A DNA stretch of 64,000 nt, taken from an uncultured Agrobacterium sp. (lineage in GTDB: Bacteria; Pseudomonadota; Alphaproteobacteria; Rhizobiales; Rhizobiaceae). Positions 1 to 64,000 of this stretch are shown piece by piece; the stretch's first letter is position 1; every line of letters begins with the position of its first letter. Under the pieces are notes generated by a model, which had not been told where the DNA came from, did not search any database, and saw only the letters and a program-made list of their open reading frames with translations. Both the position numbers and the translations under genes were made by a program. The DNA is taken from the NCBI RefSeq assembly GCF_913777615.1, contig NZ_CAJYTK010000018.1. One strand, given 5' to 3'.

Positions 1-60
1 AGGTCAATCAGGCACGCAAACGCGTAAGCCGCTCTCCGGTTCATCTGGCTAATCAAAATT

Positions 61-1140
61 TCAGACAATGAGGCCGCGGGCCGCGACCGGCCAGACTTCC
101 GGCTCAGACATCCCTTGGCTGATTACCGTCAAGCTATCGACCAGGTTGGTAACAACGCAGGCGTGGTTCGGGACAATACGAAGCTTATCGCCGACTTTGA
201 GCCCGATCGCTCCCTCGGTCACGAGGCGCCCATGCTCCTCTGACAACTGATCGATGGTAATGTCCTCGCGGCCAAGCACATGGCCATAGCCAGTAAGCCC
301 CAAAAGATCCGAAGTCAGCGCCTTCGAGCCGGCATCAATGATGGCGCGGTTTTCTGCCGGGACCGAAACAACGGTTGCAACCACGTTCAAGGCGCATTCG
401 TCCCAGCCGCATACGCCGCGGCTTACAAGCGATCTGTCGTTATATACGTATGTCCCTGGGCGATATTCCGTCACGACTGGTGCCTTCGCCGCATGCATCA
501 TCGACGGTGTGCCGCCAGAGGTGATCACAGGAACCGCAATGCCTTTGTCTTCGATCAGTCGCTTGGCGTCTGTCATAAAGTTTTGGACATTCGCCTCGCC
601 CGAAGGCGCTGGATAGGTCATCAACCCGCCGAATACCAAGCCCGGTGCTTGATCGATGATCGCAGCCAGTTCGGCGGCGGCTTCGGGCGTTGATACGCCG
701 CAGCGATTCGCGCCGGTATCGCACTCGACCAGAACGTTCAGCGGTTCGGCGCCGTCAGCAAAGGCCTGCGACAGACCCTGGATAACGTCGGCACTATCGG
801 CAACGACCGACAGGCGAACATTACCTGCCAGCGCGCGAAGTTGCTTCAATTTGGTAGATCCGAGAATGTTATAGGTGATGAGAACGTCCTTGATCGCATC
901 GCTTCCAGCAACCATCGCCTCGGCTTCCGACACCTTCTGGCAGGTGATGCCGACCGCCCCGGCCGCAAGCTGCATTTCCGCAACAGCCGGCAGCTTGTGC
1001 GTTTTGATATGCGGCCTCACCTTCAGCCCGTGGGTATCGGCATAGTCCTGAAACCGGGAGATGTTCTCCTTGGCGATGTCAAGGTCCACGACAACGGCGG
1101 GCGTGTTGAGTGCGGCAATCTGCTGGTCGGATAAGGGCAT
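61..1140 (-). CDS. D-threonine aldolase / D-serine dehydratase-like PLP-dependent enzyme (alanine racemase fold III)
   Basis: TPAVVVDLD start, RPHIKTHK PLP-lysine motif, SGGGTP-like TSGGTP, EYRPGTY, SEEHG and PNHAC metal ligands. Start moved to ATG 1140 (MPLSDQQ) because GAGGA lies just upstream. Confidence 0.85.
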   Translation of the reverse strand: MPLSDQQIAALNTPAVVVDLDIAKENISRFQDYADTHGLKVRPHIKTHKLPAVAEMQLAAGAVGITCQKVSEAEAMVAGSDAIKDVLITYNILGSTKLKQLRALAGNVRLSVVADSADVIQGLSQAFADGAEPLNVLVECDTGANRCGVSTPEAAAELAAIIDQAPGLVFGGLMTYPAPSGEANVQNFMTDAKRLIEDKGIAVPVITSGGTPSMMHAAKAPVVTEYRPGTYVYNDRSLVSRGVCGWDECALNVVATVVSVPAENRAIIDAGSKALTSDLLGLTGYGHVLGREDITIDQLSEEHGRLVTEGAIGLKVGDKLRIVPNHACVVTNLVDSLTVISQGMSEPEVWPVAARGLIV

Positions 1141-1267
1141 GACATCCTCGAAGGCAACTCTGTTTGGGCGGCGGGACGCTATATCCCTTTTTCTCCCATT
1201 GCTACAGGAAGATGGAGAAATAGCGCCCGTAATCAGTCTACACCGAGCGGGCCTCGAACGCTTGTCG

Positions 1268-1687
1268 TCACGCCACCGCCGCCTCGCGCTCGGCAACCAA
1301 AGCAAACACATCCTTGGCGGCAAACAGACCATTCAACGCGGCTGGAAATCCGGCATAGACCGCCATCTGCATGATGATTTCGGTAATCTCGTCACGCGAG
1401 AGCCCGACATTCAGACCCGCTTCGATGTGCACCTTCAACTGTGGCGCGGCATTGCCCATGGCTGTCAGTGCGGCGATGGTTGCGATTTCCCTTGCCTTGG
1501 TATCGAGCCCGGGCCGGCTGTAAATGTCGCCGAAGGGAAACTCGAAGAGATAGGTCGCGAAGTCCGGTGCGATATCGGCGAGCGCCGCCATCACCTTTTC
1601 TCCGGCCTCCCCGTCAATCTCCGCGAGTGCGCGCTTGCCCCTTTCCAGGCGAGTTTCGTTTGGGATTTTGTGTGACTGCGTCATCAT
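1268..1687 (-). CDS. Carboxymuconolactone decarboxylase (CMD/AhpD-like) family protein
   Basis: FGDIYSRPGLD, REIATIAAL, LKVHIEAGLNVGLSRDEI and YAGFPAALN are CMD-family motifs. The protein contains no Cys. Confidence 0.85.
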   Translation of the reverse strand: MMTQSHKIPNETRLERGKRALAEIDGEAGEKVMAALADIAPDFATYLFEFPFGDIYSRPGLDTKAREIATIAALTAMGNAAPQLKVHIEAGLNVGLSRDEITEIIMQMAVYAGFPAALNGLFAAKDVFALVAEREAAVA

Positions 1688-2048
1688 CCGTCATCCTCTG
1701 ATTTTCGCCGGCATATCCGGCTATCTTCTGGTCGAGGACGAGGAGGCACTGCTGGAGTTCGGCAACCCGATCACGAACCTCGTCGCGATGCGCTTCCAGC
1801 ATCGCCTGCCGTTCAGGCCCGGTAGCACCACCCTGCTTTCGCAAAGCGGCATAGCGCAGCATATCCCTGATCGGCATTCCGGTCGTTTTCAGCCTTCCGA
1901 GAAATTCGATCCAGACAAGAATGTCGGGATCGTAATCGCGTCTGCTCGAGCGGTCACGATCGGCATAGGGTAAAAGCCCGATCCGCTCGTAATAGCGGAT
2001 CGTGTAGGCCGAAAGGCCAGAACGTTTTGCCAGTTCACCGATCTTCAT
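1614..2048 (-). CDS. MerR-family transcriptional regulator
   Basis: MKIGELAKRSGLSAYTIRYYERIGLL MerR HTH; RBS GAAGAGG before ATG 2048; 3' end overlaps the CMD gene by 74 nt. Confidence 0.92.
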   Translation of the reverse strand: MKIGELAKRSGLSAYTIRYYERIGLLPYADRDRSSRRDYDPDILVWIEFLGRLKTTGMPIRDMLRYAALRKQGGATGPERQAMLEAHRDEVRDRVAELQQCLLVLDQKIAGYAGENQRMTDDDAVTQNPKRNSPGKGQARTRGD

Positions 2049-2075
2049 GAGCACCTCTTCGTCACAACGCAGAGG

Positions 2076-2106
2076 AAGCTACAAGTTAGAGCGCACTCTA
2101 GGTCAA
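2076..2106 (-). promoter_or_regulatory. MerR-type promoter/operator (19-bp spacer with dyad)
   Basis: Minus strand reads TTGACC-TAGAGTGCGCTCTAACTTG-TAGCTT: -35, a 19-bp spacer containing the near-palindrome TAGAGTGCGCTCTA, then -10. This is the canonical MerR architecture. Confidence 0.85.
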
Positions 2107-2177
2107 TAGCTGAACGGACCTTTAGAGCAAAATAGCTGAAAGGATGCCAAAAGGGTTTGCCTGCGTCATCGCCATCA

Positions 2178-3215
2178 TCATTGCGGCATGAGGATTTGCA
2201 GCTTCACATCGGTTTCGCGGGCTTCCACCGCGCGGTCGAAACCGGAGATGCTGTCGTCGAAGGGGATGGTGGCTGAGATCAGCGGCTTCAGATCGACCTT
2301 GCCGGAACCGATCAGCGCGAGCGCCCGGTCATAGACGTTGGCGTAACGGAAGACAGTCTCGACACGCAGTTCCTTGGCCTGCAATCCCACGATATCCACC
2401 GGCACCGGATCGACCGGCATGCCGACAAGCACGACGGCACCGCCAGGACGCGCGAGCTTCGCCATCCCGAGAATGGCAGGAGCCGCACCAGAGCATTCAA
2501 ATACGATATCGCAGCCCCAACCGTCCGTCGCTTTAGAGACTGCATCCGGCAGGGATGTCTCGCGGATATTCACCGTCTCGATACCATCGTAGGCGCCGAT
2601 GATATCAAGTTTGGGCTGAGCGAGATCGGCAACAATGACCTTGGCGCAACCGCCTGCAAGTGCTGCAAGCGCAACCATCATACCAATCGGACCCGCCCCC
2701 GTGACGACCGCTACATCGCCCGGCTGAATCCGTGCCCGAAGCGCTGCCTGCATGCCAATGGCGAAGGGCTCGACCATGGCGCCTTCGCCGAAGGAAACAT
2801 TATCGGGCAGTTTGTAAGTAAAGGCGGCCGGATGGATAACTTCCGGCGTCAGGCAACCGTGGACCGGCGGCGTTGCCCAGAAGGTCACAGCCGGATCGAC
2901 ATTGTAAATGCCGAGTTTGGCCGCACGTGACGTAGGGTCGGGAATGCCGGGCTCCATGCAGACGCGGTCTCCGACTTTGAGATGCGTGACGTCTGAGCCA
3001 ACCTCGCAGATAGTGCCGGCCGCCTCGTGGCCGAGCACCATCGGCGCGTTGACGACGAAATGACCGATCTTTCCATGGGTGTAATAATGCACGTCCGAAC
3101 CGCAAATGCCGATGGTGTGGGTGCGGATTTTCACATCTTTCGGACCGAGTGTAGCGGGAATGTCGAAATCGCGAAGCGACAGCTTTCCCTTTTCCTCCAG
3201 AACCAGCGCCTTCAT
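2178..3215 (-). CDS. Zn-dependent NAD(P) polyol dehydrogenase (xylitol/sorbitol dehydrogenase-like, MDR family)
   Basis: [13 protein letters not shown] motif, GAGPIG Rossmann motif, FRYAN; RBS AAGGAGG before ATG 3215. Confidence 0.88.
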
Positions 3216-3363
3216 AGTTTCCTCCTTAAACATCCAAGATGTGACACACGTCTATGAGAAGGTGATGAAACGTCAGGCTGCGGAAAGCAACCCCTTCATT
3301 GCACCATGATTCTTTTCGGGAGACGAGTGTTTCTGCTGGCCGCGACAGTGTCCAGGCAGAGCC

Positions 3364-4140
3364 TTAGGCGGGTAGTAAAAAATGCAGCACAGCGGTGTTG
3401 AAAGCGTCTGGCGCCGTGACGTTGATGGCGTGACCACCAAAGTCAACGAGCTGCAACTGACTGTTTGGCAAACCCTCTGCGAGACGTATCGACCGTGTGT
3501 AGGGAACCAGAAGATCATCGCGCGTGGCAATAACCAACGTTTCTACCTCTACATCTTGCAGGCGGAGATCGATGTCGAAAGCGCGCAACGCTGCGATACG
3601 GCGCAGGATATTGGCGCGGCCCTGAAAATGCTCGATCGCGTGTCGCTCCTCGGTTTCCAGCCGTTCGGCATTCTCCGACATCCACACCGCCGGATAAAGG
3701 AACAGAGGCTGTGCCTTGACGAAGGCCGTAACGCCCGATTTTTCCAGAAGCTCGATGCGTACGTCAAAGCAACGTCCGGAATGCGGATCGGCCTTGCTCC
3801 AAGCGTTGATCAAAACGAGCTTCCCAATTATCCCAGGCTTGCGAAGGGCGATATCAAGGCCGATCAGGCCGCCCAAGGCATGCCCCATGAAATCGAAGCG
3901 AGTGAGCCCCAGTTCCTCTGCAATCTCCAGCACGTCATCGGTCATGGCTGCGATCCCGCCATCATCTGGCACTTCGCCTCCGGTTCGCCCACAACCGCGA
4001 TGATCGTAGGTGACGACCCGATAGTCGTTCGATAGCGCCGCAAGCTGCGGTGCCCAGTAGCTTGCGGAACCGCCGAGGCCCGACGACAGGATAATCGTCG
4101 GGGCGTCGGCATCCTGTCTTCCGTGCCAATCGAAGTGCAT
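3364..4140 (-). CDS. rutD: Pyrimidine utilization protein D, aminoacrylate hydrolase (alpha/beta hydrolase)
   Basis: LSSGLGGSASYWAPQ, GHALGG in place of GxSxG, last gene of the rut cluster. Confidence 0.92.
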   Translation of the reverse strand: MHFDWHGRQDADAPTIILSSGLGGSASYWAPQLAALSNDYRVVTYDHRGCGRTGGEVPDDGGIAAMTDDVLEIAEELGLTRFDFMGHALGGLIGLDIALRKPGIIGKLVLINAWSKADPHSGRCFDVRIELLEKSGVTAFVKAQPLFLYPAVWMSENAERLETEERHAIEHFQGRANILRRIAALRAFDIDLRLQDVEVETLVIATRDDLLVPYTRSIRLAEGLPNSQLQLVDFGGHAINVTAPDAFNTAVLHFLLPA

Positions 4141-4145
4141 CGCGT

Positions 4146-4535
4146 TTACGGCTTGCCGATATGAGCGACGGTTGCGATTTCAACCAAGGCGTCCGGCTTC
4201 ACCAGACCGCATTGAATGCAGTAGCGGGCTGGCTTATCGCCCGGAAAATACTCGGCATAGACGGCATTGACCGCCTGATAATTGGCCCAGTCGGTGATGA
4301 AGATGTGGTTCATCGTTACGTCTTCCATCGTGCCGCCCGCGGTCTCGATCACAGACTTGATTGTCTCCAGCACGTGGCGGGTCTGGGCGCTTGCATCACC
4401 CACATGGACGACGTCGTTGTTCTTGTCGAATGGCAGCGTTCCAGACACGTACACAATCCCATCCGCCAGCGTACCGGGAGAAAAGGGTGCGATTGGCTTC
4501 GATGTGCCTTCGGGAACGATGATCTTTTTCGGCAT
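4146..4535 (-). CDS. rutC: Pyrimidine utilization protein C (RidA/YjgF family)
   Basis: [21 protein letters not shown] and [26 protein letters not shown] match RutC. Confidence 0.93.
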
Positions 4536-4553
4536 GAGATGGTCCTTCTTCCT

Positions 4554-5291
4554 TCAGGAATTGGCAGGTGCGGCTTGGCTAATGGCACCGCAGAAATCAT
4601 TGACGGTCGCCACCCATCCGAAAAACTTTTCGACGTTGTAGACGGTCGCCTGTTGAATGAAATCCGGGCCGAGGTGATGGGTGGCGTCTTCAAGCATGAC
4701 GCCGAAATATTCCAGATGGAAGGCGTCGCGAAGCGAGCTTTCGACGCAGACATTCGTGGCGATGCCGACGAAGACGAGGTTGCGGATCCCTCGGGCGCGC
4801 AGGATGCTGTCCATCTGGGTGTTGAAAAATCCGCTATAGCGGGTCTTGGGCACCAGAATATCGCCGGGCTTCGGCTCAAGCTCGTCGACGATTGCGTAAT
4901 CCCAGGTGCCTTTTGCAAGCAGCTTGCCCTGCGCGTCCGGATTGGCGCGCATATATTTCAGCGCGTTGGATTTATGCCAGTTCGGCGAACCCGGACCGCC
5001 AGCCTCGACATAATCCTTGTCCCAACCATTTTGGAAATAAACCACCTGGACACCGGCAGTACGTGCCGCATCCAGCGTCTTGCGGATATTGTCGATGGTG
5101 CCTTTGGCGCCGGAAATGTCGAAGCCCGCAAGATCGACGTAGCCGCCTTCTGTGGAGTAGGCATTCTGCATATCGACGACGACGACGGCGGTTTCTTCGG
5201 GCTTCAGCGTGATCGGCTCTGGTCGCGCCGGCAATGTCACGCTTTTGCTGTGAACGGCGGGCGCTTGATATCCTGTTGTCATGGTGCTCAT
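4554..5291 (-). CDS. rutB: Ureidoacrylate amidohydrolase (isochorismatase family)
   Basis: [27 protein letters not shown] catalytic Cys; ATGA overlap with the rutA stop. Confidence 0.93.
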
Positions 5292-6379
5292 TCTGCCGCC
5301 TCAAGAAGGGGCTTGATGTGTTTACGGCACGCCATCAGTGGCTGGATCTTGGTGCCGAAATCTTCGACGCCTTTGACGAAATCATCGAAAGTCAACAGCA
5401 CACCGCCCGTTCCAGGCACAGTCGGAACCTCATCCAGAAGCCGTGCCACGGTTTCATAGGAGCCGACGAGCGTTCCCATATTGATATTGACGGCGGAAAC
5501 GGGGTCGGCCATCTGCCGCACATTGGTGTCCGAGCCGGATTTCGTGTCGGCCGCACCCTGCACGCCAAGCCATTTGATGGCCTCCTGGTCGGCACCGGCC
5601 TTATAATGCTCCCACTTGGCGCGTGCAGCCTCGTCCGTTTCATCCGCGATGACCATGAAGAGAACGAAGGATGAAACGTCGCGTCCGGTCTTCGCGGTCG
5701 CTTCCCTCAGTCTCTCGGCGGCGGGCGCAAATGCGGTCGGCGTGTTGATGCCAACACCGAAACAAAAATTGTAATCGGCATATTTCGCCGAGAACTCCAT
5801 GCCGGCATTGGACGAACCCGCACAGATGACCTTCATATCAGCCTGCGGCTGCGGCGAGAGGCGGCAATCGTCCATCTGAAAGAAATCGCCCTTGAAGTCG
5901 CTCTGCCCCTTTTCCCACAATTCGCGCAGGATCGTGGCGTATTCAGCAAGATAGGCGTAGCGCTTGCCGAAATACTCGTCGCCCGGCCACATTCCCATCT
6001 GCGAATATTCCGGCCGTTGCCATCCGGTGACGAGGTTGATGCCGAAGCGTCCGTTGGAAATGCTGTCTATCGTGGATGCCATTCTCGCGACGATGGGCGG
6101 CGGCATGACGAGCGAGGCGGCTGTGGCAAAAAGCTTGATGCGTGTGGTGACGGCGGCGAGGCCTGCCATCAGCGTGAAGGACTCCAGATTATGATCCCAG
6201 AACTCGGTCTTCCCCCCAAAGCCGCGAAGCTTGATCATCGACAAGGCGAAATCGAAACCGTATTTCTCAGCCTTGAGGGTAATCTCTTTATTCAGCTCGA
6301 AGCTCGGCTTGTACTGCGGCGCGTTCTCCGACAACAGCCAGCCATTATTTCCAATCGGGATAAAGACTCCAACTTCCAT
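5288..6379 (-). CDS. rutA: Pyrimidine monooxygenase (flavin-dependent, luciferase-like)
   Basis: [15 protein letters not shown] and [31 protein letters not shown] match RutA; start moved to ATG 6379. Confidence 0.95.
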
Positions 6380-6750
6380 GAATATGCCTTTCTTCGAACG
6401 GTACCGATAATGCTCTGTGACTTGCATACCGAGGCGGCCATTGCTGCAAAACAGCTTCAAGCCTCGGCGGATCGACTATTTCGACGGCAGTTTGTTTTTG
6501 AGTCTTATCATCCCTCTCGCGCTGAAATCGATCAAAAAAATAGCGGTCCGATCGTTTGCTCGCGAAATAAGCAAATCGATCGGAAGGGATGCTCACCCGA
6601 CTGAACGCAAAGATCAACTAAAAATTTTGCAAGCTTGCGTAACGGGATTATCGCTTGCAAGACAGACGCGTTCGACGCAGGAGAGACTGCCGTTTCTCGT
6701 CGTCGATGCTGGCGAGGATGGGCAGGCAAAGCTGCAGCCTGCCTTCATCA

Positions 6751-8544
6751 TCAAGCTGGATGGAAGCTCCAGCGGACCGCCCATGGCGATATGGCCCCGG
6801 CATCTACGGAGCCAAGACTGAAAAGCGTCTCGCCTGCTGCTACCTCGGCTTCCCTCGTACCGCTCTTTCCAGAAAGATTGGCAATCAGGCGCAGCCTTGC
6901 TCCAGCCCGCATTCCCCACTCCGCGGTAACAACGCCATCGCTGACATCGTAGCTCGTCGTCTCTGGAACAATATCCTTCAGCAATGGTATGGTGCGCCTT
7001 TTGCGTAGCTCGAGAAGCGTTTGGTAGAAGCTGAGCAAGTTGCGACCCTCAGCATCTTCGCGCTTCGCCCAGTCGAGCTTGCTGGCTATAAAAGTCTCTC
7101 TCGCAGTGGGATCAGGCAGATCATCGCCATCGAAGCCCGGCAGACGAGACAGCTCTTCGCGGCGACCATCCCTCACTTTTTGGTTCAAGTCTTCGTTGAA
7201 GTCGCAGAAGTAGCGGAAGGGATCGCGCGAACCCCACTCCTCGCCCATGAACAACATGGGGATTTGCGGCGCGAGCAGATAGATTGCGGTGATCGCTTTC
7301 AATGACGCTTGCGGAGCATATGCTTGCATTCTGTCGCCAAGCGCCCGGTTGCCGATCTGATCATGATTTTGAATAAAGGAGATGAAGGCCGTCGGCGGAA
7401 GATGAGCGCTCGGCTTGCCCCGCTCCTCGTCACGATAGGGCATATGCTCGCCCTGGAATGCAAAGCCCTCGGCAAGAGCGCGGCCAACCTTGTCATCGTC
7501 GCCGGAATAGGCCTTGTAATAACCGAAGGTTTCACCCGTCGCTGCGATGTGAAGCACGTGGTGAATGTCGTCGTTCCACTGCGCCGTAAAGCGCTCCGGG
7601 CGGCCCTGTCGATCCCGGCTGAGCAGATCGCTGTCATTGTCTTCGTTTTCGACAATGAGGTGGATATGGCGGTCGGGTGCTGCAGCGAGGACACGACGCG
7701 CTAGCTCTGTCAGCAGGTGTTCGTCGTTGTCATCGACGATCGCATGCACTGCATCCAGGCGTAAGCCGTCGAAGCGGAACTGCGTGATCCAGTAGATGGC
7801 GTTTTGAATGATGAATTCACGTATATGCTCGGATTGTTCGTCATCGTAATTTACTCCCTGCCCCCAAGGGTTCTCATGACGCGCGGAAAAAAGCGGCGCG
7901 TAGTTGGGCATGTAATTGCCCTCCGGGCCAAAGTGATTATAGACGACATCCAGGAAGACACAGAGCCCGCGCTCATGGGCGGCATCGATAAGCGCCATCA
8001 GGTCTTCGGGTCGTCCGTAGCTGCTGTCCGGAGCATAGGGCATTACGCCATCATAACCCCAATTGTAGCCGCCCGGAAAATCTGCGACGGGCATGATCTG
8101 GATTGCCGTCACTCCCAGATCACGCAGGTGATCGAGGTGCGCTATCGCTCCCTGGAAATTTCCCTCATCGCTAAAGGTGCCGACGTGGAGTTCGTATATG
8201 ATCATCTCCTCCCACGGCCGGCCCCGCCACTCCTCACTGTTCCCCCCATAGGCTGAGAGATCGACGACCTCGCTTGGGCCATGCACATCACGCGGCTGGT
8301 AACGCGATGCGGGGTCAGGAACTTCCAGTCCATCCGGCATCATAAAGCTGTAGCGAACGGTCTTTCCCGTTTTCGGCTTGCGCAGGCGATGCCAGCCGTC
8401 CTCGTCACGTTTCATCACTTCCGGCGCCTGACCTTCTATACAGAGAAGCACTTTGTCCTGCAGCGGCGCCCATAGGCGAAACTCGATGTCTTGATCGGAA
8501 ATGGCTGGACCGAAGTCGAATGTGTGAACCACCGGAAACCTCAT
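6751..8544 (-). CDS. treZ: Malto-oligosyltrehalose trehalohydrolase (GH13)
   Basis: FRLWAP, YELHVGTF, NWGYDG, DVVYNHFGP, GLRLDAVH, QNHDQIGNRA, LFMGEEW; start estimated at ATG 8544. Confidence 0.93.
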   Translation of the reverse strand: MRFPVVHTFDFGPAISDQDIEFRLWAPLQDKVLLCIEGQAPEVMKRDEDGWHRLRKPKTGKTVRYSFMMPDGLEVPDPASRYQPRDVHGPSEVVDLSAYGGNSEEWRGRPWEEMIIYELHVGTFSDEGNFQGAIAHLDHLRDLGVTAIQIMPVADFPGGYNWGYDGVMPYAPDSSYGRPEDLMALIDAAHERGLCVFLDVVYNHFGPEGNYMPNYAPLFSARHENPWGQGVNYDDEQSEHIREFIIQNAIYWITQFRFDGLRLDAVHAIVDDNDEHLLTELARRVLAAAPDRHIHLIVENEDNDSDLLSRDRQGRPERFTAQWNDDIHHVLHIAATGETFGYYKAYSGDDDKVGRALAEGFAFQGEHMPYRDEERGKPSAHLPPTAFISFIQNHDQIGNRALGDRMQAYAPQASLKAITAIYLLAPQIPMLFMGEEWGSRDPFRYFCDFNEDLNQKVRDGRREELSRLPGFDGDDLPDPTARETFIASKLDWAKREDAEGRNLLSFYQTLLELRKRRTIPLLKDIVPETTSYDVSDGVVTAEWGMRAGARLRLIANLSGKSGTREAEVAAGETLFSLGSVDAGAISPWAVRWSFHPA

Positions 8545-8565
8545 GAAAAAGTGTGCAATGCAACG

Positions 8566-8590
8566 AACATTCGCGGATGCGAAAAGTTCA
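8566..8590 (-). promoter_or_regulatory. Candidate EcfG/RpoE2 general-stress promoter for treZ
   Basis: Minus strand TGAAC-N17-GTT about 22 nt upstream of the treZ ATG; one mismatch to GGAAC. Confidence 0.35.
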
Positions 8591-8649
8591 CGAGCAGCCA
8601 CGAAAATCCGCAGCGACGTTTCTGCCCCGGGGAAAGCGCAATGACGTGT

Positions 8650-8675
8650 GGAACCACTCTAGCTCACATGCAGTT
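8650..8675 (+). promoter_or_regulatory. Candidate EcfG/RpoE2 general-stress promoter for treY
   Basis: GGAAC-N18-GTT at 8650-8675, matching the alphaproteobacterial sigma-EcfG consensus. Confidence 0.45.
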
Positions 8676-8785
8676 TGCGCAACGCTCTCAAGACGCCATC
8701 ATGTTCGGACCCATGATGTCATCTATCGGTCCTTCGCCCAGATTCAACAGGCCAGCTTTTCCGGCCAACTCGACGGGATTGTCGT

Positions 8786-11317
8786 ATGAAATTTCCGACC
8801 GCCACCTATCGCCTGCAGTTCCGCAACGGTATGACTTTCGACAGGGCACGCGACCTCGTTCCTTACCTCAAGCAACTCGGGATCAGTCATCTTTACGCGT
8901 CGCCGATTTTTACCGCGACGTCTCAGTCCACGCATGGCTATGACGTCACCGACGCAAACGAAATCGATCCCGCGATTGGCGGTCGTGCGGGATTCGAGCG
9001 CATGGTAGCGGCACTGAAAGAGGCCGGGCTTGGCCTCATTCTGGATATCGTGCCCAACCATATGGCCGCGTCGCTCGAAACGCCCTGGTGGAAGGACGTC
9101 ATCGAGCATGGCAAGGAAAGCCGTTACGCACACCATTTCGATATCGACTGGTCCAGACGTTTAACGTTGCCTGTTCTCGGCGACGACTTCGAGGCGGTGC
9201 TCGAGGCAGGCGATCTCGCCATCAAGCCCGATCCTGAGACAGGCAAGCCCGCCTTTGCATATTTCGATGCCTTCTATCCGCTGAACCCCTCGACATATGA
9301 CGGGCGCGGTACGGAGATTTTGGAAACGTCGGATAAGGCTGCGCTGGCGCAACTGCATGACCAACAGCCCTACCGACTGATGTCGTGGCGCGATGCCGCG
9401 CACGACCTGTCATATCGACGCTTTTTCGAGGTGACGGGACTTGCTGGCGTTCGGGTCGAAGACGAGGCCATCTTCGAAGACAGTCATCGTTTGATTCTGG
9501 AATTGGTGCGTGACGGGGCATTACAAGGCCTTCGCATCGACCACATCGACGGTCTGGCAGACCCTAAAGGTTATCTCGACAGGTTACATCGGGCTGCCGG
9601 ACAGGACTGTTATATCGTGGTGGAAAAGATCCTGGGCGCAAGCGAGCAGCTTCCTGCCGATTGGCCGGTGTCCGGCACGACCGGCTACGAGTTCATCGCC
9701 GCCCTCAGCAATGCCTTGGTCGATGGACAGAAAATTGAAGCCCTGCAATCTGCCTATCAAGACCTTATGGAAGAACATCCCGACGCGAAGGCGCAGCTGC
9801 GCGCGGCAAAGCTCTTGATGACCGGCAGAAATTTCGAGGGTGAGGTGTCGGTGCTCGTAGGCTTGGCAGCCAAAATCGCCGAGGACGCCGGATGCCCACT
9901 ACCTGAAAGCGACCTGAAGGCTGCACTCAGCGAAATCCTGATCGCCTTCCCAGTCTACCGCACTTACGGAACTCCCGAGGGTATGCGCGCGGATGACAAG
10001 GCCCTTCTGGACCATGTCATCGAAACTATCACGGGCTCTGATCACACAGTGTCAACCGAGGCGCTTGCCTTGATTACCGGCATCCTCAAAGGCGATGTTC
10101 CCAATTCTTCGATGCAGGGCTCGGTCACTTTCCGCACCAAGTTCCAGCAGTTGACCGGGCCGATCATGGCAAAGTCGGTCGAGGATACACTGTTTTTCCG
10201 CAACAACATGCTGCTCGGGTTGAACGAGGTGGGCGCCGAACCGATACGACCGGATTTTTCCCTCGATCACTTTCATCGGGAGATGCAGGTGCGCAAAGAG
10301 CGCCAGCCGTTGGGTATTTCCGGGACGTCCACGCACGACACGAAACGCGGGGAAGATGCCAGAGCGCGCCTCTATGCCATTTCGGAGGCTCCTCACATCT
10401 GGAGTGAAGCTGTCGCAGACTGGCGCGCAATCAATTCCAAAGCCGTTCGCGAACTTCCGGACGGTCCGGCCCCGGAGCCGGAAGTGGAATGGATGATCTA
10501 CCAGGCACTCGCCGGCGTGCTCTCGCCGAATTTCAACACACAGGACGAAAAGGCGGTCGAGGAACTGAAAAAGCGCTTCCTGACCTATCTTGAAAAGGCG
10601 CTGCGCGAAGCCAAACTGAGGACCGATTGGGGGGATTCCCGCGAGGAGTATGAGGAAGCGGTTCTTGGCTACGCATCGCACCTCTTCTCTTCCGACAACA
10701 AAGATTTCCTTGGATACTTCAAGAAGACGATCAAACCGTTCCTGGAGGCCGGGCTTGCCAACAGCCTTGCCCAGACGATCATCAAACTTATGGCGCCTGG
10801 CATCCCGGATATCTATCAGGGAAGCGAGGGGTTCGATTTCAGTCTGGTCGATCCGGACAATCGGCGCGAGCCGGATTATGAAACCCTGTCGAAACGACTG
10901 GCAACAGCCCAAAAGCCGGACGCAGACGATATCTCTGTCTGGCACGATGGTTCGCTCAAGCAGTATGTCACAGCCACATTGCTGGACCTTCGTCAATCGA
11001 CGCCCGATCTCTTCAATGAAGGTGACTATCTGCCAGTAAAGCCACAAGGTTCATCGGCAGCGCATGTGATCGCCTTTGCGCGGATGCATGCCGATGAGGC
11101 GGTCCTTGTCGTCCTTGCGCGCTTCACGCTTGACCGTGACGGCGTCCAAGTTCTCCCACCAAGGCTGGCCGAAGTGACGCTTGAGATGCCGAACGGGCTG
11201 CGAGACAGACGCCTCCATGATGTTTGGACGGGCGAGGAAATTGAAACGAGTGACGTTCTAGACCTAGCCGGCGCGGATAAGGCTTACCCATTTCTCGTCC
11301 TGAAGACGCTCCGGTAA
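8786..11317 (+). CDS. treY: Malto-oligosyltrehalose synthase (GH13)
   Basis: PTATYRLQF, GSTHGY-like QSTHGYDVTD, DIVPNHM, YRRFF, GLRIDHIDGL, TSTHDTKRGED, PGIPDIYQG. Confidence 0.95.
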   Translation: MKFPTATYRLQFRNGMTFDRARDLVPYLKQLGISHLYASPIFTATSQSTHGYDVTDANEIDPAIGGRAGFERMVAALKEAGLGLILDIVPNHMAASLETPWWKDVIEHGKESRYAHHFDIDWSRRLTLPVLGDDFEAVLEAGDLAIKPDPETGKPAFAYFDAFYPLNPSTYDGRGTEILETSDKAALAQLHDQQPYRLMSWRDAAHDLSYRRFFEVTGLAGVRVEDEAIFEDSHRLILELVRDGALQGLRIDHIDGLADPKGYLDRLHRAAGQDCYIVVEKILGASEQLPADWPVSGTTGYEFIAALSNALVDGQKIEALQSAYQDLMEEHPDAKAQLRAAKLLMTGRNFEGEVSVLVGLAAKIAEDAGCPLPESDLKAALSEILIAFPVYRTYGTPEGMRADDKALLDHVIETITGSDHTVSTEALALITGILKGDVPNSSMQGSVTFRTKFQQLTGPIMAKSVEDTLFFRNNMLLGLNEVGAEPIRPDFSLDHFHREMQVRKERQPLGISGTSTHDTKRGEDARARLYAISEAPHIWSEAVADWRAINSKAVRELPDGPAPEPEVEWMIYQALAGVLSPNFNTQDEKAVEELKKRFLTYLEKALREAKLRTDWGDSREEYEEAVLGYASHLFSSDNKDFLGYFKKTIKPFLEAGLANSLAQTIIKLMAPGIPDIYQGSEGFDFSLVDPDNRREPDYETLSKRLATAQKPDADDISVWHDGSLKQYVTATLLDLRQSTPDLFNEGDYLPVKPQGSSAAHVIAFARMHADEAVLVVLARFTLDRDGVQVLPPRLAEVTLEMPNGLRDRRLHDVWTGEEIETSDVLDLAGADKAYPFLVLKTLR

Positions 11318-11343
11318 ACCACGCCAACGTCCTGCTCATTTCA

Positions 11344-11371
11344 CGGCTCCGGCCCATTCGGGCCTGAGCCG
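11344..11371 (+). terminator. GC-rich hairpin after treY
   Basis: CGGCTC.GGCCC-ATTC-GGGCC.GAGCCG stem; no clear U tract. Confidence 0.45.
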
Positions 11372-11519
11372 CTCGCTCTCCAGTACCTCATTGCAGCAAA
11401 AACGACCGAAATTCTTATTTTGCTAAAATACTCAAAATCGGGGAATTCGACCTTGATCACAAACGGTTGAGCTCTCAGAAGGGATGGACGCGTGCAAACG
11501 CGTATGAGGAGATCCCCCA

Positions 11520-12719
11520 ATGGCCAGAGTGACCAGTCCCGGCTTCACCCCCGAAGTCACCACATTTTCCATCATCGCAGCTGCAAGTTTCTGCCATATG
11601 CTGAACGACATCATGCAGTCGCTGCTGACCTCGCTTTATCCGCTCCTGAAAGCCAATTACGCGCTCGACTTCGGACAGATCGGGCTCCTGACATTCGCCT
11701 TCCAGGTGACGGCGTCGCTATTGCAACCGGCTGTCGGCGTTGCGACCGATAAGTGGCCCATGCCGTTTTCGCTTCCCGCAGCGATGCTCTCTACCTGTAC
11801 CGGCCTGATCACGCTCGCCTATGCCCATAGTTTCCCCATACTGGTCCTCGGCGCCTGCCTCATCGGCGTAGGATCGGCGATCTTTCATCCCGAAGCATCC
11901 CGCGTCGCGCGGGTGGCGTCCGGCGGACGCCATGGTCTGGCGCAGTCTTTCTTCCAGGTGGGCGGGAATACAGGTACGGCAATCGGACCGCTGCTGGCAG
12001 CTTTCATCGTCATCCCGAGAGGACAAGAGGTTCTCAGTTGGTTCTCGATTATCGCCTTGACCGGCTTCGTCATCCTCTCATGGGTCAGCGTCTGGTATAG
12101 TCGTCACAGGCGAAGTGCGGCCGGCAAACGCCCGGTCAGCCGTGAATTGCCCCTACCGCGAAACAAGGTGCTGATGACACTTGCCGTGCTTGTTGTTTTG
12201 ACCGCGACAAAGAACGCGTATCTCGCCAGTATTTCGAGCTACTTCACCTTCTTCACCATCGAAAAGTTCGGCCTGACGGTGCAGAATGCGCAAATTCTGC
12301 TTTTCCTTTTCCTCGGCGCTTCTGCGGCAGGCGTCTTCTTCGGTGGGCCGATCGGAGATCGCTTCGGCTCGCGTGTCGTGATCTGGTTCTCGATCCTCGG
12401 CGTCATCCCGTTCGCGCTTATCCTGCCCTATGCCAACCTTTTCTGGACGGCGGTTCTGGTGGTCGTGATCGGCTTCATCTTCTCGTCCGCCTTCTCCGCC
12501 ATCGTGGTGTTTGCGCAGGAATTGGTGCCAGGGCGTGTCGGACTGATCGCCGGCATGTTTTTCGGCTTCGCTTTCGGTTTTGGTGGCATCGGTGCGGCGG
12601 TTCTCGGCGTGTTTGCCGATCGTCAGGGCATCGAGTTTGTCTACCACGTCTGCTCGTACCTGCCGCTGTTGGGCCTGCTGACGGTCCTCTTGCCGAAACT
12701 GCCTGGCCGCCGCATCTGA
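11520..12719 (+). CDS. fsr: MFS transporter, fosmidomycin-resistance (Fsr) family
   Basis: CHMLNDIMQSLL, ASLLQPAVG, IFHPEASRVAR, GLAQSFFQVGGN, GGPIGDRFG; 12 hydrophobic segments. Confidence 0.88.
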   Translation: MARVTSPGFTPEVTTFSIIAAASFCHMLNDIMQSLLTSLYPLLKANYALDFGQIGLLTFAFQVTASLLQPAVGVATDKWPMPFSLPAAMLSTCTGLITLAYAHSFPILVLGACLIGVGSAIFHPEASRVARVASGGRHGLAQSFFQVGGNTGTAIGPLLAAFIVIPRGQEVLSWFSIIALTGFVILSWVSVWYSRHRRSAAGKRPVSRELPLPRNKVLMTLAVLVVLTATKNAYLASISSYFTFFTIEKFGLTVQNAQILLFLFLGASAAGVFFGGPIGDRFGSRVVIWFSILGVIPFALILPYANLFWTAVLVVVIGFIFSSAFSAIVVFAQELVPGRVGLIAGMFFGFAFGFGGIGAAVLGVFADRQGIEFVYHVCSYLPLLGLLTVLLPKLPGRRI

Positions 12720-12745
12720 AAGAAAGACGCGTCCGATCATCCAAG

Positions 12746-12775
12746 AGGGGAAGGCGGAAGCTTTCCCCTTTTCTT
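12746..12775 (+). terminator. Intrinsic terminator after fsr
   Basis: AGGGGAAGGC-GGAA-GCTTTCCCCT stem followed by TTTCTT. Confidence 0.7.
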
Positions 12776-12992
12776 CTTCCCGATGCTTGTAACCATCAAG
12801 CAGCGCGGTTTCACAATAAAACCAAATCGCTATCTCGAGTTTCATGCGTATGCCGGCGTAAAACTCGCGCGATTTCATGGTTAATATTGTGTTGAAGACC
12901 TGTTTTTGTTTGTTTGCCTCCTTGCCGTTCCCTTGTCAGTGCAGGATTTGCCTGCAATGAAGCTGTAGGGGCCTGACTATGCGGGGACATGG

Positions 12993-13787
12993 ATGACGAC
13001 AATCACGGAAGCGAATATCAGGCTCGGCATGATTCTGGCTGACGCTGAAGCACGGCAGTCGTCCGTCAGCTCCGAGAGGCTGGAGAGCAGAGACCTCTTG
13101 CCATCGAACACTGACGCCGCCATGGCGGTCCAGGCACTCGCAGTCGGGACGATCGGCAAGGAGGTTGCCGGCTGGAAGCTTGGCTCCAACAACAGCCGTC
13201 CGGTCGCCGCTCCCCTGCTCGATCTTTATGACGAGGTCAAGGACAGCATGCTCGCCATGCCGAAGCCTGGCGCGCTGGGCGTGGAAATCGAAATCTGCTT
13301 CGTTCTGGCCGATGATCTGCCTGCTCTGCCAATCGGCAAAACCTACACGCGCGAAACGATCCTGAAAGCTGTGTCTTCCGTCCATATTGGCGCAGAGCTT
13401 GTCAGCTATCGCCTGACTGAAGAAAACAGGGTGCCGTTCCCCCTGTTTCTGGCCGACCGGCTCGGGAACCATTCCTTCGTCATGGGACCGCCGATCGATT
13501 CATCCCTGGTAGACGCTTTTGCCAGACAGGATTTGGGATTGCCGCCACTGATCGTTGAAACGGAGGAGGATGTCCTTTTCGCCGCCGTGCCAACTCATCC
13601 GCAGACCGATCCGCTGGCACCTCTTGTCGCTTACGCCAATGCGCCGAACGACCATCTGGGCGGTCTCAAGCGCGGCCAGGTCGTGACCACCGGCAGTCTC
13701 TGCGGCATGATCCGTCTGGGAGGCGCCACGCAGGTGAAAGCCAGATGGGACACGATCGCGAAAATGGAAATTCAGCTCACCCCATGA
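12993..13787 (+). CDS. 2-keto-4-pentenoate hydratase-like protein (FAH superfamily)
   Basis: GWKLG, VEIEICF (ExE), LKRGQVVTTGS resemble MhpD/HpcG-type hydratases. Confidence 0.7.
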   Translation: MTTITEANIRLGMILADAEARQSSVSSERLESRDLLPSNTDAAMAVQALAVGTIGKEVAGWKLGSNNSRPVAAPLLDLYDEVKDSMLAMPKPGALGVEIEICFVLADDLPALPIGKTYTRETILKAVSSVHIGAELVSYRLTEENRVPFPLFLADRLGNHSFVMGPPIDSSLVDAFARQDLGLPPLIVETEEDVLFAAVPTHPQTDPLAPLVAYANAPNDHLGGLKRGQVVTTGSLCGMIRLGGATQVKARWDTIAKMEIQLTP

Positions 13788-13790
13788 TTG

Positions 13791-13813
13791 GCTGATCCCA
13801 TGGAGGGATCAGC
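13791..13813. terminator. Hairpin between convergent genes
   Basis: GCTGATCCC-ATGGA-GGGATCAGC, a perfect 9-bp stem just after the hydratase stop. Confidence 0.6.
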
Positions 13814-13837
13814 CTCGCTTTCGAAACAGGCTTGGTT

Positions 13838-13882
13838 TTGAAGCGTGTCGCGATCTTTCAGATTCGCTTCCTCACGCTTTAA
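13838..13882. repeat. Rhizobiaceae-type intergenic palindromic element (RIME-like)
   Basis: AAGCGTG-TCGCGATCTTTCAGATTCGCTTCCT-CACGCTT with inverted ends and an inner GCGA...TCGC stem. It resembles a dispersed element I recall from rhizobial intergenic regions; single copy in this window. Confidence 0.5.
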
Positions 13883-13966
13883 GTCCTCGTTTCGTCGCAT
13901 GTCGAGATCGTAAAACCGTACAACATTTTTGAGCGGGCCAAGCTTTAGCAGCCGTGCGTCTTGAGC

Positions 13967-14788
13967 CTACCACAGCTTCACGTGGCGGTTGACATCCTTG
14001 TAAAGAAGGTAGCGGAAACGTCCAGGCCCGCCAGCATAACACGCCTGAGGGCAAAATGCGCGCAGCCACATGAAATCGCCCGCCTCGACTTCGACCCAAT
14101 CCTTGTTGAGCCGGTAGACGGCCTTGCCTTCCAAAACGAAAAGACCATGCTCCATCACATGGGTTTCCATGAAGGGAATGATGGCGCCCGGTTCGAAGGT
14201 AACGATGTTGAGATGCATGTCGTAGCGGCCATCAGCCGGATCGATGAAACGTGTCGTTGCCCACTTACCCTCCGTATCGGGCATCGCTGACATCTCATGC
14301 TCATCCTCATGGGTGAAAATGGCAGGAGGCAATTCAAGGCCTTCGACCTTGTCAAACACCTTGCGCACCCAATGAAACTTTGCGGCGACCTCGCCCGTCG
14401 CCCGCAGCGACCACTTGCTTCCCGCGGGGATATAGGCAAACGAACCGGATCGCAGCTCGTGGTCTTCGCCTTGAAGCGTGATGGTCATTTCGCCCTCGAC
14501 CACGAAGATCGCAGCCTGTGCGCGTGCGTCTGGCTCAGGCCTCTCGCTGCCTCCGCCCGGCTGCACTTCCATGATATACTGCGCGAATGTCTCCGAAAAT
14601 CCGGTCATAGGACGCGAGATAATCCAGGCGCGCGTCTCGCTCCAGTGGGGCAGCACGCTGGTGACGATATCGGACATGACCCGTTTTGGAATGACCGCAT
14701 AGGCTTCAGTAAAGACCGCCTTGCTGGACAGCAGCTCGGTCTGCCCTGGCAGACCGCCAAAATCGGAGTAGTAACGCTTCTTGTCCAT
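13967..14788 (-). CDS. allE: (S)-ureidoglycine aminohydrolase (bicupin, AllE/YlbA family)
   Basis: FTEAYAVIPK, FAQYIMEV, ETHVMEHGLFVLEGKAVYRLN, WLRAFCPQACYAGG, YLLYKDVNRH; start moved to ATG 14788. Confidence 0.88.
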   Translation of the reverse strand: MDKKRYYSDFGGLPGQTELLSSKAVFTEAYAVIPKRVMSDIVTSVLPHWSETRAWIISRPMTGFSETFAQYIMEVQPGGGSERPEPDARAQAAIFVVEGEMTITLQGEDHELRSGSFAYIPAGSKWSLRATGEVAAKFHWVRKVFDKVEGLELPPAIFTHEDEHEMSAMPDTEGKWATTRFIDPADGRYDMHLNIVTFEPGAIIPFMETHVMEHGLFVLEGKAVYRLNKDWVEVEAGDFMWLRAFCPQACYAGGPGRFRYLLYKDVNRHVKLW

Positions 14789-14913
14789 TATGCACCCCAC
14801 ATCGGCAAATTGAAATCAGGCGAGAAGCTTTAAAACGTTTCGCGGATGGTGGGAATCCACCACGAGCGGAAAACATGGTGTCCCCACATCTTCCGCACCG
14901 AGGCAAGGACAGC

Positions 14914-15957
14914 TTATCGTTTCCTGATGATGCCATAAACGATGTTCCGGTTCTGACCGTAAAATACCTCGCTATCGCCTGCCGATGGGGAAACGCTGGC
15001 GTTGATGATCCTCCACATATCCGCGCTGTTGCGAAGGAGAAGCGCCCAGTTCATGAAGGACTCCATATAGCCGTCCACTGCGATCTCTTCTGCAAAGTTT
15101 GCAAAGAGGAAGGTGCCCCCGGGCTTTAACATATCGAGGCATCGTTTTGTCAGCTTGATGGCGACCTTCTCCGTCAAGTAGTCGTAGAGCCCTGCGGCGT
15201 AAACGAAGTCGAAGCATCCGAGGTCGTGCGAGCGCAACAGAATGTCCTTGACCGATCCGTCGACCGCTTCCACGCAGGAGCCTGCAAAGTCACGCGCAAT
15301 GGAACCGACGCTCAACGGGTCCTGATCGAGGGCGACCCAACGCTTGATCCGCTTTTCCGCTAGTGCCCTTGAGCCGTTCGCCTCCCGTAGATGGCCAGCA
15401 GCAATTGTCAGTATCTCCGTTTCAGGCGCATGTTTTTCCGCGACCTCATCCACATAGCGCGTGAGGATGTCACGCCGCTCCCTTACGGCAACGGAGGACG
15501 AGGCATTGCGTGTATAATCGTAAAGGGCAGCGCCAAGGGGAGATGCGCTGGCGATGTGGTCGGCCACACTTTCATGCCCGTAGATGAAATCGAGAAGTTG
15601 CGCGTCTCCTGAGTAGCCGCGAGGCTTATCGAAGGACCACCGGGTAAAGGGATCTTCCAGAAAGCAATCGGCGACGGGGTGCTTCTGGATGATGGGCAGA
15701 AGGCTTGACCACACTCTATAGTCGTAATTTCTGCGTAATTGATGAAGCCTATCTGCAACCGCGTGTATTATCGTGGCAGGAGCGGTTCCGCCAAGAAACT
15801 GTTGTTGTGCCAGGTTGAGAATAAGTGCCACTTCTGCTTCTGCAACGGAAAGATCCCGGAGCAAATGACTACTATTTTGCGTCAGCAATTCCTTATATAC
15901 TGCATCCGGCGTGACCAAGCTTTGTCCGTCCAACGACATGCCATTGTTGCGAGCCAC
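14914..15957 (-). CDS. Class I SAM-dependent methyltransferase, PhcB-like
   Basis: Motif I ILTIAAGHLRE, acidic motif ALDQD, FDFVYAAGLYDYL, LKPGGTFLFANF; N-terminal KPRGYSGD motif; GTG start 8 nt after AAGGGG. The methyltransferase call is strong, the PhcB relationship is from recall. Confidence 0.85.
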   Translation of the reverse strand: MARNNGMSLDGQSLVTPDAVYKELLTQNSSHLLRDLSVAEAEVALILNLAQQQFLGGTAPATIIHAVADRLHQLRRNYDYRVWSSLLPIIQKHPVADCFLEDPFTRWSFDKPRGYSGDAQLLDFIYGHESVADHIASASPLGAALYDYTRNASSSVAVRERRDILTRYVDEVAEKHAPETEILTIAAGHLREANGSRALAEKRIKRWVALDQDPLSVGSIARDFAGSCVEAVDGSVKDILLRSHDLGCFDFVYAAGLYDYLTEKVAIKLTKRCLDMLKPGGTFLFANFAEEIAVDGYMESFMNWALLLRNSADMWRIINASVSPSAGDSEVFYGQNRNIVYGIIRKR

Positions 15958-16062
15958 CAGCTATTCCCCTTCCAAACTATTGTTAAAACAGAATAATTTA
16001 TCAAAATGCCCGCTCGGCACGGATGATTGACGATCCAGGCAAGAGGAACTCGTTTCTAGGCC

Positions 16063-16070
16063 TTAACCAT
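16063..16070 (+). promoter_or_regulatory. TTAACCAT CtrA-type half site in AT-rich divergent promoter
   Basis: Exact TTAACCAT 8-mer in the methyltransferase / GGDEF-EAL intergenic region. Confidence 0.35.
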
Positions 16071-16271
16071 TAATGTATGACTAATGACTAAAATTAGATT
16101 GTTAGGATTCAAAGAAAGTTAATCGGAATGCGGGTAGGCTTATAAAGCTAGTACATCTCCTTCTCTGGCTGAGAATGGAGCGTAGCGCAGGTCGCGATGC
16201 TGATAGAGAATAGTATTATAGGGGCAAGAATGATCACTTGCCCAAAAACAATGCAACTTTTAGGAATGTGC

Positions 16272-18254
16272 ATGAAGCACAGTTTGGCACAGGGTTTCGA
16301 GCCCGACCTGCAGACGGATGCATCTCGCAATCGGTCCGATGCGGCTGTGCGGCAACAATTCTTTGCCGATACGGACGTCACACGCCGGCGAGCGATACGG
16401 CGGGGTCTTTGGGTTGCCGTTCTCATATATCTGCTGTTCTCGCTGACCGATATTCTGCTCGTTCCTGACGTTTCCATCCACACGACATTTGCGCGCTTCG
16501 TCGTCGGCATCGCTGCCCTATTGGCACTTGAATTGCAGGTCAGGGCGGGAACGAGAGCGGACTTCATGGACCTTACCTGCGCCGTGGCACTGGTATGCGG
16601 CTATCTCGGCTGGCTGTTGCCAGCCATGATGACGAGCTACGCCACCAACATGTCCTACTACATGGTATTCGGCGCCATCTTCATGATGGGCGCGAACCTG
16701 TTCTTCACGTTCAATTTTGCTCTCTCTCTGGTGGCGTCCGGTGTGGTGCTGTGCATCTACTTCGGCGCCTTGAATTATCTGCATGAAGATATTTACTACC
16801 GGATCGCTTTCGGTACGTTCTATCTCGCCTGCTTCAGCTTTACCTCTTACGTCAATTGGCGCCTCAATCGCGAGCGCGCACGCGTTCTCCTCAGCGCTGT
16901 CGAGGCAAAAATTCGTCAGCGTGAAGCGGAAGAGCGGGGAGAAGCACTGTTAAGGCTTTCCAATACCGACCCGATGACGGGCGTTGCAAACCGCCGCGCC
17001 GTCGATGCGCAGCTGCGTCTCCTCTGGAGCGACTGGACAACGTCGAAGCGAAACTTCGCAGTTTTCCTGATCGACGTCGATTTCTTCAAAAAGTATAACG
17101 ACTACTATGGCCACCAGGAGGGAGATCGTTGTCTCGTTCAGGTAGCTCGTGCCCTTCAACTGGCGGTCAGCGATCGCGATGCGTTGATAGGGCGTTACGG
17201 TGGCGAAGAGTTCATTGCACTGCTGCGCTTCAACACGCGACAGGAAGTGGATAAGGTTGCGGAGATGATTCGTCGCGCGGTGGAGGATCTTTGCCTCGCT
17301 CACGAACGGCGTCGAGACGGCACCTCCGTCATCACCGTCAGTGTTGGCGTGTCCTTCACACGTCCAGCTCCCGAGCATAAATTGGAACGCTTGATCTATG
17401 AGGCAGACCGGGCGCTCTATCTCGCCAAGGAAAGCGGGCGCAACAGGATCAAGCTGTTCGACCCTGACGATCCGCTGACGAGCGACGACACCGAAAATGT
17501 TGCGGCCCTTCTGGATATCGCCATTCAGCAGAACCTCGTTTCACTCGTCTACCAGCCGATCCGAAGCCTCGCCAACGATCGCGTCCAGGCGGCAGAAGCA
17601 TTGATGCGCCTGCGGCTGCTGGACGGAACACTGGTTCCGCCCAGTATCTTCATTCCCATCGCTGAGCGGATAGGCAAGATAACCGATCTCGGCCTCTGGG
17701 CAATCCGTACGGCCTGCCAGCAGATGCTACAAACCGGCAAGGTTCAGGTCGTCAGCGTCAACGTGTCACCCATCCAACTGAAACGGCCGGGCTTTGCCAC
17801 GTCGGTGGCTGCCATTCTAGGCGAGCTTGGCATTGGAGGCGGACAACTCGCGCTGGAAATCACCGAAGGCCTGGAGATGGACATGGATTCCGATGTCCTG
17901 CGCTGTATCAGCGATCTGAGAATGCTCGGCATCAAGATATGGCTGGACGACTTCGGCACCGGTTTTGCGGGGCTCTCCTGGCTGCGACTGATCGAATTCG
18001 ATACCGTCAAGATCGACAAGTCATTTCTGCATGACGGCACGAGTCTGCGCGGCAAAGCCATGCTCAAGGATATTATCGGCCTGATCCGCAACCGCGGCCC
18101 AAAGATCCTCGTCGAGGGCGTCGAAACAGTCGAACAACTTCACTTGATGCAGCAATTCAAGATCGATCATGTGCAAGGCTATTTCGTCGGTCGCCCGGTT
18201 TCCGCCGAGGCGTTCGAGGTATCGAGAGCGAACGGCGTAAAGGGCATGCGCTGA
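16272..18254 (+). CDS. Membrane-bound diguanylate cyclase/phosphodiesterase (6TM-GGDEF-EAL)
   Basis: Six hydrophobic helices, a coiled-coil linker, TDPMTGVANRR, IDVDFFKKYND, GRYGGEEF, then AEALMR, EITE, DDFGTG, VKIDKS, EGVE, QGY. Start set at ATG 16272 (TAGGA 6 nt upstream). Confidence 0.93.
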   Translation: MKHSLAQGFEPDLQTDASRNRSDAAVRQQFFADTDVTRRRAIRRGLWVAVLIYLLFSLTDILLVPDVSIHTTFARFVVGIAALLALELQVRAGTRADFMDLTCAVALVCGYLGWLLPAMMTSYATNMSYYMVFGAIFMMGANLFFTFNFALSLVASGVVLCIYFGALNYLHEDIYYRIAFGTFYLACFSFTSYVNWRLNRERARVLLSAVEAKIRQREAEERGEALLRLSNTDPMTGVANRRAVDAQLRLLWSDWTTSKRNFAVFLIDVDFFKKYNDYYGHQEGDRCLVQVARALQLAVSDRDALIGRYGGEEFIALLRFNTRQEVDKVAEMIRRAVEDLCLAHERRRDGTSVITVSVGVSFTRPAPEHKLERLIYEADRALYLAKESGRNRIKLFDPDDPLTSDDTENVAALLDIAIQQNLVSLVYQPIRSLANDRVQAAEALMRLRLLDGTLVPPSIFIPIAERIGKITDLGLWAIRTACQQMLQTGKVQVVSVNVSPIQLKRPGFATSVAAILGELGIGGGQLALEITEGLEMDMDSDVLRCISDLRMLGIKIWLDDFGTGFAGLSWLRLIEFDTVKIDKSFLHDGTSLRGKAMLKDIIGLIRNRGPKILVEGVETVEQLHLMQQFKIDHVQGYFVGRPVSAEAFEVSRANGVKGMR

Positions 18255-18335
18255 AGTATCCGCGTTGACCAAGCGGCGCTTCCTGAAAATCGCTGTCTCG
18301 GCGGCTTTACACTTCCAGAACATCGTCTTGAAGTA

Positions 18336-18368
18336 CGAAAGCCGGCCGCTTTAGGCAGCCGGCTTTCG
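18336..18368. terminator. Bidirectional terminator between GGDEF-EAL gene and ftsK paralogue
   Basis: CGAAAGCCGGC-N11-GCCGGCTTTCG perfect 11-bp stem between convergent stops. Confidence 0.75.
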
Positions 18369-18393
18369 TCGATGAAACTGTAGAGGCATGTCC

Positions 18394-21102
18394 TCAGTCG
18401 GTAGCGCCCGGAACCTCGTGGGCATCGCGTTCACCGATGATGATAGAGCGTTTGCCGACATGGTTTGCCGGGCCGACAATGCCTTCCTGCTCCATACGCT
18501 CCACCAGAGATGCGGCACGGTTGTAGCCGATCGACAGACGACGCTGGATGTAGGAGGTCGAGCACTTCTTGTCGCGCAGGACCACCTTCACAGCCTTTTC
18601 GTAAAGATCGGCCGTATCGTCTTCGGCCATGGCGGTCTTGTCGAAGACGGCGCTATCTTCATCCTCGCCGTCATCGGCCTCGTCAGCATCTTCCGTTACC
18701 GTGCCCAGATATTCCGGACGGCCTTGCGTCTTAAGATGCGCGACGACCTTCTCGACTTCCTCGTCGGAGACGAATGGTCCGTGAACACGGGCGATGCGTC
18801 CGCCGCCCATCATGTGCAGCATGTCGCCCTGGCCAAGCAGATGCTCGGCTCCCTGCTCGCCGAGAATCGTGCGGCTGTCGATTTTCGACGTGACCTGGAA
18901 GGAGATGCGGGTGGGAAAGTTCGCCTTGATCGTACCTGTGATGACATCGACCGATGGACGCTGGGTCGCCATGATCAGGTGGATACCGGCGGCGCGCGCC
19001 ATCTGTGCAAGCCGCTGGATCGCGCCTTCAATCTCCTTGCCAGCCACCATCATAAGATCGGCCATCTCGTCGACGATGACGACGATGTAAGGCATGGCCG
19101 TGAGGTCCATCTCCTCCTGTTCGTAGACGGCCTCGCCCGTTGCGCGGTCGAAACCGGTCTGGACGTTGCACATCACGGTCTCGCCCTTGGCGCGAGCGGC
19201 GGCAGCGCGAGCATTGTATCCATCGATATTGCGAACGCCGAGGCGCGACATCTTGCGATAGCGATCCTCCATTTCGCGCACCGCCCATTTCAGCGCCATG
19301 ACAGCCTTCTTCGGGTCGGTGACGACGGGGGTGAGGAGATGCGGAATACCGTCATAGACGGAAAGCTCGAGCATCTTCGGATCGACCATGATCAGGCGGC
19401 ACTCTTCCGGTTTCAACCGGTAAAGCAGCGATAGAATCATGGTGTTGATCGCAACCGATTTGCCAGAGCCGGTCGTGCCGGCCACCAGAAGGTGGGGCAT
19501 CTTGGCAAGCTCGGCCACCACCGGCTCGCCGCCAATGGTCTTGCCGAGGCAAAGCGCCAGACTCATCCGCGTATCGGCGTAATCGTGGGATTCGATCAGT
19601 TCGCGGAAATAGACCGTCTCGCGCACCGGATTAGGCAATTCGATACCGATAACGTTGCGGCCAGGAATGACCGCGACGCGGGCCGAGAGGGCCGACATGG
19701 ATCGGGCGATATCGTCCGACAGACCGATGACACGCGACGACTTGACGCCCGGTGCCGGTTCGAACTCGTAAAGAGTGACGACAGGACCAGGGCGCACATC
19801 GATGATCTCGCCCTTGATGCCGAAATCTTCGAGCACGCTTTCCAGCAGACCTGCGCTCTGCTCCAGCGCTTCGGGCGTCATCGTCGTCGTCTGCTGCACC
19901 TGCGGTGTCTGAAGCAGATCGATCGGCGGATACTCGTACTCGCCCTCGCCAAAGACAGGCGCATCGAGGAACATAGGCTGGTTGTTGCGCGCCACCGTGC
20001 GGGTCTCGCGGCGCGCAGCTGGCATCTCGATAGTGACTGGTTCGACGACCTCTACAGAAGGCACGGTCTGTTCGACCGGTGCGGCTTCGACGATTTCTTT
20101 CTGCTCGGCTTGAGGAGGCTGATGGCCACGAACACCGATTTCGCGGTAGAGCGAGACAGCCGATCCGTCCAGGTCGGGGAATGCCGGCACTGTAGGCAAG
20201 CTTGGGCGCAGCTGTTGGCGAATGACGACAGGCTCAGCCGCGCGGGGCTGGCGCAGAAGCGGAACATGGATGGAAGCCGGCTGCTGAGGGGGCATAGCCG
20301 GTTTCGTCGCGGACAGGCGCTGGGCCTTCAGCCTTGCCAGTTCAGACAGACGCACGGGCTGCCGGTCGTGCGCAATCGTGCCCTCGACGTCGAGATTCAT
20401 CACTTCCCAGAACATGTCGTCGGAAAGATAGGCGGCGAAGGATGGTACATCGAGTCTGGGCTTCTGCTGGTCCTCGGCAGGGAAGCAGGCTACGTCGATT
20501 TCTTCACGCACGACAGCTTCTTCCGGCGCTTCAGCAGTGACCGGCTGGGCCGGAACTTCTCCTGACGAACCTGCATCGGCCTGCTGCAAAAGTTCCTGCT
20601 GCTGGCGTAATGCCAATTCGCGGCGCAGGCGATAACTCAATGCTCTAGCGCCTGTAGCGCCCGGAGGCTGCGGCAGGACGGCGGGTTTTGCAATACGACG
20701 CTCTACCGGTGCTGGCTGTGGCGCAGTCGAATTCGTTGCGTAGGTGGCAGCATCTTGACCACTAGGAGACTCCGACCCCACTTGCTCGCCCGGTTGATCG
20801 ACGGCGACATCTTCGCCGGCAGCGTTCTTCTTGGCAAAAATGATCTGTGGCGTGCGGGAAAAGCGCACATTCGGGCCAAGCGTGAAGGCGTTTTGCCAGC
20901 CGGGCATATCGGGGCGGCCTTCGATCGCATTGGCAGCGATCTGATCGGCATGACGACCCACGGCAGCGCGCTCGGCACTCGTTAAGCTTTGCATCGGCAC
21001 GCCTGATATCTGGGGATGCTGAACCATGTTGTCTGCCGATTCAGCCTCTCCCCCCTCTATCGCATTGCCTGGATTATTAAAATTGGATCGGGGAAAACGC
21101 AT
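18394..21102 (-). CDS. ftsK: FtsK/SpoIIIE DNA translocase paralogue lacking the N-terminal TM domain (FtsK2)
   Basis: C-terminal motor: [23 protein letters not shown] Walker [10 protein letters not shown] Walker [10 protein letters not shown], gamma domain [21 protein letters not shown]. Start moved to ATG 21102 (MRFPRSNF); no hydrophobic segments at the N-terminus. Confidence 0.92.
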
Positions 21103-21432
21103 GACAGCCTGTACACTCATCATAAACGGACAATTGGCACAGCAACTGAGATAAAAAATAAAGGTTAACCACCTATTGCCAAAGCGGTCAGCAAAGCGAA
21201 TTTCGGCAGAGTTAAAGCGAGCTGTGGCGCTCGTGCCACGCAAATCCAAGGCTTTCCGCTTCCAACTTTCTTCAGTCCTTACTGCATCGTTTTCCACAGC
21301 CTTTGGCAGCGGCTTTGAGCGGGCCAACCTCTCCCAAAAATTAATTCCGGGTCATGACAGCAAACTAAACACAGACGACTTTACAACTGACATGTTAATG
21401 CTCTATCACTCCTTCATCAGTTTTGGAGGAGC

Positions 21433-22323
21433 ATGGACGTGACTGGTAAATTCGGCCTCTCGGCAGCGTTGACGACACCCTTTATGCAGGATGGAACGAT
21501 TGCCATCGATGCGATGATCAAGCAGGCCGAGCGCGCTTTGTCGTCGGGTTGCGACAGCATCACCCTCTTCGGTACCACCGGCGAAGGGAGCTCGATCGGA
21601 ACTCGTGAGCGCGCCGATATTCTGGCGTCTTGCCTCAATGCCGGTATCGCGCCGAACAGGATCGTGGTGGGCGTTCTAGTGGATTCCGCGCAGGATGCCG
21701 CCGATCAGGCCTTTGCCGCCCTCGATGCTGGCGTGCGCAACATTCTCCTCGCCCCGCCCTCCTATTTCAAGAATGTCAGCGATGACGGTCTGTTCGACTG
21801 GTTCGCCTCCGTGTTTTCGCAGATCGGCTCGGGCGCGCGCGATATCCTCGTCTACAATATTCCGTCGGTAACGATGGTGACGCTCTCGGTCGAACTCGTC
21901 GGACGCCTGAAGCAGGCTTTCCCCGGCATCGTCGTTGGCGTAAAGGACTCTTCCGGCAACTGGCCGCACACGGAGCGTCTTTTGAAGGAGCACGGCGAGC
22001 TGATCATCCTGATCGGCGACGAGCGCCATCTGGCTCAAGGCGTTCGCATGGGCGGTCAGGGTGCGATCTCCGGCTGCGCCAACTTCCTGCCCGCAGAAAT
22101 CCGCGCAATGGCGGTAGATGGCAAGGACGACAAGCGCGTTCAAGATCTTGTGGTCGAACTGCTGAAATTTCCCGTGACCCCTGCCGTAAAAGTTCTCGTG
22201 TCCTACACGACCGGCGAAACGATCTGGCATGCGGTGCGTCCGCCGCTGGTTTCCATCTCCGCAGAAGATCGTAAAAAGATCGAAGCGGCATTCGGATCGC
22301 TGTTCAGCAAACAGGCGGCTTGA
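21433..22323 (+). CDS. Dihydrodipicolinate synthase / N-acetylneuraminate lyase family aldolase
   Basis: ALTTPF, GTTGEG, LVYNIP, GVKDSSG Schiff-base Lys; RBS GGAGGA. Confidence 0.88.
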   Translation: MDVTGKFGLSAALTTPFMQDGTIAIDAMIKQAERALSSGCDSITLFGTTGEGSSIGTRERADILASCLNAGIAPNRIVVGVLVDSAQDAADQAFAALDAGVRNILLAPPSYFKNVSDDGLFDWFASVFSQIGSGARDILVYNIPSVTMVTLSVELVGRLKQAFPGIVVGVKDSSGNWPHTERLLKEHGELIILIGDERHLAQGVRMGGQGAISGCANFLPAEIRAMAVDGKDDKRVQDLVVELLKFPVTPAVKVLVSYTTGETIWHAVRPPLVSISAEDRKKIEAAFGSLFSKQAA

Positions 22324-22335
22324 AAGGCGTAACGA

Positions 22336-22995
22336 ATGGACGATGTGGCCGAACAGACGACATTGCGGGAGAAGGCGTATGAGAGCTTTACGCACCATCT
22401 TCTCGCGCGTGACGTTCGGCCAGGTCAGTTCATCTCCCAGCGCCGCCTTGTCGAATTGACCGGCCTGCCTCTCGGCGCAATACGCGAGGCGATCCCGCGG
22501 CTTGAAGCGGATGGGCTGATCAAGACAGTGCCGCAGCGCGGGCTGCAGGTCGCCCATATCGACATCAATTTGATCCGCGAAGCCTTCCAGTTCCGCATTC
22601 TGCTGGAAAAGGAAGCAGTGGCAAATTTCACGCGCACCGCCTCCGACGAGGCGATTGCCGACATGTTGAAGGAGCACCGGGAGATTGCCGAACTTGCCAA
22701 TAGCGGCAAGGGTTCGCCTGAGCTAGATGCGCGCGCCCAGGCCGTGGACTGGGGCATGCATGACGCCTTTATCGATGCGCTTGGCAACTCGATCATCTCG
22801 AATGCCTATCGCGTCAATTCGATCAAGATGCGCCTGATCAACCAGGAGCGCTTCCGCATCGCAGGCCATGTCAAATCGGTCATGGCCGAACACCTCATCA
22901 TCATCGAGGCCATCGAACGACGCGATGTCGATGAGGCCGTCGAGCGACTGGTCGCCCATATTCGCAGCGCGAGGGACAGAGCCCTCGCCGTTTAA
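22336..22995 (+). CDS. GntR-family regulator (FadR/FCD type)
   Basis: LREKAYESF...SQRRLVELTGLPLGAIREAIPRLEADGLIKTVPQRG HTH, followed by an FCD-like domain. Confidence 0.9.
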   Translation: MDDVAEQTTLREKAYESFTHHLLARDVRPGQFISQRRLVELTGLPLGAIREAIPRLEADGLIKTVPQRGLQVAHIDINLIREAFQFRILLEKEAVANFTRTASDEAIADMLKEHREIAELANSGKGSPELDARAQAVDWGMHDAFIDALGNSIISNAYRVNSIKMRLINQERFRIAGHVKSVMAEHLIIIEAIERRDVDEAVERLVAHIRSARDRALAV

Positions 22996-23050
22996 AAGAT
23001 CACCATAAAGCCTGGATGAGGAGATCCTGGCGAATAAGAGGAGGAACTTC

Positions 23051-24379
23051 ATGACACATTCATTTATGAGCCCAACACGTCGCGCCTTCCTGGCCGGCAC
23101 CGCTGCACTTGGCGGGGCCGCCATGTTCGGCGTCCGCTCCGCGTCAGCCGCAGTGGACTGGAAGAAGCATGCGGGCACGACGCTTGAGGTCAATCTGGTC
23201 AAGAGCCCGCGCAGCGAAACGCTTCTGAAATACATCAAGGAATTCGAAGAGCTGACCGGCATCAAGGTCAATGCCGAGGCGACGCCCGAACAGCAGCAGC
23301 GCCAGAAGGTCGTCATCGAGCTTTCTTCCGGCAAACCGAGCTTCGACGTCGTCCACCTGAGCTATCACGTTCAGAAGCGCCAGTTCGAAAAGGGCAAGTG
23401 GCTGGCCGATATCAGCGGCTTCATGAAGGACCCGTCGCTGACCGATCCTTCCCTGGTCGAAAGCGATTTTGCCGCAGCCGGCATGCAGTTTGCCAAGGAT
23501 AGTGACGGCGTCCTGCGCTCGCTTCCCTTCTCCGTGGATTACTGGATCCTTTACTGGAACAAGGACCTGTTTGAAGCCAAGGGTCTGAAATATCCGCAGA
23601 CCTTCGAAGAACTGGTTGCCGCCGCCGAAGCGATCACCGATCCGTCCACCAACACCTACGGTTTTGTCGCCCGCGGTCTGAAGAACGCCAATACGCCGGT
23701 CTGGACCACACTGATGCTCGGTTACGGCGCAGAGCCGATCACCGATGGCAAGATCAACACCGAGTCCAAGGAGGCGGTGGAAGCGGCCAAGCTCTACCAG
23801 CGCCTGATGACCAAGGCTGCACCTCCCGGAGTCTCGGGCTTCAACTGGGCCGAAGCGCAGTCTGCGTTCCTCCAGGGCAAGATCGGCATGTGGCTGGACG
23901 GCGTCGGTTTCGCACCGCCAATCGAAAACCCGGAAAAGTCCCGTGTCGTCGGCAAGACGGGCTATGGCGTGATGCCGAAGGGTCCGGCAGCGCAGGCCGC
24001 CGGTACATTCGGTGACGGCCTTGGCGTTGTCGAAGCCAGCACCAAGAAGGAAGCGGCCTACCTCTTCTGCCAGTGGGCGATCTCGCACGATATGGGCGCT
24101 CGTCTCCTGCAGGCCGGTGCGGGTGTTCCGTTCCGCCAGTCCATCCTCGAGGATGCGAAGGTGCGCGAAGGCGTCAAGATGCCAGCCGAGTGGCTGGATG
24201 CCGTGGTCGGTTCCGGCAAGGTGTCCAAGCTCGCGCTTCCAGTCATCATTCCGGTGACCGAGTTCCGCGACATCTATGGCGTCGGTCTCACCAATATGAT
24301 CGGCGGCGCCGATCCGGCCGCAGAACTCAAGAAGGCGACCGAACAGTTCGCACCTGTTCTGGCACGCAGCGAGGGATAA
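23051..24379 (+). CDS. Carbohydrate ABC transporter substrate-binding protein (Tat-exported)
   Basis: TRRAFLAG twin-arginine signal; SBP_bac_1-like LPFSVDYWILYWNKDLF. Confidence 0.88.
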   Translation: MTHSFMSPTRRAFLAGTAALGGAAMFGVRSASAAVDWKKHAGTTLEVNLVKSPRSETLLKYIKEFEELTGIKVNAEATPEQQQRQKVVIELSSGKPSFDVVHLSYHVQKRQFEKGKWLADISGFMKDPSLTDPSLVESDFAAAGMQFAKDSDGVLRSLPFSVDYWILYWNKDLFEAKGLKYPQTFEELVAAAEAITDPSTNTYGFVARGLKNANTPVWTTLMLGYGAEPITDGKINTESKEAVEAAKLYQRLMTKAAPPGVSGFNWAEAQSAFLQGKIGMWLDGVGFAPPIENPEKSRVVGKTGYGVMPKGPAAQAAGTFGDGLGVVEASTKKEAAYLFCQWAISHDMGARLLQAGAGVPFRQSILEDAKVREGVKMPAEWLDAVVGSGKVSKLALPVIIPVTEFRDIYGVGLTNMIGGADPAAELKKATEQFAPVLARSEG

Positions 24380-24381
24380 AG

Positions 24382-25317
24382 GTGTCTATCAGCATCGAAC
24401 ATAGTGCAGCGGTGACGAAAGCCGCACAGGGGAGCAAGCCACCGCGGCTTACTCCCAACTACTGGCCTTTCGTCATTCCCGCTCTCGTCGTCATCGGCGC
24501 AGTGATCGTCTTCCCCTGGGTCTTTACCCTTTGGATGAGCGCGCAACGCTGGACGCTTGGGCAAGAGCAGAGTTTCATCGGTTTCGACAACTACATCCGT
24601 CTGGCTAGTGATGCGCGGTTCTGGGAATCGCTCTGGCACACACTGGTTTACACGGTGCTCTCGGTTGTCGCGCCGCTGTTCCTCGGCACCTTGGCTGCTC
24701 TTGTGTTCGATGCGCAGTTCCCGCTGCGCGGTTTCCTGCGCGGCATCTTCGTCATGCCGATGATGGCGACCCCGGTCGCCATCGCGCTGGTTTGGACGAT
24801 GATGTTCCACCCGCAGCTCGGTGTACTGAACTACCTGCTCTCCTTCATCGGCATCGGTCCGCTGGAATGGATCTACAACCAGTCCACCGTCATCCCCTCT
24901 TTAGTTTTGGTCGAAACCTGGCAGTGGACGCCACTCGTCATGCTGATTGTTCTGGGTGGTCTGGCAGCCGTTCCGCGCGAACCCTATGAGAGTGCGGAAA
25001 TTGACGGCGCAAATGCCTGGCAAAAGTTCCGCTACCTCACCATGCCTATGATCGCGCCGTTCCTGATGATCGCCGTCATTATCCGCTCCATCGATGCGGT
25101 AAAGAGCTTCGACATCATCTATGCGATGACGCAAGGCGGACCGGGCACGGCATCTGAGACGATCAATATCTATCTCTATAACACGGCATTCGCCTATTAC
25201 GACATCGGCTATGCCTCGGCCATGGCCGTCGTTTTCTTCATCGTGATCATCGCGCTCTCCTTCGTCCTGTTGATGGTTCGTGCGCGCACCCAATGGAACG
25301 AGATGGAGGATCGCTGA
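24382..25317 (+). CDS. Carbohydrate ABC transporter permease
   Basis: FIGFDNY, WQWTPLVMLIVLGGL and EAA motif YESAEIDGANAWQKFRYLTMP; GTG start at 24382. Confidence 0.9.
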   Translation: MSISIEHSAAVTKAAQGSKPPRLTPNYWPFVIPALVVIGAVIVFPWVFTLWMSAQRWTLGQEQSFIGFDNYIRLASDARFWESLWHTLVYTVLSVVAPLFLGTLAALVFDAQFPLRGFLRGIFVMPMMATPVAIALVWTMMFHPQLGVLNYLLSFIGIGPLEWIYNQSTVIPSLVLVETWQWTPLVMLIVLGGLAAVPREPYESAEIDGANAWQKFRYLTMPMIAPFLMIAVIIRSIDAVKSFDIIYAMTQGGPGTASETINIYLYNTAFAYYDIGYASAMAVVFFIVIIALSFVLLMVRARTQWNEMEDR

Positions 25318-26138
25318 TGTCCCGCAGAAACCTAGACCGCATCGGCCTGTTCTTCATTGCGCTGGTGATGATTTCCCCCGTCATCCTCTTCTTCCTCTGG
25401 ATGATCTCGCTGTCACTGAAGTTCGAGATCGATAACGGCGCCTATCCGCCGATCCTGATCCCCGAGCGCTTCGCCTGGTCGAACTATGTGAAGGTCTTCG
25501 AGGAAAACAATTTCTTCCTCTATTTCTGGAATTCCGTGCTGGTCACGGGTGCAGCGACCATTCTGGCACTGGTTATCGGCGTTCCGGCGGGCTATGGCAT
25601 TGCACGGCTGAAAGCGGAAAAGGCGGCGATCGTCATCATGATCGCCCGTATGACGCCCGGCCTCTCCTTCCTCATTCCGCTGTTTTTGCTGTTCCAATGG
25701 TTGAACCTCCTCGGCACGCTCTGGCCGCAGATCATCATCCATCTGGTGGTCACTGTTCCGATCGTCGTGTGGATCATGATCGGCTACTTCGAGACGACAC
25801 CGAAGGAGTTGGAAGAGGCGGCAAGCATCGATGGCGCATCGTCCTGGCAGGTGTTCCGCCTGGTCGCGCTCCCCATCGCCAAGCCCGGCATCGTGGTCTC
25901 CTTCATCCTCGCCGTCATCTTCTCGTGGAACAACTTCGTCTTCGGCATCGTGCTGGCCAGCCGCGAAACGCGAACGCTTCCGGTCGCGGTCTACAACATG
26001 CTGTCTTTCGAGCAGGTCAGCTGGGGTCCGCTTGCCGCCGCAGCGCTGATCGTCACGCTGCCGGTTTTGTTGCTCACCATGTTTGCCCAAAAGCAGATCG
26101 TCGCGGGTCTTACCGCAGGCGCCGTCAAGGGTGGCTGA
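25317..26138 (+). CDS. Carbohydrate ABC transporter permease
   Basis: EAA motif PKELEEAASIDGAS; TGATG coupling with the upstream permease. Confidence 0.9.
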   Translation: MSRRNLDRIGLFFIALVMISPVILFFLWMISLSLKFEIDNGAYPPILIPERFAWSNYVKVFEENNFFLYFWNSVLVTGAATILALVIGVPAGYGIARLKAEKAAIVIMIARMTPGLSFLIPLFLLFQWLNLLGTLWPQIIIHLVVTVPIVVWIMIGYFETTPKELEEAASIDGASSWQVFRLVALPIAKPGIVVSFILAVIFSWNNFVFGIVLASRETRTLPVAVYNMLSFEQVSWGPLAAAALIVTLPVLLLTMFAQKQIVAGLTAGAVKGG

Positions 26139-26180
26139 TCGACAGATCGCTGGAACGAATTTCATTACAGGATAATCATC

Positions 26181-27239
<1,059 letters not shown>

Positions 27240-27245
27240 GCAGCA

Positions 27246-28205
27246 ATGCAAAGCATCACGAAGAAAGATAACCACGGTCGCCACGTACTATGTGTCGGCG
27301 CGGCCGTTTTGGACACGCTGTTTCGCGTGCATGACATGCCGACGGGGCAAGGCAAGGTCTTGCCCTATGAAATGTTGCAGATTGCCGAGGGCATGGCATC
27401 GAGTGCCGCCTACACCGTCCACCGCATGGGCGGGCGAGCAAGCCTATGGGGTGCTGTCGGGGATGACGAGACCGGAACTCGCATCCTGCGCGATCTATCC
27501 GAAAGCGGCATCGACACATCCGGCATGACGATCGCCAAGGGTGCGCGCTCAGCGCTCTCTACCATCCTGATCGATGACCGGGGGGAGCGACTGATCGTCC
27601 CTTTCTACGATCACAGGCTCCACGAGAATAAACGCTCCTGCACACAGGCCGATCTCGCACCCTTCGATGCCGTTCTGGTTGACGTGCGCTGGCCGGACTT
27701 GGCGCTCGACGTGCTGACTGTTGCGCGCCAGCTTGGAAAACCCGCCATTCTGGATGGAGATGTTGCGCCAGTGGAGATTTTGGAAAGACTCGCGCCCGCT
27801 GCAAGCCACATCATCTTTTCCGAACCCGCAGCGGAGCGGCTGACGAGTCCTTCCGATGTTGCCGCGATGCTGCCGGTCTTACATGCCCGCTACCCGGAGA
27901 CATTTATTGCGGTCACCGCCGGGCCGGCGGGATGCTTTTGGACGGAAGCTCGCGATCCTGCGGTCCATTTTCAATCCACCATGGCGATCGAAGCAATCGA
28001 CACGCTCGCCGCTGGTGACGTGTTCCATGGGACCTTTGCCCTGGCTGTCGCAGAAGGGATGGCGAGCCGCGCCGCCATTCAGCTGTCGTCCGTGGCTGCA
28101 GCGCTGAAGTGCCAGGTTTTCGGCGGACGGACGGGTACGCCGACGCGGACGCAAGCAGAAGCGGCGATGACTGCTTGGTTGGCAGAGACCGCCCCTCAAA
28201 GCTGA
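27246..28205 (+). CDS. PfkB-family sugar kinase, sulfofructose kinase (YihV)-like subfamily
   Basis: VLCVGAAVLD, GAVGDDETG, AILDGD, IDTLAAGDVFHG; the GDVFHG tail resembles E. coli YihV. Confidence 0.82.
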   Translation: MQSITKKDNHGRHVLCVGAAVLDTLFRVHDMPTGQGKVLPYEMLQIAEGMASSAAYTVHRMGGRASLWGAVGDDETGTRILRDLSESGIDTSGMTIAKGARSALSTILIDDRGERLIVPFYDHRLHENKRSCTQADLAPFDAVLVDVRWPDLALDVLTVARQLGKPAILDGDVAPVEILERLAPAASHIIFSEPAAERLTSPSDVAAMLPVLHARYPETFIAVTAGPAGCFWTEARDPAVHFQSTMAIEAIDTLAAGDVFHGTFALAVAEGMASRAAIQLSSVAAALKCQVFGGRTGTPTRTQAEAAMTAWLAETAPQS

Positions 28206-28227
28206 AGAGCGGTCCGCTTCCTCTGGA

Positions 28228-30366
28228 TCAACCGGCCAGGATCGCCAGCAGCAGCAGCGCCACGATATTGGTGATCTTGATCGCCGGATTGACTGCCGGA
28301 CCGGCCGTATCCTTATAGGGATCGCCTACCGTATCGCCGGTCACCGAAGCCTTGTGAGCATCCGAGCCTTTGACATGGCGCACGCCATCCTTGTCGACAA
28401 ACCCGTCTTCGAAGCTCTTCTTGGCATTATCCCACGCACCACCGCCCGAGGTCATGGAGATCGCGACAAAGAGCCCGTTGATGATCACGCCAAGCAGTGA
28501 GGCGCCAAGGGCAGCGAAGGCCGAGGCCTTGGAGCCGGAGATCAGCAGCACACCGAAGTAAACGACGATCGGCGCCAAGACCGGCAATAGCGATGGGATG
28601 ACCATTTCGCGGATGGCGGCCTTGGTCAGCAAGTCCACCGCCTTGCCGTAATCCGGCTTTTCCGTGCCCTGCATGATGCCCGGCTTCTCGCGGAACTGAC
28701 GACGGACCTCCTCCACGATGGAGCCTGCCGCCTTGCCCACGGCGGTCATGGCAATGCCACCGAAGAGATAGGGAATGAGGCCACCAAAGATCAGGCCCGC
28801 AACCACATAAGGGTTGGAGAGGCTGAAGGAGATTTCGCCAACATCCTGGAAGTATGGATAGGTCGCGCCATTCGCCGCGAAGTAGGAAAGGTCGTTGGCG
28901 TAAGCCGCAAACAGGACCAGTGCGCCAAGACCGGCAGAACCGATGGCGTACCCTTTCGTCACGGCCTTGGTGGTGTTGCCGACAGCATCGAGCGCATCGG
29001 TGGCCTTGCGCACATCCGGGTCGAGACCGGCCATTTCGGCAATGCCGCCGGCATTGTCCGTGACAGGGCCGAAGGCATCGAGCGCCACGATCATGCCGGC
29101 AAGCCCTAGCATGGCGGTGACCGCAATGCCCGTACCGAAGAGGCCCGCGAGCTGATAGGTGGAGATGATGCCGCCGACGATCACGATTGCAGGCAGCGCC
29201 GTCGATTCCAGCGAGACCGCAAGGCCCTGGATGACGTTGGTGCCGTGGCCGGTGACCGACGCCTGGGCAATGGAGTTGACGGGGCGCTTGTTGGTGCCGG
29301 TATAATACTCTGTGATCACCACGATCAGTGCTGTGACCAACAGGCCAAGAAGACCGCAGAAGAACAGATTGGTGCCGGTAATGTCCATTCCGGCCACCGT
29401 TCCAATAGAACCCCAGCCGATGGTGAGCGAGGTTGCAATCGCGAGCCCGGCAATCGAGAAGATACCGGTGGCGATCAGGCCCTTGTAGAGGGCGCCCATG
29501 ATCGAATTGTTGGTGCCGAGCTTGACGAAGAAGGTGCCGGCAATCGACGTCAGTATGCAAACGCCGCAGATTGCCAGCGGGTAGAGCATGGCGTTTTCCA
29601 GCACGGGCGCGCCAGCAAAGAAGATGGCCGCCAGAACCATCGTCGCTACGACAGACACCGCATAGGTCTCGAAGAGGTCGGCTGCCATGCCTGCGCAATC
29701 GCCGACATTATCACCCACATTGTCGGCAATGGTGGCCGGGTTGCGCGGATCGTCTTCCGGGATCCCCGCCTCGACCTTGCCTACGAGGTCGCCACCAACA
29801 TCTGCACCCTTGGTAAAGATACCGCCGCCAAGGCGTGCGAAAATGGAGATCAGAGATGCGCCGAAGCCGAGCGAGACAAGGGCATCGATCACCTCACGCG
29901 AGCCGGTTGGATGGCCAAGCACCGAGGTCAGGATAAAATAATAAATGGAGACGCCGAGTAGGGCGAGACCGGCAACAAGCATGCCGGTGATGGCACCTGA
30001 CTTGAAGGCGATGTCCAGGCCTGCAGCGAGGCTATGGGAGGCAGCTTGCGCAGTGCGAAGATTGGCCCGTACCGACACATGCATGCCGACGAAGCCGGCA
30101 GCACCGGAAAGAACCGCGCCGATGACGAAGCCGACTGCGGCTTCTGGAGAGAGAAGAAACCATGCGGCGACCGTAACGATGATACCGACGATTGCGATGG
30201 TGAGATATTGGCGGGCAAGATAGGCCTGCGCGCCCTCACGGATATAACCTGCTATTTCGCGCATGCGTTCCGTGCCCTGGTCGGCATCCAGAACGCTTTT
30301 CGTTGCCCAAATCGCATATGCGATCGAAAGGGCTCCGCATAAAATTACCAATGCAATGACGGTCAT
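28228..30366 (-). CDS. hppA: Membrane-bound H+-translocating pyrophosphatase, predicted K+-independent
   Basis: [59 protein letters not shown] (Lys = K+-independent type), [14 protein letters not shown]. Start is ATG 30366 or GTG 30372. Confidence 0.96.
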
Positions 30367-30569
30367 TCGCACTTACCTCCCATTGTGCCGGTTCGTCACA
30401 TCTCCCCGGCGGGCGAAACCACATGCGGGGCGTGAGGCGCAGAACGCCTTACACCAGGATGAGCCACTTGTTCCCCTCCCCAGGAGAATGGCTTGCGGTT
30501 GCGAGATTGCGTTGCGACGAGGCGTCGCGTCAAGTGTGAAGATAGTGCCCGGCTGCTTATGGTCCTGAT

Positions 30570-31790
30570 TCAGACGGCTTTTTGCTTCCGGCTGAAAATC
30601 AGCGACAGCACGAGAAGAAGGCAAAGGCCCGCGACCGGCCATATGACTAGGTTCATCACCGACCAGCCCCAGGCAGTGAAAACCTGGCCTGACGAGAAGG
30701 ACGACAGAGCCACCGTACCGAACAGAACGATGTCATGAAAACCCTGTACCTTGTCTGCTTCGTGCGGCCGGTAGCTCGAGGATACGATTGAAGTCGCGCC
30801 GATGAATCCGAAATTCCATCCGGCCCCGAGCAGGATCAGCGCCAGCCAAAAGTTCCAGAGCTCCACACCCAAATGCGCAACAACGGCGCAAGCCATCAGT
30901 ATGACGAGGCCTGACGCTACAACCTTTTCGGCACCGAAGCGGGTAATCAGCATCCCGGTAAAAAAGCTCGGCCCAAACATGGCGAGCACATGCCACTGTA
31001 TCCCAAGTGTCGCGAGTTCGCTGGGAAAACCGCAGCCCACGACCATAGCAAGCGGCGCACCTGTCATCATGAATGTCATCAAGGCGTAGGAACCAATGCC
31101 GCAGATCATGCCAGTGATGAAACGGCGCGTGGCGATGATCTCGAGAAGCGGCCGTGCCGGAACACTGGACACTGACTGCCTCAACTCCGGCAGCTCCAGA
31201 AAACACAAGATCCCTGCAGCCAGAAGTCCAAGCGGCACGAGCGCGATGAAAGTACCAGCAAAGGTGACGGGAGCGAGCACATCCTTGCCGACGATGGCAA
31301 GCTGAGGTCCCACGATGGCGGATACGACCCCGCCTGCAAGAATGAAGGAGATGGCCTTAGGCTTATAGTATGAAGGAGAGGCATCGGCCGCCGCAAAGCG
31401 GATTTTCTGAGTGAAACCGCCGGCAAGCCCGATGAGCATAAGACCCAGAGCGAAGAGCCAGAAATCGCTGCGAAAGAGAGCGACTGCCGCCAAGGCGCCG
31501 CCCGTCGAGCAAAGGAGTGCGCCAAGAATGAAGCCTGCCTTGCGCCCGAGTAGACGAGATGCAAGCGCAACTGCCACTGCGCCGAATGCGACGCCGATGT
31601 TGAAGCCGGTGAGCGGTGCTGTTGCCAGCGATTTGTCGGCACCGAGGAGTTGATACCCGGCAAGCGCCCCGACTGAAAAGCTTAATGGACCGGCGGAACC
31701 AAGAATGGCCTGTGCGGCGGTGAGCAGGAAAACGTTGCGCTTGGCCTCGGATAATTGGCCTTCCAGGCCCGTAATTGGCACCGCGCTCAT
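30570..31790 (-). CDS. rfnT: MFS transporter, probably RfnT-type riboflavin transporter
   Basis: 12-TM MFS (RFAAAD, WHVLAMF, WNFGFIGAT) directly downstream of nusB in the rib operon, the position described for RfnT in Rhizobiales; start ATG 31790. Confidence 0.7.
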   Translation of the reverse strand: MSAVPITGLEGQLSEAKRNVFLLTAAQAILGSAGPLSFSVGALAGYQLLGADKSLATAPLTGFNIGVAFGAVAVALASRLLGRKAGFILGALLCSTGGALAAVALFRSDFWLFALGLMLIGLAGGFTQKIRFAAADASPSYYKPKAISFILAGGVVSAIVGPQLAIVGKDVLAPVTFAGTFIALVPLGLLAAGILCFLELPELRQSVSSVPARPLLEIIATRRFITGMICGIGSYALMTFMMTGAPLAMVVGCGFPSELATLGIQWHVLAMFGPSFFTGMLITRFGAEKVVASGLVILMACAVVAHLGVELWNFWLALILLGAGWNFGFIGATSIVSSSYRPHEADKVQGFHDIVLFGTVALSSFSSGQVFTAWGWSVMNLVIWPVAGLCLLLVLSLIFSRKQKAV

Positions 31791-31887
31791 CTGTTTCCCA
31801 CCTTGCAAACCGGGATATCTCCCGCAAAGAATACAACGTGACTGTCAGTTCATCTTTGCGGGAAATCAAAAAGCGAGGACGGAAAAC

Positions 31888-32385
31888 TTATCGTTTCGCG
31901 TCGCCGCGAACCTGCTTTGCGATGCGATCCAGCACCGCATTGACGAGCTTCGGCTCGTCATGCTCGAAGAAGGCACGGGCTATTTCGACATATTCGGTGA
32001 CGATAACAGCAACCGGAACGTCTTTACGCTCAAGGATTTCGAAAGTGCCAGCGCGCAGGATGGCGCGCACCGTCGTATCGAGACGCGAGAGCGGCCAGTC
32101 TTCCTGAAGGGCGGAACGCACCAGCGGGTCGATCTTGGTCTGGTCGCGCACGACACCGGACACGATGGAGCGGAACCACGAGGGATCGGCCTTCAGATAG
32201 GTTTCGCCATCCACTTCCTTGCCGAGCCGGTGCGCCTCATATTCGGCAACCACTTCCAGGACGCCGGTGCCGCCGACATCCATCTGATAGAGCGCCTGCA
32301 CCGCAGCCAGGCGAGCAGCTCCACGCTGGTTGACGGGCTTGATGGAAGGCTGACGCGGCTCAGCGCCGTTTTCGACACTCGTCAT
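31888..32385 (-). CDS. nusB: Transcription antitermination factor NusB
   Basis: [47 protein letters not shown]. Confidence 0.95.
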
Positions 32386-32389
32386 CCGA

Positions 32390-32836
32390 TCAACCACCCA
32401 GCTTTTTCTTCAGCTCGATCATGGTCAGCGCAGCACGTGCGGCAAAACCACCCTTGTCCTTGTCGGAGCGGCGAACCCGCGCCCATGCCTGCTCGTCGTT
32501 CTCGACAGTCAGGATGCCATTGCCGATAGCGAGCGACTCGCTGACCGTCAGGTCCATAATGGCGCGCGACGATTCATTGGCGACGATATCGAAGTGATAG
32601 GTCTCGCCACGGATGACCATTCCAAGCGCGACGAAGCCGTCATATTCCGTTCCACCATTGTCTGCGCCATCGAGCGCCATGGCGATCGCTGCCGGGATTT
32701 CCAGAGCGCCTGGAACGGTGATGATGTCGTATGTGGCGCCGGCCTCTTCGAGCGCAACCTTTGCGCCATCAAGCAGAGCGTCGGCCATATCGTCATAAAA
32801 GCGTGCTTCCACGATGAGAAGATGAGGCTGGGACAT
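32390..32836 (-). CDS. ribH: 6,7-dimethyl-8-ribityllumazine synthase
   Basis: [46 protein letters not shown]. Confidence 0.96.
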
Positions 32837-32972
32837 GGGAGTTTCCTGAAAATCTGCGCCGGATCATACCGGCTTTTGGCGCGGTCAAACCATGGCTGGC
32901 CGCGCTTGGCAAGCACTTTTAACGCATTGCTGCCGCGTGCGCGACCCGGTGAACCCGATTTCTCACGCGCGA

Positions 32973-33608
32973 TTAGCTCCTTTGCCACGCCAGATGGAGA
33001 CCGAGCCCCATCAAAATCGCACCTGCTGCACGCCGGGCAACTCCTTGGGCGAAAGCCGACCGCTTCAGCCGCCCCGCGGCCAGTCCGGCCACCATGACAA
33101 CGACGAAGTCAGCAGAGGTGAAAATGATGTTCACCGCGACGCCGAGGACCAGGAACTGGAGCCAGACGGGGAATGCTGCCGCCGGATCGACGAATTGCGG
33201 CAGAAAGGCAAGGAAGAACAAAGCCGTCTTCGGGTTCAACATTTCGACGACGACGCTATCGATAAAGGCCCGCTTGGAAGACTTTTGGCCAATCGTGAAA
33301 CTGCCGGTTGTGTCGTCACTCAGCCGGGCTCTCAGCATGGAAAAGCCAAGCCAGATGAGATAGCAAGCGCCACCGAACTTCACAGCAAGATAAAGCCACG
33401 GCACCGCCTGAAACAGCACCGAAAGCCCGGCAACCGCAGCAACAATGTGGATATAGCAGCCAAGATGAATGCCGAGCACGGCCATCAAGCCGGCAGCGCG
33501 GCCACGCGCCATGGTCTGCGCGATTGTATAGAGCATAGCGGGTCCCGGCACATAGGCAAACAGAGCCGTCGTAACCAGGAATGCCGCAAGCAGTTCATAA
33601 GACGCCAT
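32973..33608 (-). CDS. LysE/RhtB family translocator
   Basis: PGPAMLY, GRAAG, GGACYLIWLG, LNPKTALFFLAFLPQFV. Confidence 0.9.
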   Translation of the reverse strand: MASYELLAAFLVTTALFAYVPGPAMLYTIAQTMARGRAAGLMAVLGIHLGCYIHIVAAVAGLSVLFQAVPWLYLAVKFGGACYLIWLGFSMLRARLSDDTTGSFTIGQKSSKRAFIDSVVVEMLNPKTALFFLAFLPQFVDPAAAFPVWLQFLVLGVAVNIIFTSADFVVVMVAGLAAGRLKRSAFAQGVARRAAGAILMGLGLHLAWQRS

Positions 33609-33665
33609 TGTAAGCTCCGCAGGGTTCGGCGCTCAAACGACGCCCCTTGCAACTTAATGAGCATC

Positions 33666-34277
33666 CTACTTCGACGGAAATTCCGCAAGCCGTGCCGCAT
33701 AGCGCGCCATGGTATCGACTTCGAAATTGACGAAATCGCCAGGCTTGCGGTCGCCCCAGGTGGTCACAGTCAAGGTGTGTCGGATCAACAGAACATCGAA
33801 ATCCGGTCCTTCGACAGCGTTCACGGTGAGCGATGTTCCATCCAGCGCAACCGAGCCCTTCGGTGCGACGAACTTCGCCAGATGCTCCGGCGCGCGCAGA
33901 CGGATGCGCACAGCCTCCCCTTCCGACTCGACGGACAATATCTCCGCCTTGCCGTCGACGTGACCGGAAACGATATGGCCGCCAAGCTCATCGCCTATCT
34001 TCAAGGCGCGTTCGAGATTGACGCGGGTTCCCTTCGCCCAAGCGGAGATCGTGGTAAGGCGAAGCGCCTCTTCCCAGGCCTCGACTTCGTACCACCGTTC
34101 GTTGCTCCCCTCTTCCGGCAACTTCGTCACCGTCAGGCAGACGCCGCCATGGGAAATGGACGCGCCCATATCGATGGTTTTCGGATCGTAGTTGGTTGCG
34201 ACGCGCAAGCGCACGCCCTCAGCGAGCGGGTGAAGCTCGGACACGGTTCCGACGTCGGTGACGATCCCGGTAAACAT
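33666..34277 (-). CDS. ribE: Riboflavin synthase (alpha chain)
   Basis: MFTGIV N-terminal signature, VNLERAL, GGHIVSGHVDG, GSVALDGTSLTVN; TGATG coupling to ribD. Confidence 0.96.
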   Translation of the reverse strand: MFTGIVTDVGTVSELHPLAEGVRLRVATNYDPKTIDMGASISHGGVCLTVTKLPEEGSNERWYEVEAWEEALRLTTISAWAKGTRVNLERALKIGDELGGHIVSGHVDGKAEILSVESEGEAVRIRLRAPEHLAKFVAPKGSVALDGTSLTVNAVEGPDFDVLLIRHTLTVTTWGDRKPGDFVNFEVDTMARYAARLAEFPSK

Positions 34278-35365
34278 CAAAGCGGCCTTTCATAATCGAA
34301 ACAGCGATCGCGACCATAGACGGTCTCGCTGGCAAGGAAATAGTCCTGTGGGATATCGGCGCGCCGGACCGGTGTTTCAATACCATCAGCACCGATGATG
34401 ACCGGGCTTTCGAACAGCAGGATCCGATCAACGAACCCGGCATCCAGAAACGCGCGGGCGGCAACGGCCCCGCCTTCTACAAGAAGCTCTGACATTCCAC
34501 GCTCAGCAAGCGCACGCAAAAGTGCATCGAGACTGGCTGCCTCGAGTATTTCCACGCCTTCCGCTTCCAGCAGGTGCCCTTGGAGCTTTCGGTGAGTATA
34601 GTCGTAGGGAAGGTCCGTTACGACGATGGTCTTTACCTGCCGCGCGGTTTTTACCAGCTTTGAGGTCAGGGGCAGTTCAAGCCGCTTGTCGAGCACCAGA
34701 CGCACAGGCGAGCGATCCTCAAGGCCTGGAATGCGAACCGTCAGTTCCGGATCGTCGGCGATCGCAGTTCGGATGCCGACAAGAATGGCGTCGCAACGCG
34801 CGCGCAACTCATGCACGGCATGGCGCGACTCCGGACCTGTGATAGCGATCTGGCCCTCACCCTGGCGACCGATCATGCCGTCGGCGGAAACAGCAAGTTT
34901 CAGCACGACGTGAGCGCGTCTCCTGATCTTGCGTGTGAGATAGGCTGCAAGTGCCCTCTCGCCCTCCTCGCGCAGCACCCCCGTCTCGACATCGATACCG
35001 GCATTGCGCAGGATGCGATAGCCGCGCCCCGCAACGCGCTCATCAGGGTCATCCACGGCGACGACGACACGTGCAATGCCTCTGTCGACCAGGGCATTGG
35101 CGCAAGGGGGCGTCTTTCCCCAATGGGCGCAGGGCTCGAGCGTGACATAGGCTGTCGCGCCTCGGGCTGCTTCGCCTGCCATATCCAGTGCGTTGCGCTC
35201 CGCATGCGGTCTGCCGCCAACGGAGGTAATGCCTTCGGCGACGATCACGCCATCCTTGACGAGAACGCAGCCAACGGAAGGATTGGTATTGGTGAAGCCA
35301 GTGTTCTGACGCGAAATTTCAATGGCGTGCGCCATGAATCTTTCGTCTTCGGCCCGGGGAGCCAC
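34277..35365 (-). CDS. ribD: Bifunctional diaminohydroxyphosphoribosylaminopyrimidine deaminase/reductase
   Basis: TNPSVG, PHAE, TLEPCAHWGKTPPC, LKLAVSADG, LLVEGG; start estimated at GTG 35365, just after the nrdR stop. Confidence 0.94.
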   Translation of the reverse strand: MAPRAEDERFMAHAIEISRQNTGFTNTNPSVGCVLVKDGVIVAEGITSVGGRPHAERNALDMAGEAARGATAYVTLEPCAHWGKTPPCANALVDRGIARVVVAVDDPDERVAGRGYRILRNAGIDVETGVLREEGERALAAYLTRKIRRRAHVVLKLAVSADGMIGRQGEGQIAITGPESRHAVHELRARCDAILVGIRTAIADDPELTVRIPGLEDRSPVRLVLDKRLELPLTSKLVKTARQVKTIVVTDLPYDYTHRKLQGHLLEAEGVEILEAASLDALLRALAERGMSELLVEGGAVAARAFLDAGFVDRILLFESPVIIGADGIETPVRRADIPQDYFLASETVYGRDRCFDYERPL

Positions 35366-35369
35366 AGTA

Positions 35370-35849
35370 TCAGGTCCCGGAATCTGTATCGCGGGCGATC
35401 TTGGCGTTGATTTCCGCAATCACGTTTTCGAAATCCTCGGCGTGAGAGAAATCGCGGTACACCGAGGCGTAGCGAACGAACGCCACATCATCCAGGCTTT
35501 TGAGGGCTTCCAGCACCTGGAGGCCGATTTCTTCCGACGAGATTTCGGTTTCGCCAGAGCTTTCCAGCCGCCGAACGATGCCGGAAACGGCGCGCTCGAT
35601 ACGGTCGCGATCGACCGGGCGCTTGCGAAGTGCGATCTCGAAAGATCGTACAAGCTTCTCCCGGTCGAATGCCAGCTTGCGGCCGCTCTTCTTGATAACC
35701 ATCAACTCGCGCAACTGAACGCGCTCATAGGTGGTGAAACGGCCGCCGCAATCCGGGCAGATGCGCCGCCGGCGGATGGAGGTGTTATCCTCCGCCGGAC
35801 GTGAGTCCTTGACCTGAGTGTCTTCAGAACCGCAGAAAGGGCAGCGCAT
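35370..35849 (-). CDS. nrdR: Transcriptional repressor NrdR
   Basis: [32 protein letters not shown]-cone, [12 protein letters not shown]. Confidence 0.97.
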
Positions 35850-35861
35850 CCAGTTGCTTTC

Positions 35862-37151
35862 TTACATGTAAGGGTACATCGGGAAACGATCGGTCAGTGC
35901 AACGACCTTCTCGCGTACAGTCGCTTCCACAGCGGCATTGCCTTCGTCGGAATTGGCAACCTTCAGACCGTCGAGAACTTCGACGATCAGCTTACCGATT
36001 TCGCGGAACTCGGCTTCCTTAAAGCCACGGGTCGTACCGGCCGGCGTGCCAAGGCGAATACCGGAGGTGACGAAAGGCTTTTCCGGGTCGAAAGGAATGC
36101 CGTTCTTGTTGCAAGTAATGTAGGCGCGGCCCAGTGCTGCTTCCGCACGCTTGCCAGTGGCGTTTTTCTTGCGAAGATCGACCAGCATCAGGTGGTTATC
36201 CGTGCCGCCGGAAACGACGTCAACGCCGCCTTCGATGAGCGTTTCGGACAGCGCCTTGGCGTTCTTGACGATCTGGGCTGCGTAATCTTTGAATTCCGGC
36301 TTCAGCGCTTCACCGAAGGCAACGGCCTTGGCGGCGATGACATGCATCAGCGGGCCACCCTGGAGGCCTGGGAAGACTGCCGAGTTGAACTTCTTGGCAA
36401 GATCTTCGTCGTTGGTCAGGATCATGCCGCCGCGCGGGCCGCGCAGAGACTTGTGCGTGGTCGTCGTGGCCACATGCGCATGCGGGAATGGTGAGGGATG
36501 CTGGCCACCGGCCACGAGACCGGCAATATGCGCCATGTCGACCATGAGATAGGCGCCGACTTCGTCTGCGATCTCGCGGAAGCGCTTCCAGTCCCAAACG
36601 CGGGAGTAGGCAGTGCCGCCAGCCAGAATGAGCTTCGGCTTGGTTTCCTTGGCCTTGCGTTCCACTTCGTCCATGTCGAGCAGGTTGTCGCCTTCACGAA
36701 CGCCATAGGAGACGACGTTGAACCACTTGCCGGACATGTTGACCGGCGAACCGTGGGTCAAGTGTCCTCCCGAATTCAGGTCGAGACCCATGAACGTATC
36801 GCCCGGCTGCAACAGCGCGAGGAAAACGGCCTGGTTCATCTGCGAACCGGAGTTCGGCTGAACGTTGGCAAAGTTGACGCCGAACAGCTTCTTTGCGCGG
36901 TCGATGGCAAGCTCTTCGGCGATATCGACGAACTGGCAGCCGCCATAATAGCGCTTGCCGGGGTAACCTTCCGCATACTTGTTGGTCATGATCGAGCCTT
37001 GGGCTTCAAGCACGGCGCGGGACACGATGTTTTCCGAGGCAATCAGCTCGATCTCGTGACGCTGGCGACCCAGCTCCTTCTCGATCGCGCCAAAGATATC
37101 CGGATCGATTTCGGCAAGCGGCTTGGAGAAGAAGGCATCTGTGTTCGACAT
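35862..37151 (-). CDS. glyA: Serine hydroxymethyltransferase
   Basis: [43 protein letters not shown] site, FPGLQGGP; start ATG 37151. Confidence 0.98.
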
Positions 37152-37287
37152 GATGAAGGCTCCTGAAACAGTAATGCGATGGCGTCTTAGCGCTCCACCC
37201 GTATAAGAGCAATAAGCGCAGCGAGATTTGACCGTCAAACTGCGACGTCCTGCATAAAAAATGCAAAATGCGCGACATTGACCAAAT

Positions 37288-37317
37288 AAAAAAGCCGCGC
37301 TCGATAGAGCACGGCTT
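37288..37317 (-). terminator. Intrinsic terminator after the L,D-transpeptidase gene
   Basis: AAGCCGTGCTC-TATC-GAGCGCGGCTT followed by a T run on the minus strand. Confidence 0.8.
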
Positions 37318-37339
37318 CCTGAACTTTTGTGGTCAGCGA

Positions 37340-38671
37340 TTAGTTGCGCGGCAATAGATCCTCGCCGATGGAGCCGGAAGGCTGCTCCTGGGTGTTGGTC
37401 GTGTTCAACGCCAGTTCGGCATTGCCGTCATTGCCGTAGATATCGTCGCGGAACTGCACCACGCCGTCCTTCGCAGACCATGCAGTGATATAGACGAAGT
37501 AGACCGGGATTTCGGTGGAGAGTTTGATCGGCGTGTTGACGCGGCTTGCAATGACGCGCTCGATTTCCTGGCGCGACCAGCCGGGCGTGTCACGCAGCAT
37601 CCAACTCGTCAGGTCGCGCACGTTCTGCACACGCACGCAACCGGAGGATTCGAAGCGCATCAGCTTGTTGAACAGGCCCTGCTGCGGCGTGTCGTGCATG
37701 TATTCGTTGTTCGGGTTGTGGAAGTTGATCTTGGTCGAGGACATGGCGTTGTTTTTGCCGGGGTCCTGACGGAACATCAGGTTCGGTGCCTTGGGCGCAA
37801 ACCAGTCGACCGTCTGAGGCGACACTTCCTGGCCACGACCATCCAAAAGACGGATGTTGTTGCGCTCCAGATAGGTCGGGTCCTTCTGCATCAGCGGAAC
37901 GATGTCTTTCTCGACGATCGAGCGCGGAGCCGTCCAGTATGGATTGAGAATAATCTCGTAAATCTTGGAGTTGATGATGTGCGTCGGGCGGCTGGCGCGG
38001 CCCACGACTGCCGTATTGCGCAGAACCACGCGATTGTTCTCGACAGCTTCGATCGAGGCAGCCGGGATATTCACCATCACGTGGCGCTGGCCGAGGTCGC
38101 CAGCCATCGTCTGAATGCGGATAAGGTTGGTCTGCAACTGCGCCATGCGCAGCTGCGCAGAAACGTTCAGCGCCTTAAGCGTATATTCGCCGATCACGCC
38201 GTCTGCCGGAAGGCCGTGGCGCGCCTGGAACCGCTTGAGCGCACCATCGACGTAAGAATCGAAGGCGCTGGAAATACCCGCTTCGCGCGGCAAGTCACCC
38301 GAAACCATCAAACGCTGGCGAAGCGCCTGGACGGACGGATCGCTGACGCCGATCTGCAGACGCTGCTGGCTTGACGGCACTTCCGGCCAGCCACCATTGG
38401 AGACGATCTGCTGATACTGCATGATCGCCTGTTGCATATAGGCGGGCGCCTCGGGGCCAAGGACCGGATTGTTGGAAACCACGCCAACGGCCGAGCGCGA
38501 AGAGTTCGCATCGAACTGATCGTCCCAGTTGCCGCGGCGCGACGATCCGATCAGATCGTTGAACGCGTCCTGCGCCAGCGCAGGTGCTGCCAGCGCGACA
38601 GCGCCGAGCGAAACGGCGGAGCGCAGCATGGCGCGGCGAGAGAGCAATTCGGGAACGGATTTCTTAGTCAT
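37340..38671 (-). CDS. Murein L,D-transpeptidase (YcbB/LdtD-like, PG-binding + YkuD domain)
   Basis: SRRAML twin-arginine signal, PG-binding [26 protein letters not shown], catalytic MHDTP...SSGCVRV. Confidence 0.92.
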
Positions 38672-38976
38672 TCTACCTACCAGCCAATTCGTCAGGCAAC
38701 CTTGTGGATGCCTAGAACAACATGATTAACAAACGTTTTCGGACGCCTGCCGGCAGGAAATACTTCATGCGAAATCAAAACTGACGCATCATGCGATGAT
38801 GGAAGAGACCGCCGGCTCCCTCGCTTTGGCGGTCCCATACCAATATGGCCAATTCGTGTCACCTTTACACTGCTCACGAAGCTGTGTCGCCCGGCCTTTT
38901 CAACGTGAACCGCACAAAAATGCAACAAGCCGGACGCGCTTGCGCATCCGGCTTTGCAAAATGGCTAGCGCCAAGC

Positions 38977-39489
38977 TTAGAGGCGGTAAGCGATAGAGTC
39001 ATTCCAGAAGCGATCCAGGCGCTGCAGCAGTTTGTTCATTTCGGCAAATTCGCCGGTGCCGATGCCGCCGACCTTTTCGATCGAGCCGATGTGGCGCTCA
39101 TAGAGACGAGCAACCGTTTCGGCGATGTCCTGGCCCTTGTCGGTGAGCGAAATGCGAACGGAGCGGCGGTCGATGCGCGAGCGCTGGTGGTTGATGAAGC
39201 CGAGGTCGACCAGCTTCTTGACGTTGTAGGAAACATTCGAGCCGAGATAGTAACCACGCGAACGAAGCTCGCCGGCGGTCAGTTCGGAGGTGCCGATGTT
39301 GAAGAGGAGCAGCGCCTGAACGGCGTTGACGTCATCACGGCCCTGACGGTCGAACTCGTCCTTGATGACATCGAGAAGGCGGCGGTGCAGGCGTTCGACC
39401 AGGTGGAGAGACTCCATGTAGAGCGAACGGATGGCTTCTTCCTGTACGTCGGTTACAACTGCCTGTGGCTTTGCTTTGCTATTGATCAT
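38977..39489 (-). CDS. ldtR: MarR-family regulator LdtR
   Basis: ERLHRRLLDVIKDEF, RGYYLGSNVSYNVKKL, RSRIDRRSVRISLT; immediately upstream of the L,D-transpeptidase, the known ldtR-ldtP arrangement. Confidence 0.88.
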   Translation of the reverse strand: MINSKAKPQAVVTDVQEEAIRSLYMESLHLVERLHRRLLDVIKDEFDRQGRDDVNAVQALLLFNIGTSELTAGELRSRGYYLGSNVSYNVKKLVDLGFINHQRSRIDRRSVRISLTDKGQDIAETVARLYERHIGSIEKVGGIGTGEFAEMNKLLQRLDRFWNDSIAYRL

Positions 39490-39584
39490 GACTGCCTCAC
39501 TGTTTGTTTGGCGGTGTTGATTTTGTTTCCCGCCTTGAGGACAAACCTAAGCAATGCGCATAAAATTCTACTTAAAATGCATCA

Positions 39585-39599
39585 TTAACGAGTGGTTAC
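39585..39599. promoter_or_regulatory. Near-consensus CtrA box upstream of ldtR
   Basis: TTAA-CGAGTGG-TTAC (7 of 8 positions of TTAA-N7-TTAA), about 95 nt upstream of ldtR. Confidence 0.4.
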
Positions 39600-39718
39600 C
39601 GCACACCAGCGCCTGGAAGCCAATGCACCAGAGGAATAGAGATCGATTTGCGACGTCCAACAAATTCAATCACTTGCGCCGATAAAAACGTGAAAATCGC
39701 GCCGAAACAGCTTTATTA

Positions 39719-40156
39719 TTATGGTGAATCAATTCTTGCGCGCTCGTCATTTTGACGCGCATCCAGCCAGAAAGCGATCTGAAATAGTATATAAATGGTT
39801 GCTACAACACAGTGCATGACGGGAACCAGAGTGTTGCTGCCGAAGATGTTGGGCCAGACCTTATACATAGCGATCTGCGCACCGGCGCCGATAACCCAGA
39901 TGACCGCACCCCAGGACACACCGAGCCAAAGACCAAGCGCTGCAACAGGAAAGACGACGGCGAGGCCCGTGCCTGCGACACGCCAGGGCAGATTGAGCAT
40001 GTCGAAACGGGCATGACCGCTTAGCGAATAGCCGGTCAGCATTGCCCAGTACTGCAGCCCGAACCAGAAACACGAGGCCGCCACCAGTCTGAGAAAGACG
40101 AGATAGAGGATTTCGGTCAGCGGCATTTTAGGCGAGGTTGGAGAATCAGGTTCCAT
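39719..40156 (-). CDS. Conserved membrane protein (DUF6163-like)
   Basis: Four hydrophobic segments (FLRLVAASCFWFGLQYW, FPVAALGLW...WGAVIW); typical position between hemB and ldtR; start ATG 40156. Confidence 0.75.
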   Translation of the reverse strand: MEPDSPTSPKMPLTEILYLVFLRLVAASCFWFGLQYWAMLTGYSLSGHARFDMLNLPWRVAGTGLAVVFPVAALGLWLGVSWGAVIWVIGAGAQIAMYKVWPNIFGSNTLVPVMHCVVATIYILFQIAFWLDARQNDERARIDSP

Positions 40157-40489
40157 GCGGCGAAGATACGTTTGCCGGGCCCAGTCTGCCAATCGATAAA
40201 TGCGCAAGGCCACAGCCCTCTTCAGCGAGGGGGAGTTCAACCTTTTTTGCGCCGCCGCAATGCCTGGACATGAAACGTCATCGCGATAGAGCAGCGCCCA
40301 GTATTTTCGGCCACACTGTGGGTCACAGCGTCGCATTCGCATCCTGTTTCCCTTATGGTATGCCCTAAGCACATTCTGGCGTTCGATCACAGCAGGCTAG
40401 ACGCCTGGCTTCAACCATTCAGACGCAAACACCATGAGAGAGCCGGGTCGGTGGACTTTGTACGCCGGACAGACTCCAAAGGAAAAGAC

Positions 40490-41503
40490 ATGACCGACAA
40501 AACCCATTTGGTAGATCACATCACCGGCCACCGCCGCATGCGCCGCATCCGCAAGGCGGACTGGACGCGCAGGCTCGTTCGCGAGAACCAGTTGACGGCG
40601 GACGATCTGATCTGGCCGGTCTTCGTGGTTCCCGGCACGAATATCATCGATCCCATTCCAGCCATGCCGGGCGTCAATCGCATGAGCGTCGATAAACTCG
40701 TGGAGGCGGTGAAGGAAGCAGCCGATCTCGGGATTCCCGCCATAGCGACTTTCCCCAATATCGAAATGGACCTTCGCGACGAAACAGGCTCGCAGGTGCT
40801 GGAAGCCAATAACCTGATCAACCAGGCAACGGCTGCAATCAAGAAGGCGGTTCCCAATATAGGCGTTATTACCGATGTGGCGCTCGATCCCTTTACCAGT
40901 CACGGCCATGACGGAATTTTGCGCGGTGACGATATTGTCAACGATGAGACCGTCGATCAGGTGGTGAGAGCGGCCATCATGCAGGCGGATGCGGGGGCGG
41001 ATATCATCGCACCCTCGGAGATGATGGACGGGCGCATCGGTGCCATTCGTCGTGGGCTGGATGCGGCGGGCCACCAGAGTGTCGGCATCATGTCCTATGC
41101 GACGAAATTCTCTTCCGGATTTTATGGTCCCTATCGCGAGGCTATCTCCACGAGCGGCCTGCTGAAGGGCGACAAGAACAGTTATTATATCAGCCCGGCC
41201 AATGGCACCGAAGCGATGCGCGACGCGGCGCTTGACGTTGAAGAAGGCGCAGACATGCTCATGGTAAAGCCCGGTCTTCCCTACCTCGACATCTGCTGGC
41301 GCCTCAAAGAAGCGTTCGGCCTCCCGACCTTCGCCTATCAGGTGTCAGGAGAATATTCGCAGGTGAAGGCAGCGGCGATGAATGGCTGGATCGACGGCGA
41401 CCGGGTGATGATGGAAACGCTGCTCTGCTTCAAGCGCGCCGGATGCGATGGGATTCTCACCTACTTCGCCGTCGACGTGGCGAAGAAGCTCGCAAAAGGC
41501 TGA
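40490..41503 (+). CDS. hemB: Porphobilinogen synthase (ALA dehydratase), Asp-rich Mg-type
   Basis: RRMRRIR, DVALDPFTSHGHDG (no Zn-binding Cys), APSEMMDG, MVKPG, AYQVSGEY; start ATG 40490. Confidence 0.96.
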   Translation: MTDKTHLVDHITGHRRMRRIRKADWTRRLVRENQLTADDLIWPVFVVPGTNIIDPIPAMPGVNRMSVDKLVEAVKEAADLGIPAIATFPNIEMDLRDETGSQVLEANNLINQATAAIKKAVPNIGVITDVALDPFTSHGHDGILRGDDIVNDETVDQVVRAAIMQADAGADIIAPSEMMDGRIGAIRRGLDAAGHQSVGIMSYATKFSSGFYGPYREAISTSGLLKGDKNSYYISPANGTEAMRDAALDVEEGADMLMVKPGLPYLDICWRLKEAFGLPTFAYQVSGEYSQVKAAAMNGWIDGDRVMMETLLCFKRAGCDGILTYFAVDVAKKLAKG

Positions 41504-41567
41504 AGGGCGAGCTCATTGTATTTGCGGTGGTCCAACCCATATCTTTGTTGAAAAGGAGAAACCGCCC

Positions 41568-42026
41568 ATGAGCTTCAACCCGAACCCGACATATGTGCCG
41601 ACAGAGGACTGGCGCGCCTATAGCGGCGTCCTGAGCCGCCGAGTCGTTGCATTCATCATCGACTACATGATGGTGCTCCTTCTGTGCATTCCGGCAGCGG
41701 TGATCGTGTTCTTTCTGGGTGTCATTACACTTGGCTTAGTCTGGATGCTCTTTCCGGCGTTGTTCTTTATCGTGGCGATCCTGTATTTCGGGATGACGCT
41801 TGGCAGTTCGGCGCAGGCCACGCCTGGTATGCGGATGGCAGGTATTCAGATGGCGCGGCTTGACGGCGGCCGGATCGACTTCCTGATTTCGACCGCGCAT
41901 ATTGTTCTCTTCTGGGTGATCAATTCGATTCTGACGCCGTTCATCCTTCTCGCAGGCCTCTTCACCGAGCGATCCAGACTGGTTCACGACTTTCTTCTCG
42001 GAACGGTTACGGTCAGAACACGATGA
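41568..42026 (+). CDS. RDD family membrane protein
   Basis: RRVVAFIIDY, QATPGMRMAGI, LVHDFLLGT; RBS AAGGAG before ATG 41568. Confidence 0.88.
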   Translation: MSFNPNPTYVPTEDWRAYSGVLSRRVVAFIIDYMMVLLLCIPAAVIVFFLGVITLGLVWMLFPALFFIVAILYFGMTLGSSAQATPGMRMAGIQMARLDGGRIDFLISTAHIVLFWVINSILTPFILLAGLFTERSRLVHDFLLGTVTVRTR

Positions 42027-42150
42027 CGATATGCTGAGGCCGCTTCGGCGGCTTCAATTTTATTGACAGATCTCTTCGAGAGTTGACGTTTTCCGCCTTT
42101 TTGTCATTCTGACCGAGAAGGCTGATTTGCGAAGGGAGCGATTGGGTTCG

Positions 42151-42909
42151 ATGAACACGCAGACGACGCCTTCGCCGCAATTTTACCTCACCGCACCGGC
42201 GACCTGCCCCTATCTTCCGAACCAGTTGGAGCGGAAGGTTTTCACACATCTGGTGGGTCCACGTGCGCCGGAAATGAACGATCTCTTGACCCAGGGCGGC
42301 TTCCGTCGTTCCCAAAACATCGCCTACCGCCCGGCCTGCGAGAATTGTCGCGCCTGTGTGTCCGTCAGGATCCTGGCCGATGGGTTCACGCCGACGAAGT
42401 CGATGCGGCGTGTATTGTCGATCAATAGTGATCTCGTGGCGACGGTCCACCGGGCTGAACCTTCCACCGAGCAATTCTCGCTCTTTCGCCGCTACCTCGA
42501 TCATCGTCATACATCAGGAGGCATGTCGGATATGTCGGCACTCGATTACGCGGTGATGGTGGAAGACACCCACGTCAATACGCGCATCATCGAGTACCGA
42601 AAGCGAGAGCCGGGCGCGGGTATCGACGACAGCAAGCGCGGAGAACTGATCGCTGTCGCTCTTACCGACCTGATGGGCGATGGCCTCTCCATGGTCTATT
42701 CCTTCTTCAATCCGGAACTTGAGAAACGCTCGCTCGGCACCTTCATGATTCTGGATCACATTGCCCGCACCCGCACGCTTGGCCTGCCCCATGTGTACTT
42801 GGGCTATTGGGTCGATGGCTCGGACAAGATGGGATATAAGACACGCTACCATCCCCAAGAGCATCTAACGCCGCGCGGCTGGGAATTATACACGCCAGAA
42901 ACCGTTTGA
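42151..42909 (+). CDS. bpt: Aspartate/glutamate leucyltransferase (Ate/Bpt family, N-degron pathway)
   Basis: [58 protein letters not shown]. Confidence 0.92.
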
Positions 42910-42937
42910 CCCTGCAATGCCACGTCTGTCACACCAT

Positions 42938-42956
42938 GTTATAACAACGTTATAAC
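42938..42956. promoter_or_regulatory. Tandem palindromic operator of the TA module
   Basis: GTTATAAC (self-complementary) at 42938-42945 and again at 42949-42956, directly before the antitoxin gene. Confidence 0.65.
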
Positions 42957-42959
42957 GGA

Positions 42960-43190
42960 GTGTTCGAGATAAATGTGACGGTTCGCAAGATTGGCAATTC
43001 GGAAGGGATCATCATCCCGAAAGAGGTTCTGGAAAGCCTTGGAGTAAAGGCTGGCGATGCTATAAGCCTCGAAAGAAAAGAAGGTGAATGGCACATCCGG
43101 CCAGCAGATGAGGCCTTTACGCGGCAGTTAGAGCACGCGCGGATCTTCATGGACAAATATAAGGTCGCTTTGAAGAAGCTGGCAGAATGA
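42960..43190 (+). CDS. AbrB/MazE-type antitoxin
   Basis: VRKIGNSEGIIIPKE swapped-hairpin motif and the C-terminal FMDKYKVALKKLAE typical of Doc partners. The start is uncertain (GTG 42960; ATA at the RBS-optimal position 42969). Confidence 0.85.
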   Translation: MFEINVTVRKIGNSEGIIIPKEVLESLGVKAGDAISLERKEGEWHIRPADEAFTRQLEHARIFMDKYKVALKKLAE

Positions 43191-43580
43191 CGGATTTCGT
43201 TTTTCTCGACGGCAAACTTGTTGCAACTGCACCACATGCAAATTGAGCACTTTGGCGGAAGCCACGGGCTTAGGAACGGTGCATTGCTCGATTCTGCGCT
43301 CAATAGGCCTATCAACGAAGCTGGCTACGGATGCAACGATGTCTGCGAACTCGCGGCAGCCTATCTATTGGGCCTTGCGAGGAACCACCCTTTTGTTGAT
43401 GGCAATAAGAGAATCGCGATCGTGACGACCGGCGTTTTCTTGATGGACAACGGCTTCATGTTGGAAACGGATGACGCCAAGCTTTACGCGTTTGTCATGG
43501 CTGTGGCGGCAGGCGAAATTGACGAAGAGGGGATAACCCGCTTCCTAAAAGACCACGTTACCCCACTGACAAGCATCTGA
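43187..43580 (+). pseudogene. doc: Doc/Fic-family toxin with apparent frameshift near codon 12
   Basis: ATG 43187 (ATGA-coupled) gives MTDFVFLDGKLV, then stops at 43244-43246. The Doc body (LHHMQIEHFGG...HPFVDGNKR) is in the +1 frame from 43218. Confidence 0.65.
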
Positions 43581-43590
43581 TGACCTGCGC

Positions 43591-43621
43591 CGTCGCAAAA
43601 CCGCTATACGGTTTTGCGACG
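43591..43621. terminator. Bidirectional hairpin between doc and parC
   Basis: CGTCGCAAAACCG-CTATA-CGGTTTTGCGACG perfect 13-bp stem. Confidence 0.7.
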
Positions 43622-43625
43622 TCCT

Positions 43626-45881
43626 TTAGCCGCCGAACTTCCCACTGCGCGGAAAGCCCTTCGGAACGCTGCGGCCGACACCGGCGCGATCACCCATCCA
43701 TTCAAGCAGCTCGTCCCCGACCTTGGAGAAGGAGCGACCGGCGCTGTCTTCCCAAGACAGACCGGTGGCGATCGTGAAGCACTTCACATCCGAGACGCCG
43801 CCATCCTTGTAACGCTGCAGGCGGACACCCTTGCCGCGCGACATTTCCGGCACTTGCGACAATGGGAAGGTCAGCATCTTGCGGTTCTCGCCGACGACAG
43901 CGACGTGATCGCCGATGACGGGCACCACCAGCTTCGTTTCATCCGGCATAGAAACGTTCATGATCTGCTTGCCCTTGCGGGTGTTGGCGACCATTTCCGT
44001 TTCCGGGATGACAAAGCCATTGCCGCCGGTCGAGACGATCAGCAGCTTGCGGGAAGCATCGTGGACGAAGGCGGTCAGGATATCCTGATCATTCTCCATA
44101 TCCACCATGATGCGCACAGGCTCACCATGGCCGCGGCCGCCGGGGAGCTTGTCGGCGCCCAACGTATAGGCCTTGCCGCCCGTGGTTAGGAGCAGCAGCT
44201 TATCGGTCGTCTGCGCCGGGAACGCCAGCTTAGGCCCGTCGCCTTCCTTGAAGGTCAGGCTTGACGTGTCCGACATGTGACCCTTCAACGCTCTGATCCA
44301 GCCCTTCTGCGAGATGACGATCGTGACCGGTTCCTTCTCGATCATCGCTTGCTGAATGGCTTCGATATCGGCGTTCGGGGCATCGGCGAACTGTGTCCGG
44401 CGTCGGCCAAGTTCTGTTGCCTTCGCGTACTTCTTCTTGACCTCGCCGATCTCCCAGGAGACCGCCTGCCACTGCTTCTCATCGGATGCCAGGAGAGACT
44501 CGATCTCGCCCTTCTCCTTGGTGAGTTCGTCGAACTCCGTGCGGATCTCGAATTCTTCCAGCTTGCGCAGAGAGCGAAGGCGCATATTGAGAATGGCTTC
44601 GGCCTGATTATCCGTCAGCCCGAACCGCGCCATCATGACAGGCTTCGGCTCATCCTCTTCGCGGATGATGCGGATGATCTCATCGATATTGAGATAGGCG
44701 ATCAGCAGGCCGCCGAGAATTTCCAGTCGACGGTCGATGGCTGCCAGTCGGAATCTTGAGCGGCGAACAAGCACGTCCTTGCGATGCGCCAGCCACTCGG
44801 TGAGCACCTCGTTCAATGCCATCACCTTCGGCACACGACCAAGCGACAGCACGTTCATATTCAGCGGAATGCGGCTTTCGAGATCGGACAGACGGAACAG
44901 CGATTCCATCAGCAGCGTCGCGTCCACGGTACGGTTCTTTGGCACCAGGACGATACGAACATCTTCGGCGGATTCGTCGCGCACGTCTTCCAGAAGCGGC
45001 AGCTTGCGGGCAAGCAGCAGCTCGGCGATCTTTTCGATCAGGCGCGACTTCTGCACCTGGAACGGAATTTCGGTTACGACGATCTGGTAACCGCCACGCC
45101 CCAGATCTTCCGTTTCCCACTTGGCACGAACGCGGAAACCGCCGCGACCTGTCTTGTAGGCCTCGAGAATGTTTTCGCGGCTTTCGATGATGATGCCGCC
45201 CGTCGGCAGATCGGGACCGGGGATGAATTCCAGCAGCGTCTCGACGCTCGCATCCGGATGCTTGATCAGATGAAGGGCCGCATCACAGATTTCATGGGCA
45301 TTGTGCGGCGGAATGGACGTCGCCATACCCACCGCGATACCGGAGGAACCGTTTGCCAAAAGGTTCGGGAAGGCGCCAGGCATAACGACCGGCTCTTCGT
45401 CTTCCTCGTTATAGGTCGGGCGAAAATCGACTGCGTCTTGCTCGATCCCTTCCAGGAGCAGGGCCGCGACGTCTGTCATCCGCGCTTCGGTGTAACGCAT
45501 GGCAGCCGCGCCATCGCCGTCGATATTGCCGAAGTTCCCCTGGCCATCGACCAGTGGGTAACGAATGGCAAAATCCTGAGACAGCCGCACGAGAGCGTCG
45601 TAGATCGACGCATCGCCATGAGGGTGGAACTTACCCATGACATCGCCGACGATACGAGCGCATTTCTTGAACGCGGAATTGGGACGGATGCCCATTTCGC
45701 TCATGGCATGGACGATGCGTCGATGAACGGGCTTCAAGCCGTCACGAACATCCGGAAGTGCGCGATGCATGATGGTCGATAGCGCATAGGCAAGGTAGCG
45801 CTCTTCGAGCGCCGCCTTCAAATCGACCGGCACAATATGATCGTCATCCCCGCCTGATGGCGGAACAGAATTTTTTCCCAT
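43626..45881 (-). CDS. parC: DNA topoisomerase IV subunit A
   Basis: [35 protein letters not shown] catalytic Tyr, [14 protein letters not shown]; short C-terminal domain without a GyrA box. Confidence 0.97.
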
Positions 45882-46106
45882 GGCGTCTGCCTATCGGAAA
45901 TAGGCGCTCCGGGCAAGAAATCCGGGCTTTCTGCGCTGTGGATGACAGGCGTTAAGCCTATATTTCCATACAATCTTGTTTTTGTGCCGCAATTCAGCCA
46001 TTCGTTGCGCAGTACCACTTCGGTCAATCGCGCTCGTGCTGCAGCTATGGACACGTGGCGTGGCTATTGTTGTTGCGGATGTTCGCACCTTAAGGGAAGA
46101 AACAGA

Positions 46107-47297
46107 ATGAGACTTGAAACGACACGGAATTTTCTGTTTGCCAGCGCGGCCGTACTGGCATTTGCGTCCCCGGCTTTTGCCCTGGACGGCGCCGATGTGC
46201 TGAAGAAAATAAATGCTGCCTATCGCATGCAGGGCGCGGAAATCACCGCCAAGTCCATCGCCACAAACGGTGACAATGTCACACTATCGGGCGTCATCAT
46301 CGGCAACGCCGCAGGCCCGGCGCAGCAGCTTCCGATCGGCAACATCACGCTCGAAGGCGTCGAAGAAAACAATGGCGGTTACACCATTGAGAAGATGGGT
46401 TTCGAGAACGTCAACTATGCCAAAGAAAAGTTAGCGATCACCGTTGACGACATCTACATGACCGGCGTCGTGGCTCCAGCTGAGGCGACGGCAAATACAA
46501 TTGATGGCATGCTGTTTTACGACGAGGCCCATACCGGCCCGGCCTCGATCAAGATCGACGGCAAGGAAGCGTTCTCGATCGCCGAGAGCAATGTTACGCT
46601 GACCAAGAGCGAAGATGGCGGCACGCTCAGCTTCGATCTCACGGCAGAGGGCTTCAAGGGCGATCTGAGCGGCGCCAAGGATCCGAAAACGAAAGAAGCG
46701 ATCGACGCGCTGCAGCTGAACTCGCTCAGTGGCGTTTTTACCATGAGCGGCTCCTGGGAAGTGGCACCCGGAACGATCAATGTCGACCAATATGCCATCG
46801 ACCTCGAGAATGTCGGTCGCCTGGATATGAGCTTCAGCATCTCCGGCTATACGCTGGCTTTCCTCAAGTCGATGCAAGACGCCGTAAACGCGAAAGAGGC
46901 CAACCCCAACAAGGAACAGGCCGATCAGGCTTTCGGTCTTGCAATGCTTGGTCTCATGCAGCAGCTGACATTCAATAATGCCAAGATCAGCTTCGATGAT
47001 GCCGGCATCACCAAGCGCGGCATCGATTACGCCGCCAAGGAGCAGAGCACGACGAGCGAGCAGCTTTCGCAGATGATCAAGGGCATGGCCCCGCTGATGG
47101 TCGCGCAGCTCAACATTCCGGAATTGCAGAATGCAGTTTCTGCAGCCGTGAACACCTATGTCGACGATCCGAAGAACTTCACGATTTCGGCGGCACCGGC
47201 GAAGCCCGTTCCATTCCCGATGATTATGGGTGCGGCGATGGGCGCCCCGAACACCATCCCGAGCGTTCTCGGCGTCACCGTGACAGCCAACGAATAG
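46107..47297 (+). CDS. Conserved exported protein of unknown function
   Basis: Sec signal MRLETTRNFLFASAAVLAFASPAFA|LDG, 396 aa, biased codon usage, own terminator; start moved to ATG 46107. Confidence 0.8.
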   Translation: MRLETTRNFLFASAAVLAFASPAFALDGADVLKKINAAYRMQGAEITAKSIATNGDNVTLSGVIIGNAAGPAQQLPIGNITLEGVEENNGGYTIEKMGFENVNYAKEKLAITVDDIYMTGVVAPAEATANTIDGMLFYDEAHTGPASIKIDGKEAFSIAESNVTLTKSEDGGTLSFDLTAEGFKGDLSGAKDPKTKEAIDALQLNSLSGVFTMSGSWEVAPGTINVDQYAIDLENVGRLDMSFSISGYTLAFLKSMQDAVNAKEANPNKEQADQAFGLAMLGLMQQLTFNNAKISFDDAGITKRGIDYAAKEQSTTSEQLSQMIKGMAPLMVAQLNIPELQNAVSAAVNTYVDDPKNFTISAAPAKPVPFPMIMGAAMGAPNTIPSVLGVTVTANE

Positions 47298-47306
47298 TCT
47301 CTCAAG

Positions 47307-47337
47307 AAAGCCCCGGATTGATCCTCCGGGGCTTTTT
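47307..47337 (+). terminator. Intrinsic terminator
   Basis: AAAGCCCCGGA-N7-TCCGGGGCTTT followed by TT. Confidence 0.8.
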
Positions 47338-47517
47338 CACCAAACGCCGCTGGCAAGCAGGACTTCAGTGAGATGTCTGGCGGTTGGCTCCGCGCATCAA
47401 AACACGGAACGACGCCTGATCTTGCGCGCGCGGGTCGCGCCCTTTAAAACCCTTGAAACTTCTAGACCTCTGTTTAAGGCAGAAGAGGAATGTCCTTTCC
47501 TGCTCTTCCAATATGGA

Positions 47518-48402
47518 ATGACCTTCGTGCAAGACAATATCAGCGGCTCCGTCATCGTCGTTTCCAGCCATGTGATGCGCGGCTCGGTCGGCAATCGAGC
47601 GGCCGTTTTCGGTCTGGAGACGCTTGGTTTTCCTGTCTGGGCCGTTCCCACAATCGTCATGCCATGGCACCCAGGCCAAGGACCGTCCACCCGCCTGCGT
47701 TTTGACGGCGAGGCCTTCGACGCTGCCATGGGCGATCTGGCTGCATCGAAATGGCGCGGCGAAGTCAAGGCGGTTCTGACCGGCTATTTCGGCAGCGCCG
47801 ATCAGGTACGTTCCGTTGCTCGTCTGATCCGAAAATTGAGAGAGAACAATCCCGATCTGATCTATGTCTGCGACCCTGTCATGGGGGATAAGGGCGGGCT
47901 CTATGTTCCTATCGAAACAGCAGAAGCCATCCGCGACGAGCTTGTACCGCTTGCTACCGTTTCCACACCCAATCGCTATGAGCTGGCCTGGATGAGTGGT
48001 GCTGCGCTCGACACCAATACCGAAATCATGGATGCGGCCCTGGCGCTCGGCCCACCCAAAATGCTCGTCACCTCCGCCGTTCCAATGATGGCAAACGGCA
48101 TTGGCAATCTGTTTCTCAGCGGCCGCCATGCGCTGCTTGCCGAACACCGCGCCATCGATAATGTGCCGAACGGACTTGGCGACCTGCTTGCCGCAGTCTT
48201 TCTCGCCCGTATGCTTCAGGGCGTGGATGACGAAAAGGCGTTACAGCTGGCAACCGCTAGTGTCTTCGAAATTCTGGCCCGCACCATGAAGCGTGGCGCC
48301 AACGAGCTGACCCTCGAGACCGACGCATCCAGTCTGTCCACACCCATGGCGATGGTTCAGATGCGCCATCTCTTGCATCCTGCTCGCGGCAAGGGCAAAT
48401 AG
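47518..48402 (+). CDS. pdxY: Pyridoxal kinase
   Basis: SSHVMRGSVGNRAA, VLTGYFGS, YVCDPVMGD, TPNRYEL, PNGLGDL; start about 47518. Confidence 0.9.
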   Translation: MTFVQDNISGSVIVVSSHVMRGSVGNRAAVFGLETLGFPVWAVPTIVMPWHPGQGPSTRLRFDGEAFDAAMGDLAASKWRGEVKAVLTGYFGSADQVRSVARLIRKLRENNPDLIYVCDPVMGDKGGLYVPIETAEAIRDELVPLATVSTPNRYELAWMSGAALDTNTEIMDAALALGPPKMLVTSAVPMMANGIGNLFLSGRHALLAEHRAIDNVPNGLGDLLAAVFLARMLQGVDDEKALQLATASVFEILARTMKRGANELTLETDASSLSTPMAMVQMRHLLHPARGKGK

Positions 48403-48467
48403 CGGACGAATTCATGCGCCTTATGAGAAGGCGTTCCCGGTAGCGAATAACGGCACTGCGAGATCGA

Positions 48468-49109
48468 ATGAAAGATTTTCCAGACTATCTTCTAAACGGC
48501 TACAAGAACTTTATGAGCGGCCGTTACGCCGGTGAACGCGACCGATACCGTGTTCTAGCCGATACGGGACAAAGACCGCAGACCTTGGTCATTGCCTGTT
48601 GCGACTCCCGGTCGGCACCCGAAACGATTTTCGATTGTGGCCCGGGAGAGCTTTTCGTCGTGCGCAATGTGGCCAACATGGTGCCGCCTTTCGAGCCCGA
48701 CGGACAATATCACGCGACCTCGGCAGCCATAGAATATGCCGTTATGGTTCTGAAGGTGAAGGACATCGTTGTTATGGGTCACGGCCGCTGCGGTGGCATT
48801 CAGGCGGCACTTGACCCGAATTTCGAATCCCTCTCGCCAGGTGATTTTATCGGCAAATGGATGAATCTCGTCAAATCCGCTGCGGAGCAGATCCAGAGCA
48901 ATGACGTGATGACGTCTGGCGAACGTCAGACAGCGCTCGAACGCGTCTCCATCAGAAACTCCATCCGCAATCTGCGCGGCTTCCCCTTCCTCAAGGAGCA
49001 GGAAAACGCCGGCAAGGTAAAGCTGCACGGCGCCTGGTTCGATATTTCAACCGGCGAATTGTGGGTAATGGACAGCAAGACCGGCGATTTTCGTCGCCCC
49101 GACGTGTGA
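48468..49109 (+). CDS. Beta-class carbonic anhydrase
   Basis: CCDSR, PGELFVVRNVAN, AIEYAV, GHGRCGG zinc ligands. Confidence 0.94.
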   Translation: MKDFPDYLLNGYKNFMSGRYAGERDRYRVLADTGQRPQTLVIACCDSRSAPETIFDCGPGELFVVRNVANMVPPFEPDGQYHATSAAIEYAVMVLKVKDIVVMGHGRCGGIQAALDPNFESLSPGDFIGKWMNLVKSAAEQIQSNDVMTSGERQTALERVSIRNSIRNLRGFPFLKEQENAGKVKLHGAWFDISTGELWVMDSKTGDFRRPDV

Positions 49110-49129
49110 CCCCCGGCACAAACCGGGGG
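49110..49129. terminator. Hairpin between convergent genes
   Basis: CCCCCGG-CACAAA-CCGGGGG. Confidence 0.55.
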
Positions 49130-49172
49130 GATGCTATCGTGTCAAAAGGTCTTCGAAGGGCCGCGGTGGCGA

Positions 49173-49988
49173 TTATTGCCCGTCAATAGCCTTGCCGATA
49201 TGGGCAATCGCCTGCTGGTACACGGTCGCCGCGTTCCAGCCCTGAATCGCAGCAAAGCTCGGCTGACCCGGTTGATACCCTGCGCCACGCTGCCAGCCAT
49301 GACCGGCGAGGAAATTGGCAGTCGACGCCAGGGCATCGGCGCGTGAACCCACGAGATCGATCCGGCCATCGCGGTCGAAATCGACGCCGTAGCGCACAAC
49401 GTTCAGCGGCAGAAACTGCGTCTGCCCGATTTCGCCATGAGCAGCACCCTTGGCGTTGATGTTGAGCGAACCGTTGCCCACCAGCTTCAAAGCTGCGTAA
49501 AGCTGCTCGGTGAAGTAATCGGACCGGCGGCAATCGTAAGACAGCGTCGCAACGGCAGACAGCGTGTGCTGGTTACCCATGAAACCGCCAAAGCCGGTTT
49601 CCATGCCCCAAATCGCCAGAAGCGGGCCGGCTGGAACGCCGTAGGCGCGCTCGATATTGGCAAACAGCGCCGCATTGTTCTTCTTCATCGCCTTGCCGCG
49701 CGAGATGATGGCCTGACCACCGCGCTTTTGCATGAACTGATCGAAGGAAAGCTTGAAGCTGTGCTGACCGCGATCGGCGCGGATCGTTGCCTGATTATAG
49801 GTGACGTTCGAGAAAGCGCGATCAAGCACCGACTGGCTGACGCCGCGGCCAGCCGCTTCCTGCTTGAAGGATTGCACCCAGTTGCCGAAACCAGCCGAGG
49901 TGTTACCACATTGCGCTGCCTGCAGCGGCGTCGCCGCCAGCATCGCAACGACCGTTGCACCAAGGGAAAAAGCCGTTATTGCCCGCAT
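49173..49988 (-). CDS. Lytic murein transglycosylase (MltB/SLT_2 family), without C-terminal PG-binding domain
   Basis: LLAIWGMETGFG catalytic Glu, GEIGQTQFLP, VDFDRDGRIDL, ASTANFL; Sec signal. Confidence 0.9.
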   Translation of the reverse strand: MRAITAFSLGATVVAMLAATPLQAAQCGNTSAGFGNWVQSFKQEAAGRGVSQSVLDRAFSNVTYNQATIRADRGQHSFKLSFDQFMQKRGGQAIISRGKAMKKNNAALFANIERAYGVPAGPLLAIWGMETGFGGFMGNQHTLSAVATLSYDCRRSDYFTEQLYAALKLVGNGSLNINAKGAAHGEIGQTQFLPLNVVRYGVDFDRDGRIDLVGSRADALASTANFLAGHGWQRGAGYQPGQPSFAAIQGWNAATVYQQAIAHIGKAIDGQ

Positions 49989-50121
49989 CCGTATCTGCCT
50001 TTGATAAGGCGAGGGATGGCCCCTCGCCGTGTTCGCCTTGCTAGCGAGAATTGAAGAGGTACAAATTGCCTACCGTCTTCATGACCAGCAAATAAACTGG
50101 CCGTGATAGGCACGAAAATTG

Positions 50122-50156
50122 AAAACCCGTCCATTCTCGAAAGTAACGGACGGGTT
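50122..50156 (-). terminator. Terminator after asd
   Basis: AACCCGTCC...GGACGGGTT inverted repeat (50124-50132 / 50148-50156) followed by T residues on the minus strand. Confidence 0.6.
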
Positions 50157-50183
50157 ATAGTTAATAGTTGTTAAAAAACCGTA

Positions 50184-51218
50184 TCACGCAGCGGCTTTGC
50201 GCGGCTTGATGAGACCGCGGTTGATCAGGAGTTCGGCAATCTGAACGGCGTTCAGGGCAGCACCCTTGCGCAGGTTGTCGGAAACGACCCAAATGTTGAG
50301 ACCGTTTTCAACGGTTGCATCTTCACGAATGCGCGAAATATATGTCGCATCTTCTCCTGCGCACTCGACCGGGGTCACGTAGCCGCCGTTTTCATGCTTG
50401 TCGATGACGAGACAACCGGGCGCTTCGCGAAGGATGTCGCGCGCCTGATCGGCAGTGATTTCGTTTTCGAACTCGATATTGACCGATTCCGAATGGCCGA
50501 TGAAGACAGGCACGCGCACGGCCGTGCAGGTCACCTTGATCTTCGGGTCCAGCATCTTCTTGGTTTCTGCCAGAACCTTCCACTCTTCCTTCGTGTAACC
50601 GTCTTCCATGAAGACATCGATATGCGGAATGACGTTGAAGGCAATGCGCTTGGTGAACTTCTTGGTTTCAACAGGGTCAGCCACGAAGACCGCACGAGTC
50701 TGCTGGAACAGCTCGTCCATGCCTTCCTTGCCAGCGCCAGAGACGGACTGGTACGTGGAGACAACTACGCGCTTGATCTTGGCAGCATCGTGCAGCGGCT
50801 TCAGCGCCACGACGAGTTGCGCCGTCGAGCAATTCGGGTTGGCAATGATGTTCTTCTTCTTGAAGCCCTCGACGGCGTCGGCGTTGACTTCCGGCACGAT
50901 CAGCGGAACGTCCTGATCGTAGCGCCAGGCAGAGGAGTTATCGATAACGACGCAACCCTGCGCACCGATCTTCGGGGACCACTTCTTGGACACATCGCCG
51001 CCAGCAGACATCAGGCAGATGTCGGTATCGGAGAAATCGTAGTTTTCGAGATTGGAAACCTTCAGCGTACGGTCGCCGTAAGACACTTCCGTGCCCTGGC
51101 TACGGGCAGAGGCCAGCGGAACGACTTCGTCTGCCGGGAACCCACGTTCCGCCAGAATATTCAGCATTTCGCGCCCGACATTACCGGTGGCGCCTGCGAT
51201 TGCAACTTTGAAACCCAT
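50184..51218 (-). CDS. asd: Aspartate-semialdehyde dehydrogenase
   Basis: VAIAGATGNVG, VIDNSSAWR, IANPNCST catalytic Cys, STYQSVSGAG, DNLRKGAALN; start ATG 51218. Confidence 0.97.
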   Translation of the reverse strand: MGFKVAIAGATGNVGREMLNILAERGFPADEVVPLASARSQGTEVSYGDRTLKVSNLENYDFSDTDICLMSAGGDVSKKWSPKIGAQGCVVIDNSSAWRYDQDVPLIVPEVNADAVEGFKKKNIIANPNCSTAQLVVALKPLHDAAKIKRVVVSTYQSVSGAGKEGMDELFQQTRAVFVADPVETKKFTKRIAFNVIPHIDVFMEDGYTKEEWKVLAETKKMLDPKIKVTCTAVRVPVFIGHSESVNIEFENEITADQARDILREAPGCLVIDKHENGGYVTPVECAGEDATYISRIREDATVENGLNIWVVSDNLRKGAALNAVQIAELLINRGLIKPRKAAA

Positions 51219-51352
51219 GATCAAGCTCTCTTTCTGCCTCTCCTCTTTTTGGTGAGGGGGAGCCGCCAAACTGCGGCTTCCTTTCCCCGGCCAAACCGGG
51301 GAGAGAGCGGCGGGCCAGAGACGTCAGACGATTTTAATCGTCGTTTTGGCCG
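51219..51352 (-). promoter_or_regulatory. Putative attenuator / RBS-sequestering leader structure of asd
   Basis: Hairpins at 51284-51302 and 51261-51278; control-codon segment 51345-51352 complementary to 51288-51295; GCUCUCU (51302-51308) complementary to AGAGAGC just before the asd ATG (51225-51231); no U-tract terminator. Confidence 0.6.
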
Positions 51353-51440
51353 TAATTCGGATGGCGTAGGAAAGGCGCGCAGGATCGCCGGCTGAACCCG
51401 CCGGGCTTTGCATGACGGTCATGTGCTGAACATGTCGCAT
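51324..51440 (-). CDS. Putative asd leader peptide, 38 aa (MRHVQHMTVMQSPAGSAGDPARLSYAIRITAKTTIKIV)
   Basis: Hand-translated, below the ORF-track cutoff. AAGGAG RBS 9 nt before the ATG; the last 12 codons contain 4 Ile, 3 Thr and 2 Lys, and there are 3 Met in the first 10. Confidence 0.75.
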   Translation of the reverse strand: MRHVQHMTVMQSPAGSAGDPARLSYAIRITAKTTIKIV

Positions 51441-51467
51441 GACGTTGCGCTCCTTTTCGTGCCAAAG

Positions 51468-51496
51468 CTATTAGGAGGTTTGTCTTTTCTGTCAAG
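51468..51496 (-). promoter_or_regulatory. Sigma-70 promoter of the leader-asd transcript
   Basis: Minus strand CTTGAC-N17-TAATAG; the implied start site (about 51461) lies just before the leader RBS. Confidence 0.65.
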
Positions 51497-51752
51497 CTCA
51501 AACATAGCCGCCGCCTGGCAGGTTTATCGGGTTTTTGCCGACAAGTTTGCGCACGCCGCAGCGCAGATAACGTGGTCGGTCTAGTTGTCATACAGGTTAC
51601 CAGCCGTGGCCGTGAACGATCTCAAACACCACCCGCAGTAAGAACATCGAATCTGACCCTTATGTTCTTGTTTTATTCTCTTTCCCGTGCCAAGTTAACT
51701 GCACGATAGGGTAGAGCCGTGCGGACGGCGAATACGGCTGTGGGGGCCATTC

Positions 51753-53285
51753 ATGGTAGCGCGCGTCAATACAATTGCGTTTCAGGGTATCGAGGGCGTC
51801 CCTGTCGAAGTTCAGGTCATGGTGGCACCTGGCAAAGTCGGAATGCAGATCGTCGGCCTGCCGGATAAGGCTGTCGCCGAAAGCCGCGAACGTGTCCAGG
51901 CGGCACTTCACGCATCCGGCCTCGCCATGCCCGCCAAGCGGGTCACGGTCAATCTCGCCCCTGCCGATCTTCCCAAAGAAGGCTCGCATTTTGACCTCCC
52001 AATCGCGCTTGGCCTTATGGCCGCACTTGGCGCCATTCCAGCAGAGGCGCTCAACCGCTTCGTCGTGTTGGGAGAACTTAATCTGGACGGTACAATCGGT
52101 GCGGTGGCAGGTGCTCTTCCAGCCGCGATTGCCGCCAACACGCAAGACAAGGGTCTGATCTGCCCCGCCGATAGCGGACCCGAAGCCGCATGGGCGGGTG
52201 CCGATATCGACATCCTTGCGCCGCGCAGCCTGATTGCCATCGCCAACCATTTTCGCGGCACGCAACTTCTCTCAAGACCGGTTCCCGCCATTCGCGCCAA
52301 CCCGGACAATCTGCCGGACCTGGCGGACATCAAAGGCCAGGAGAGCGCGAAACGCGCGCTCGAGGTTGCGGCAGCCGGTGGTCACAATCTCCTGATGGTT
52401 GGCCCGCCCGGCTCCGGCAAATCCATGCTGGCCTCCCGTCTGCCTTCAATTCTGCCACCGCTTTCGGCTTCTGAACTTCTCGAAGTCTCGATGGTACATT
52501 CGATTGCAGGCCAACTTTCAGGCGGTAAACTCTCCGATCGACGCCCGTTTAGAACACCGCACCACTCGGCGACGATGGCCGCCCTTGTCGGCGGAGGGTT
52601 GCGCGCCAAGCCGGGCGAGGCCTCGCTCGCCCACCACGGGGTGCTGTTTCTCGACGAATTTCCAGAATTCTCGCCGCAGGTGCTGGATGCGTTGCGCCAA
52701 CCGCTCGAAACCGGTGAATGCATCATCGCCCGCGCCAATCACCGCGTCAGCTATCCCGCCGAGATCCAGCTGGTGGCAGCCATGAACCCCTGCAAATGCG
52801 GCATGGCCGGTGAACCCGGCTTCACCTGCGCACGCGGCCCAAGATGCGTTTCCGATTACCAGGCGCGCATTTCCGGTCCGCTGATGGACCGCATCGATAT
52901 CCGTATCGAAGTTCCTGCCGTCTCCGCAGCCGACCTGATCCGCCCCATGGCAGCAGAGGCGAGCGCCGATGTGGCCCGCCGTGTCGCGCGTGCCCGCCAG
53001 ATGCAGGAAGAACGCTTTGCAGCCGCAGGCTTTCAGGGCATCCGCACCAATGCACGCTGCACCACGGCACTGATCGAAAAATACGCCGAGCCCGACGCAG
53101 CCGGTCTTCAGCTTTTGCGCGACGCCGCCGAGAAGCTGAAATTCTCCGCTCGCGGATATCACCGCATCCTCAAGGTTGCGAGGACGCTCGCCGATCTGGA
53201 CGATAAGGCTGTCGTCGGGCGACTGCATCTGGCGGAGGCTATTTCTTACCGCATCGCCGGTGAGAGGCTTTCTGCTGCGGCTTGA
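51753..53285 (+). CDS. comM: YifB/ComM-family Mg-chelatase-like AAA+ ATPase
   Basis: IVGLPDKAVAESRERV, NLAPADLPKEGSHFDLPIA, GPPGSGKS, RTPHHSAT, GVLFLDE, AAMNPCKCG, SGPLMDRID, LSARG-like FSARGYHRILKVARTLADL. Confidence 0.93.
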   Translation: MVARVNTIAFQGIEGVPVEVQVMVAPGKVGMQIVGLPDKAVAESRERVQAALHASGLAMPAKRVTVNLAPADLPKEGSHFDLPIALGLMAALGAIPAEALNRFVVLGELNLDGTIGAVAGALPAAIAANTQDKGLICPADSGPEAAWAGADIDILAPRSLIAIANHFRGTQLLSRPVPAIRANPDNLPDLADIKGQESAKRALEVAAAGGHNLLMVGPPGSGKSMLASRLPSILPPLSASELLEVSMVHSIAGQLSGGKLSDRRPFRTPHHSATMAALVGGGLRAKPGEASLAHHGVLFLDEFPEFSPQVLDALRQPLETGECIIARANHRVSYPAEIQLVAAMNPCKCGMAGEPGFTCARGPRCVSDYQARISGPLMDRIDIRIEVPAVSAADLIRPMAAEASADVARRVARARQMQEERFAAAGFQGIRTNARCTTALIEKYAEPDAAGLQLLRDAAEKLKFSARGYHRILKVARTLADLDDKAVVGRLHLAEAISYRIAGERLSAAA

Positions 53286-53716
53286 TTTGTTTACCGGACG
53301 GTTTCACTGCCACGGCTTTGATAAATGACGTGAAAAATTCTTTTTGTTGGCAAGATCAGCCAGTCGTACCGAAGCGTCCAGCAATAACTCTGGAGTGACC
53401 CACAGCAAAAGAGACAAAAAGCTGATCTCGGTTATGCGGTAAAAGTGTCGCGCGGCGTTGACTGGGTTCTGCTCTTACGAGAGTTTTGGAAAACACTCCG
53501 ATCGGCATGGCGGAGAGGTCTAGAGCGCCTGAAGTCAACACCCAGTTTTGAATTGAAACGAACTTAAAAGTGCAACGACTTTCCTTAGGGTTTGGCCTGA
53601 TGATCAAGGCGCGCCGACAATCTGTCACCGAGAATAAGTCGAATTCGACGTAATTTGTGAAGTTTTCGCTCACCCGTCATTGCTAAAATCGAGCCGATCA
53701 AGGTGGGGGACCGACG

Positions 53717-54223
53717 ATGGTTGTAAAGATGATGATAGCGAGTGCCATTGCGATGGCGTCGCGGACAATGCCACTGATGCCGATTTCGATGGGGCGCAGA
53801 CGAACAGCGCCGGTGATTTCGGCTTCATCCGGACATATGGAGATGAAGCCAGCTCCGATCAATCCGGAGTGGATTATATCTGGTGACCCACAAGCGCGCA
53901 TGGCGGACCATTCTCGCAGTGGTGACCGGGCTGCCTATACCGCGCTGTGGGATTGCACGGCGGGGACGTTCCGTTGGTTCTTCATGTGGGATGAGACCGT
54001 TCATATCATCGAGGGAGATGTGCATGTAACGGCGGCCGATGGGTCGGTACATCATCTCCATGCAGGGGATGTTGCCTACTTCAAAGCTGGGACGTGGGCC
54101 ACGTGGCGCGTGGACACCTATGTTCGCAAGGTCGCTTTCCTTCGCAGGCCCTTTCCGATGGCGCTCGCCCTTGCCTACAGCGTCAAGAACCGAGTTTTCC
54201 CGGCAAAAGCGCCGTCGCTCTGA
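53717..54223 (+). CDS. Cupin-domain protein (DUF861/EutQ-like)
   Basis: PINPEWIISGDPQAR, ALWDCTAGTFRWFF, DETVHIIEG, LHAGDVAYF, VRKV. Confidence 0.85.
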   Translation: MVVKMMIASAIAMASRTMPLMPISMGRRRTAPVISASSGHMEMKPAPINPEWIISGDPQARMADHSRSGDRAAYTALWDCTAGTFRWFFMWDETVHIIEGDVHVTAADGSVHHLHAGDVAYFKAGTWATWRVDTYVRKVAFLRRPFPMALALAYSVKNRVFPAKAPSL

Positions 54224-54237
54224 GGCGGCAATCCGCT

Positions 54238-56319
54238 CTATTGAACGAAAATGCGCACACTCGACGCCCGGCCATCGGCGTCGATGACGGTTAGCGTGGA
54301 AAAGCCTTGACCTTCCGGCTGCCACTCGTTGCTGCGTTTGCGCGTGAGATCCGGCAGCGGCTTTCCATTTGCAAGCCAGCGGAACGGCGCACGGCCACCC
54401 TGAAGTTTGAGGACCAGCGGCGAAATTGCGCCTGTGCTATCTGACAATTCGACCCGCGCACCCTCCGGCGGATAGACGATCAAAGGCGAAGACTCGCGCC
54501 TGGATGACGAGAGAAGTCCGCTGGATGTTGTGGTGAAGCGGCGCTGATTGGCAGGAAGGTCGCCGTAGCTCAGCCTTAAAACGCCGCTTGGTGCGGGTGC
54601 AAAAGGCGTGTTCGCCACGGCGGACTTGGCAAAGGCATCGAAAAGTATAGGGGCTGCAGTCGCGTAACCGGCAATGCCGGGAACGGACCCGTTATCGGCG
54701 CGTCCCACCCAGACCCCAATCACATATCGGCCATCGTAACCGACCGACCAGGCGTCGCGATAGCCGTAGCTCGTACCGGTCTTATAAGCGATGCCGCGCT
54801 GCTTCATGCCAAGTGGCGGCAGAACGCCGGATAGCGTATCGGTAATGTTCCAGATGGCGCTGCGTGAAAAGATCGGTTCGACGTCGAGAACCTCTGGCCT
54901 GTTTCTCACGCCATCGCCAAGCTTGACCGGCTGACCCTGATTGGCAAGGCTCGCATAGAGCTGAACGAGATCCACCAACGACAAACCCGCACCGCCAAGC
55001 GCGATAGCAAGGCCTGGTGGCTCGGTCTTGGGAAGCGTGAGATTGACGGAAGCGCGCCTGAAGCGCACCATCAACGCGGCTGGGCTGACGGCATCCAGAA
55101 GCTTGACCGCGGGCACGTTGAGAGACAATTGCAGGGCTTGGCGGATACTGACATCGCCCTGATACTGCATATCGAAGTTGCGCGGTCGATAGCCGGAGAA
55201 ATCCGCCGGGCGGTCCTCGATGATCGTCTCCTGCGAGACGAGGCCATTTTCAAAAGCAAGCCCGTAGATGAAGGGCTTCAGCGTCGAGCCCGGTGAGCGG
55301 ATGGCGCGGCTCATCTCCACCCAGCCACGACGGTCGCTATCTAGAAAACCGGCGGAGCCGACTTCTGCAAGAATTTCACCGTTGCTGCTATCGGCCATGA
55401 CGATGGCGACCGAGACCTTGTCGCTAATCCTGTCTGCGGCATGTCGCGCCAGGGCTTCGAGTTCGTTCTGGATGCCGCGCCGCAACGTGGAGCCGATGAC
55501 ATGCTGGCTTGGAAACTTTGTCCGCGCAGCCTGCGCCAAATGCGGAGCGAAGGCAGGCAGCGCCAAACGATCCCTGGGAACAGCTGTGGCGGATGCACGT
55601 TCGGCTTCTCCTTCCCCAACAATGCGAGCGACAGCGAGCCTTTGCAGCACGCGCTCGCGGGCCTCTTTGGCAGCGTCCGGAAAACGATCCGGTCTTCGCT
55701 TTTCGGGAAGTTGCGGTAGCGACACCAGAAGCGCCGCCTCTGCCGTATCGAGCCGCCGTGGCTCCTTGCCGAACCAGGCGAGACTTGCTGCGCGAATGCC
55801 TTCGATATTGCCGCCATAGGGCGCGATATTGAGATAGAGTTCGAGGATTTCATCCTTGCTTAAACGGCGCTCGATCTGCACGGCGCGCAGCATCTGGCGG
55901 AATTTGGCGCTGAAAGAACGATCGGCGCGTGGCTCGATCAGCCGTGCCACCTGCATCGAGAGCGTAGACGCGCCGGAAACGATGCGGCCATTGGTCAGCA
56001 ACTGCCACGCGGAGCGTCCCAGCGCCTGGATATCGACGCCGTGGTGGTCGTAAAACCGCTGATCCTCATAGGCGATCAGCATCTTGATAAATTGCGGATC
56101 GACCTCTGAGGCAGTTGTCTGCAGTCGCCAGCGTCCGTCCGGCGTAGCGAAGGCGCGCAGAAGCTTGCCATCGGCATCCACCAGTTCCTGCGAAACAAGG
56201 CGGGCATTTTCCAACGGGGGCGGATAGGCACGATCCAGACGGTCAAGCCCATACATGGCGGCGCCAGATACGCACGCCGCCAGAGCAAAGCCAACGAACA
56301 AGCTGTGCCAACCCCTCAT
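54238..56319 (-). CDS. pbpC: Penicillin-binding protein 1C
   Basis: GT51 motifs EDQRF, GASTLSMQ, YLNIAPYG; TP motifs SPGSTLK (SxxK), SLN, KTG; C-terminal BiPBP domain; ATGA-coupled to the alpha-2-macroglobulin gene. Confidence 0.95.
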   Translation of the reverse strand: MRGWHSLFVGFALAACVSGAAMYGLDRLDRAYPPPLENARLVSQELVDADGKLLRAFATPDGRWRLQTTASEVDPQFIKMLIAYEDQRFYDHHGVDIQALGRSAWQLLTNGRIVSGASTLSMQVARLIEPRADRSFSAKFRQMLRAVQIERRLSKDEILELYLNIAPYGGNIEGIRAASLAWFGKEPRRLDTAEAALLVSLPQLPEKRRPDRFPDAAKEARERVLQRLAVARIVGEGEAERASATAVPRDRLALPAFAPHLAQAARTKFPSQHVIGSTLRRGIQNELEALARHAADRISDKVSVAIVMADSSNGEILAEVGSAGFLDSDRRGWVEMSRAIRSPGSTLKPFIYGLAFENGLVSQETIIEDRPADFSGYRPRNFDMQYQGDVSIRQALQLSLNVPAVKLLDAVSPAALMVRFRRASVNLTLPKTEPPGLAIALGGAGLSLVDLVQLYASLANQGQPVKLGDGVRNRPEVLDVEPIFSRSAIWNITDTLSGVLPPLGMKQRGIAYKTGTSYGYRDAWSVGYDGRYVIGVWVGRADNGSVPGIAGYATAAPILFDAFAKSAVANTPFAPAPSGVLRLSYGDLPANQRRFTTTSSGLLSSSRRESSPLIVYPPEGARVELSDSTGAISPLVLKLQGGRAPFRWLANGKPLPDLTRKRSNEWQPEGQGFSTLTVIDADGRASSVRIFVQ

Positions 56320-59300
56320 TGCTGCGCTGCGCGAACCTCCATGCGGCCCGTCGCGGTACGGGCGGAAAACTGCGGACGATACATGTCCTCCACGCTCGCG
56401 GCCGGGTTGTCATAGGTGCCGGGCGTTACGGCACGTACCACATAGGCCAGCGTGATTTCCGAACCATCGCCCGCACTTCTGTCGAAAGCCGCGACGAAGC
56501 GGTCGTAACGGAATTCCGTATGCGCCGCTTGCGTTTCCGGCAACCAGTCGAAGTTGGCAAGCGCTGCACTGTTGACGAGGCTCGGATTATCGATCTCGAA
56601 ACCGGCTGGCAGAAGATCGGTGACGAGAATGCGTGCCTGCCAGTCATTTTGCGGAATGGCGGTCAGCACCACAACGTATCGTTGGTTCTGCTCGACCTCG
56701 CTGACATTCACCTCCTCGCCATCCATTGAGTAATAGGTCTTCTCGATGGTAAAGCCGTCGCCGCCCGCCGGCAGGGGCTTGGACGGCGGCGCCACGGTGG
56801 TGACGACCGCCGTGACAGGGTTCGCCGAGGCGTTGGTGACGTTGAGCGGCGCCCGAAGCAATTCATCGCCGCTCATACGCTGGCTGAAGCCGCCCCGTTT
56901 CAACGTGCCGTTCACATCGAGGCGAATATCTTTGTCCTCGCCCTTCAAGGCACGGGCGGCCAGAACCATCCAGGCTTGCTCCTGCGTACTGGTATAGCTC
57001 CTTGACTCGAAATCCTTGGCAACGACGCCCGCAAGCTGAGACACGACCGCCGGAACCGGACGGCTTTCTGCCGCCAGCGCCAGAGAGGCGGCGCCATCTC
57101 GCAACGCTGAACCGTAATCGGCGCGCGCCAGCGGCACGTTCGCGCTGGAAGAGGCCATGGTCAACGAGGCTCCGAAGGCGGATTTGGCGCGTGCCGCATC
57201 GCCATAGAGAGAGAGCGCTGCCGCAACCTGTGCCTTGGCAAGCGGCGTCGGGAACTCGTTCAAGGCCGTATCAGAATAATAGCGCAGATCGTTGATCGCA
57301 GCCTTGCGGTTGCGCGCCAGAACGTAGAGCGAATAGGCGATCTCGTTGCCGCGATCCTTGACATTGCTGTCATAGGCGAGCCCATTTTGCAGATTGTTCA
57401 GTGCCTGCACCATGGCCGCTTCCGGCACATCGTAGGACTGCTCACGTGCCCGCGTCAGGAAATCGGTGATGTAGGCGTCCAGCCATAGATCCCCTTCGCC
57501 CGGCGACCAGAGACCGAAGCTACCTGCGCTCGATTGGAAAGAGAGCACCCGGTAGATCGCATCCTGCACACGCTTGCGCAGTTCCGGATCGTCCTTGCCA
57601 CCGCTGTCCTTCATTAATTCGGCCGCGTAAAGCAGCGGCAGCGCCCGGCTCGTCGTCTGTTCGGCGCAGCCATAGGGATACTTGTCCAGCATCATCATCA
57701 GTGCCGGAACATCGAAGGCCGGAGAGCGGGTGACGTTGACCGACACCGACGAGCCAACCAGCAAGCTATCGGCCAGGAGGTTGCCGTCCACCGTCAGACT
57801 GCTGTTCGGCGCAATCTTGATGTTGCGGCGTGTCGTGACCGGAAGAACCGATGGACGCACGGGAATGGTCAGCGCCTGCTCCAGCGAAATACCGCTGGCG
57901 TTGCTGACCCTGATCGCGATCTCCCCTTCACCGGGAAATTCGCCCGTCAAAGGCACGGTCAGCGACGTCTTCCCACCCTTCTCCAGCCTCTTTACCTCAG
58001 AAAATTCGCCCTGATCCACGGTCACAGCCATGTTGCTGGTGACATCGATCTTGTAATCACCTGCCTCGCCATCGGTGTTGACAATGTCGAGCCGCAACTG
58101 CGACACGTCGCTTGGGCTGAGGAACTTTGGTGCGCTGGAAGTCACAACCACCGGATCGCGAATGACGACATCCGAAACCGCATGGCCGACTCCGGTCTTG
58201 GTCCAGGCAACCGCCATGACCCGCGCCGTGCCGTTGAATTGCGGAATATCGAAACTGACCGTCGCCTTGCCCTCACTATCCAATTCAACCGGACCGGCAA
58301 AAAATGCGACGAGCTTCTCTTTCGGCGGGCTGCCCTGCAGCGCAACCTGCCCGCCATCGCCACCGGTTCTGAGACGCCCAGTGGCTCCGAGCGAACCATC
58401 GATCAGGCGGCCATATAGATCGCGGATTTCAAGCCCAAGCCTACGCTGGCCGAAATACCATTCATCCGGTTTCGGCGGCTCGTAGCGGGTGAGGTTCAAA
58501 ATGCCGACATCCACGGCTGCAATCGTCACATAGGCCTTGTCGCCAGCGCCCGCACCGGAAACATGCACCGGAATCTGCAGCGCCTGTCTTGGCAATGTCT
58601 GCTTGGGAAGATCGAGCGCGATGCCGAGCTTGCGCTCGCCCGGATCGACCGCAAGCCACTTCACGCCAATGGCGCGCATCGGCATGCGGCTTTCCTGCGC
58701 ATCGCCGGGGCGGAACAGGGTTGCCGTCACATAGGAGCCAGCGCCCCAATCTTCGGTCACCGGGATTTCGACTTCGCCGCCCTTGTCACCGATCTCGACA
58801 TTCTGCACCGAGATCAGCTTTTCGGAACCTGCGACCACCATCAACTGTCCGGCGTAACGGGAGGTGACCTGAAGCTTGGCGGTCTCGCCGACCTTATAGC
58901 TCTGCTTGTCGAGCGCGATTTCCAGCGCATCCGGCGTCTCGGTCGAGCTTGCGGTAACGAACCAGCCAGCATCGAACTCCACGCTGGAGACTGCGCCATC
59001 ATTTTGCGGGGCTTCAACCTCCAGCCGGTAACGGCCCCAGTTGACGGGAACGGAAATCTCCGCGCCATCCGTTGTTACGGAAAGCGTACCGGTCTCTACC
59101 TGCTTGGTATGAACCACCGGCTCATAGCGCCAGGAATTGCCCTGACGATACCATTGATAATTGCGCTCGACCTTGATCAGCTTCCAGGTGAGGTCCTTCA
59201 TGGCCTGCCTACTGCCATCTGGCGCAAGGCCGATCACATGGAAACGGCCGATGGAGTTTTCCGCCAGATCCCCCGAGAATTGCGGCTTTATGCCGATCAT

Positions 59301-61757
59301 GTTGGCGTCGGACTTCACCGGCAATGTCAGCGAACGCTCCACCGCACGGCCACCCGCCTCGCGCATGCGGACCGTGATGTTGGCCGACAGGAACTGCGTA
59401 GTTGAGGGAAGATCACCAAGCTCCACCGGGAAGCTTGCCTTGCCGTTTTCATCCAGGGCAGGAAGTTTATCAAGCGTCGTGCGGCTTTCCTCTTCCGTCT
59501 CCTCATCCGCCAGGCCGAAGAAGTAGCCTTCGAAGGCCGGGTTGGTGCGCGTCGGCTTCAGCGCCACTTCGCCTTCCAGCTCAAGTCCTGCCGCCGGTGC
59601 GCCATAGAGATAGCGGCCATCGACGTCGATCTCGGTCTCACCCGCCGGATCGATCTCCTTCGATGCGCTGGTCAACTCGAATTCGGTGCGATCAGGAACG
59701 AAATCATCGACCAGAAAGGATTTTTCGCTGATCGCGCTGGCCTTTGGATCAGTGTAAATCCGCATCGTCCAGGTCCCACGCATGGCAGATTCCTGAAGTG
59801 GCAGATCTACCGCGTGACCGCCGAGCGCCTTGCCATCACTGACGAAGCGCCGATCCTCGACGCCGTCAGGGCGCGAGAAGATAAATGTCAATGGCAGGTT
59901 TTCGATCGCATTGCCTTCGACATCGCGCGAAAGTGCGGATGCATGCACCGTTTCACCAGCGCGGTAAATACCGCGCTCCGTCCAGCTGAACACATCGATG
60001 GCACCGGGTGCGGCGCGACCGGTCACGCCCCGGTCGGAAAGATCGAAGCCAGCGCGTGTCATGTCGAGGAAGACATAGTCCTTTTCGCCATTGCGCGCTG
60101 TTATGATGGCAGGCGCCTGTCCTGCAGAGCCTCGCATCAAGCCTGCGGAAAATGTTGCACGGCCTTCGCCATCCGTGGTGGCGGAACCGAGCACTTCGTT
60201 GTTCTTGGCCAGAAGCTGAAGCGAGACGCCTTTCAATGGTTCGGCCGTACTCAGAGCCCGCACAAAAACATTGAGACCATCGGTTCCGGCATAGGTGGTG
60301 ATGCCAGTATCGGAAATCAGAAACCACTGAGTGGCGCGCGCGTCCCAGTTTTCCGGAGCCGTGCCCGGCGGAACAGCAGTCATGACATAAATACCGGGCT
60401 TGCGATCCGGCAGAGCCTCGTCCACCGGGAAACTTGTGACCACGTCCTTGTTCAGTTCGGTCTGGATATCGATCCCGCCCTGCCAGACGAGTTCCCCCAA
60501 CTCGTTCTCGATTTTTTCGGCGCCATAGCCATCCATCTGGGTAAGGAACTGTGAATTGGCCAGAAGCGAGGTGATGTTGCGATCGCCTACACGATAAAGC
60601 TTCAAATCCGCATGATCGATATTGACCGAGACGAGCGGAATGCCGCGACGCGCCGTGCCGGGAAGCACGAAGTTATCGCCAGTGAAGCGCACCGAGCCGG
60701 CGCGGTCGCGCACGTAAATGTCGAGATCAACCTGCTTCTCCAGCGGCTCTTCCACGGAGGACGGCAGGCCGGCGCGAAGGGCTATCTTGTATTTCTGCCC
60801 GTGGGTCAGACCTTCGACGCAAATCTCGCTGCCCTTGGCTTCGAGCGCTTTTGGCGCAGCGCCATCGAATGTTACGAATGGCGAATAATCGGCATTCTTG
60901 ACCAGGGGCTCTGAGAACTGAATGCAGGCACGCGGCGTCACGCTATCGTTGTCAACCGTGTTGTTGACGACGCGGAAGCCCTGGCGGGTGCGAAGATCGT
61001 TATAGGCCGCGCGTGTCTTGGCGACATCCGAAAGCGCAAGGCTTGCCTTGTAAGAATTCAGCGCCGCGCGATAGTTCTGACCCTTCTCGAAAGCCTGAGC
61101 CAGCCGGTTCAGCGCCGTCAACCGAGCGCTCTGCGTTCGGCTGAACTGGTAGGCGTTGAGCGCTGCCGCTGGCGCCTCGCCGAGAATTTCATAATTGTTT
61201 TCGACCTTCGCTTCGACGGAGGAAAGTTCAGCCCACAGATCACCATTTTCTGGGTTGAGTGAAAGCGCGGACTTATAGACTTCCACAGCCTGCGGGATGT
61301 CGAACACCGCTTGCTGGCGGGCCTGCGATAGCAGAGCATCAAGCCCTTGCGTGTCATCGGCCTGCGGCAGGTTGGCCTTCAGCTTTCGCGCCTGCTGGTA
61401 GAGACTGTCCTCGACGAAGGAGAGACGCTGCGGTGCGCCAAGGTCTGGCTCGCTGGCTGCTTCGACGATCTTGCCGGCAACAGCGCCTGGAAAGGCGTTA
61501 AGCTGGTTGTAATCCGACTTCAGAAAACACCACTTCACCTTGGGGTTATAGGTGAAGGCCTTGCAGCCCTTGTCATCGATGCAAATGGTCTTGCACTGGT
61601 CAAGCGAGACATTCTGCTCGGTGCGCAGATCGAAACCGAAATAGTCGCCATTTGCGGTCGTCACCACCTTGCGCGTCGCATCCTGTGCCAGGAGCGGAGA
61701 TGCGGTCAAAGCGGCAAGAACAAGAGCAAAGGCGTGCGTAACGACGCGAAAGGACAT
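56316..61757 (-). CDS. yfhM: Bacterial alpha-2-macroglobulin with N-terminal PAN/Apple domain
   Basis: 1813 aa; PAN CKTICIDDKGCKAFTYNPKVKWCFLKS; MG domains (ERGIYRAGE, DFVPDR); thioester YGCAEQ; YVVRAVTPG C-terminus; paired with pbpC. Confidence 0.95.
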   Translation of the reverse strand: MSFRVVTHAFALVLAALTASPLLAQDATRKVVTTANGDYFGFDLRTEQNVSLDQCKTICIDDKGCKAFTYNPKVKWCFLKSDYNQLNAFPGAVAGKIVEAASEPDLGAPQRLSFVEDSLYQQARKLKANLPQADDTQGLDALLSQARQQAVFDIPQAVEVYKSALSLNPENGDLWAELSSVEAKVENNYEILGEAPAAALNAYQFSRTQSARLTALNRLAQAFEKGQNYRAALNSYKASLALSDVAKTRAAYNDLRTRQGFRVVNNTVDNDSVTPRACIQFSEPLVKNADYSPFVTFDGAAPKALEAKGSEICVEGLTHGQKYKIALRAGLPSSVEEPLEKQVDLDIYVRDRAGSVRFTGDNFVLPGTARRGIPLVSVNIDHADLKLYRVGDRNITSLLANSQFLTQMDGYGAEKIENELGELVWQGGIDIQTELNKDVVTSFPVDEALPDRKPGIYVMTAVPPGTAPENWDARATQWFLISDTGITTYAGTDGLNVFVRALSTAEPLKGVSLQLLAKNNEVLGSATTDGEGRATFSAGLMRGSAGQAPAIITARNGEKDYVFLDMTRAGFDLSDRGVTGRAAPGAIDVFSWTERGIYRAGETVHASALSRDVEGNAIENLPLTFIFSRPDGVEDRRFVSDGKALGGHAVDLPLQESAMRGTWTMRIYTDPKASAISEKSFLVDDFVPDRTEFELTSASKEIDPAGETEIDVDGRYLYGAPAAGLELEGEVALKPTRTNPAFEGYFFGLADEETEEESRTTLDKLPALDENGKASFPVELGDLPSTTQFLSANITVRMREAGGRAVERSLTLPVKSDANMIGIKPQFSGDLAENSIGRFHVIGLAPDGSRQAMKDLTWKLIKVERNYQWYRQGNSWRYEPVVHTKQVETGTLSVTTDGAEISVPVNWGRYRLEVEAPQNDGAVSSVEFDAGWFVTASSTETPDALEIALDKQSYKVGETAKLQVTSRYAGQLMVVAGSEKLISVQNVEIGDKGGEVEIPVTEDWGAGSYVTATLFRPGDAQESRMPMRAIGVKWLAVDPGERKLGIALDLPKQTLPRQALQIPVHVSGAGAGDKAYVTIAAVDVGILNLTRYEPPKPDEWYFGQRRLGLEIRDLYGRLIDGSLGATGRLRTGGDGGQVALQGSPPKEKLVAFFAGPVELDSEGKATVSFDIPQFNGTARVMAVAWTKTGVGHAVSDVVIRDPVVVTSSAPKFLSPSDVSQLRLDIVNTDGEAGDYKIDVTSNMAVTVDQGEFSEVKRLEKGGKTSLTVPLTGEFPGEGEIAIRVSNASGISLEQALTIPVRPSVLPVTTRRNIKIAPNSSLTVDGNLLADSLLVGSSVSVNVTRSPAFDVPALMMMLDKYPYGCAEQTTSRALPLLYAAELMKDSGGKDDPELRKRVQDAIYRVLSFQSSAGSFGLWSPGEGDLWLDAYITDFLTRAREQSYDVPEAAMVQALNNLQNGLAYDSNVKDRGNEIAYSLYVLARNRKAAINDLRYYSDTALNEFPTPLAKAQVAAALSLYGDAARAKSAFGASLTMASSSANVPLARADYGSALRDGAASLALAAESRPVPAVVSQLAGVVAKDFESRSYTSTQEQAWMVLAARALKGEDKDIRLDVNGTLKRGGFSQRMSGDELLRAPLNVTNASANPVTAVVTTVAPPSKPLPAGGDGFTIEKTYYSMDGEEVNVSEVEQNQRYVVVLTAIPQNDWQARILVTDLLPAGFEIDNPSLVNSAALANFDWLPETQAAHTEFRYDRFVAAFDRSAGDGSEITLAYVVRAVTPGTYDNPAASVEDMYRPQFSARTATGRMEVRAAQQ

Positions 61758-61827
61758 CGGTCTCTCCCCGAAAACACAATGATCGGCGCGACTTTGGTCC
61801 TATTCAAGCTTCTTTGTCAACGGAGCC

Positions 61828-62367
61828 TTATGTCTGCGCCTGCCACTCCCGGCGCAAAAGTGCATATTGCATCGTATTCTCGTAAAGCGGGTGTCCAGCC
61901 TCGTTCTTGGTGAAGGAAATGAAGTCCAGGAACAGCCCTTCGCGGCGCATCCCGAGCCTCTCGCATAGCTTCTGAGAGGCAAAGTTATTATCTTCGACGT
62001 AGGCGTAGAGGCGACGTATCTGCCTCTCGACGAAAAGCCAGCGAAACAGTGCGCGAGCCGCTTCCTGCGCGTAGCCACAGCCGGCATAGTCGCCATTAAA
62101 ATTCCACCCAACGGACAGCGTATCACCCTCTTCATCGGCAATGGCAAAGAGATCGCCGATCACCCTGTCATGCTCGGTGGAATAGACTGCAATATAGTCA
62201 TCGGAGCCGCCACGCTTGATTGCTTCTGCCTCGGCCTCTTCGAGGTTTTGAAGCCGTTGCGAGAGAAAGCAGTTCGGCCGCGGATCGCGCAAATAGGCAA
62301 GCAGGTCCTGCGCGTCTTCCGCCTTGAAGTTTCTAAGAGCCAAACGTTTCGTTCTGATCTCGTCCAT
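61828..62367 (-). CDS. GNAT acetyltransferase (RimJ/RimL family)
   Basis: TKRLALRNF, GCGYAQEA, NNFASQKLCERLGMRREG. Confidence 0.88.
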   Translation of the reverse strand: MDEIRTKRLALRNFKAEDAQDLLAYLRDPRPNCFLSQRLQNLEEAEAEAIKRGGSDDYIAVYSTEHDRVIGDLFAIADEEGDTLSVGWNFNGDYAGCGYAQEAARALFRWLFVERQIRRLYAYVEDNNFASQKLCERLGMRREGLFLDFISFTKNEAGHPLYENTMQYALLRREWQAQT

Positions 62368-62629
62368 TTACGTCTCCTGAGAGTGGCACCTTCTGGTGCC
62401 AACAAATTGGCGAGCACGGCCATCCGTTGAAAAAACAACAACATTATGTCGAGCAGGCTTGGTCATTCGGCTACCCTTACGTCAACTCCTCCATTCGTTG
62501 CCGCCTTGCAACGGATCGAGGATTTCAGCTTGCAATCATCTGCTAATTGAATGCGACGTCGTGGACACAGGAGGAACTCACGCGCAGTGTCACGGCATTC
62601 GGCGGGGGCTGATTCAGAAAGGTTTTCAA

Positions 62630-63349
62630 ATGAGAAACGTCATCAAGCTTGCTGCACTCATGGCAGCGCTTGCTTCTACCACCGCTTATGCGGCTGACCT
62701 TGCCGTTCAGACCGAACCGGCAGTCGTTGCCGATCCAGGCGGCTTCTACATCGGTAGCCTGAACAGCCTGACATTTATGGACGACACAAACTTCTCGATC
62801 GTTGGCGCTGGCGTCAACACCGATTACGATGTCGGTTACTACAGCGCATTTCGCGCCGGTTACAGCTTCGGCTCTTACGACTTCGTTTCCCCACGCGTGG
62901 AACTTGAAGTCGGTTACGGCCGCTCGGATGTCGATACGCATACGGTAAACGGCGTGGGTGCTGCTGGCTCCTTCGGCTCCGCCCGCAACTTCCAGGGCTA
63001 CGTCAACGGCTACATCGACGTTCCGACCGGCACGGCCTTCACCCCTTACTTCGGTGGCGGTATTGGCGCGATGAACCTCAAGCTTCGTGATCAGGGTACA
63101 GCTGGTCCTGGCGTGATCATGAACGACAGCGACACGGCATTTGCATACCATCTGGATGCAGGCGTGGGCATTGAGTTGAACACCATCTCCTTCCTGCGTG
63201 ACAGCGCGCTGTTTGCCAACACCACCTTCGATATCGGCTATCGTTACACGGGTGCGGACAACTTCGACTTCACCGCTACAGACGGCACGGTTTCCAGCAC
63301 AGACTTCAAGAGCCACGCCATCACCGCCGGCTTCCGTCGTCAGTTCTGA
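62630..63349 (+). CDS. Outer-membrane beta-barrel protein (OmpA-like / opacity-porin family)
   Basis: Signal peptide ending AYA|ADL, GFYIG, PRVELEVGY, FTPYFGGGIG, DIGYRY, terminal Phe (FRRQF); start ATG 62630. Confidence 0.88.
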   Translation: MRNVIKLAALMAALASTTAYAADLAVQTEPAVVADPGGFYIGSLNSLTFMDDTNFSIVGAGVNTDYDVGYYSAFRAGYSFGSYDFVSPRVELEVGYGRSDVDTHTVNGVGAAGSFGSARNFQGYVNGYIDVPTGTAFTPYFGGGIGAMNLKLRDQGTAGPGVIMNDSDTAFAYHLDAGVGIELNTISFLRDSALFANTTFDIGYRYTGADNFDFTATDGTVSSTDFKSHAITAGFRRQF

Positions 63350-63372
63350 TCGAACAACGGTCGCTCCAAATG

Positions 63373-63405
63373 AAAAGGGATCGCGCCGTGCGCGGTCCCT
63401 TTTTT
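63373..63405 (+). terminator. Intrinsic (probably bidirectional) terminator
   Basis: AAAAGGGATCGCG-CCGTG-CGCGGTCCCTTTTTT. Confidence 0.82.
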
Positions 63406-63471
63406 GTTGAGGCGAGTGGTTTGAAAGTCGAATAGCGCTAGTGCGAGAGCGAACCCAAAGCGCCGCGCACT

Positions 63472-64000
63472 TTATCTCGATTTGCTGGAAAGTTTCCCAA
63501 AGGCTTTTAGAAGACCGTTCTCGGAGATCACCAGATAGTCTTCCATCTTCTCGCTTGCCTCTGCAAACCTGTCCTCTTCGCACAGAGTGACGATCTCCTC
63601 GTTCATGTCGACGAAGGGTGAGTGCAGCAGACGCGGATCCTCGATGAGAGCAAAGCCCAGACGAAGCTCGGCCGATACCCTTTCATAAAGCTCGCTCAAC
63701 CGCTCACTATCGGCAAGCGCTACAACGGCTGAGTGAAAGGCCATATTGGCGCTACCGACCTCGAGCCAAAGCTCCTGCTCGCGCTTCTGCTTGGCCTCCT
63801 CGACAGCCTGGCGCATGGCCTTGACCGATTCATGCAGGCGCCACGCCTTGCGGAGCGCCCCGCACTCGAGCATGCGCCGCACGCGGTAAATATCCATTAT
63901 CGAAGCCATGGTCGGCGTCTGCACGAAAACGCCGCGATTGGTCTCGTGCCGCAGAAGACCCTCTTTCGTCATGATGCGAAAGGCCTCACGCAGAGAATTG
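63472..64000 (-). CDS. GntR-family regulator with FCD domain (5' end outside window)
   Basis: The reading frame stays open to the window edge: NSLREAFRIMTKEGLLRHETNRGVFV is the GntR HTH tail, followed by FCD (ANMAFHSAVV). Confidence 0.88.
   Translation of the reverse strand, partial: NSLREAFRIMTKEGLLRHETNRGVFVQTPTMASIMDIYRVRRMLECGALRKAWRLHESVKAMRQAVEEAKQKREQELWLEVGSANMAFHSAVVALADSERLSELYERVSAELRLGFALIEDPRLLHSPFVDMNEEIVTLCEEDRFAEASEKMEDYLVISENGLLKAFGKLSSKSR

Follow-up and report, generated by a model that had tools for sequence, protein, structure and literature searches.

The locus raises the question of whether a methyltransferase and the c-di-GMP enzyme encoded beside it act together as the source and the sensor of a lipid signal. 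In the window, the whole 64,000-nucleotide stretch of DNA from an uncultured Agrobacterium sp. that we analyzed, the methyltransferase gene (14914-15957, minus strand) lies head-to-head with the gene for a protein with six transmembrane (6TM) helices, a GGDEF domain and an EAL domain (16272-18254, plus strand), and both open reading frames are present. A sequence-only reading had proposed that the methyltransferase resembles PhcB and makes, or inactivates, a signal read by its neighbor. PhcB synthesizes an ester signal and PhcS senses it (PMC10576176). We consider it probable that the pair is a cognate signal-synthase and sensor unit derived from the same ancestral module as PhcB/PhcS, with the kinase output swapped for GGDEF-EAL in the Rhizobium group.

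Organization of the locus

The two genes diverge from a promoter spacer of 314 bp (15958-16271, no strand) with a GC content of 41%, compared to 58% for the window, in agreement with the AT-rich spacer described from the sequence. The longest open reading frame of the GGDEF-EAL gene spans 16197-18254. Because the orthologues share a conserved N-terminus, MKH(T/S)LAD, we placed the likely start at 16272, which makes the spacer exactly 314 bp, as the sequence-only reading had it. In 29 out of 30 orthologous loci the spacer is 223-356 bp long.

The spacer carries a CtrA-type half-site, TTAACCAT, at 16063-16070 (plus strand). A CtrA-type full TTAA-N7-TTAA box or half-site was found in 15 of the 30 orthologous spacers; full sites occurred in 11 (null mean 0.36) and half-sites in 8 (null mean 0.29). 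The shared promoter region could allow co-regulation of both genes, possibly via CtrA. Among the open reading frames and Pfam matches at the locus, no kinase or receiver gene adjoins the methyltransferase.

The methyltransferase is distantly related to PhcB

The methyltransferase (14914-15957, minus strand) is predicted, from its open reading frame, its AlphaFold model and its homology to PhcB, to be a cytoplasmic class I SAM-dependent enzyme of 347 residues belonging to the PhcB superfamily. Its gene starts with GTG downstream of a Shine-Dalgarno-like stretch, GGAAGGGG, and is present in one copy in the genome. The Pfam family Methyltransf_25 matched with 24 bits, under the cut-off of 27. The model (pLDDT 91) shows a seven-stranded class I Rossmann fold, and the extra N-terminal helical region noticed from the sequence appears there as a helical domain of about 175 residues ahead of this fold. 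Model secondary structure, alignments and Foldseek place the predicted Rossmann-fold SAM-binding catalytic domain at residues ~178-347 (14914-15426, minus strand). The top Foldseek matches, 3ocj, SgvM, DnrK, NodS and CmoA, are methyltransferases of small molecules in which a helical domain binds the substrate. The best of these, PDB 3ocj, is an uncharacterized 'possible exported protein' of Bordetella parapertussis (E 1.6e-12, TM 0.52/0.60). Its likeness extends over the helical domain as well as the Rossmann fold, but it has no known function, shares only 16% identity with the enzyme and was not recovered by a sequence profile search with the methyltransferase.

In order to compare the enzyme with PhcB, we used yardsticks named by exact look-up from Ralstonia mannitolilytica (464 aa), Cupriavidus (463 aa) and Massilia (462 aa). 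Members of the yardsticks' clusters bear the IMG name 'EF 3-hydroxypalmitic acid methyl ester biosynthesis protein', the KEGG name of PhcB, and the yardsticks have R22, the residue of PhcB mutated in PMC6989110. In the two operons scanned with Pfam, the Ralstonia and Massilia yardsticks each come first in the order methyltransferase, kinase, receiver plus kinase, receiver; the third gene of the Ralstonia operon had no Pfam match but matched PhcS by BLASTP.

The HMM comparison of the two families with hhalign gave a probability of 99.25% (E 5.7e-20, 235 columns). By BLASTP, 248 residues aligned at 27% identity with PhcB of the Massilia phcBSRQ-type operon (E 2e-17), and the enzyme also matched PhcB of Ralstonia mannitolilytica (E 3e-13). 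The KPxGYxGD motif, given in the earlier reading as a trait of PhcB-like proteins, is indeed invariant in both families (30 and 11 sequences): KPRGYSGD of the methyltransferase, within FTRWSFDKPRGYSGD (residues 104-118; 15604-15648, minus strand), aligns with KPLGYAGD of PhcB, and K111, P112, G114, Y115, G117 and D118 are invariant among the 30 orthologues. The aligned parts are residues 93-345 of the enzyme and 204-457 of PhcB. The N-terminal regions are unrelated, with the first 200 residues of PhcB, including R22, lacking a counterpart, and the first glycine (SAM) loop reads IAAGHLRE in the enzyme and VGCGPA in PhcB. Hence the label 'PhcB-like' holds in the sense of significant homology, but the enzyme is a distant superfamily member and not a PhcB orthologue. 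Because identity is only 25-27% and the N-terminal 200 residues of PhcB are missing, the substrate is not transferable from PhcB by homology.

An N-terminal peptide, DG(E/Q)SL(I/V)TP (15907-15930, minus strand), is near-invariant across the Rhizobiaceae orthologues, with D10, S13, L14 and T16 each conserved in at least 90%, and it is absent from a shorter out-group homologue. Residues 1-30 have a pLDDT of 38-68, so the segment with this peptide is probably flexible in the modeled protein, and the peptide is possibly a docking motif. In the window's methyltransferase, Pfam found neither a PilZ domain nor any other domain known to bind c-di-GMP.

The membrane module is related to the PhcS sensor domain

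The GGDEF-EAL protein (16272-18254, plus strand) has 660 residues from its likely start, based on the open reading frame, Pfam and the orthologue N-termini. Pfam assigned a GGDEF (E 4e-44) and an EAL domain (E 7e-59), and no domain within the first 250 residues. Hydropathy and the AlphaFold model (pLDDT 86) agree with the sequence-only reading on six transmembrane helices; the loops between them are only 3-5 residues long and thus leave no room for a periplasmic domain. This six-helix membrane sensor module, assigned to the PhcS type by hydropathy, profile comparisons and the model, occupies 16323-16886 (plus strand). A long helix (16857-16967, plus strand; model helix 174-230) is predicted to extend TM6 into the cytoplasm and to link the sensor to the GGDEF domain. 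The predicted diguanylate cyclase domain (16962-17447, plus strand) has an intact GGEEF, as do 29 out of 29 orthologues. An RxxD allosteric inhibitory site, an optional feature, was not found: the ten residues before GGEEF are variable, with no conserved RxxD. The predicted EAL phosphodiesterase domain (17511-18197, plus strand) has all its motifs, namely EALxR (EALMR), NxS (NVS), ExTE (EITE), DDFGTG, KIDKSF, EGVE and QGY, and its catalytic residues are conserved among the orthologues. Unlike a PhcS kinase, the protein has GGDEF and EAL instead of a HisKA + HATPase_c output.

The 6TM module matched the sensor domain of PhcS-type kinases with an hhalign value of 97.7% (E 2e-12, 224 collinear columns), compared to 0.2-0.8% for reversed controls and 0.2-0.4% for two other, unrelated proteins. 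Against the alphaproteobacterial PhcS-like kinases alone the value was 96.7%, and these kinases in turn matched the Burkholderiales PhcS at 95%. Against four Burkholderiales PhcS sequences alone the match was weak (53%, E 1e-4). Judged from these profiles, the link between the 6TM module and PhcS is firm only via the alphaproteobacterial kinases. A PhcS-type profile made without any GGDEF-EAL sequence had one match in the whole 4.55-Mb genome, at 16338-16784 of the window (E 1.7e-5). With numbering from the start at 16272, D60 and R75 are invariant in the module and correspond in the alignment to an invariant D and a near-invariant R of PhcS-type kinases. No solved structure similar to the PhcS-type membrane domain was found.

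Given that the enzyme is homologous to PhcB and the 6TM module to the PhcS sensor, both halves of the pair appear to descend from a PhcB/PhcS-type unit. The phcBSRQ systems belong to the Ralstonia solanacearum species complex, Cupriavidus and relatives; in them methyl 3-hydroxymyristate/palmitate is made by PhcB and sensed by PhcS. The present pair resembles them in its enzyme, which is homologous from the KPxGYxGD motif through the C-terminus, in the membrane domain of the partner and in the adjacency of the synthase and sensor genes. It differs in enzyme size (347 aa here, ~463 aa for PhcB), in sensor output (GGDEF-EAL here, HisKA/HATPase there), in having no PhcR/PhcQ receiver proteins, and in its divergent genes, which form one operon in phcBSRQ.

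The two genes occur together

Recurrent pairing of the enzyme with a 6TM GGDEF gene was confirmed: among 151 genomes of the family, 32 have the enzyme and the same 32 have the 6TM module, always adjacent. Neither gene was seen without its partner in these genomes, although the sampled genomes are related, so that the perfect co-occurrence overstates independence. The genes are divergent neighbors at each of the 30 orthologous loci retrieved from this set, and one genome has two copies of each gene, every copy paired. The flanks are wholly different between this window, S. meliloti and an R. etli chromid, and the replicon also changes. Pair-bearing genomes fall nearly all within one GTDB family; a genome from another family has the two genes in tandem, first that of the orthologous GGDEF-EAL protein (46% identity over its full length) and then that of the enzyme. 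The arrangement of the pair is far from chance.

The pairing of PhcB-like enzymes with PhcS-type modules is general. Across 401 alphaproteobacterial genomes, 24 of the 26 strongest PhcS-type sensor matches have a PhcB-like methyltransferase within about 2 kb. Close out-group enzymes from one gammaproteobacterial genus adjoin other partners, without a PhcS-type module.

Many relatives of the enzyme have an N-terminal PilZ domain. These PilZ-fused PhcB-like methyltransferases and their PhcS-like kinases form uncharacterized alphaproteobacterial systems. Their enzymes fall into one superfamily with the window's methyltransferase (E about 1e-12 to 1e-16), and they share the sensor module, their kinases being the nearest relatives of the 6TM domain. 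Both they and the present pair connect to c-di-GMP. In the PilZ-fused systems c-di-GMP enters via PilZ on the enzyme, the sensor output is phosphorylation and the genes are convergent, whereas the window's enzyme lacks PilZ, its sensor is itself predicted to make and break c-di-GMP, and the genes are divergent. The PilZ domain puts c-di-GMP upstream of the enzyme in those relatives, so the arrow here could reverse or form a loop. The PilZ-fused enzymes still adjoin a PhcS-type kinase, which indicates that c-di-GMP input and product sensing coexist and are not mutually exclusive.

A proposed mechanism and its alternatives

We propose that the cytoplasmic methyltransferase would O-methylate a lipid carboxylate, with a fatty acid, free or hydroxylated, as the most likely substrate, to give a neutral, membrane-permeant methyl ester. 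The ester would partition into the membrane and be bound within the six-helix PhcS-type bundle of the neighbor, and its occupancy, transmitted through the long TM6-linker helix, would shift the relative activities of the GGEEF cyclase and EAL phosphodiesterase. The resulting change in cellular c-di-GMP would alter attachment, polysaccharide and motility programs. Here we infer four things: the ligand is produced and not removed by the enzyme, its chemical nature is that of a lipid methyl ester, its binding site is the 6TM module, and c-di-GMP shifts in response to it, the sign of this response included. With significant similarity to PhcB and co-occurring genes, the synthase-receptor interpretation is largely supported, and the homology to the PhcS sensor goes beyond what it had claimed.

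The same parts could instead form a circuit private to the cell. Methylation of free fatty acids or of some other lipid would then serve housekeeping or detoxification, and the 6TM module would follow the substrate pool or the resulting state of the membrane and set c-di-GMP in the same cell. A sensor that lies wholly in the bilayer, without an extracytoplasmic part, fits such a circuit. In an S. meliloti fadD mutant that accumulates free fatty acids, methyl-ester emission rises (bioRxiv 10.1101/2025.10.01.679752), which suits an overflow. However, the characterized member of the ancestral module is a diffusible quorum signal system (PMC10576176), and fatty-acid methyl esters are membrane-permeant and volatile, which makes privacy hard to keep; we regard this explanation as rather unlikely. 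The arrow could also run the other way, the GGDEF-EAL protein controlling the methyltransferase through local c-di-GMP or direct contact, which would make the enzyme an output instead of the supplier of the sensor's ligand. The PilZ fusions of the distant alphaproteobacterial relatives point in this direction, and the conserved flexible peptide of the Rhizobiaceae enzymes could dock on the partner. Yet the window's enzyme has no known c-di-GMP-binding domain, the retention of precisely a PhcS-type sensor module would be left unexplained, and the PilZ-fused relatives themselves keep a PhcS-type kinase as neighbor, and we find such a reversal improbable.

The adjacency might have no functional meaning and be synteny inherited within one clade, since the pair-bearing genomes come nearly all from one GTDB family and are non-independent samples. 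We give this little credence: the pair alone persists where the replicon and the flanks on either side differ, one genome carries it twice as a unit, it is retained in another family with a changed orientation, neither gene stands without the other in 151 genomes, and the homologues of both halves are themselves partners. Still less plausible is a protein methyltransferase acting on the GGDEF-EAL protein in a CheR-like adaptation. Pfam and PDB profiles did match the SAM-binding region of CheR weakly, among many other methyltransferases, but these matches were under threshold, and the closest structures are those of enzymes that methylate small molecules and bind them with a helical domain. In addition, the characterized relative PhcB methylates free hydroxy-fatty acids, as cited in bioRxiv 10.1101/2025.10.01.679752.

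Precedents and significance

The logic of the proposed synthase-sensor unit has precedents with other parts. In the BDSF signaling of Burkholderia cenocepacia, the synthase RpfF reportedly lies beside the PAS-GGDEF-EAL receptor RpfR (Deng et al. 2012), so a fatty-acid signal wired directly to GGDEF-EAL is not new in itself. The likeness is one of logic only: a fatty-acid-type signal synthase adjoins a GGDEF-EAL receptor, and the signal reaches c-di-GMP turnover with no kinase in between. RpfF belongs to the crotonase family and makes a cis-2 unsaturated acid, unlike the methyltransferase here, and RpfR is soluble and binds its signal in a PAS domain, unlike the 6TM module. Pfam detected neither a crotonase nor a PAS domain in the two proteins of the pair, whose parts are not homologous to RpfF/RpfR. 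In the alpha-hydroxyketone systems CqsA/CqsS of Vibrio and LqsA/LqsS of Legionella, the synthase gene lies beside that of a six-helix membrane sensor. Compared by layout alone, the pair resembles these systems, in which the six-helix sensor binds a hydrophobic autoinducer inside the bilayer, but CqsA/LqsA are PLP-dependent acyl-transferases and not methyltransferases, and the output of CqsS/LqsS is a histidine kinase.

To our knowledge, the quorum sensing described in rhizobia and agrobacteria is based on acyl-homoserine lactones. For the nine fatty-acid methyl esters that S. meliloti emits, the SAM methyltransferases responsible are 'as yet unidentified' (bioRxiv 10.1101/2025.10.01.679752). 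The pair offers a concrete gene candidate for this open question of the 2025 preprint: the S. meliloti orthologue is a direct candidate for its fatty-acid methyl-ester methyltransferase. We tentatively suggest, as a possibility we rate as somewhat doubtful, that the Rhizobiaceae, including Sinorhizobium, Rhizobium and Agrobacterium, have a Phc-like signaling independent of acyl-homoserine lactones. The methyltransferase would make the emitted fatty-acid methyl esters, and the PhcS-type receptor would read the ester in the membrane and act directly on c-di-GMP. The decision between a motile and a sessile state on plant surfaces would thereby be tied to a volatile lipid signal and possibly to the CtrA cell cycle.

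The pair is a tractable system in which to find the ligand of a widespread, structurally uncharacterized PhcS-type membrane domain, as genetics is easy in these bacteria. If the proposal is true, the sensor module kept its signal-making partner while its output went from a kinase to a c-di-GMP enzyme, and a second, Phc-type lipid-ester channel into c-di-GMP would be a new input to the control of attachment, biofilm and motility in model plant symbionts and pathogens.

The divergent gene pair and its spacer

The methyltransferase gene lies at 14914-15957 on the minus strand (347 aa) and is present as a single copy in the 4.55-Mb genome. Its closest named homologues come from Rhizobium, Agrobacterium, Ensifer/Sinorhizobium and allied genera. 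The longest ORF of the divergent GGDEF-EAL gene spans 16197-18254 on the plus strand (685 aa). Because its orthologues open with a conserved N-terminus, MKH(T/S)LAD, the ATG at 16272 is the likely start. With this start the spacer between the genes measures 314 bp at 41% GC (58% for the window), exactly the AT-rich spacer described in the sequence-only reading. The enzyme's other neighbour, a (S)-ureidoglycine aminohydrolase gene (13967-14800, minus strand; NCBIfam 533 bits against a cut-off of 445), adjoins it within the genus only and is unrelated to the pair.

Scans of the window spacer for repeats and for promoter and terminator consensus sequences gave nothing distinctive. Across the 30 orthologous spacers (loci including L002-L030), TTAA-N7-TTAA occurred in 11, mostly 15-40 bp from the methyltransferase start, against a null mean of 0.36 and a maximum of 4 in 1000 resamplings; TTAACCAT occurred in 8 of the 30 (null mean 0.29). 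This enrichment of CtrA-type sites across genera suggests cell-cycle control of the gene pair. The window spacer itself carries a CtrA-type half-site only, at 16063-16070.

Relationship of the methyltransferase to PhcB

Pfam returned generic methyltransferase domains for the enzyme, at sub-threshold scores only. Its AlphaFold model (pLDDT 91) consists of a helical domain of ~175 residues followed by a seven-stranded Rossmann fold, and the motif FTRWSFDKPRGYSGD occupies residues 104-118. The top structural match in Foldseek was 3ocj, an uncharacterised Bordetella protein, followed by small-molecule methyltransferases such as SgvM, DnrK, NodS and CmoA, while sequence searches of the PDB gave weak matches only, to phosphoethanolamine methyltransferases. 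At their N-terminus the Rhizobiaceae enzymes share an almost unvarying peptide, DG(E/Q)SL(I/V)TP (window 15907-15930, residues 10-17), which the shorter out-group homologue lacks. This peptide is modelled with low confidence, is probably disordered and may be a docking motif.

NCBIfam includes no model naming PhcB or PhcS, and a diagnostic R. solanacearum primer had no match in the searched genome contigs. Yardstick PhcB proteins were obtained by searching 401 genomes of the phylum with a profile of 30 enzyme orthologues, then by operon structure and then by exact look-up. The weak matches in this sample were ORFs of 460-485 aa with a kinase downstream on the same strand. The Ralstonia and Massilia loci have four overlapping genes (methyltransferase, histidine kinase, receiver-plus-kinase and receiver) in the phcBSRQ layout; the third gene in Ralstonia had no Pfam match but matched PhcS by BLASTP. 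Exact look-up yielded proteins from Ralstonia mannitolilytica (464 aa), Cupriavidus (463 aa) and Massilia (462 aa), in whose clusters members bear the IMG name 'extracellular factor (EF) 3-hydroxypalmitic acid methyl ester biosynthesis protein'. All have arginine as residue 22, which the adaptive R22C mutation of R. solanacearum phcB alters (PMC6989110). Because these yardsticks themselves lack a specific NCBIfam match, the empty NCBIfam result for the window enzyme is uninformative.

In three PhcB genes of the fetched loci (L073:7811-9205, L074:8239-9630 and L075:1998-3386), the extreme N-terminus of the encoded protein (residues ~10-60, R22 included) resembles a segment of a degenerate PilZ-type barrel (VRGTI.NLQR..LVME). 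Distant relatives have recognisable PilZ domains; Pfam calls none in PhcB itself.

Measured against the yardsticks, the similarity to PhcB that had been claimed from the sequence is significant, though remote (~26% identity). BLASTP matched the window enzyme to the Massilia PhcB at E 2e-17 (27% identity, 248 residues) and to the R. mannitolilytica PhcB at E 3e-13, and hhalign aligned the enzyme family with the PhcB family at 99.25% (E 5.7e-20, 235 columns). The alignment runs from just ahead of the motif to the C-terminus, and K-P-x-G-Y-x-G-D, earlier named as a mark of PhcB-like proteins, proved invariant in both families. Nothing in the window enzyme corresponds to the N-terminal 200 residues of PhcB, and the first SAM loop differs, reading IAAGHL in the window enzyme and VGCGPA in PhcB. 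The superfamily comprises 5345 cluster representatives at E up to 0.001, one of which matches the orthologue profile at E 1e-81 and has a single cluster member with IMG's PhcB name. By these comparisons PhcB proper is one distant branch of the enzyme's large superfamily. The best-scoring representative outside Rhizobiaceae (P0121, Pirellulaceae, 704 aa) has two tandem copies of the methyltransferase domain.

The membrane module and the PhcS sensor domain

In the GGDEF-EAL protein (likely 16272-18254), Pfam recognised GGDEF (E 4e-44) and EAL (E 7e-59) and found no match in the first 250 residues. For this region hydropathy and an AlphaFold model (25 orthologues, pLDDT 86) agree with the six membrane helices and missing periplasmic domain of the sequence-only reading; the loops are of 3-5 residues, and in the model the sixth helix carries on into the GGDEF domain, forming a long linker. 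Foldseek found no solved structure matching the modelled membrane region at E up to 0.001. The window protein has the GGEEF motif, as do all 29 orthologues that extend far enough to include it, and no conserved RxxD inhibitory site was found in the protein and its orthologues. No part of the EAL catalytic signature is missing from the window protein, the out-group orthologue or the S. meliloti one. Judging by its motifs, the protein can probably catalyse both synthesis and breakdown of c-di-GMP.

Because alphaproteobacterial relatives of the enzyme adjoin kinases that match PhcS in their membrane part as well, we compared the six-helix module (25 sequences) with the membrane domain of PhcS-type kinases (four Burkholderiales phcBSRQ sequences and nine from Alphaproteobacteria). 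The two aligned in hhalign over 224 collinear columns (97.7%, E 2e-12; 96.8%, E 2.2e-10 in an independent run). Against the alphaproteobacterial kinases only, the module scored 96.7% (E 3.2e-10), and against the four Burkholderiales PhcS only, 53% (E 1.3e-4); the alphaproteobacterial kinases in turn matched the Burkholderiales PhcS at 95% (E 3.9e-8). On this alignment evidence the alphaproteobacterial kinases are the bridge on which a firm link to Burkholderiales PhcS depends. Reversed copies of each template gave 0.2-0.8% (E 0.07-0.3), and two other proteins compared with the PhcS-type domain gave 0.2-0.4% (E 0.16-0.31). Two residues invariant in the module, D60 and R75 (numbering for a start at 16272), fall on an invariant D and a near-invariant R of the kinase set. 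When the PhcS-type profile, built without any GGDEF-EAL sequence, was searched against the organism's own whole genome in six frames, the sole match was window 16338-16784, in the six-helix region (E 1.7e-5).

Co-occurrence and gene neighbourhood

We surveyed 151 genomes of the GTDB family Rhizobiaceae and fetched 30 loci. An enzyme orthologue was found in 32 of the 151 genomes (two further genomes had weak, paralogue-level matches only) and the six-helix module in those same 32 (plus one weak match in a different kind of protein), counts that overstate independence because the sampled genomes are related. The two genes were divergent neighbours in all 30 fetched loci, with a spacer of 223-356 bp in 29, so that the recurrent pairing for which a neighbourhood survey had been proposed is indeed seen across the sampled genomes. 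One genome (G097) has two copies of each gene, on contigs C13 (~40.9-42.9 kb) and C34 (~182.7-184.7 kb); since each copy is an adjacent pair, the pair was duplicated or acquired whole. In S. meliloti, where the pair is on a 3.7-Mb replicon, the flanking genes encode a GntR regulator and a TPR protein; in R. etli, where it is on a 0.7-Mb chromid, they encode AraC and dihydrodipicolinate synthase.

Outside the family, enzyme orthologues are scarce. One genome (G755, locus L077), from a different family of the same taxonomic order, has an orthologous GGDEF-EAL protein (46% identity over 650 residues, six-helix part included) that is followed on the same strand by a 300-aa enzyme-family protein. 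This tandem pair is flanked by a gene for a PAS-rich hybrid kinase, upstream of GGDEF-EAL, and by one for a 157-aa SRPBCC/Polyketide_cyc2 protein of lipid-binding fold (L077:6683-7156), which comes immediately after the methyltransferase.

Among alphaproteobacterial out-group enzymes, the nearest (37% identity, lacking PilZ) has a PhcS-type kinase as its partner. The distant alphaproteobacterial relatives are ~490-520 aa long, several with an N-terminal PilZ domain, and each is convergent with a histidine kinase of ~450-530 aa that aligns with PhcS over its full length. At one such locus (L083:2967-4542, genome G538) the PilZ-methyltransferase beside a PhcS-type kinase is split into two overlapping frames, probably by a frameshift or sequencing error. 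Among the 26 strongest matches to the PhcS-type module in 401 alphaproteobacterial genomes, 24 had a PhcB-like methyltransferase within ~2 kb; of the other two, one lies at a contig break and one has no such gene within 9.5 kb. This proximity argues that enzyme and sensor module form a recurrent two-part unit, of which the Rhizobium-group version carries a different output domain. The link is not universal, because the enzyme's neighbours in a GC-rich gammaproteobacterial genus (genomes of 6-6.7 Mb) are not PhcS-type. There, at locus L079 (G627:C1:4267000-4283000), the gene for a 295-aa member of the enzyme family comes after one for a 367-aa protein with a PAS domain; a PAS-GGDEF-EAL gene diverges from it ~1.5 kb away, and an ABC exporter gene converges on it. 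These surroundings are once more linked to c-di-GMP, but they lack the PhcS-type module.

A candidate synthase and sensor with c-di-GMP output

On balance we favour reading the two genes as a synthase and sensor pair of the PhcB/PhcS type whose output has been switched from a phosphorelay to c-di-GMP. The enzyme would convert a carboxylate lipid into a membrane-permeant methyl ester, the six-helix bundle would bind that ester in the bilayer, and the long helix that runs on from TM6 as the linker is predicted to pass binding on to the GGDEF-EAL domains. The pair might instead be a private lipid-state circuit with no cell-to-cell signalling, which we consider unlikely while giving it appreciable weight. 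A reversed arrow, in which the enzyme is under the control of c-di-GMP or of its neighbour, is suggested by the PilZ fusions among the enzyme's relatives; we find it rather improbable, and it could coexist as a feedback loop. That the genes share synteny only, with no functional link, is hard to credit, and that the enzyme is a protein methyltransferase acting on the receptor seems more far-fetched still.

For the known system, PMC10576176 describes PhcB as making and PhcS as sensing methyl 3-hydroxymyristate, and PhcB methylates free 3-hydroxy acids, as cited in bioRxiv 10.1101/2025.10.01.679752. The synthase and sensor pair that we propose would be similar in working to phcB-phcS but is not a member, as it departs in architecture, operon partners and kinase output. 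In the BDSF system RpfF-RpfR, a fatty-acid signal is read directly by a GGDEF-EAL protein. The logic is alike, but the parts are not homologous, and sensing is predicted to occur in the membrane for the window pair as opposed to a PAS domain in RpfR. Our literature searches returned no paper on the window pair or on PhcB relatives in rhizobia, and the PilZ reviews do not mention methyltransferase fusions of the kind seen in the enzyme's relatives. In S. meliloti the orthologue of the enzyme (66% identity) adjoins an EAL-domain gene and is an obvious candidate for the enzyme making the S. meliloti methyl esters.

What the first reader, a model, noticed from the sequence alone, without database searches (positions are those of the whole stretch)
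51219..51496. Hidden leader peptide and attenuator-like RNA upstream of asd, reading aspartate-family amino acids
Seen in sequence (minus strand): a promoter CTTGAC-N17-TAATAG, then AAGGAG, then a 38-codon ORF (51440-51324) MRHVQHMTVMQSPAGSAGDPARLSYAIRITAKTTIKIV, absent from the ORF track. Its last 12 residues, IRITAKTTIKIV, are 9/12 Ile, Thr or Lys, and 3 Met lie at the start. The control-codon segment CGGCCAAA (51352-51345) is the exact complement of UUUGGCCG in the downstream hairpin (51295-51288), giving mutually exclusive folds. GCUCUCU 15 nt after the stop can pair with AGAGAGC in front of the asd ATG. There is no U-tract terminator. Established: Asd is the common step for Lys, Thr, Ile and Met synthesis, and leader-peptide attenuation (thrL, ilv, trp) uses codons for the end products. 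Inference: ribosome stalling under Ile/Thr/Lys limitation switches the fold and frees the asd RBS (translational or Rho-dependent attenuation), integrating three or four amino-acid signals in one leader. I cannot check whether this has been reported.
Basis: partly seen in the sequence, partly recalled or inferred. Interest (0 to 1): 0.85.

Follow-up and report, generated by a model that had tools for sequence, protein, structure and literature searches.

The report
Threonine/lysine leader peptide controlling asd
A tiny upstream gene ending in a run of threonine, lysine and isoleucine codons, followed by a conserved switchable RNA, sits in front of the Agrobacterium asd gene; it is the local copy of an order-wide element noted once in Sinorhizobium and probably raises Asd when those amino acids run short.

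Summary
The 38-codon ORF (51440-51324, minus strand) is real. An SD-preceded ORF, mostly 38-40 codons, ends at the same place in all 95 distinct leaders examined, from about 70 genera of the GTDB family. A covariance model also finds it upstream of asd in about 10 other families of the order.

The N-terminus is not conserved. The last 12 residues are 43% Thr and 23% Lys. Ile codons are specific to Agrobacterium, the window's genus. Met sensing is unsupported.

The S. meliloti orthologue, SEP5, was shown to be translated by Ribo-seq and Western blot. Hadjeras et al. 2023 (PMC10117765) called it "possibly a leader peptide". The idea is therefore published as a suggestion, and the mechanism is untested.

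The RNA offers a three-strand choice:
- Strand 1 lies in the control codons, strand 2 just after the stop, strand 3 in the next hairpin.

The window has no terminator. Mesorhizobium-like relatives have a U-tract hairpin that behaves as a classical attenuator. In Agrobacterium, RBS masking by a CU-rich strand is the best guess, but folding supports it only weakly.

This scan had already found the same element on other genomes. It is a new member of a known kind, of moderate interest.

The parts
51491..51496 (-). -35 box CTTGAC of the leader/asd promoter
   Evidence: Invariant in all aligned genera. Nucleotide conservation begins exactly here. It lies 50-56 nt before the ORF start in most leaders. 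The function is inferred, as no TSS data were available.
51468..51473 (-). -10-like box TAATAG, 17 nt after the -35 box
   Evidence: Conserved in Agrobacterium; other genera have TAAGAG, TATGAG or TAAAGG. The E. coli-consensus scan does not call it.
51450..51455 (-). Shine-Dalgarno AAGGAG of the leader ORF
   Evidence: Invariant GGAG core in Agrobacterium. A purine-rich SD precedes the start codon in other genera.
51324..51440 (-). Leader ORF, 38 codons plus TGA; orthologue of S. meliloti SEP5
   Evidence: The frame is kept in 95 of 95 leaders, and length is 38-40 codons in 76 of 95. The only indel seen within the control-codon block is a 3-nt insertion, an extra ACG in L057. Variation is highest at third codon positions. 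The orthologue is translated by Ribo-seq and Western blot.
51388..51404 (-). GC hairpin inside the ORF (CCGGC, 7 nt, GCCGG), codons 13-18; possible RNA polymerase pause or timing hairpin
   Evidence: A hairpin of varying sequence sits 35-41 nt after the start codon in nearly all sampled leaders. The role is inferred.
51327..51362 (-). Control codons: last 12 sense codons IRITAKTTIKIV (4 Ile, 3 Thr, 2 Lys)
   Evidence: Family-wide, the last 12 residues are T 43% and K 23%, with a median of 8 of 12 T+K. Lys is AAA in 244 of 264 codons, against 24% AAA in the window's long genes.
51345..51352 (-). Strand 1 (CGGCCAAA, Thr-Ala-Lys codons)
   Evidence: It pairs with strand 2 (helix P0) in all lineages. 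There are compensatory AGCC:GGCU changes in L098 and L110.
51327..51343 (-). Mini-hairpin in the last codons (Ht)
   Evidence: Synonymous third positions of two Thr codons covary: G:C in 36 leaders and C:G in 25.
51313..51323 (-). Strand 2 (CGUCUCUGGCC), directly after the stop codon
   Evidence: It can pair with strand 1 (P0) or with strand 3 (helix 2:3). About 92-99% (P0) and 93-98% (2:3) of cells form pairs. A terminating ribosome would cover it; this is inferred from the standard ribosome footprint.
51302..51308 (-). B, a CU-rich anti-SD-like strand (GCUCUCU)
   Evidence: It forms a 7-bp helix with box D in the minimum-energy fold. It pairs with the upstream GA box in Mesorhizobium-like leaders (CCCUCUCC:GGAGAGGG) and in L098-100 (CUCUCUUCC:GGAAGAGAG).
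51285..51301 (-). Hairpin P1 (CCCCGG, loop, CCGGGG); its 3' half is strand 3
   Evidence: The stem halves are 98.6% and 89.6% paired, with G-U variants. It is mutually exclusive with helix 2:3, which is 5-9 kcal/mol more stable when strand 2 is free.
51259..51281 (-). Hairpin P2 (variable GC hairpin); no U tract in the window
   Evidence: It is present with different sequence and length in nearly all leaders. It is followed by U4-U6 in Mesorhizobium-like relatives and by UCCCCC here.
51237..51245 (-). Box C, GAGGAGAGG (GGAGAG nearly invariant)
   Evidence: It is an alternative partner of B (96.7% paired).
51225..51231 (-). Box D, AGAGAGC, 6 nt before the asd ATG; ribosome-binding region of asd
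   Evidence: Invariant in the Agrobacterium/Rhizobium/Sinorhizobium-like group, which has no canonical SD core at -16 to -4 (63 of 94 leaders). The other group has CAGGAGA instead.
50184..51218 (-). asd (aspartate-semialdehyde dehydrogenase), the regulated gene
   Evidence: The N-terminus MGFKVAIAGATGNVGREML is shared by all relatives.

Best explanation
This is a ribosome-mediated, leader-peptide attenuator of asd. It reads the supply of charged Thr- and Lys-tRNA, and in Agrobacterium also Ile-tRNA.

A sigma-70-type promoter makes a leader of about 250 nt, and its 38-codon ORF is translated.

When supply is good (inferred):
1. The ribosome runs to the UGA, where it covers strand 2 (CGUCUCUGGCC).
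2. Hairpin P1 forms. After release, strand 2 pairs back onto strand 1 inside the ORF (P0).
3. The CU-rich strand B is then a free linker and pairs with the AGAGAGC box just before the asd ATG.
4. Initiation is low. Rho may add polarity.

When Thr, Lys or Ile is short (inferred):
1. The ribosome stalls on the last 2-10 codons and covers strand 1.
2. Strand 2 pairs with strand 3 as soon as strand 3 is made, which prevents P1.
3. Strand B is locked in a 9-nt hairpin loop.
4. The asd ribosome-binding region stays open and Asd synthesis rises.

Shown here: the ORF, its codon bias, the conserved alternative helices, and the lack of a terminator.
Shown elsewhere: translation of the orthologue.
Inferred: stalling, the direction of the switch, and the output step.
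For: - ORF and SD are conserved in frame in 95 of 95 leaders, with a variable N-terminus. Length is 38-40 codons in 76 of 95.
- The last 12 residues are 66% Thr+Lys, while neither is among the ten commonest residues in the rest of the peptide. Third codon positions vary most.
- Minor codons AAA and ATT are preferred.
- The orthologue SEP5 is translated, shown by Ribo-seq and a tagged Western blot.
- Helices P0, Ht and P1 are about 90-99% pairable and helix 2:3 is 93-98% pairable, against 28-57% overall when partners are slid.
- Compensatory changes in L098-L100 and L110 keep 1:2 and 2:3.
- With strand 1 masked, the nascent RNA folds into 2:3 in at least 71 of 94 leaders, 5-9 kcal/mol better than P1.
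- B:D closes the minimum-energy fold of the window.
- 63 of 94 leaders, including the window, lack a canonical SD and carry the B-complementary box.
- Enforcing 2:3 lowers SD pairing from 0.66 to 0.54 on average, falling by more than 0.1 in 47 leaders and rising by more than 0.1 in 10.
- One copy per genome, always before asd.
Against:
- Simple ribosome-masking thermodynamics show no consistent change in SD accessibility, and the effect is small.
- At equilibrium, P1 plus B:D stays the minimum-energy fold even with strand 1 removed. The model therefore needs kinetic, co-transcriptional trapping.
- The CU-rich and G-rich strands pair promiscuously. Shuffled strand 2 still gives a median -15.6 kcal/mol against -19.8 for the real one.
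- Most helix columns are nearly invariant, so covariation rests on a few lineages.
- B and D never vary within the window's clade.
Confidence: 0.55

Rival explanations
1. Classical transcription attenuation also operates in the window. Hairpin P2 (51281-51259), with its pyrimidine tail, acts as a weak intrinsic terminator whose efficiency depends on the upstream fold.
For: - In Mesorhizobium-like relatives the equivalent hairpin is followed by U4-U6.
- In four of them (L072, L077, L081, L102) it is predicted to be disrupted when strand 1 is masked and formed when strand 2 is masked. P2 probability goes from 0.00-0.03 to 0.20 in L081 and 0.86-0.99 in the other three.
- Earlier scan notes on other genomes describe complete terminators.
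Against: - In the window the tail is UCCCCCUC, with 1-2 U.
- P2 forms in every modelled state in most of the Agrobacterium/Rhizobium/Sinorhizobium-like leaders sampled.
- The genome uses normal U-tract terminators, for example after asd.
- The terminator scan finds none here.
Confidence: 0.15
2. Rho-dependent attenuation is the primary output. The C-rich untranslated RNA after the stop codon loads Rho unless a stalled ribosome or the alternative fold hides it, as in the tna operon.
For: - The 26 nt after the stop are C-rich and G-poor.
- There is no intrinsic terminator, and the leader peptide stop lies next to the C-rich tract.
- Any block of asd initiation would invite Rho polarity (established knowledge of Rho).
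Against: - The C-rich stretch is short and is followed by G-rich, strongly structured RNA (P1, P2).
- A ribosome stalled at codons -8 to -3 would not cover it.
Confidence: 0.12
3. The ORF is translated but does not sense amino acids. It is either a constitutive upstream ORF whose translation opens the structured leader (plain translational coupling), or a small protein with a role of its own.
For: - Tagged SEP5 is detectable as a soluble peptide.
- A terminating ribosome would itself unwind strand 2.
- ORF length is conserved.
Against: - The N-terminal two thirds are not conserved as protein.
- Only the Thr/Lys cluster is kept, with synonymous variation and minor codons.
- The amino acids match the pathway of the downstream gene in about 70 genera and about 10 other families.
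Confidence: 0.1
4. The conserved RNA is a ligand- or protein-binding element (riboswitch-like), and the ORF is incidental.
For: About 140 nt of near-invariant RNA with several helices.
Against: - Hairpin loops are variable. The invariant bases are the ones needed for two alternative pairings.
- The ORF frame, SD and codon bias are conserved.
- There is no Rfam match.
Confidence: 0.05

Closest known systems
S. meliloti 2011 SEP5 (sORF SM2011_c04409 region, between SM2011_c04408 and asd SM2011_c04410; Hadjeras et al. 2023, PMC10117765)
   Same: - Orthologous position upstream of asd.
- 39 against 38 codons.
- Same end of the peptide (TAKTT-KTV) and the same downstream RNA blocks.
- The authors noted six Thr and three Lys codons and suggested a leader peptide.
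   Different: - The window's copy has Ile codons in place of three positions (IRITAKTTIKIV).
- The paper stated conservation only in Sinorhizobium and described no RNA structure or mechanism. Here the element is found across the order, with a defined alternative-helix scheme.
E. coli thr operon leader thrL (Rfam Thr_leader RF00506)
   Same: A short leader ORF with Thr and Ile control codons. Strand 1 of a hairpin overlaps the control codons. It gives multivalent control of an aspartate-family gene.
   Different: - No sequence or covariance-model match.
- Lys codons are included.
- The ORF is about twice as long.
- It controls asd, not thrABC.
- There is no hairpin plus U-tract terminator in the window.
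Translational attenuation leaders (ermC, cat, cmlA type)
   Same: The proposed output is the same. A ribosome stalled in a leader ORF re-pairs the RNA so that the downstream ribosome-binding site is freed, with no terminator involved.
   Different: Those leaders stall through a drug-dependent arrest peptide. Here the proposed signal is uncharged tRNA at clustered codons. No arrest motif is conserved, and the SD-masking step is only weakly supported by folding.
S. meliloti / Agrobacterium trp attenuator (trpL, rnTrpL/peTrpL)
   Same: A ribosome-dependent leader-peptide attenuator in the same bacterial family.
   Different: trpL is 14 codons and has a real terminator that releases an sRNA. The asd leader is unrelated in sequence, and in this clade it lacks a terminator.

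Membership tests
Leader-peptide (ribosome-mediated) attenuators | Short translated ORF in the 5' leader of a biosynthetic gene | tested here: met
   An ORF with an SD is conserved in frame in 95 of 95 leaders. Translation is shown only for the S. meliloti orthologue, in the literature.
Leader-peptide (ribosome-mediated) attenuators | Cluster of codons for the pathway's end-product amino acids near the 3' end of the ORF | tested here: met
   The last 12 residues are T 43% and K 23% family-wide. The window has 4 Ile, 3 Thr and 2 Lys.
Leader-peptide (ribosome-mediated) attenuators | Mutually exclusive helices, the first strand overlapping the control codons | tested here: met
   Strand 1:2 (P0) competes with 2:3, which competes with P1. 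All helices are mostly above 90% pairable (89.6-99%), with a few compensatory changes. The caveat is low variation and promiscuous CU/G-rich strands.
Leader-peptide (ribosome-mediated) attenuators | Intrinsic terminator (GC hairpin plus U tract) before the structural gene | tested here: not met
   In the window, P2 is followed by UCCCCCUC and no terminator is called. The feature is met in several Mesorhizobium-like relatives. The window therefore works like an attenuator but lacks the classical output module.
Leader-peptide (ribosome-mediated) attenuators | Expression responds to supply of the cognate amino acids | not testable with these tools
   This needs reporter or RNA measurements.
Rfam Thr_leader (RF00506) and asd RNA motif (RF01732) | Match to the family covariance model | tested here: not met
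   A permissive cmscan (E up to 10) of 50000-53000 returned only four chance-level hits to unrelated families.
SEP5 / asd leader family of Hyphomicrobiales (uncurated) | Same locus (directly upstream of asd), about 39-codon ORF ending ...AK-T-T-x-K-T-V, followed by the CUCUCC, CCCCGG and GGAGAG blocks | tested here: met
   Alignments with 26 or more other genera. The SEP5 sequence in the paper's supplement carries the same blocks. Covariance model R1 scores the window at 143.9 bits.
Translational attenuation (ermC-like) | The SD or start of the downstream gene is sequestered in one fold and free in the other | tested here: inconclusive
   B:D masks positions -13 to -7 in the minimum-energy fold. 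Masking tests show no consistent change, and enforcing 2:3 lowers SD pairing only from 0.66 to 0.54.

The most novel reading that the evidence does not exclude
One leader family has changed both its input and its output during evolution. Mesorhizobium-like lineages use a classical terminator read-out. The Agrobacterium/Rhizobium/Sinorhizobium lineage has lost the U tract and the canonical asd SD, and instead masks the ribosome-binding site with a CU-rich strand released by a three-strand relay. Agrobacterium further retuned the sensor from Thr/Lys to Thr/Lys/Ile by replacing Thr codons with minor Ile codons.
Probability: 0.3. Interest if true: 0.6.

Novelty: new member of a known kind. Interest (0 to 1): 0.45.

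Why it matters
Asd is the last step shared by the lysine, threonine, methionine, isoleucine and diaminopimelate (cell-wall) pathways. How alphaproteobacteria control it is essentially undescribed.

The work gives three things:
- A conserved Thr/Lys-reading leader found across the Rhizobium/Agrobacterium/Brucella-type order, which offers a concrete, testable control point.
- Evidence that a Ribo-seq 'small protein' of S. meliloti belongs to a wide regulatory RNA family that is missing from Rfam.
- A natural series in which the same sensor appears to be wired to different outputs, and in Agrobacterium to an extra amino acid.

It is not a new principle. Leader-peptide attenuation is textbook, and the basic idea was already suggested for SEP5.

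Tried and rejected
- **Rfam.** A permissive scan gave nothing relevant.
- **Promoter and terminator scan.** It gave no promoter call and no relevant terminator.
- **RNAalifold on the MAFFT alignment.** The consensus was poor because the variable hairpin and the C/G tracts are misaligned. I replaced it with hand-defined helices counted on the same alignment and with per-sequence folding.
- **Ribosome-footprint masking.** SD accessibility showed no consistent change.
- **Equilibrium folds.** With the 5' part removed, they keep P1 plus B:D.
Rejected. It is strong in the window (-15.6 kcal/mol) but broken in L099, L100 and L110 and weakened in several Agrobacterium species.
- **Met sensing.** Rejected, because the Met codons are not conserved.
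- **An N-terminally extended Asd from the in-frame TTG at 51269.** Rejected, because indels in relatives are not multiples of three and the Asd N-terminus is conserved from the ATG.
- **Collection-wide pattern scan.** The first scan returned only 10 records, so it could not serve as a census.
- **Other literature.** Searches for the peptide motif, for an Agrobacterium Ribo-seq study and for asd leaders found nothing beyond Hadjeras et al. 2023.

Full report
**1. Observation**

- CTTGAC (51496-51491), a 17-nt spacer, then TAATAG (51473-51468).
- AAGGAG (51455-51450), then ATG at 51440 opening a 38-codon ORF that ends with TGA at 51326-51324.
- The asd ATG is at 51218.
- CGGCCAAA (51352-51345) is the exact complement of TTTGGCCG (51295-51288).
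- GCTCTCT (51308-51302) is complementary to AGAGAGC (51225-51231).

The GC hairpin at 51281-51259 is followed by UCCCCCUC, so there is no U-tract terminator. Rfam has no match even at E up to 10. The fold of the single sequence is not exceptional (z = -1.83). Any case for function therefore has to come from comparison with relatives.

**2. Conservation**

The window belongs to Agrobacterium.

Within the genus:
- In all 36 same-genus genomes searched, nucleotide conservation (81-93%) begins at the -35 box and runs into asd. Nothing upstream of the -35 box is conserved.
- Inside the ORF there is not a single indel in 30 Agrobacterium leaders.
- The start is ATG, or a TTG one codon earlier.
- The first two thirds of the peptide vary freely.
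- Everything from the codons for SIRITAKTTIK(T/I)V to the asd ATG is almost invariant, third codon positions included. This implies constraint on the RNA as well as on the peptide.

Across the GTDB family:
- 139 of 301 genomes, in 71 of 135 genera, give a BLAST match to the 3' two thirds of the leader.
- I collected 95 distinct leaders.
- Every one has an SD-preceded ORF ending at the same place. Length is 39 codons in 54 leaders and 38-40 codons in 76.
- The only indel seen within the control-codon block is an extra ACG codon in L057.
- The last 12 residues are 43% Thr and 23% Lys, with a median of 8 of 12. Neither residue is among the ten commonest in the rest of the peptide.
- In the last eight codons, variation by codon position is 0.03, 0.08 and 0.16, as expected for a translated sequence.
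- Lys is encoded by AAA in 244 of 264 cases. The window's own long genes use AAA for only 24% of Lys codons. The Agrobacterium Ile codons are mostly the minor ATT.

Across the order:
- A covariance model built from 74 leaders (R1) finds the element in 22 of 151 genomes sampled across the order.
- These include about 10 families other than the window's own.
- In all but one truncated locus, the hit lies about 90-116 nt upstream of an asd start and follows a Thr/Lys-rich ORF end.
- The window's genome has one copy.

**3. Prior knowledge**

Hadjeras et al. 2023 (PMC10117765) detected the S. meliloti 2011 orthologue as SEP5:
- It has 39 residues, ends ...KTTAKTTTKTV, and lies between SM2011_c04408 and asd.
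- It was detected by Ribo-seq and by Western blot of a tagged construct that carried the native SD.
- The authors noted six Thr and three Lys codons near its 3' end.
- They wrote that it is 'possibly a leader peptide', conserved only in Sinorhizobium.

I found no follow-up work, no description of the RNA and no Rfam family. Some gene callers list the Agrobacterium peptide as a hypothetical protein of 38 or 60 residues. Earlier notes of this scan describe the same element on other genomes and similar asd leaders in other phyla. I treated those as leads only.

**4. RNA anatomy**

From 5' to 3' the recurrent elements are:
- A GC hairpin of variable sequence at codons 13-18 (51404-51388).
- Strand 1, GGCCA, inside the Thr-Ala-Lys codons.
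- A mini-hairpin in the last four codons. The third positions of two Thr codons covary there, G:C in 36 leaders and C:G in 25.
- The stop codon.
- Strand 2 (CGUCUCUGGCC, or UCUCCCUUGGCC in other genera).
- The CU-rich strand B.
- Hairpin P1 (CCCCGG, loop, CCGGGG), whose 3' half is strand 3.
- A variable GC hairpin, P2.
- A nearly invariant GGAGAG box (C).
- The asd ribosome-binding region (D).

Evidence for the helices:
- Strand 1 pairs with strand 2 (P0) in all lineages.
- Strand 2 is also complementary to strand 3 over 9-10 bp.
- Counted on the alignment, P0, the mini-hairpin, P1 and B:D together form standard pairs in 90.8% of cells.
- The alternative set (2:3 plus B:C) pairs in 94.9% of cells. 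With partners slid by 1-3 columns the figure is 28-57%.
- Variation is low, so covariation is thin, but it is discriminating.
  - Where strand 2 became GGCU, strand 1 became AGCC (L098, L110) and strand 3 became AGCC (L099, L100, L110).
- Strand B pairs with a partner that differs between clades:
  - GCUCUCU with AGAGAGC in the window's clade.
  - CCCUCUCC with GGAGAGGG in Mesorhizobium-like leaders.
  - CUCUCUUCC with GGAAGAGAG in L098-L100.

**5. The switch**

- If strand 1 is masked, as under a ribosome stalled on the control codons, the nascent RNA up to strand 3 folds into 2:3 in at least 71 of 94 leaders. That fold is 5-9 kcal/mol more stable than P1 alone. In the window the values are -19.3 against -14.1 kcal/mol.
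- If strand 2 is masked, as under a terminating ribosome, or is paired in P0, then P1 forms.
- This is the logic of a classical attenuator, and it explains why these strands are nearly invariant: each has to satisfy two pairings.
- One caution applies. CU-rich and G-rich strands pair readily. A shuffled strand 2 still reaches a median of -15.6 kcal/mol, against -19.8 for the real strand.

**6. The output**

Two architectures appear.

*Mesorhizobium-like leaders (31 of 94):*
- asd has a canonical AGGAG Shine-Dalgarno.
- P2 is often followed by a U-rich tail of up to five or six U (U at three or more of the six positions after the stem in 13 of 31).
- In L072, L077, L081 and L102, P2 is predicted to be disrupted when strand 1 is masked and formed when strand 2 is masked. 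P2 probability goes from 0.00-0.03 to 0.20 in L081 and 0.86-0.99 in the other three. That is classical transcription attenuation.

*The window's clade (63 of 94):*
- P2 forms in every modelled state in most leaders sampled, and its tail has 1-3 U.
- asd lacks a canonical SD core.
- The invariant AAAGAGAGC box is complementary to strand B.
- In the 2:3 fold, strand B sits in a 9-nt hairpin loop. In the P0 plus P1 fold it is a free linker that closes the minimum-energy structure by pairing with box D.
- I therefore favour RBS masking that is relieved by stalling, possibly reinforced by Rho polarity.
- This step is inferred. Masking thermodynamics show no consistent change, and enforcing 2:3 lowers SD pairing only from 0.66 to 0.54. 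Equilibrium folding prefers P1 plus B:D in all states, so kinetic trapping would be required.

**7. Which amino acids**

- Thr and Lys are the conserved signals.
- Ile codons replace Ser, Thr and Thr at positions -12, -10 and -4 in Agrobacterium and, among the leaders examined, one other genus. This is a plausible retuning, because Ile is made from Thr (established pathway knowledge).
- The Met codons near the start are not conserved outside the genus and lie far upstream of the switch. Met sensing is not supported.

**8. Verdict**

- It is wrong in its specific alternative fold, and it overreaches on Met.
- The element is the Agrobacterium member of an order-wide, uncurated family whose S. 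meliloti copy was already flagged in print.
- It is a new member of a known kind, of moderate interest.
- Its main value is a well-defined experimental system and a possible case of one sensor wired to different outputs.

Noticed in passing
window 51388-51404 (-): A GC hairpin (CCGGC, 7 nt, GCCGG) lies inside the leader ORF at codons 13-18. A hairpin of different sequence sits 35-41 nt after the start codon in nearly all sampled leaders. It may be an RNA polymerase pause or timing element, and it would explain the conserved ORF length.
   Followed up: partly
window 51327-51362 (-) and 95 related leaders: The control region prefers minor codons. Lys is AAA in 244 of 264 cases, against 24% AAA in the window's long genes. 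Ile is mostly ATT, against 25% ATT genome-wide. This could tune sensitivity, as with rare CUA codons in the E. coli leu leader, or it could be an RNA constraint.
   Followed up: partly
L072, L077, L081, L102 (Mesorhizobium-like leaders): In these relatives the hairpin equivalent to P2 carries a more U-rich tail (three to five U in the next 8 nt). It is predicted to be disrupted by strand 2 when the control codons are masked. The same family therefore seems to use a classical terminator read-out there, but not in Agrobacterium.
   Followed up: partly
window about 50114-50154 (-): A probable intrinsic terminator of asd: an inverted repeat CCCGTCC...GGACGGG followed by TTTTCAATTTT. The simple scan missed it because the loop is long.
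   Followed up: no
S. meliloti CP004140.1:3620169-3620339 (literature): The older 56-residue annotation SM2011_c04409 starts at a TTG that is part of the conserved -35 box (CTTGACT). Some Agrobacterium gene calls of 60 or 93 residues are probably the same kind of over-extension.
   Followed up: no
window 51753-53285 (+): The divergent upstream neighbour is a ComM/YifB-type Mg-chelatase-like ATPase. The roughly 250 nt between it and the -35 box is conserved only in the closest same-genus relatives.
   Followed up: no
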